From UHGV virus genome UHGV-1693621: a DNA stretch of 18,860 nucleotides. One strand, written 5' to 3'. The DNA is from a virus. Below, piece after piece: positions 1 through 18,860 of this stretch. The notes beneath the pieces were generated by a model. It saw only the letters and a list, made by a program, of their open reading frames with translations, ran no database searches and was not told where the DNA came from. Position 1 is the stretch's first letter. The number at the start of each line of letters is the position of its first letter. Made by a program: the position numbers and the translations under genes.

Positions 1-339
1 AAGTCAGTATTTGCTGGTGTTCTGGGTGGTAAATACCGTGTATATATCGACCAGTATGCTAAACAGGATTATTTCACTGTAGGTTATAAAGGTCCGAACG
101 AAATGGATGCTGGTATTTACTATGCTCCATATGTAGCTCTGACTCCGCTGCGTGGTTCCGATCCGAAGAACTTCCAACCGGTAATGGGATTCAAAACTCG
201 TTACGGTATCGGTATCAACCCATTTGCAGAATCCGCTGCTCAGGCTCCGGCTTCTCGCATCCAGAGCGGTATGCCTTCTATTCTGAATAGCCTCGGTAAA
301 AACGCTTACTTTAGACGTGTATATGTTAAAGGTATCTAA
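1..339 (+). CDS. 23: Major capsid protein gp23, C-terminal part (5' end lies outside the window)
   Basis: Frame 1 is open from base 1 to TAA at 337-339. Position immediately upstream of a segD-like gene and gene 24, with a strong terminator directly downstream, fits T4 gene 23. Identity is from synteny and recollection of the gp23 C-terminus, not a search. Confidence 0.8.
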   Translation, partial: KSVFAGVLGGKYRVYIDQYAKQDYFTVGYKGPNEMDAGIYYAPYVALTPLRGSDPKNFQPVMGFKTRYGIGINPFAESAAQAPASRIQSGMPSILNSLGKNAYFRRVYVKGI

Positions 340-365
340 TCTCTAACGATAGAAACACAATTTTA

Positions 366-392
366 GGGAACCTTCGGGTTCCCTTTTTCTAT
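366..392 (+). terminator. Rho-independent terminator downstream of gene 23
   Basis: Perfect hairpin GGGAACC-TTCG-GGTTCCC (366-383) followed by TTTTT (384-388). Confidence 0.8.
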
Positions 393-1051
393 TTTATACG
401 ATAGCAATCAGGCATATCATCCGCATTTATCCAATTGCGAATAGTTTTAGGACTAACTTTAAAATGCTCCGCTGCGTAATCAGGATTATCAAATTTAACG
501 CCCTTTATACATATTGGAATAAATTTTTTAATACCACCAAGTTTTTCAGAAATAGCTTTACGATGTGAAATCGATATAGGTTTATTTTTTCGTGGATGAA
601 CATGTGTTTTATAATATTCATTGCGCCCTTTAACTCGCTTCGTAATAGTTTCATCAGATTGCTTAACGCCTGTTTTTGCCTTTGATATTTTTCGTTTAGC
701 TTCCGCAGTCATTCCTTCTTTTGTTCGCATTGATAACATATTACGATATGAAGGATCTTGCAAATGAACTATAACTGGATTTCCTCTACCACCAATAGCA
801 GCATTATAAGTATCAGTTCTCATAACGAATTCCTCATTGACTAGTAAAGCTTCCATTTTATACATCTCCTCAGATGAGGAGAAAGAATAAAGAATTTCTT
901 TTTTAAAGTTATGAATACCATATTTTTTGATGGATTTTTTGATGTTTACGCCAGAACCCATATAACCATCGTTTTCGTCAAGAGTAGCATGAGCTCCGAT
1001 GTAAATTTTTCCATTGATGATATTAGTAATTTGATATATTAAATATTTCAT
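389..1051 (-). CDS. segD: GIY-YIG homing endonuclease, SegD-like (I-TevI family)
   Basis: N-terminus MKYLIYQITNIINGKIYIGAH matches the GIY-YIG motif and aligns with the I-TevI N-terminus; C-terminal tail resembles the I-TevI HTH DNA-binding end. Start placed at ATG 1051 (GGAG about 11 nt upstream) rather than the track ATG at 1090. Location between genes 23 and 24 fits T4 segD as I recall it. Confidence 0.8.
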   Translation of the reverse strand: MKYLIYQITNIINGKIYIGAHATLDENDGYMGSGVNIKKSIKKYGIHNFKKEILYSFSSSEEMYKMEALLVNEEFVMRTDTYNAAIGGRGNPVIVHLQDPSYRNMLSMRTKEGMTAEAKRKISKAKTGVKQSDETITKRVKGRNEYYKTHVHPRKNKPISISHRKAISEKLGGIKKFIPICIKGVKFDNPDYAAEHFKVSPKTIRNWINADDMPDCYRIK

Positions 1052-1080
1052 TTTAAACACTACTCCATTTGTATATGAAT

Positions 1081-1109
1081 ATAATATCATATTACTTTGG
1101 TCTTGTAAA
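1081..1109 (-). promoter_or_regulatory. Putative sigma70/early-type promoter for the homing endonuclease
   Basis: On the - strand: -35 TTTACA (1104-1109), 17-bp spacer, -10 TATTAT (1081-1086). Predicted start lies downstream of the ATG at 1090, which supports the 1051 start. Confidence 0.3.
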
Positions 1110-1115
1110 TAACTT

Positions 1116-1123
1116 TATAAATA
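1116..1123 (+). promoter_or_regulatory. T4-type late promoter for gene 24
   Basis: Exact TATAAATA at 1116-1123, about 28 nt upstream of ATG 1151, with AAGGAAA Shine-Dalgarno at 1138-1144. Confidence 0.6.
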
Positions 1124-1150
1124 GTATTATATTTCAACAAGGAAAATACA

Positions 1151-2434
1151 ATGGCTAAAATCAACGAACTTCTGCGCGAATCAACCACAACGAATAGCAA
1201 CTCAATCGGTCGCCCAAATCTCGTTGCTTTGACTCGCGCTACCACTAAATTAATATATTCTGACATTGTAGCAACGCAAAGAACTAATCAACCTGTTGCT
1301 GCTTTTTATGGTATCAAATACCTTAACCCAGACAATGAATTTACATTTAAAACTGGTGCTACTTATGCTGGCGAAGCTGGATATGTAGACCGAGAACAAA
1401 TCACAGAATTAACAGAAGAGTCTAAATTAACTCTCAATAAGGGCGATTTATTCAAATATAATAATATCGTTTATAAAGTATTAGAAGATACACCATTTGC
1501 TGATATTGAAGAAAGCGATTTAGAATTAGCTCTTCAGATTGCAATTGTTCTTTTAAAGGTTCGTCTATTTTCTGACGCAGCGTCAACAAGCAAATTTGAA
1601 AGCTCTGATAGTGAAATTGCGGATGCTAGATTCCAGATTAATAAATGGCAAACCGCAGTTAAATCTCGTAAACTTAAAACTGGTATCACAGTTGAATTAG
1701 CACAAGATTTAGAAGCAAATGGATTCGATGCTCCTAATTTCTTGGAAGATTTGCTTGCAACTGAAATGGCAGATGAAATCAATAAAGATATTCTGCAGTC
1801 TTTGATTACAGTGTCAAAACGCTATAAAGTTACAGGAATTACTGATACTGGATTCATCGATTTGAGTTATGCATCTGCACCTGAAGCTGGTCGTTCATTA
1901 TACCGAATGGTATGTGAAATGGTTTCGCATATCCAAAAAGAATCAACTTATACGGCAACGTTCTGTGTTGCTTCAGCTCGTGCCGCTGCGATTCTTGCTG
2001 CATCTGGTTGGTTAAAACATAAACCAGAAGATGATAAGTATCTTTCACAAAATGCCTACGGGTTCTTAGCTAATGGTTTACCGCTTTATTGCGATACTAA
2101 CAGCCCATTAGATTATGTAATCGTTGGCGTAGTAGAAAATATCGGTGAAAAAGAAATTGTTGGATCAATTTTCTATGCTCCGTATACAGAAGGTCTTGAC
2201 TTAGATGACCCTGAACATGTGGGTGCATTTAAAGTTGTAGTCGATCCAGAAAGCTTGCAACCATCTATCGGTTTATTAGTTAGATATGCTTTATCAGCAA
2301 ATCCTTATACCGTAGCAAAAGATGAAAAAGAAGCAAGAATAATTGACGGTGGAGACATGGATAAAATGGCGGGTCGTTCAGATTTGTCTGTTTTATTAGG
2401 TGTTAAATTACCAAAAATTATTATTGATGAATAA
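1151..2434 (+). CDS. 24: Capsid vertex protein gp24
   Basis: 427-aa ORF; length and sequence match my recollection of T4 gp24. Late promoter and RBS upstream, terminator downstream. Confidence 0.9.
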   Translation: MAKINELLRESTTTNSNSIGRPNLVALTRATTKLIYSDIVATQRTNQPVAAFYGIKYLNPDNEFTFKTGATYAGEAGYVDREQITELTEESKLTLNKGDLFKYNNIVYKVLEDTPFADIEESDLELALQIAIVLLKVRLFSDAASTSKFESSDSEIADARFQINKWQTAVKSRKLKTGITVELAQDLEANGFDAPNFLEDLLATEMADEINKDILQSLITVSKRYKVTGITDTGFIDLSYASAPEAGRSLYRMVCEMVSHIQKESTYTATFCVASARAAAILAASGWLKHKPEDDKYLSQNAYGFLANGLPLYCDTNSPLDYVIVGVVENIGEKEIVGSIFYAPYTEGLDLDDPEHVGAFKVVVDPESLQPSIGLLVRYALSANPYTVAKDEKEARIIDGGDMDKMAGRSDLSVLLGVKLPKIIIDE

Positions 2435-2440
2435 AACAAA

Positions 2441-2465
2441 GGGACCGAAAGGTCCCTTTTTATTT
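2441..2465. terminator. Bidirectional rho-independent terminator between convergent gene 24 and rnlB
   Basis: Hairpin GGGACC-GAAA-GGTCCC (2441-2456) flanked by TTTTTATTT on the + strand and by TTTGTTTTAT on the - strand. Confidence 0.7.
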
Positions 2466-3468
2466 AGCTCAACAACTCAATCCAAGCTGGACGAAGTACA
2501 TCTTGTACCATTTTAACTAATTCCTTTTTAATCAAAGAAGGATTATCTGCTTGAGTTAGAGTAATACCTTCACGAGAAGTTTCTTCCAAAATATCTTGGA
2601 CAGTTAGCCCCATCACCTTTCCAAAATCCTTTGGACCAATTTCGCCAATTTTAGAAATAACGTTATTTACTCGGTTCAGTGTAACGTAACAAGCTAAAAT
2701 TCCCACCAATTTGTTATCAGCTTCTGATAGTTCAACTTTAGCTTTAATAGGCTTATCAGACTTTTTCTTTTCACTAAATTTGGAATTCTTGCATTTAATT
2801 GCTACACGATTTCCATTATGAAGCCAAGAAGGATAACAAGGTTTCAATACATATCCTTCAGCAGTAAATACTTCGCCTTTTGCTTCGGCATTCCAAACGC
2901 ATTTATTTGCATCAACTAATCCGGCATGGTCTACCGTAAAATTATAATCTTGGACGACAGAATCTAAATCATTTGGCAATTTAATAAGTTCTTCAAATTT
3001 ACCGCGACCTAAAAGTGGAGCCATTTTAAATTTAAATGTATTACAGAATGATTCCATCATATAATCGTCGACATAAGTCACATCACCACTTTCTGTAGTG
3101 ACAATAATGTCAAATACATAAAAATCTTTATCGCCATAATCGACATTCTTCTGAATGCCAGGTCCAGCGAATTCGCCAAAGACTTGATAAGATACAACCG
3201 CTGAGGTTTCCATAATATCTTGTACTGCTTTAATGGAATCAGCGTAATTCTTTAGAATAATTTCATACCCAAAGAAATCTTCAGCGGGAAGAATCGGTCC
3301 AGTACGCTTAGCGCAAGTTACTTTATCACGCTCAATAATCAATGAGAAATTTGTGCCGTGAATCTTTTCACGAGCTACCCACTCCCCACCAGTCAATCCC
3401 AAGCTATAAAGTTTTTCAATAAATTTAGAGTTGTAATGATTTTCAAGACTGCTATACTTTTTAAACAT
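2464..3468 (-). CDS. rnlB: RNA ligase 2 (Rnl2)
   Basis: 334-aa ORF with nucleotidyltransferase motif I KIHGTN (KxHGxN) near the N-terminus. Length and sequence match my recollection of T4 Rnl2. GAGGA Shine-Dalgarno overlaps the upstream stop codon. Confidence 0.9.
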
Positions 3469-3477
3469 AATTAATCC

Positions 3478-3756
3478 TCAAAATGTAATTTCTAACCAAT
3501 CACCATCACGCTGATCACTATTGACTTTAAAGCTAAATCCTTCTTTTCTCAGCCAATCACCAATTTCTTCAGTAATCAATTTATCACGAGCAATACAATA
3601 ATAACTAAAATGCGTTTTACCTTGTTCAGCTGCTTTATTAGCAAGTTCCGAAAAATCTTTAATAAAGCACTCTAGTTTAAACTGTTTACTTTTGAATGCT
3701 TTTTCGCGTAATTGATTAGCAAAAGATTCATTTTCATAAAGATCATACTGTTCCAT
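3478..3756 (-). CDS. 24.2: Small hypothetical protein, 24.2-like
   Basis: 92-aa ORF in the syntenic position of T4 24.2, translationally coupled to rnlB. No recognisable motif. Confidence 0.65.
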   Translation of the reverse strand: MEQYDLYENESFANQLREKAFKSKQFKLECFIKDFSELANKAAEQGKTHFSYYCIARDKLITEEIGDWLRKEGFSFKVNSDQRDGDWLEITF

Positions 3757-3958
3757 TTTTCACCTTTTTATTGATATGTCTTTTTCTATAGACAACTTTT
3801 TCTCGAGTTTCAAATTTATTCTTAGCAGTCATAGCTCGAGCCCATAATACAGCCACTTCTTTCGCCTGTAAGTTTAATTCACGAGCAATTTCAATGAATG
3901 ACTTTCCAGACTCATGAAGAGTAAACACCACAACCTCAGTTCTCATAATCAATCTCAT
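3743..3958 (-). CDS. 24.3: Small protein with HTH-like segment, 24.3-like
   Basis: 71-aa ORF in the syntenic position of T4 24.3. Segment GKSFIEIARELNLQAKEVAVLWARA resembles a helix-turn-helix. Confidence 0.65.
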   Translation of the reverse strand: MRLIMRTEVVVFTLHESGKSFIEIARELNLQAKEVAVLWARAMTAKNKFETREKVVYRKRHINKKVKNGTV

Positions 3959-4025
3959 GTTATCGAGTTGGTGCCATTATATACATCATTTTCTGATTGT
4001 GTTTTGTGTGCTTTTAAAATGAAGA

Positions 4026-4043
4026 AAGGGGCCGAAGCCCCTT
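4026..4043 (-). terminator. Rho-independent terminator downstream of hoc
   Basis: Hairpin GGGGC-CGAA-GCCCC with AA/TT extension (4026-4043), followed on the - strand by a T-rich run, immediately 3' of the hoc stop at 4048. Confidence 0.55.
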
Positions 4044-4047
4044 ATGA

Positions 4048-5463
4048 TTATGGATAGGTATAGATGATACCAGTTTCTAAAGCAGTTTTATGAATGATGT
4101 ATCCATTACGTGATTCTTGGACATCAACTTCTGGATAGTCTTTCATCATCTTCTGAAGAGTGTAACGATGCAAGTAATACTTACTACCCGGATCGTCAAT
4201 TTTCCAATCTTTACCTTCTTCAGTCATTTTTTGGATTTCATCCATAACCCACCAACCGCACCAGATGTAAGCTGAAGTACGATGTGGAAGAGGATGAACA
4301 TAAGGTAGTTCACCTTCTGGTTCAATTGGAGTCCGTTCAGCAATAACAACTTCAGCTGTTGAACTAATTGTCTTTGAAGTGTAATTATCTTTAGTTAATA
4401 CTGCTTCAACTTTAATTGTATGAGTACCCGCTGAGGAGGTATCAATACTATAAGTATTAGTAGAATTACTTTCTGCTACGTTGTCTTTCTTCCAAGAGTA
4501 CACAATATTAGTATCACCAGGAGCACCAGTAACAGATGCTGTTAAAGTTGCAGTTCCACCAACAGTAGTATTAACTGATGGCGGAGATAAAGAAATGGTG
4601 GCACTATTAAATGTCGCATTATTAGTTACTACTGTTGCTTCTGCTGAAATTTCTTTTGTAACATAATTTGTTGCAGAAACAGATGCGGTGCATTTAAGAG
4701 TTTTACTTCCGACTTCGGTCGGAGTGAATTTATACGTAGCAGAAGTTGCATCCGGAATATTACTGTCATCCATTGACCATTGGAATGTTATAGTAGCACC
4801 TGAAGGTGCACTAGAGACATTTGCAGTTAAAGTAATAGGAACACCAAAGACTGTAGTCGGAGACTCGGGTGTAATTTTTAGCGTCGAAGAATTAGCCTTT
4901 TTATTTACAGTCAAAGAAACCGCTGATGATTCTACTGTTTTATCAACGTAATCAGTTGCAGTCACTGTGACAGAGCAAGTTATAGACTTAGTTCCTTCAG
5001 TTGTTGGTGTATATTCAAAGGTTGATTGCTTTTGACCGTCAACAGCGACCCCGTCAACTTTCCATGTATAATCAATAGCAGCACCAGTAGGTTGATTGCT
5101 TACATTAGCAGTGAATGTTGTTGCTGTTCCAATTTCTACTGCTGCAGGAGAAGCCGGAGTAACAGTGATAGTGGAATTATTTTCTTTCTTATTAACAGTG
5201 ATAGTTGTTGATGCTTCAGCTATTTCCGGATCTCCTGCGGAAAGTGTATTAGTTGCAACCACTTTAATTTTTTTTGTTCCTGCTGGAGAAGCAAGAGTAT
5301 AATCCATTGTAGCAGCCGTAGAGCCCTGTGTTATATCATCTACAGTCCAGACGTATGTAATAGTACCATCTGGAGTTTCACCTGCAGGTGTAGCAGTGAA
5401 TGTTTGTGAACCTCCAATAACCCCTGTAGGAGTTAGAGGAGATAACGTGACAGTGAATGCCAT
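4048..5463 (-). CDS. hoc: Hoc, highly immunogenic outer capsid protein, with four tandem Ig-like domains plus a capsid-binding C-terminus
   Basis: 471-aa ORF with four repeats of roughly 90-95 aa, Thr/Ser-rich and beta-strand-like, each ending near TVNKK/VTNN. C-terminal region EGELPYVHPLPHR...IIYTYP matches the Hoc capsid-binding domain as I recall it. AGGA Shine-Dalgarno 6 nt upstream. Confidence 0.85.
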   Translation of the reverse strand: MAFTVTLSPLTPTGVIGGSQTFTATPAGETPDGTITYVWTVDDITQGSTAATMDYTLASPAGTKKIKVVATNTLSAGDPEIAEASTTITVNKKENNSTITVTPASPAAVEIGTATTFTANVSNQPTGAAIDYTWKVDGVAVDGQKQSTFEYTPTTEGTKSITCSVTVTATDYVDKTVESSAVSLTVNKKANSSTLKITPESPTTVFGVPITLTANVSSAPSGATITFQWSMDDSNIPDATSATYKFTPTEVGSKTLKCTASVSATNYVTKEISAEATVVTNNATFNSATISLSPPSVNTTVGGTATLTASVTGAPGDTNIVYSWKKDNVAESNSTNTYSIDTSSAGTHTIKVEAVLTKDNYTSKTISSTAEVVIAERTPIEPEGELPYVHPLPHRTSAYIWCGWWVMDEIQKMTEEGKDWKIDDPGSKYYLHRYTLQKMMKDYPEVDVQESRNGYIIHKTALETGIIYTYP

Positions 5464-5472
5464 AAGTTATCC

Positions 5473-6153
5473 TTATTTTAATGTTATGAAAGAAGAATTA
5501 CGAGTTTCGCGAATTAGAACTGATCCATCGCGATTAATATAATAAATTAAGCTAAATAATGTTTGGTGCGCCGACGCATGTTCAAAACTAGTTGGGTGAG
5601 ATTTCCAATCAGGAGTTTCAGCAATCCATTGATAAATCCACCAAGGAACAGTGCAGAATCCTGGATTTTTTCCAATCAGCTGAAGATTCGGACTAAAGTT
5701 TTCCGGAAGAGTAAATACAGACGGCTTTTCAGATTCAATAATCTCAGCTACAGCCTGTTCAAATTTTTCTTCAACAAATGGAGTATCTTCAATTAAAACA
5801 TCGGTATTTTCAGGAATTTTATCCGTTTCTACTACTTCAATTTTAATGTCAGATTTAACCGGAGAATCAATCAGAAGTGCTGCTTCTGGATTGACTTCTT
5901 CATCGTCATATTTTAACCCCTCTGCAGCATCAGCAGCATCAATTAAGTCTTTAATAGATAACCCATCAGTCTCTGGCATAGGTTCACTAGCGAGCTTCTG
6001 GAGGGCTTCTTCAATATCAACAACGATATTATCAAAAGATTTATTCTTTTTGACCTTTATACCAAACTGTTCAGCATATTCAGCTAATTTAGCTTTAGCT
6101 TCTTTGTTATCATCAAGAGCCTTCAGCTCTGCAATATAATCTTTATCTATCAT
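5473..6153 (-). CDS. inh: Inh, inhibitor of prohead protease
   Basis: 226-aa ORF in the position of T4 inh between hoc and uvsW; acidic N-terminal half; GAGGAAA Shine-Dalgarno upstream. Confidence 0.75.
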   Translation of the reverse strand: MIDKDYIAELKALDDNKEAKAKLAEYAEQFGIKVKKNKSFDNIVVDIEEALQKLASEPMPETDGLSIKDLIDAADAAEGLKYDDEEVNPEAALLIDSPVKSDIKIEVVETDKIPENTDVLIEDTPFVEEKFEQAVAEIIESEKPSVFTLPENFSPNLQLIGKNPGFCTVPWWIYQWIAETPDWKSHPTSFEHASAHQTLFSLIYYINRDGSVLIRETRNSSFITLK

Positions 6154-6166
6154 AATATTTCCTCAG

Positions 6167-6174
6167 TATAAATA
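6167..6174 (+). promoter_or_regulatory. T4-type late promoter for uvsW
   Basis: Exact TATAAATA at 6167-6174, about 30 nt upstream of the uvsW ATG at 6204. Confidence 0.6.
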
Positions 6175-6203
6175 TAGATATATTTATTACATGGTATTTA
6201 GAC

Positions 6204-7715
6204 ATGACTGACATTAAAGTACATTTTTATGATTTTAGTCACGTGAGAATTGATTGTGAAGAAAGTACATTTCATGAACTCCGTGATTTCTTTAGCTTTG
6301 AAGCTGATGGGTATAGGTTTAATCCTCGCTTCAGATATGGCAACTGGGATGGACGAATCCGTCTTTTAGATTATAATCGTCTTCTTCCATTCGGCTTAGT
6401 CGGGCAAATTAAAAAGTTCTGTGATAACTTTGGCTATAAAGCCTGGATTGACCCGCAGATTAACGAAAAAGAAGAATTATCAAGAAAAGATTTTGATGAA
6501 TGGCTTTCTAAATTAGAAATCTATTCAGGAAATAAAAGAATTGAACCACACTGGTATCAAAAAGATGCAGTGTTCGAAGGATTAGTTAATCGTCGTAGAA
6601 TTCTTAATCTTCCAACATCCGCTGGTAAATCTTTAATTCAAGCTTTGCTTGCGCGGTATTATTTGGAAAATTATGAAGGTAAAATTCTTATCATTGTTCC
6701 AACAACTGCTTTAACAACTCAGATGGCTGATGACTTTGTTGACTATCGTTTATTCAGTCATGCAATGATAAAGAAAATCGGTGGTGGAGCATCAAAAGAT
6801 GATAAATATAAAAATGATGCACCAGTCGTTGTTGGTACATGGCAAACTGTAGTTAAACAACCAAAAGAATGGTTCTCACAGTTTGGAATGATGATGAATG
6901 ATGAATGTCATCTTGCTACAGGAAAAAGTATTTCATCTATCATATCAGGTTTAAATAACTGCATGTTTAAATTTGGTCTATCAGGTTCATTACGTGATGG
7001 CAAAGCCAATATCATGCAGTATGTTGGAATGTTTGGTGAAATATTTAAGCCAGTAACGACTTCTAAATTAATGGAAGATGGACAAGTAACTGAGCTAAAA
7101 ATTAATAGTATTTTTCTTCGCTATCCCGATGAGTTCACTACTAAATTAAAGGGAAAAACTTATCAAGAAGAAATAAAAATTATTACGGGGCTCAGTAAAA
7201 GAAATAAATGGATCGCTAAATTAGCTATTAAGCTTGCGCAAAAAGATGAAAACGCTTTTGTCATGTTTAAACATGTATCGCACGGTAAAGCTATTTTCGA
7301 TTTAATTAAAAATGAATACGATAAAGTTTATTACGTATCAGGGGAAGTTGATACCGAAACCCGCAATATAATGAAAACCTTAGCTGAAAATGGTAAAGGA
7401 ATAATTATAGTAGCTAGTTATGGTGTATTTTCTACTGGTATTTCAGTTAAAAATCTGCATCACGTTGTTTTAGCGCATGGTGTTAAATCTAAAATTATTG
7501 TATTGCAAACAATAGGTCGCGTATTACGTAAGCATGGTTCTAAAACAATTGCAACAGTCTGGGATCTTATAGATGACTGTGGTGTCAAGCCAAAATCTGC
7601 TAATACGAAAAAGAAATATGTTCATTTGAACTATCTTTTAAAACACGGCATTGATCGTATTCAGCGCTACGCAGATGAAAAATTCAATTACGTAATGAAA
7701 ACAGTTAATTTATAA
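6204..7715 (+). CDS. uvsW: UvsW DNA/RNA helicase (SF2)
   Basis: 503-aa ORF with Walker A PTSAGKS and DECH box (NDECHLATG). Length and sequence agree with my recollection of T4 UvsW. Confidence 0.9.
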   Translation: MTDIKVHFYDFSHVRIDCEESTFHELRDFFSFEADGYRFNPRFRYGNWDGRIRLLDYNRLLPFGLVGQIKKFCDNFGYKAWIDPQINEKEELSRKDFDEWLSKLEIYSGNKRIEPHWYQKDAVFEGLVNRRRILNLPTSAGKSLIQALLARYYLENYEGKILIIVPTTALTTQMADDFVDYRLFSHAMIKKIGGGASKDDKYKNDAPVVVGTWQTVVKQPKEWFSQFGMMMNDECHLATGKSISSIISGLNNCMFKFGLSGSLRDGKANIMQYVGMFGEIFKPVTTSKLMEDGQVTELKINSIFLRYPDEFTTKLKGKTYQEEIKIITGLSKRNKWIAKLAIKLAQKDENAFVMFKHVSHGKAIFDLIKNEYDKVYYVSGEVDTETRNIMKTLAENGKGIIIVASYGVFSTGISVKNLHHVVLAHGVKSKIIVLQTIGRVLRKHGSKTIATVWDLIDDCGVKPKSANTKKKYVHLNYLLKHGIDRIQRYADEKFNYVMKTVNL

Positions 7716-7730
7716 GGGCTTCGGCCCTTT
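7715..7730 (+). other. Short RNA stem-loop between uvsW and uvsW.1
   Basis: AGGGC-TTCG-GCCCT hairpin followed by only TT, then GGAG Shine-Dalgarno of uvsW.1. Weak terminator or stability element. Confidence 0.3.
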
Positions 7731-7740
7731 GGAGAAAAAG

Positions 7741-7971
7741 ATGTTACTAGAATTTAAACAATTTCTTTATGAAGCTTCTATTGATGAATTTATGGGTAAA
7801 ATTGCCTCTTGTCAAACATTAGAAGGTTTAGAAGAACTTGAAGCTTATTATAAGAAAAGAGTCAAAGAAACTGAATTAAAAGATACTGATGACATCTCTG
7901 TGAGAGATGCTTTGGCAGGAAAAAGAGCTGAATTAGAAGATTCAGACGATGAAGTAGAAGAAAGCTTTTAA
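7741..7971 (+). CDS. uvsW.1: UvsW.1, small acidic protein
   Basis: 76 aa from ATG 7741 (GGAG at 7731-7734); the track ORF begins at an upstream TTG. Size and position match T4 UvsW.1 as I recall it. Confidence 0.75.
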   Translation: MLLEFKQFLYEASIDEFMGKIASCQTLEGLEELEAYYKKRVKETELKDTDDISVRDALAGKRAELEDSDDEVEESF

Positions 7972-7974
7972 ATT

Positions 7975-8003
7975 AAAAAAGGCCCAACCAAAAAGGAAGG
8001 GCC
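7975..8003 (-). terminator. Putative terminator of the uvsY operon
   Basis: GGCCC / GGGCC stem (7981-7985 with 7999-8003) around a 13-nt loop, followed on the - strand by TTTTTT (complement of 7975-7980). Not T-flanked on the + strand. Confidence 0.4.
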
Positions 8004-8026
8004 AAAACTATAGACTAAAGGTCACA

Positions 8027-8194
8027 CTATAGCAAAAGTTGTGTTTCATTTAATTGTTCTTCCGAACTTTCTGAAACTGGTAGTTCTTTAATGTAATTAT
8101 AGCAAGGCCCAGGATGTACAGGACCTTTGTCTGTTTCAACAACCAATGCAGAATCGATTGGAGTTTTACAGACAACACAAATCTTATCTGACAT
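8027..8194 (-). CDS. uvsY.-2: Small Cys-containing protein, uvsY.-2-like
   Basis: Hand-translated 55-aa ORF (MSDKICVVCKTPIDSALVVETDKGPVHPGPCYNYIKELPVSESSEEQLNETQLLL) below the track size cutoff. Strong GAGGAGA Shine-Dalgarno upstream of ATG 8192-8194, TAG stop at 8027-8029. Confidence 0.6.
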   Translation of the reverse strand: MSDKICVVCKTPIDSALVVETDKGPVHPGPCYNYIKELPVSESSEEQLNETQLLL

Positions 8195-8219
8195 GATTGT
8201 CTCCTCTGAATTATATATC

Positions 8220-8227
8220 TATTTATA
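8220..8227 (-). promoter_or_regulatory. Putative T4 late promoter for uvsY.-2
   Basis: + strand TATTTATA at 8220-8227 is TATAAATA on the - strand, about 26 nt upstream of the uvsY.-2 ATG. Confidence 0.4.
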
Positions 8228-8447
8228 CAACTCTCATATGCATATCAATGCCCATATCTTTGGAATAAAAATATTCATCAAGATATCCGGCAAATTTTCC
8301 TTTAATATAAAGGACATCTTCACCACACGGGTGGTCGGCCAGGATACGAATATCCTGACGCTTGAGATTATACTTTTTCATTAAGAATTGAATTTCCGTT
8401 TCAAATTCTTCTTCATAATTAAAAGCATCATCAATGCTATATCTCAT
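8223..8447 (-). CDS. uvsY.-1: Small hypothetical protein, uvsY.-1-like
   Basis: 74-aa ORF whose start overlaps the uvsY stop (translational coupling); syntenic with T4 uvsY.-1. Confidence 0.75.
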   Translation of the reverse strand: MRYSIDDAFNYEEEFETEIQFLMKKYNLKRQDIRILADHPCGEDVLYIKGKFAGYLDEYFYSKDMGIDMHMRVV

Positions 8448-8860
8448 TATTTTCCAGCCTCAAATGCTCGCATGTCTTGAATATGCTTAATAGCAAATCC
8501 ACGTGATTTAATAGCATCAAGAGCTCCGCTACAGAAATCTAATAAAATCCCCCAATACTGTAACGAGGTATCAACCTTTAAAACATCCTTATCAGCTGAT
8601 AGAACTGTCTTCATTTCTGATTTCTCGTAACGATCCATACTAAATTCATCACCATCTCCTCGTCCCGAGTAGTAGTCTAATTTAGCTTTAAGAGCAACTT
8701 TTTTCTGTGCTTCAATTCTAAGCATTTCCTTTTTAATACTTGAATGCTTATTAAGCCATTTACTATATAACATCACATTATTAGCTGCTTCATACTGTAA
8801 TTTAGTCGAATCTATAAACACATCTTTCTTCAATTCTTCTTGAAGATCTTCTAATCTCAT
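8447..8860 (-). CDS. uvsY: UvsY recombination mediator protein
   Basis: 137 aa from ATG 8858-8860 (MRLEDLQEELKK...), matching T4 UvsY length and sequence as I recall them; the track ORF starts at an upstream TTG. Confidence 0.9.
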   Translation of the reverse strand: MRLEDLQEELKKDVFIDSTKLQYEAANNVMLYSKWLNKHSSIKKEMLRIEAQKKVALKAKLDYYSGRGDGDEFSMDRYEKSEMKTVLSADKDVLKVDTSLQYWGILLDFCSGALDAIKSRGFAIKHIQDMRAFEAGK

Positions 8861-8899
8861 ATTGTTCTCTATCAATTGTTATTGGATGGACTTAGATTC

Positions 8900-8925
8900 A
8901 TTATACCACGTTTTAACGTGAAGCA
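8900..8925 (-). promoter_or_regulatory. Putative MotA-dependent middle promoter for uvsY
   Basis: On the - strand AATGCTTCA (MotA-box-like, complement of about 8919-8927), 13 nt, then TATAAT (complement of 8900-8905). Sits just 3' of the gene 25 stop. Confidence 0.45.
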
Positions 8926-9324
8926 TTATACTCTATTACTGGAAGCCAATTGCAGTTTTATCTGCTCAATATCATCAGGGTTATCGATGACCGAAAAGCG
9001 TATTTCTACTATCAGAGTATAATCATCATAAACTGGTATCACATTAACTGCTAATTTACCAATACGTGGCTCATAGTTTCTTACTGCGCTTTCGATATTG
9101 CGCTCAACTGTGTCAGCAGTAAGAGGAGTCATATTTTCAAAAAGCTGGTCTGATAAATCACATCCAAATTCAGGGTCAAACGGTCTTGAACCTTTTCTTG
9201 TTGTAATAATTCCCAAAAGACTGTTTTTAATTGACCTTAATCCAAGCGATCTGGAAACATCTTTGTTCCAATCCATTTTCATTTCTGGGTCAATGTCAGA
9301 ATAAAGCTTATTAATATTTGCCAT
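8926..9324 (-). CDS. 25: Baseplate wedge protein gp25
   Basis: 132-aa ORF, length and sequence as I recall T4 gp25; start overlaps the gene 26 stop (TAATG). Confidence 0.9.
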   Translation of the reverse strand: MANINKLYSDIDPEMKMDWNKDVSRSLGLRSIKNSLLGIITTRKGSRPFDPEFGCDLSDQLFENMTPLTADTVERNIESAVRNYEPRIGKLAVNVIPVYDDYTLIVEIRFSVIDNPDDIEQIKLQLASSNRV

Positions 9325-9950
9325 TATAGTAACTCAAAGAACTCTTTGAGGCCTCTTATTACATGAGCATGGGTTTTTCCACACTCTGGACACTTAATTG
9401 GAACAGCCAAATAAACGGTAGGTTTTAAAAGCATATCTTTTATAGCTACAATATCTGACTCTGTGATGATAGAATATAAATCTTCTAGTTCCTTTTCATT
9501 TAAGTCTTCAACTGGAATGCTTTCCCCGTTAGCATGAATCGTTTCTATGCATGATACTATCATGTGGGCTATATTTTTATCATCAAAAATTTTAGGGTAT
9601 CGGAATTTAATTTTAATGTCACCCAGTGTATACCAGAGGTCTTCTGGTGCATCTATTTGTGTATGTAATAGATTTATATGGGTTGGTATTTCAGTTCTGC
9701 AGGTGCACTTCCAGGAGTTTTCATGATTAACTTCACCGAGAGAATGCGCCCATAAATGAATCAACAATAGTTCTGATTCTTGGCGGTTTAAATCTTTTGC
9801 ATTTGTGCAGTCTTTGATTAGCTTTTTAACAATTACTTCTACAGAACCATTATTTTTGGCAGTAATAAGTTCTAGATATTCTTTAAGCGTGAATGCGCGA
9901 CAATTGATTATTTTAGAACCAACTCTCACATCAAATTTGTATTCATACAT
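9324..9950 (-). CDS. 26: Baseplate hub protein gp26
   Basis: 208-aa ORF in the T4 gene 26 position, divergent from gene 51; GGAG Shine-Dalgarno upstream. Confidence 0.85.
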
Positions 9951-9971
9951 ATTTAGCTCCTTTATTTATCA

Positions 9972-9979
9972 TATTTATA
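9972..9979 (-). promoter_or_regulatory. T4-type late promoter for genes 26-25
   Basis: + strand TATTTATA at 9972-9979 is TATAAATA on the - strand, about 22 nt upstream of the gene 26 ATG. Confidence 0.55.
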
Positions 9980-9983
9980 AATA
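9976..9983 (+). promoter_or_regulatory. T4-type late promoter for gene 51
   Basis: Exact TATAAATA at 9976-9983, overlapping the divergent promoter; AAGGAG Shine-Dalgarno at 9990-9995, ATG at 10001. Confidence 0.6.
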
Positions 9984-10000
9984 GAATAAAAGGAGCATCT

Positions 10001-10750
10001 ATGGCAAACATTATTCGTTGTAAATTACCAGATGGTGTTCATCGTTTTAAACCATTTACGGTAGAAGATTATCGAGATTTTTTGTTAGTTCGAAACGATA
10101 TAGAACATCGGTCACCGCAAGAACAAAAAGAAATAATTACTGATTTAATTGATGATTATTTTGGAGACTATCCGAAGACTTGGCAACCATTTATATTTTT
10201 GCAGGTATTTGTAGGGTCGATAGGTAAAACTAAAGTACCGGTCACATTTGTATGTCCAAAATGTAAAAAAGAAAAGACAGTTCCATTTGAAATATATCAA
10301 AAAGAATTAAAGGAACCTGTTTTTGATGTAGCTAATGTTAAAATTAAATTAAAGTTTCCTTCTGAGTTTTATGAAAATAAAGCAAAGATGATTACTGAAA
10401 ATATTCATTCCGTCCAAGTAGATGAAATTTGGTATGATTGGAAGGAAATTAGTGAATCAAGTCAAATAGAACTTGTTGATGCTATCGAGATAGAAACATT
10501 AGAAAAAATTCTCGATGCAATGAATCCTATTAATTTAACTTTACATATGTCATGCTGTAATAAGTACATTAAAAAATATACTGATATAGTAGACGTGTTT
10601 AAGCTATTAGTTAATCCAGATGAGATATTTACTTTTTATCAAATTAATCACACACTCGTAAAAAGTAATTATAGCTTAAATTCAATAATGAAAATGATTC
10701 CTGCTGAGCGCGGATTCGTATTAAAACTGATTGAGAAGGATAAACAATAA
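10001..10750 (+). CDS. 51: Baseplate hub assembly protein gp51
   Basis: 249-aa ORF, length and position match T4 gp51; stop overlaps the gene 27 start (TAATG). Confidence 0.85.
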
Positions 10751-11925
10751 TGAGTATGTTGCAACGCCCCGGATATCCAAATCTCAGCGTTAAATTATTT
10801 GATAGCTACGACGCTTGGAGTAATAATAGATTTGTTGAATTAGCTGCTACTATTACCACATTAACTATGCGGGATTCTCTTTATGGTCGAAATGAAGGAA
10901 TGCTACAATTTTATGATTCTAAAAACATCCATACAAAAATGGATGGAAATGAAATAATTCAGATTTCTGTAGCTAATGCAAATGATATTAATAATGTTAA
11001 AACACGAATTTATGGATGTAAGCATTTTTCCGTGTCAGTAGATTCAAAAGGTGATAACATCATTGCTATTGAATTGGGAACTATTCATTCTATAGAAAAT
11101 CTTAAATTTGGTAGACCATTTTTCCCCGATGCGGGTGAATCTATAAAAGAAATGCTTGGCGTCATTTATCAAGACCGTACATTATTAACTCCAGCGATAA
11201 ATGCTATAAATGCTTATGTTCCTGATATTCCATGGACTAGCACATTTGAAAACTATTTGTCATATGTAAGAGAAGTTGCTCTAGCTGTAGGAAGCGACAA
11301 ATTTGTATTTGTATGGCAAGACATCATGGGAGTTAACATGATGGACTATGATATGATGATAAATCAAGAACCATATCCAATGATTGTCGGTGAGCCATCT
11401 TTAATAGGTCAATTTGTCCAAGAATTAAAATATCCATTAGCATATGATTTCGTTTGGTTGACTAAATCGAATCCTCACAAACGTGACCCAATGAAAAACG
11501 CTACTATCTATGCGCATTCATTTTTAGATTCTTCATTGCCAATGATTACTACAGGAAAGGGTGAAAACTCTATTGTAGTGTCAAGGTCAGGTGCTTATTC
11601 TGAAATGACTTATAGGAATGGATATGAAGAAGCTATTCGTCTTCAAACTATGGCACAATATGACGGTTATGCTAAATGTTCTACTGTCGGTAATTTTAAC
11701 TTGACTCCTGGTGTTAAAATTATTTTTAATGATAGTAAAAACCAATTTAAAACAGAATTTTACGTTGATGAAGTTATCCATGAATTATCCAATAATAATT
11801 CAGTAACTCATCTATATATGTTCACTAATGCAACGAAACTGGAAACAATAGACCCAGTTAAGGTTAAAAATGAATTTAAATCTGATACTACCACTGAAGA
11901 AAGTAGTTCTTCCAATAAGCAATAA
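10750..11925 (+). CDS. 27: Baseplate hub protein gp27
   Basis: 391-aa ORF, length and synteny match T4 gp27. Confidence 0.9.
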
Positions 11926-12403
11926 AGAAGTTTCTATTCCTAAAATGGGTCTTAAACATTATAACATTTTAAAAGATGTTAAAGGTCCTGATGAAAATTT
12001 AAAACTTCTTATTGATTCTATTTGTCCGAATTTATCACCGGCAGAAGTTGATTTCGTTTCTATTCATTTATTGGAATTTAATGGAAAGATTAAATCTCGT
12101 AAAGAAATAGATGGTTATACTTATGACATTAATGATGTTTATGTGTGCCAAAGATTAGAATTTCAATACCAAGGAAATACATTTTATTTTAGACCTCCTG
12201 GAAAATTTGAACAATTTTTAACGGTGAGCGATATGTTATCCAAATGCTTGCTTAAGGTCAATGATGAAGTTAAAGAAATTAATTTTCTTGAGATGCCAGC
12301 ATTCGTTTTAAAATGGGCAAATGATATTTTTACAACTTTAGCAATTCCTGGCCCTAATGGTCCAATAACTGGAATTGGTAATATTATTGGATTATTTGAA
12401 TGA
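11870..12403 (+). CDS. 28: Baseplate hub distal subunit gp28
   Basis: 177-aa ORF, length matches T4 gp28; start lies 56 nt inside the 3' end of gene 27 in another frame. Confidence 0.85.
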
Positions 12404-14172
12404 AAAAGCCACAAGAAATGCAAACGATGCGTAGAAAAGTTATTTCAGATAATAAACCAACACAGGAAGCGGCTAAATCCGCTTCCAATACTCTATCTGG
12501 ACTTAACGATATATCTACGAAATTGGATGATGCTCAAGCTGCTTCTGAATTAATTGCTCAAACTGTCGAAGAAAAATCGAATGAAATAATTGGAGCAATT
12601 GGTAACGTAGAAAGCGCAGTGAGTGATACTACTGCTGGTTCTGAGTTAATTGCTGAAACTGTCGAAATTGGCAACAATATTAATAAAGAAATCGGTGAAT
12701 CACTCGGAAGCAAATTAGATAAATTAACAAGTTTACTAGAGCAAAAAATCCAGACAGCTGGAATTCAACAGACTGGAACTAGTTTAGCCACTGTTGAAAG
12801 CGCTATTCCTGTTAAAGTCGTTGAGGATGATACTGCTGAATCTGTGGGTCCTTTATTACCAGCTCCTGAAGCAGTTAATAATGATCCTGACGCTGATTTT
12901 TTCCCTACCCCTCAGCCAGTTGAGCCAAAGCAAGAATCACCAGAAGAAAAACAGAAAAAAGAAGCATTTAACTTAAAATTATCTCAAGCTTTAGATAAAT
13001 TAACAAAGACAGTTGATTTTGGATTTAAGAAATCCATTTCAATTAGTGATAAAATATCAAGCATGTTATTTAAGTACACCATCAGTGCTGCTATTGAAGC
13101 CGCTAAAATGACTGCAATGATATTGGCTGTTGTTGTTGGAATAGATCTGCTGATGGTTCACTTTAAATATTGGTCAGATAAATTTTCAAAAGCCTGGGAT
13201 TTATTTAATACTGACTTTACTAAATTCTCTAGCGAAACCGGAACATGGGGTCCTTTATTACAGAGCATCTTTAGTTCTATTGATGAAATTAAAAAGTTTT
13301 GGGAAGCCGGAGATTGGGGTGGATTGACAGTAGCTATTGTTGAAGGGCTTGGAAAGGTTCTTTATAATTTAGGAGAACTTATTCAATTAGGTATGGCTAA
13401 ATTATCTGCGGCAATTCTTCGAGTTATTCCTGGTATGAAAGATACTGCTGATGAAGTAGAAGGAAGAGCGCTGGAAAATTTCCAAAATTCTACTGGAGCA
13501 TCTCTCAATAAAGAAGACCAGGAAAAAGTTGCAAATTATCAAGATAAACGAATGAATGGAGACCTTGGTCCGATAGCAAAAGGATTAGATAAAATTGCTA
13601 ATTGGAAAACTCGTGCATCTAACTGGATTCGTGGTGTAGATAATAAAGAAGCGCTGACTACCGACGAAGAGCGTGCGGCAGAAGAAGAAAAATTAAAGCA
13701 ACTTTCACCGGAAGAAAGAAAAAATGCTTTAATGAAGGCTAATGAAGCTCGTGCTGCGATGATTCGTTTTGAAAAATATGCCGATTCAGCTGATATGAGT
13801 AAAGACTCAACGGTTAAATCAGTTGAGTCTGCCTATGAAGACCTTAAAAAACGGATGGATGACCCGGATTTAAATAATTCACCGGCAGTTAAAAAAGAAC
13901 TTGCTGCTAGATTTTCTAAAATTGATGCTACTTATCAAGAGCTCAAGAAAAATCAGCCTAATGCCAAACCTGAAACTTCTGCTAAATCACCAGAAGCGAA
14001 ACAAGTCCAGGTGATTGAAAAGAACAAAGCACAGCAAGCTCCTGTTCAACAAGCATCTCCTTCAATCAATAATACTAATAATGTTATTAAGAAAAATACT
14101 GTCGTTCATAATATGACACCCGTAACGAGCACGACTGCTCCTGGTGTATTTGATGCGACTGGAGTTAATTAA
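12400..14172 (+). CDS. 29: Baseplate hub / tail length determining (tape measure) protein gp29
   Basis: 590-aa ORF, length matches T4 gp29; ATGA overlap with gene 28; low-complexity coiled-coil-like sequence. Confidence 0.9.
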   Translation: MKKPQEMQTMRRKVISDNKPTQEAAKSASNTLSGLNDISTKLDDAQAASELIAQTVEEKSNEIIGAIGNVESAVSDTTAGSELIAETVEIGNNINKEIGESLGSKLDKLTSLLEQKIQTAGIQQTGTSLATVESAIPVKVVEDDTAESVGPLLPAPEAVNNDPDADFFPTPQPVEPKQESPEEKQKKEAFNLKLSQALDKLTKTVDFGFKKSISISDKISSMLFKYTISAAIEAAKMTAMILAVVVGIDLLMVHFKYWSDKFSKAWDLFNTDFTKFSSETGTWGPLLQSIFSSIDEIKKFWEAGDWGGLTVAIVEGLGKVLYNLGELIQLGMAKLSAAILRVIPGMKDTADEVEGRALENFQNSTGASLNKEDQEKVANYQDKRMNGDLGPIAKGLDKIANWKTRASNWIRGVDNKEALTTDEERAAEEEKLKQLSPEERKNALMKANEARAAMIRFEKYADSADMSKDSTVKSVESAYEDLKKRMDDPDLNNSPAVKKELAARFSKIDATYQELKKNQPNAKPETSAKSPEAKQVQVIEKNKAQQAPVQQASPSINNTNNVIKKNTVVHNMTPVTSTTAPGVFDATGVN

Positions 14173-14180
14173 GGAATAAT

Positions 14181-15275
14181 ATGGCAATTGTTAAAGAAAT
14201 AACTGCTGATTTAATTAAAAAGTCTGGTGAGAAAATTTCAGCCGGACAAAGTACTAAATCAGAAGTAGGAACTAAAACATACACTGCCCAGTTTCCAACT
14301 GGGCGTGCTAGTGGTAATGACACTACAGGGGACTTCCAGGTAACAGATCTATATAAGAATGGATTATTATTTACTGCATACAATATGTCATCTAGGGATT
14401 CTGGAAGTCTTAGATCGATGAGATCTAACTACTCTTCTTCATCTTCGAGTATTTTACGTACAGCAAGAAACACTATTAGTAGTACAGTATCAAAACTATC
14501 AAATGGATTAATATCAAATAATAATTCAGGAACAATAAGTAAAGCTCCTATCGCAAACATTCTTTTACCGAGATCTAAATCTGATGTTGATACATCATCA
14601 CATAGATTTAATGATGTTCAAGAAAGCCTTATCAGTAGAGGCGGAGGTACTGCTACTGGTGTGCTAAGTAATATTGCTTCAACCGCAGTATTTGGGGCGT
14701 TGGAAAGTATAACACAAGGTATAATGGCTGATAATAATGAACAGATTTATACGACAGCCAGAAGTATGTATGGTGGTGCTGAAAATAGAACTAAAGTGTT
14801 CACTTGGGATTTGACTCCACGTTCAACAGAAGATTTAATGGCTATTATTAATATCTATCAATATTTTAACTATTTTTCTTATGGTGAAACGGGTAAATCT
14901 CAATATGCTGCTGAAATAAAGGGATATTTAGATGATTGGTATCGTTCTACGTTAATTGAACCTTTATCTCCGGAAGACGCGGCTAAAAATAAAACACTAT
15001 TTGAGAAAATGACATCGAGTTTAACTAACGTTCTAGTAGTTTCAAACCCGACAATTTGGATGGTGAAAAACTTTGGTGCAACATCTAAGTTTGATGGAAA
15101 AACGGAAATATTTGGCCCATGCCAAATACAAAGCATCAGATTTGATAAAACACCTAATGGTAACTTTAACGGATTAGCTATTGCTCCAAACCTCCCTAGT
15201 ACATTTACTCTCGAGATTACTATGAGAGAAATTATCACGTTAAACCGTGCTTCTTTATATGCGGGGACTTTTTAA
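14181..15275 (+). CDS. 48: Baseplate tail tube cap protein gp48
   Basis: 364-aa ORF, length and synteny match T4 gp48; AAGGA Shine-Dalgarno upstream. Confidence 0.9.
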   Translation: MAIVKEITADLIKKSGEKISAGQSTKSEVGTKTYTAQFPTGRASGNDTTGDFQVTDLYKNGLLFTAYNMSSRDSGSLRSMRSNYSSSSSSILRTARNTISSTVSKLSNGLISNNNSGTISKAPIANILLPRSKSDVDTSSHRFNDVQESLISRGGGTATGVLSNIASTAVFGALESITQGIMADNNEQIYTTARSMYGGAENRTKVFTWDLTPRSTEDLMAIINIYQYFNYFSYGETGKSQYAAEIKGYLDDWYRSTLIEPLSPEDAAKNKTLFEKMTSSLTNVLVVSNPTIWMVKNFGATSKFDGKTEIFGPCQIQSIRFDKTPNGNFNGLAIAPNLPSTFTLEITMREIITLNRASLYAGTF

Positions 15276-16240
15276 TGTATTCTTTAGAGGAATTTAATAA
15301 TCAAGCAATAAACGCAGATTTCCAACGTAATAATATGTTTAGCTGCGTTTTTGCAACAACTCCATCAACTAAAAGCTCTTCGTTGATAAGTTCAATTAGC
15401 AACTTTTCTTATAATAACTTGGGCCTAAATTCAGATTGGCTAGGATTAACTCAAGGTGATATTAATCAGGGAATTACCACGCTAATTACAGCTGGCACAC
15501 AAAAACTGATAAGAAAATCAGGGGTTAGTAAATATCTTATTGGTGCCATGAGTCAACGTACAGTTCAAAGTTTATTGGGCTCATTTACAGTTGGTACATA
15601 TTTAATTGACTTCTTTAACATGGCATATAACTCATCTGGATTGATGATATATTCTGTAAAAATGCCAGAGAATAGATTATCCTATGAAACTGACTGGAAC
15701 TATAATTCTCCTAATATTCGTATAACTGGGAGAGAATTAGACCCTTTGGTTATTTCATTCAGAATGGATTCAGAAGCTTGTAACTATCGTGCAATGCAAG
15801 ACTGGGTTAACGCTGTTCAAGACCCAGTAACTGGATTGCGTGCTTTGCCGCAAGATGTCGAGGCAGATATTCAGGTTAATCTTCATTCTCGCAATGGATT
15901 ACCTCATACTGCGGTGATGTTCACCGGATGCATTCCAATATCAGTGAGCGCTCCTGAGTTATCATATGATGGAGATAACCAAATAACTACATTTGATGTT
16001 ACTTTTGCGTACAGAGTGATGCAGGCTGGAGCAGTTGATAGGCAAGCTGCGCTTGAATGGCTTGAATCTGCTGCTATAAATGGTATTCAAAGCGTTCTCG
16101 GAAATAGTGGAGGTGTTACTGGACTATCTAATTCGCTTTCACGACTCAGTAGATTAGGGGGAACTGCAGGAAGCATTTCAAACATTAATACTATGACAGG
16201 AATTGTCAATTCGCAAAGTAAAATATTAGGAGCAATATAA
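15275..16240 (+). CDS. 54: Baseplate tail tube initiator protein gp54
   Basis: 321-aa ORF, synteny and approximate length match T4 gp54; TAATG overlap with gene 48. Confidence 0.9.
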   Translation: MYSLEEFNNQAINADFQRNNMFSCVFATTPSTKSSSLISSISNFSYNNLGLNSDWLGLTQGDINQGITTLITAGTQKLIRKSGVSKYLIGAMSQRTVQSLLGSFTVGTYLIDFFNMAYNSSGLMIYSVKMPENRLSYETDWNYNSPNIRITGRELDPLVISFRMDSEACNYRAMQDWVNAVQDPVTGLRALPQDVEADIQVNLHSRNGLPHTAVMFTGCIPISVSAPELSYDGDNQITTFDVTFAYRVMQAGAVDRQAALEWLESAAINGIQSVLGNSGGVTGLSNSLSRLSRLGGTAGSISNINTMTGIVNSQSKILGAI

Positions 16241-16242
16241 CA

Positions 16243-16274
16243 ATGGGGACCTTTCGGTCCCCATATTTTTATTT
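16243..16274. terminator. Bidirectional rho-independent terminator between gene 54 and the convergent small ORF
   Basis: Hairpin GGGGACC-TTTC-GGTCCCC (16245-16262) with AT extension, followed by ATTTTTATTT on the + strand and a T-rich run on the - strand. Confidence 0.7.
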
Positions 16275-16559
16275 ACGGAATGAAATGAAAGCAGCAACTG
16301 AAGCAACTAAACTGTCTTCAATATAAACTTCAATTTTTACTGGAGCTTCTGACTCAAATTTACCTGTTACTACACCCTGAAAAATACTTTCAGTCTGTTC
16401 TGGCTTTGAAAAATTTTCAGAAGGAAAAATTCCGAACTTTTTATCTGTTCCAAAAATTTTAATAAATTCATCGTAAACTGCTTCATTAAAAGCATTATCA
16501 GCAGGAATAACGCCTTCAACTACAAGTTCTTGACCTAAAAAGCGCAAAGAAGATTTCAT
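16269..16559 (-). CDS. Hypothetical small protein downstream of alt
   Basis: 96-aa ORF with GAGGAA Shine-Dalgarno 6 nt upstream and its own early-type promoter; T4 counterpart not recognised with confidence. Confidence 0.6.
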   Translation of the reverse strand: MKSSLRFLGQELVVEGVIPADNAFNEAVYDEFIKIFGTDKKFGIFPSENFSKPEQTESIFQGVVTGKFESEAPVKIEVYIEDSLVASVAAFISFRK

Positions 16560-16590
16560 TTTGTGTTCCTCATGTTATGTCAGTAAGACT

Positions 16591-16620
16591 ACTATAACAC
16601 AACATAAGGAACTTGTAAAC
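16591..16620 (-). promoter_or_regulatory. Putative sigma70/T4 early-type promoter for the 96-aa ORF
   Basis: On the - strand GTTTACA (-35, complement of 16614-16620), 17-bp spacer, TATAGT (-10, complement of 16591-16596). The -35 overlaps the alt stop codon. Confidence 0.45.
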
Positions 16621-17504
16621 TACATTTTGAACTTTTTAGACATTCCGTTGATGTTAACCAAAGAAGCCAAGATTTGAGAAACTTCGTTTTCCTCTTCTTT
16701 TGATTCTTCTACAAGGAATTGATTAAATCCAGCCATTGGACGAACTTCACCAGTTTCCATTAGATGGTCGCCATCATATACTGATTCTTCTAATTGTTCA
16801 GAAGGAGGAACGATTGTACCTTCGATTAGATACTTGTTATAAGCAGTTTCTTTCATAAAGTACGTACTTACTTTATTAATCTTCAGTAAAATTCCGCGCG
16901 GTAGAATAACTTCAGCTTCTGATGGAAATCCTGATAAATGACCTGGAACGATAACTTTGATTCGCTCAGCTCCTTTAATTACCATACCCACGCTAGTTTC
17001 AGCATCTTCATTAGCATATGTAGAATGACTACCCATATGCATCAAATCTTCTGCATCAACGGAACCTTCTCCTTCACCAGAAAATACTGCGCCGGAATCA
17101 TCTAGAGCCATATAGTTTTTACCATGCTCACCGAAGATATTTGGTTTAAGCGATGTGGATACGAAGTTCTTGAAATAGAACATTTTATTTTCAATGTTAT
17201 GACGCAAAGTTTTAAAGGTAACTTCTTGTCCGCGATAAAGCGTAGTTCCTGGAGGAAGAACTGAACCTTTGGCAAACGCAGAATCTAACGTCTCGATGTG
17301 CTTAATAGCACGTTCCATATATTCTTCACGGGTAGAATCTGGTTTACCTAAAAGGAACGAGTTCATTTCAACATATGAATCTGCGCAATAATCTTCAATT
17401 ACATCAGACTCAGCCTGAGTTAATCCTTTTGGAGTTACTTCGGTGCTTGCGTATTCATATGCCTGAGCGGCAGATTCATTAATCAATTTATAAATGCCAT
17501 TCAT
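16620..17504 (-). CDS. alt: Alt ADP-ribosyltransferase, C-terminal catalytic fragment (frame stays open upstream to 17672; gene appears frameshifted)
   Basis: 294-aa ORF carrying R-S-ExE mono-ADP-ribosyltransferase hallmarks (LYRGQ, STS, SEAEV). The same frame is open for 56 more codons upstream to a TAA at 17673-17675 with no start codon, overlapping the end of the N-terminal ORF. Confidence 0.75.
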   Translation of the reverse strand: MNGIYKLINESAAQAYEYASTEVTPKGLTQAESDVIEDYCADSYVEMNSFLLGKPDSTREEYMERAIKHIETLDSAFAKGSVLPPGTTLYRGQEVTFKTLRHNIENKMFYFKNFVSTSLKPNIFGEHGKNYMALDDSGAVFSGEGEGSVDAEDLMHMGSHSTYANEDAETSVGMVIKGAERIKVIVPGHLSGFPSEAEVILPRGILLKINKVSTYFMKETAYNKYLIEGTIVPPSEQLEESVYDGDHLMETGEVRPMAGFNQFLVEESKEEENEVSQILASLVNINGMSKKFKM

Positions 17505-17653
17505 TACAAATTGAATAATAGCTACCTTTTCATCTGGCGTAGCTTTAGAACCTTTAACTAAATCATTAATAATTTTCTTAATAACATCAAAGCTATTAGA
17601 AATATTAATGTCAGCAAGATCGCTTAAAATTTTATCAGTTTTATAATCAAAGA

Positions 17654-17674
17654 ATTCTTTATTCTTTATTCTTT
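17654..17674. repeat. Perfect tandem heptamer repeat, ATTCTTT x3 (+ strand), at the alt frame break
   Basis: Read directly: copies at 17654-17660, 17661-17667 and 17668-17674, with a degenerate fourth copy (ATTCTTG) at 17679-17685. Confidence 0.9.
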
Positions 17675-18684
17675 AAATATTCTTGAGAACCTTGATATGT
17701 TATATCGCTCTGCAACTTGATAGATGGATCACGTAAACGTGCATGGGCCAATGCAATATGATTTCGGAAACTTTCTAGTTCATAATCGCTAGATTTAAAA
17801 CGAGAAGCACTCCTCATACCACCGATAGCTCCTTTGTTGAAGTTTGAACCAATCTGAATAACGCCAGAGTTCATTGGTCCTTCTGCTTTATATACCGGAA
17901 CTTTAGATTCAAACTCTTGATATTTCTTAGCAGCGAAGCTATCACCCTGAAGTGAAGCATCAACAGTAGAATATTGAGCTTGTGCTGCTAATCGACGACT
18001 GATTTTAGTTTTCTGAATAACAGCTTGGTCCGTGCGCTTATCATTTTCTAAAGCAATAGAAGCAGCAACAGCGACAGCTTTAGGAACAGCATTTCCTGTT
18101 TTAACGTCTACATAAACATCACCGACCTTTGATTCAACTTTTGTGAATAACTCAGTTGAAATAGGAGGTACACCTGGAATGTCTTCTAAATTGGCATTTT
18201 TACGGTAAACCATAATATATGCATATTTCTTATCATAGTCCCAGATTTCCTTTAGGAGAACATATCGACCTGCTCCTTTATTACGTACTAAACGGTCAGC
18301 AATAACTTGCATTTGACGAGCTGCGCCATTTGTTTTACTTTTTAGTACGCGGAATAGGCATGCGTCGATTTTATACTGTTTCATTGTTTGAAGAGCAGTA
18401 TCAAAAACGGCATTAATGACACCAATTGGATTTCCACCCAAGTTTTTAAGTTTAACTAATGATAGTTTCTCGTTGACACCTATCATTACGATATGCATCA
18501 TTTTATCGCCTGGCTTAACGTTTTTATTCGTATCACCACCAGAGGTGTATGTACAAAATCTAAATCCCGGAAGCACGCTTTCTTCGCCGGCTTGAATAGC
18601 AAAAATTTGTGGTATTTTATGCTTAGGATTTAAGTTAACAACCGGCGCCGAAGCGCCGTCAAATAATTCTGTAATAAGTTCCAT
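17659..18684 (-). CDS. alt: Alt ADP-ribosyltransferase, N-terminal fragment ending at a stop inside the heptamer repeat
   Basis: 341-aa ORF with AGGA Shine-Dalgarno upstream, ending ...QEYLKNKE then TAA at 17659-17661. Combined with the downstream open frame it would give about 685 aa, close to the 682 aa I recall for T4 Alt. Confidence 0.75.
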   Translation of the reverse strand: MELITELFDGASAPVVNLNPKHKIPQIFAIQAGEESVLPGFRFCTYTSGGDTNKNVKPGDKMMHIVMIGVNEKLSLVKLKNLGGNPIGVINAVFDTALQTMKQYKIDACLFRVLKSKTNGAARQMQVIADRLVRNKGAGRYVLLKEIWDYDKKYAYIMVYRKNANLEDIPGVPPISTELFTKVESKVGDVYVDVKTGNAVPKAVAVAASIALENDKRTDQAVIQKTKISRRLAAQAQYSTVDASLQGDSFAAKKYQEFESKVPVYKAEGPMNSGVIQIGSNFNKGAIGGMRSASRFKSSDYELESFRNHIALAHARLRDPSIKLQSDITYQGSQEYLKNKE

Positions 18685-18687
18685 GAT

Positions 18688-18858
18688 TTATCCTTGAACG
18701 AACTTGTAAGGCATGTTTGCAATATCTATACAAGACGCAATAATTCCAAGAGATGATTCTACTTTCTGTTTAACGTTTGATGAAACAAATGATGCAAAGT
18801 CAACTTTGTCTTCTATTTCAATATCACCTGTCATTGTAACTACTTCGCCGGTTTCCAT
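18688..18858 (-). CDS. Small hypothetical ORF upstream of alt (may be the 3' end of a longer gene beyond the window edge)
   Basis: Hand-translated 56 codons from ATG 18856-18858 to TAA 18688-18690 (METGEVVTMTGDIEIEDKVDF...YKFVQG); the stop overlaps the alt Shine-Dalgarno region. Only 2 nt of upstream context exist. Confidence 0.3.
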   Translation of the reverse strand: METGEVVTMTGDIEIEDKVDFASFVSSNVKQKVESSLGIIASCIDIANMPYKFVQG

Positions 18859-18860
18859 TA

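Follow-up and report, generated by a model that had tools for sequence, protein, structure and literature searches.

In a wild Tequatrovirus phage, a 7-bp tandem duplication has split the gene for a second ADP-ribosyltransferase of Alt type (alt.-2 in the nomenclature of phage RB32), and we take it for a genuine, recent loss-of-function mutation with a probability of about 0.8. The gene lies in an 18,860-nt stretch of viral DNA (UHGV-1693621), hereafter the window. An uninterrupted ORF of ~680-700 codons, which is usual for Alt-like ADP-ribosyltransferases of Tevenvirinae, is absent from it, and two ORFs of 341 and 294 aa stand in its place. The features and the assemblies that carry the lesion are listed in Table 1.

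Table 1 Features of the split gene region in the window, and assemblies carrying three heptamer copies
Feature	Position or record	Strand	Description
alt, 3' end	18688..18860	-	Last 56 codons plus stop; runs off the window
N-terminal ORF of the Alt paralogue	17659..18684	-	341 aa; stop TAA at 17661-17659
Heptamer triplet	17654..17674	-	Extra 7 nt giving a +1 frame shift; two copies in relatives
C-terminal frame	16620..17672	-	Open from 17672; codons 342-685 of the intact form
Candidate promoter	16591..16619	-	Sigma-70 / T4-early-like, TTTACA-17-TG-TATAGT; 10/12 consensus positions plus TG; consensus match only
alt.-3	16269..16559	-	96 aa; DUF5498, PF17602, E 1e-64; intact, wild-type length
Three-copy assembly	ENA ERZ652399 NODE_98		The window itself; metagenome contig; coverage ~97 in contig name
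Three-copy assembly	ENA ERZ28650664 scaffold_2		215 kb
Three-copy assembly	Logan SRR8090880 contig		

A third heptamer copy splits the Alt paralogue

The broken gene had been called alt in the initial annotation, but it is the Alt paralogue directly downstream. After repair its 685-aa product was 98.8% identical to the RB32 orthologue alt.-2 and ~41% identical, over the full length, to T4 Alt; orthology with T4 alt, which would place the gene next to alt.1 and gene 30 on their downstream side, was rejected on this 41% identity and on the location of the gene downstream of alt's own 3' end. The order alt, paralogue, alt.-3 and gene 54 is the same in RB32. At the edge of the window, the tail of the true alt reads …IASCIDIANMPYKFVQG, ending in ...PYKFVQG, and its stop lies 3 nt upstream of the paralogue ATG. 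A longer scaffold from this strain (L004) carries alt intact (697 aa), and the end of that alt is the tail seen in the window. Since the broken gene is the paralogue and not alt, no loss of the classical Alt function is predicted.

RB32 alt.-2 is the 685-aa 'Alt-like RNA polymerase ADP-ribosyltransferase' of T2, SHFML-11, RB51 and many other Tequatrovirus phages. It shares its position, its length, its N-terminal domain and its C3-like catalytic domain with the repaired window protein, whereas the window gene differs from it in the third AAAGAAT heptamer and the split into 341 + 294 aa. T4 Alt (gpAlt, 682 aa), a packaged NAD+:arginine ADP-ribosyltransferase, shares its two-part architecture and its R / S-T-S / E-x-E motif with the repaired window protein. 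Its first nine residues, MELITELFD, are identical to those of the repaired paralogue, but T4 Alt is a paralogue, not an orthologue, of the split gene, and the central region is divergent. Alt-like enzymes characteristically ADP-ribosylate host proteins, and they are packaged in the capsid and enter the cell together with the DNA. [quoted passage not shown]

At the break, ATTCTTT is repeated three times in perfect tandem on the + strand (17654-17674), which reads AAAGAAT AAAGAAT AAAGAAT on the coding strand. TRF gave a period of 7, 3.1 copies and a 100% match at this site, and the 21-mer occurred in 0 of 200 shuffled sequences. Alignment of the window gene with the repaired gene revealed a single 7-nt insertion and no further defect, bearing out the earlier proposal that a 7-bp tandem duplication with a +1 shift splits an Alt-type ADP-ribosyltransferase gene. 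The overlap of the two frames measures 14 nt (17659-17672, stop codon counted), not the 17 nt first claimed. Removal of one heptamer in silico resulted in a 2058-nt ORF encoding 685 aa and reading ...EYLKNKEFFDYK....

In its ancestral form the site is a 15-nt perfect tandem repeat, TAAAGAATAAAGAAT, and the inserted unit is an exact extra copy of this pre-existing repeat. Among the perfect tandem repeats of the repaired gene, the heptamer doublet is also the longest, which fits a slipped-strand duplication. Mispairing of slipped strands during replication (the Streisinger mechanism) would thus have added a third 7-nt unit to the ancestral doublet. Frameshifts of this type, arising by slipped-strand duplication at short tandem repeats, are classic in the rII and lysozyme genes of T4; there, too, an adjacent repeat unit is copied exactly and the reading frame is changed. 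The window allele differs from those laboratory mutants in being natural and from a metagenome, while its mechanism is probably no different.

Copy number among relatives and the age of the break

Exactly two heptamer copies were present in all phage records that matched a 151-bp stretch containing the site (402/402), with flanks otherwise identical in 98 of them. The best identity was 144/151 to the three-copy query and 137/144 to a one-copy query, and no one-copy variant was found when the phage collection was searched with the latter. Together with the 685-aa repaired ORF, these counts agree with the earlier view that two copies represent the intact ancestral ORF of about 685 aa. No relative among the 402 combined an intact gene with three copies, which favours a real mutation. 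The suggestion that the site is slippage-prone or polymorphic was not borne out, as none of the 402 records departs from two copies and the site is not a hotspot among sequenced phages. We also considered a phase-variable contingency locus and rejected it, because the tract has only three copies and no relative carries one, three or four.

Searches for the exact 27-nt three-copy pattern gave 0 matches in IMG/VR, JGI metagenome contigs and GTDB genomes. The strain turned up solely through an exact-protein look-up, in which the exact 341-aa and 294-aa ORFs were found on four contigs; three of these were read, and all had three copies and were 100% identical to the window across the overlap. The exact repaired 685-aa protein was absent from a 15-billion-protein collection, and no immediate two-copy ancestor was found there.

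A sequencing or assembly artefact, with the third heptamer added to a truly two-copy sequence by a read or assembly error, appears improbable. The window is a metagenome contig, and the lesion was seen in no isolate genome and in no other collection scanned, but it recurs in three assemblies that differ in name and construction (an ENA NODE contig, an ENA scaffold and a Logan contig), which makes an artefact of any single assembly unlikely. These assemblies (ENA ERZ652399 and ERZ28650664, BioSample SAMN05826552, and Logan run SRR8090880) are 100% identical over their overlap and possibly derive from the same sample or reads, in which case they would not be independent observations; a literature search with the sample and run accessions gave no match. 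The contig name gives ~97x coverage. Also against an error, a comparable +8 tandem duplication is present in the same gene on 16 contigs from several samples, so lesions of such a type do occur in these phages. Clean tandem duplication of a 7-bp unit is not known as a typical short-read or assembler error. It is still formally conceivable that the error is specific to a library, or that the allele is mixed or in the minority in its population.

The substitutions on either side of the break bear on its age. Synonymous and nonsynonymous differences from RB32 stood at 18:4 upstream and 20:3 downstream, and the window-specific changes downstream at 10:1. Because the downstream substitutions are almost all synonymous, the break is recent. 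The same pattern is also compatible with ongoing selection on a C-terminal fragment that is still expressed.

Fate of the two halves

The N-terminal ORF ends in ...LKNKE-TAA and spans the alpha/beta domain at the N terminus together with part of the helical central region. Precomputed Pfam annotation assigns PF26846 (Tevenvirinae_ADPRT) to the exact 341-aa product and to its homologues; the local Pfam copy gave no match in the N-terminal region, and the assignment is therefore that of the precomputed annotation. The catalytic part is confined to the downstream frame, which carries YRGQ, FVSTSL and SEAEVILP, that is, an intact R / S-T-S / E-x-E motif, with R482, S507, S509, E587 and E589 invariant in 26 homologues. 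PF03496 (ADPrib_exo_Tox) matched residues 416-620 of the repaired protein (E 7e-20) and residues 25-230 of the 294-aa ORF (E 9e-21), the whole domain match lying inside that ORF. The first and sole start codon in this frame is ATG 17504, which gives the 294 aa ending at 16620. The ORF map and the domain match thus agree with the initial annotation, which had the R-S-ExE domain makeable solely from that codon. Foldseek matched the predicted structure to the C3-like fold (Vis, C3bot, Certhrax and CDTa, probability 1.0) over ~240 columns, and the C3-like toxins were reached by fold search alone, as no PDB sequence was matched at E <= 0.01 when the repaired protein was the query. In the AF2 model of the 99%-identical protein P0002, residue 341 falls within ordered helices, and both the break and M392 are inside confidently predicted helices, not linkers. 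From M392 on, the model comprises part of helix 381-414, two more helices and a strand-rich core, close to the size of a C3 exoenzyme.

Translation would stop at the TAA after codon 341, inside the ordered helical region, and would leave the catalytic C3-like domain in the +1 frame. This domain is most probably not made, since no ribosome-binding site precedes its sole start codon: no GGAG-like Shine-Dalgarno motif was found within 15 nt of ATG 17504. No TATAAATA late promoter was found in 16200-18860, and sigma-70-like matches were weak and at background frequency (13 against 9.1 +/- 3.0 expected). Judged from its sequence, the gene is by descent a member of the Alt-like family and now appears to be a pseudogene or split gene.

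Could the split instead be functional, with the 341-aa module still packaged in the capsid and a free 294-aa catalytic domain made from ATG 17504? The 294-aa ORF does hold the full ADPrib_exo_Tox match and a predicted region of about C3-exoenzyme size, aligned to C3-like toxins by Foldseek; its substitutions are nearly all synonymous, and the N-terminal ORF retains the MELITELFD start common to Alt. However, besides the missing Shine-Dalgarno-like sequence, no promoter was detected for this ORF, and its ATG sits 155 nt past the stop, which makes translational coupling impossible. The helical position of the break and of M392, and the limitation of the arrangement to one strain, likewise speak against a functional split. 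Other alleles of the gene break at codons 54, 152 and 257; such unrelated positions point to random knockouts rather than to a selected architecture. We therefore consider this possibility very unlikely.

We hold it to be just as unlikely that leaky recoding at the repeat restores the frame and that some full-length enzyme is still made. Two routes can be drawn. In the first, a +7 hop would carry peptidyl-tRNA-Glu from the GAA before the TAA to the identical GAA 7 nt on, giving the exact wild-type protein; in the second, tRNA-Lys would slip by +1 from AAA to AAG and give ...LKNKNKEFFD.... The site GAA-TAA-A-GAA-TTC pairs a take-off codon with a matching landing codon and has a stop right after take-off, and AAA-G lets tRNA-Lys re-pair in the +1 frame within the 14-nt overlap, but the arrangement GAA TAA A GAA TTC is an automatic by-product of the duplication, and the AAA-G site has no rare codon. 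In E. coli, ribosomes have been reported to make short hops across stop codons at ~1% or less, and T4 gene 60 relies on long-range bypassing; any recoding yield is expected to be low. The C-terminal half is free of decay, as continued expression would have it, but recency explains this equally well. The three-copy site occurs in 0 of 402 relatives and so is not a conserved recoding signal, and the fold of the 101-nt RNA (-12 kcal/mol; z = -0.42 against shuffles) has no extra stability. A programmed frameshift or bypass site, of the kind in T4 gene 60 or prfB, was rejected for the same two reasons, the arrangement being unconserved and the RNA fold unremarkable.

Recurrent loss of the paralogue and its consequences

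The paralogue has been lost repeatedly. About 100 of the 503 matching records cover <80% of the query region, and three further frameshift alleles with a single lesion each were found on wild contigs: the +8 duplication at codon 257, a -1 at codon 152 and a -1 at codon 54. The codon-54 lesion is the same as that of T4, in which the same paralogue at the same locus is inactivated too and survives as the alt.-1/alt.-2 remnant. The T4 remnant combines a -1 frameshift in the A5 run at codon 54 with a deletion of ~1.7 kb, and codons 1-116 are left; the window allele, in contrast, consists of one +7 duplication at codon ~340 in an otherwise intact gene. Its lesion is independent of that in T4 and marks an earlier stage of decay. 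The T4 GenBank note attributes the alt.-1 and alt.-2 ORFs to a duplicated first part of alt that had a stop codon introduced into it, and Nolan et al. (2006; PMC1524935) list them as paralogous duplications of alt. One wild contig (L015) carries T4's own frameshift within an otherwise full-length gene and thereby documents an intermediate step in the origin of the T4 remnant.

In cultured isolates, tblastn gave a single unbroken match to the paralogue in 20 of the 20 paralogue-bearing records sampled, which indicates that the gene is usually maintained and that its loss may carry a cost. The window phage can presumably dispense with the paralogue and therefore tolerates its loss, as suggested by the intact alt next door and by the repeated frameshifting or deletion of the paralogue in other T-even phages, T4 included. 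In our judgement, the allele is a routine natural null of a dispensable accessory gene, produced by a textbook mutational mechanism. By itself it is of little importance, since decay of the paralogue is already in the T4 reference annotation; what it adds is a corrected identity for the broken gene and, taken with the other alleles, the picture of a second Alt-type enzyme of T-even phages that is repeatedly knocked out in the wild and kept in most cultured isolates. This pattern of wild knockout and isolate retention could guide work on the function of the paralogue and on possible selection against it by some hosts.

It is doubtful, though less so than any of the rival readings of the lesion weighed above, that loss of the paralogue is positively selected in natural hosts and not merely tolerated. 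If it were, a packaged ADP-ribosyltransferase might trigger, or be targeted by, host anti-phage defence; the +7, the +8 and the -1 lesions at codons 152 and 54 would then be escape mutations, and the T4 deletion their end point. Less likely than such adaptive loss, low-level GAA-TAA-A-GAA hopping might turn the supposed null into a leaky knock-down. As for the downstream neighbour, the putative promoter upstream of alt.-3 would, if functional, protect alt.-3 from polarity of the premature stop.

Identity and surroundings of the split gene

The window belongs to a T4-like phage of the genus Tequatrovirus and shares 96-98% identity with SHFML-11, RB32 and numerous other phages; no record in the phage collection was identical. 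The closest phage genomes spanned 95-96% of its 18.86 kb, in two pieces, so that about 0.8 kb is variable or absent in the nearest relatives. In RB32, gene 30, alt.1, alt (697 aa), alt.-2 (685 aa, annotated as "similar to alt") and alt.-3 (96 aa) lie in this order on the same strand, with gene 54 on the opposite strand.

The coding (-) strand at the break reads CAA GAA TAT TTA AAG AAT AAA GAA TAA AGA ATT CTT TGA. With one heptamer deleted in silico, the halves joined into one ORF of 2058 nt (685 aa; EYLKNKEFFDYK), and the initial annotation was therefore right in describing a repeat with a split ORF; its reading of the change as a tandem duplication of 7 bp that shifts the frame of an Alt-type ADP-ribosyltransferase gene by +1 was also borne out. 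The overlap between the two frames is 14 nt, however, and not 17 nt, the second being open to 17672, and the split gene is not alt itself, as had been proposed, but an Alt paralogue. The repaired protein, with one heptamer removed, was 98.8% identical to RB32 alt.-2 versus ~41% to T4 Alt, and the tail of the true alt, a gene that continues beyond the window, was found upstream. The paralogue occurs in T2, SHFML-11, RB51 and hundreds more phages under the label "Alt-like RNA polymerase ADP-ribosyltransferase", and has been described as a second paralogous Alt-like protein (PMC13600099; PMC1524935).

The 215-kb scaffold of the same strain carries an unbroken true alt of 697 aa with both domains, whose tail matches the 56-aa ORF of the window exactly, so classical Alt activity is not predicted to be affected. 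This scaffold, at 215,140 bp, is well over the 163-171 kb of related complete genomes, and the excess may come from duplicated sequence (terminal redundancy or a concatemer) or from a chimeric join. Downstream, alt.-3 has its own early-type promoter match, which would make polarity of the break on this gene unlikely. In T4, the mutations that escape the CmdTAC defence system lengthen alt.-3 at its C-terminus, to 110 or 117 aa (PMC11618068).

Features of the split paralogue and its neighbours, with the contigs and alleles compared
Feature	Position	Strand	Details
ATTCTTT tandem repeat	17654-17675		period 7, 3.1 copies, 100% match (Tandem Repeats Finder)
Palindrome AAAGAATTCTTT, 12 bp	17649-17660		last heptamer plus next 5 bases; EcoRI site at centre
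N-terminal ORF, 341 aa	17659..18684	-	ORF table; ends EYLKNKE, then stop
C-terminal ORF, 294 aa	16620..17504	-	ORF table; frame open back to 17672
True alt C-terminus, 56-aa ORF	18688..18858	-	ends PYKFVQG
alt.-3, DUF5498, 96 aa	16269-16559	-	intact, wild-type length
Early-type promoter match for alt.-3	16619-16591	-	strong consensus match
Bidirectional terminator-like hairpin	16243-16264		between alt.-3 and gene 54
Second 14-mer doublet AAAGAATAAAGAAT	882-895	+	other strand relative to paralogue
N-terminal alpha/beta region	residues 1 to ~225		AlphaFold2 model
Helical region	residues ~230-470		AlphaFold2 model, confident prediction
Strand-rich catalytic core	residues ~470-625		AlphaFold2 model
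Contig NODE_98_length_18860_cov_96.59			ENA ERZ652399; the window itself; three copies
Contig VATT16-1_SAMN05826552 scaffold_2			ENA ERZ28650664; 215 kb; three copies
Contig 1938			Logan SRR8090880; 2.3 kb; three copies
Split allele, +8 tandem duplication AGTTTGAA	codon 257; L009:2183-4248, L010-L012		273 + 415 aa
Split allele, one G lost in GATAAGAAA	codon 152; L013:2531-4587, L014		165 + 528 aa
Split allele, 1-nt deletion (-1) in A5 run	codon 54; L015:2819-4875		otherwise full-length paralogue

Copy number, origin and age of the third heptamer

The 21-mer of three heptamers occurred once in the window and in 0 of 200 dinucleotide-preserving shuffles. A 151-bp query with the repeat at its centre matched 402 phage records, the top identity being 95.4% (144/151, with perfect flanks and one 7-nt gap); three- or four-copy records, which would outrank this value, were absent among the 402. 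No one-copy record was found in the phage collection either (best identity of a one-copy query, 137/144), and the exact three-copy pattern had no match in IMG/VR, JGI metagenomes or GTDB genomes. Four contigs were found by exact-protein look-up to carry the 341-aa and 294-aa ORFs. Copy number was read on three of them (the fourth being of 50-200 kb), and all three carried three copies and matched the window at 100% identity across as much as 8.2 kb. The agreement of three differently named and built assemblies disfavours an artefact of any one of them; since the contigs are mutually identical and may share one source sample, a slim chance is left that the third heptamer is not real.

The longest perfect tandem repeat of the repaired gene is the heptamer doublet TAAAGAATAAAGAAT, whose unit the extra heptamer repeats exactly. 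An exact added unit at a tandem repeat is the signature of slipped-strand mispairing (Streisinger model), by which the third heptamer would have been added at the doublet. Because of the palindrome, each heptamer copy is able to pair with the downstream TTCTTT, and a predicted RNA hairpin makes use of it; this hairpin potential may have promoted slippage. Recurrence of the 14-mer doublet elsewhere in the window is probably a coincidence in an AT-rich genome.

Apart from the 7-nt insertion, the paralogue carries no lesion. Relative to RB32, the part upstream of the break showed 18 synonymous and 4 nonsynonymous differences and the part downstream 20 and 3, with window-specific changes downstream at 10:1. 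The mostly synonymous downstream substitutions indicate that the catalytic half was under purifying selection for nearly all of the divergence, and hence that the frameshift is recent.

Predicted consequence for the protein

The intact paralogue P0002 (99% identical) was modelled with AlphaFold2 (mean pLDDT 74.6), and Foldseek matched the model to the C3-like ADP-ribosyltransferase toxins Vis, C3bot, Certhrax and CDTa. Pfam ADPrib_exo_Tox covers residues 416-620, and the catalytic R, S-T-S and E-x-E residues, invariant across the family, are intact here. In the model, the stop after residue 341 lies between helices 328-338 and 340-355 and M392 within helix 381-414, so the break would fall within ordered structure and not in a linker. 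The ATG at 17504 is 155 nt past the stop; no Shine-Dalgarno-like sequence precedes it (upstream gctattattcaatttgta-ATG), and no late promoter motif was found in 16200-18860. From these features we infer that the allele is a functional null whose catalytic half is not appreciably expressed. The 341-aa fragment retains the MELITELFD N-terminus common to Alt and might still be made. A selected split into two functional proteins is unlikely, given the missing ribosome-binding site, break points that both fall inside modelled helices, and the unrelated positions at which other split alleles are broken.

Rare restoration of the frame was also considered. The duplication necessarily creates GAA-TAA-A-GAA, with matched take-off and landing codons and a stop after take-off; a +7 hop would regenerate the exact wild-type protein, and AAA-G permits a +1 slip by tRNA-Lys. 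Such leakiness would be incidental and, by analogy with reported short ribosome hops, of low efficiency; it seems very improbable as an alternative to a null allele. Programmed recoding and phase variation as designed features were rejected, the site being unique to one strain and its RNA fold showing no gain in stability over shuffled sequence (z = -0.42).

Recurrent loss of the paralogue

A homologue search with the repaired protein returned truncated cluster representatives on long contigs, and three further split alleles were found, each with a single lesion and an intact alt upstream. The +8 allele was present on 16 contigs from several samples (including ENA GAIO21-1 SAMN11098313, SAMN11097723 and SAMN11098380; ERZ27233377), indicating a persisting and spreading phage lineage in which the paralogue is broken. 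The codon-152 allele came from ENA ZHAN23-2_SAMN33693236 and Logan SRR24139221, and the codon-54 allele from L015, a wild T-even contig (ENA ERZ28665598, YOKO23-1_SAMN32384007 scaffold_183). In T4, alt.-1 and alt.-2 are all that is left of the paralogue, covering codons 1-116, with ~1.7 kb deleted after them; the GenBank note already labels them a decayed duplication of alt. The codon-54 lesion and linked flanking SNPs are shared with the T4 alt.-1/alt.-2 boundary (5105-5451 of the T4 record), and by this sequence likeness L015 looks like a pre-deletion stage of T4's own decay to the 116-codon remnant. Query coverage was below 80% in ~100 of the 503 records matching the region, as would be expected if these held a T4-type remnant. 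The paralogue was unbroken in 20/20 paralogue-bearing cultured isolates sampled across the tblastn spread; it is usually retained, yet expendable. The recurrent knockouts might instead be adaptive, as escape from a host defence.

The allele is new, but the gene was already known as dispensable and often decaying and the proposed mechanism is a textbook one. The significance assigned in the initial annotation was overstated. Two homologues were of further note. P0025 (628 aa, 166-kb contig) has a true-Alt-type start, GDKMMHIVPFTLTAKGSIAKLKGLGPSPINYINSVFTVAMQTM, followed by paralogue sequence, a switch suggesting that alt and the paralogue have exchanged sequence by recombination or gene conversion. 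P0019 (335 aa, 61.6-kb contig) starts at residue 351, just beyond the heptamer site, and its phage may carry another lesion near this site.
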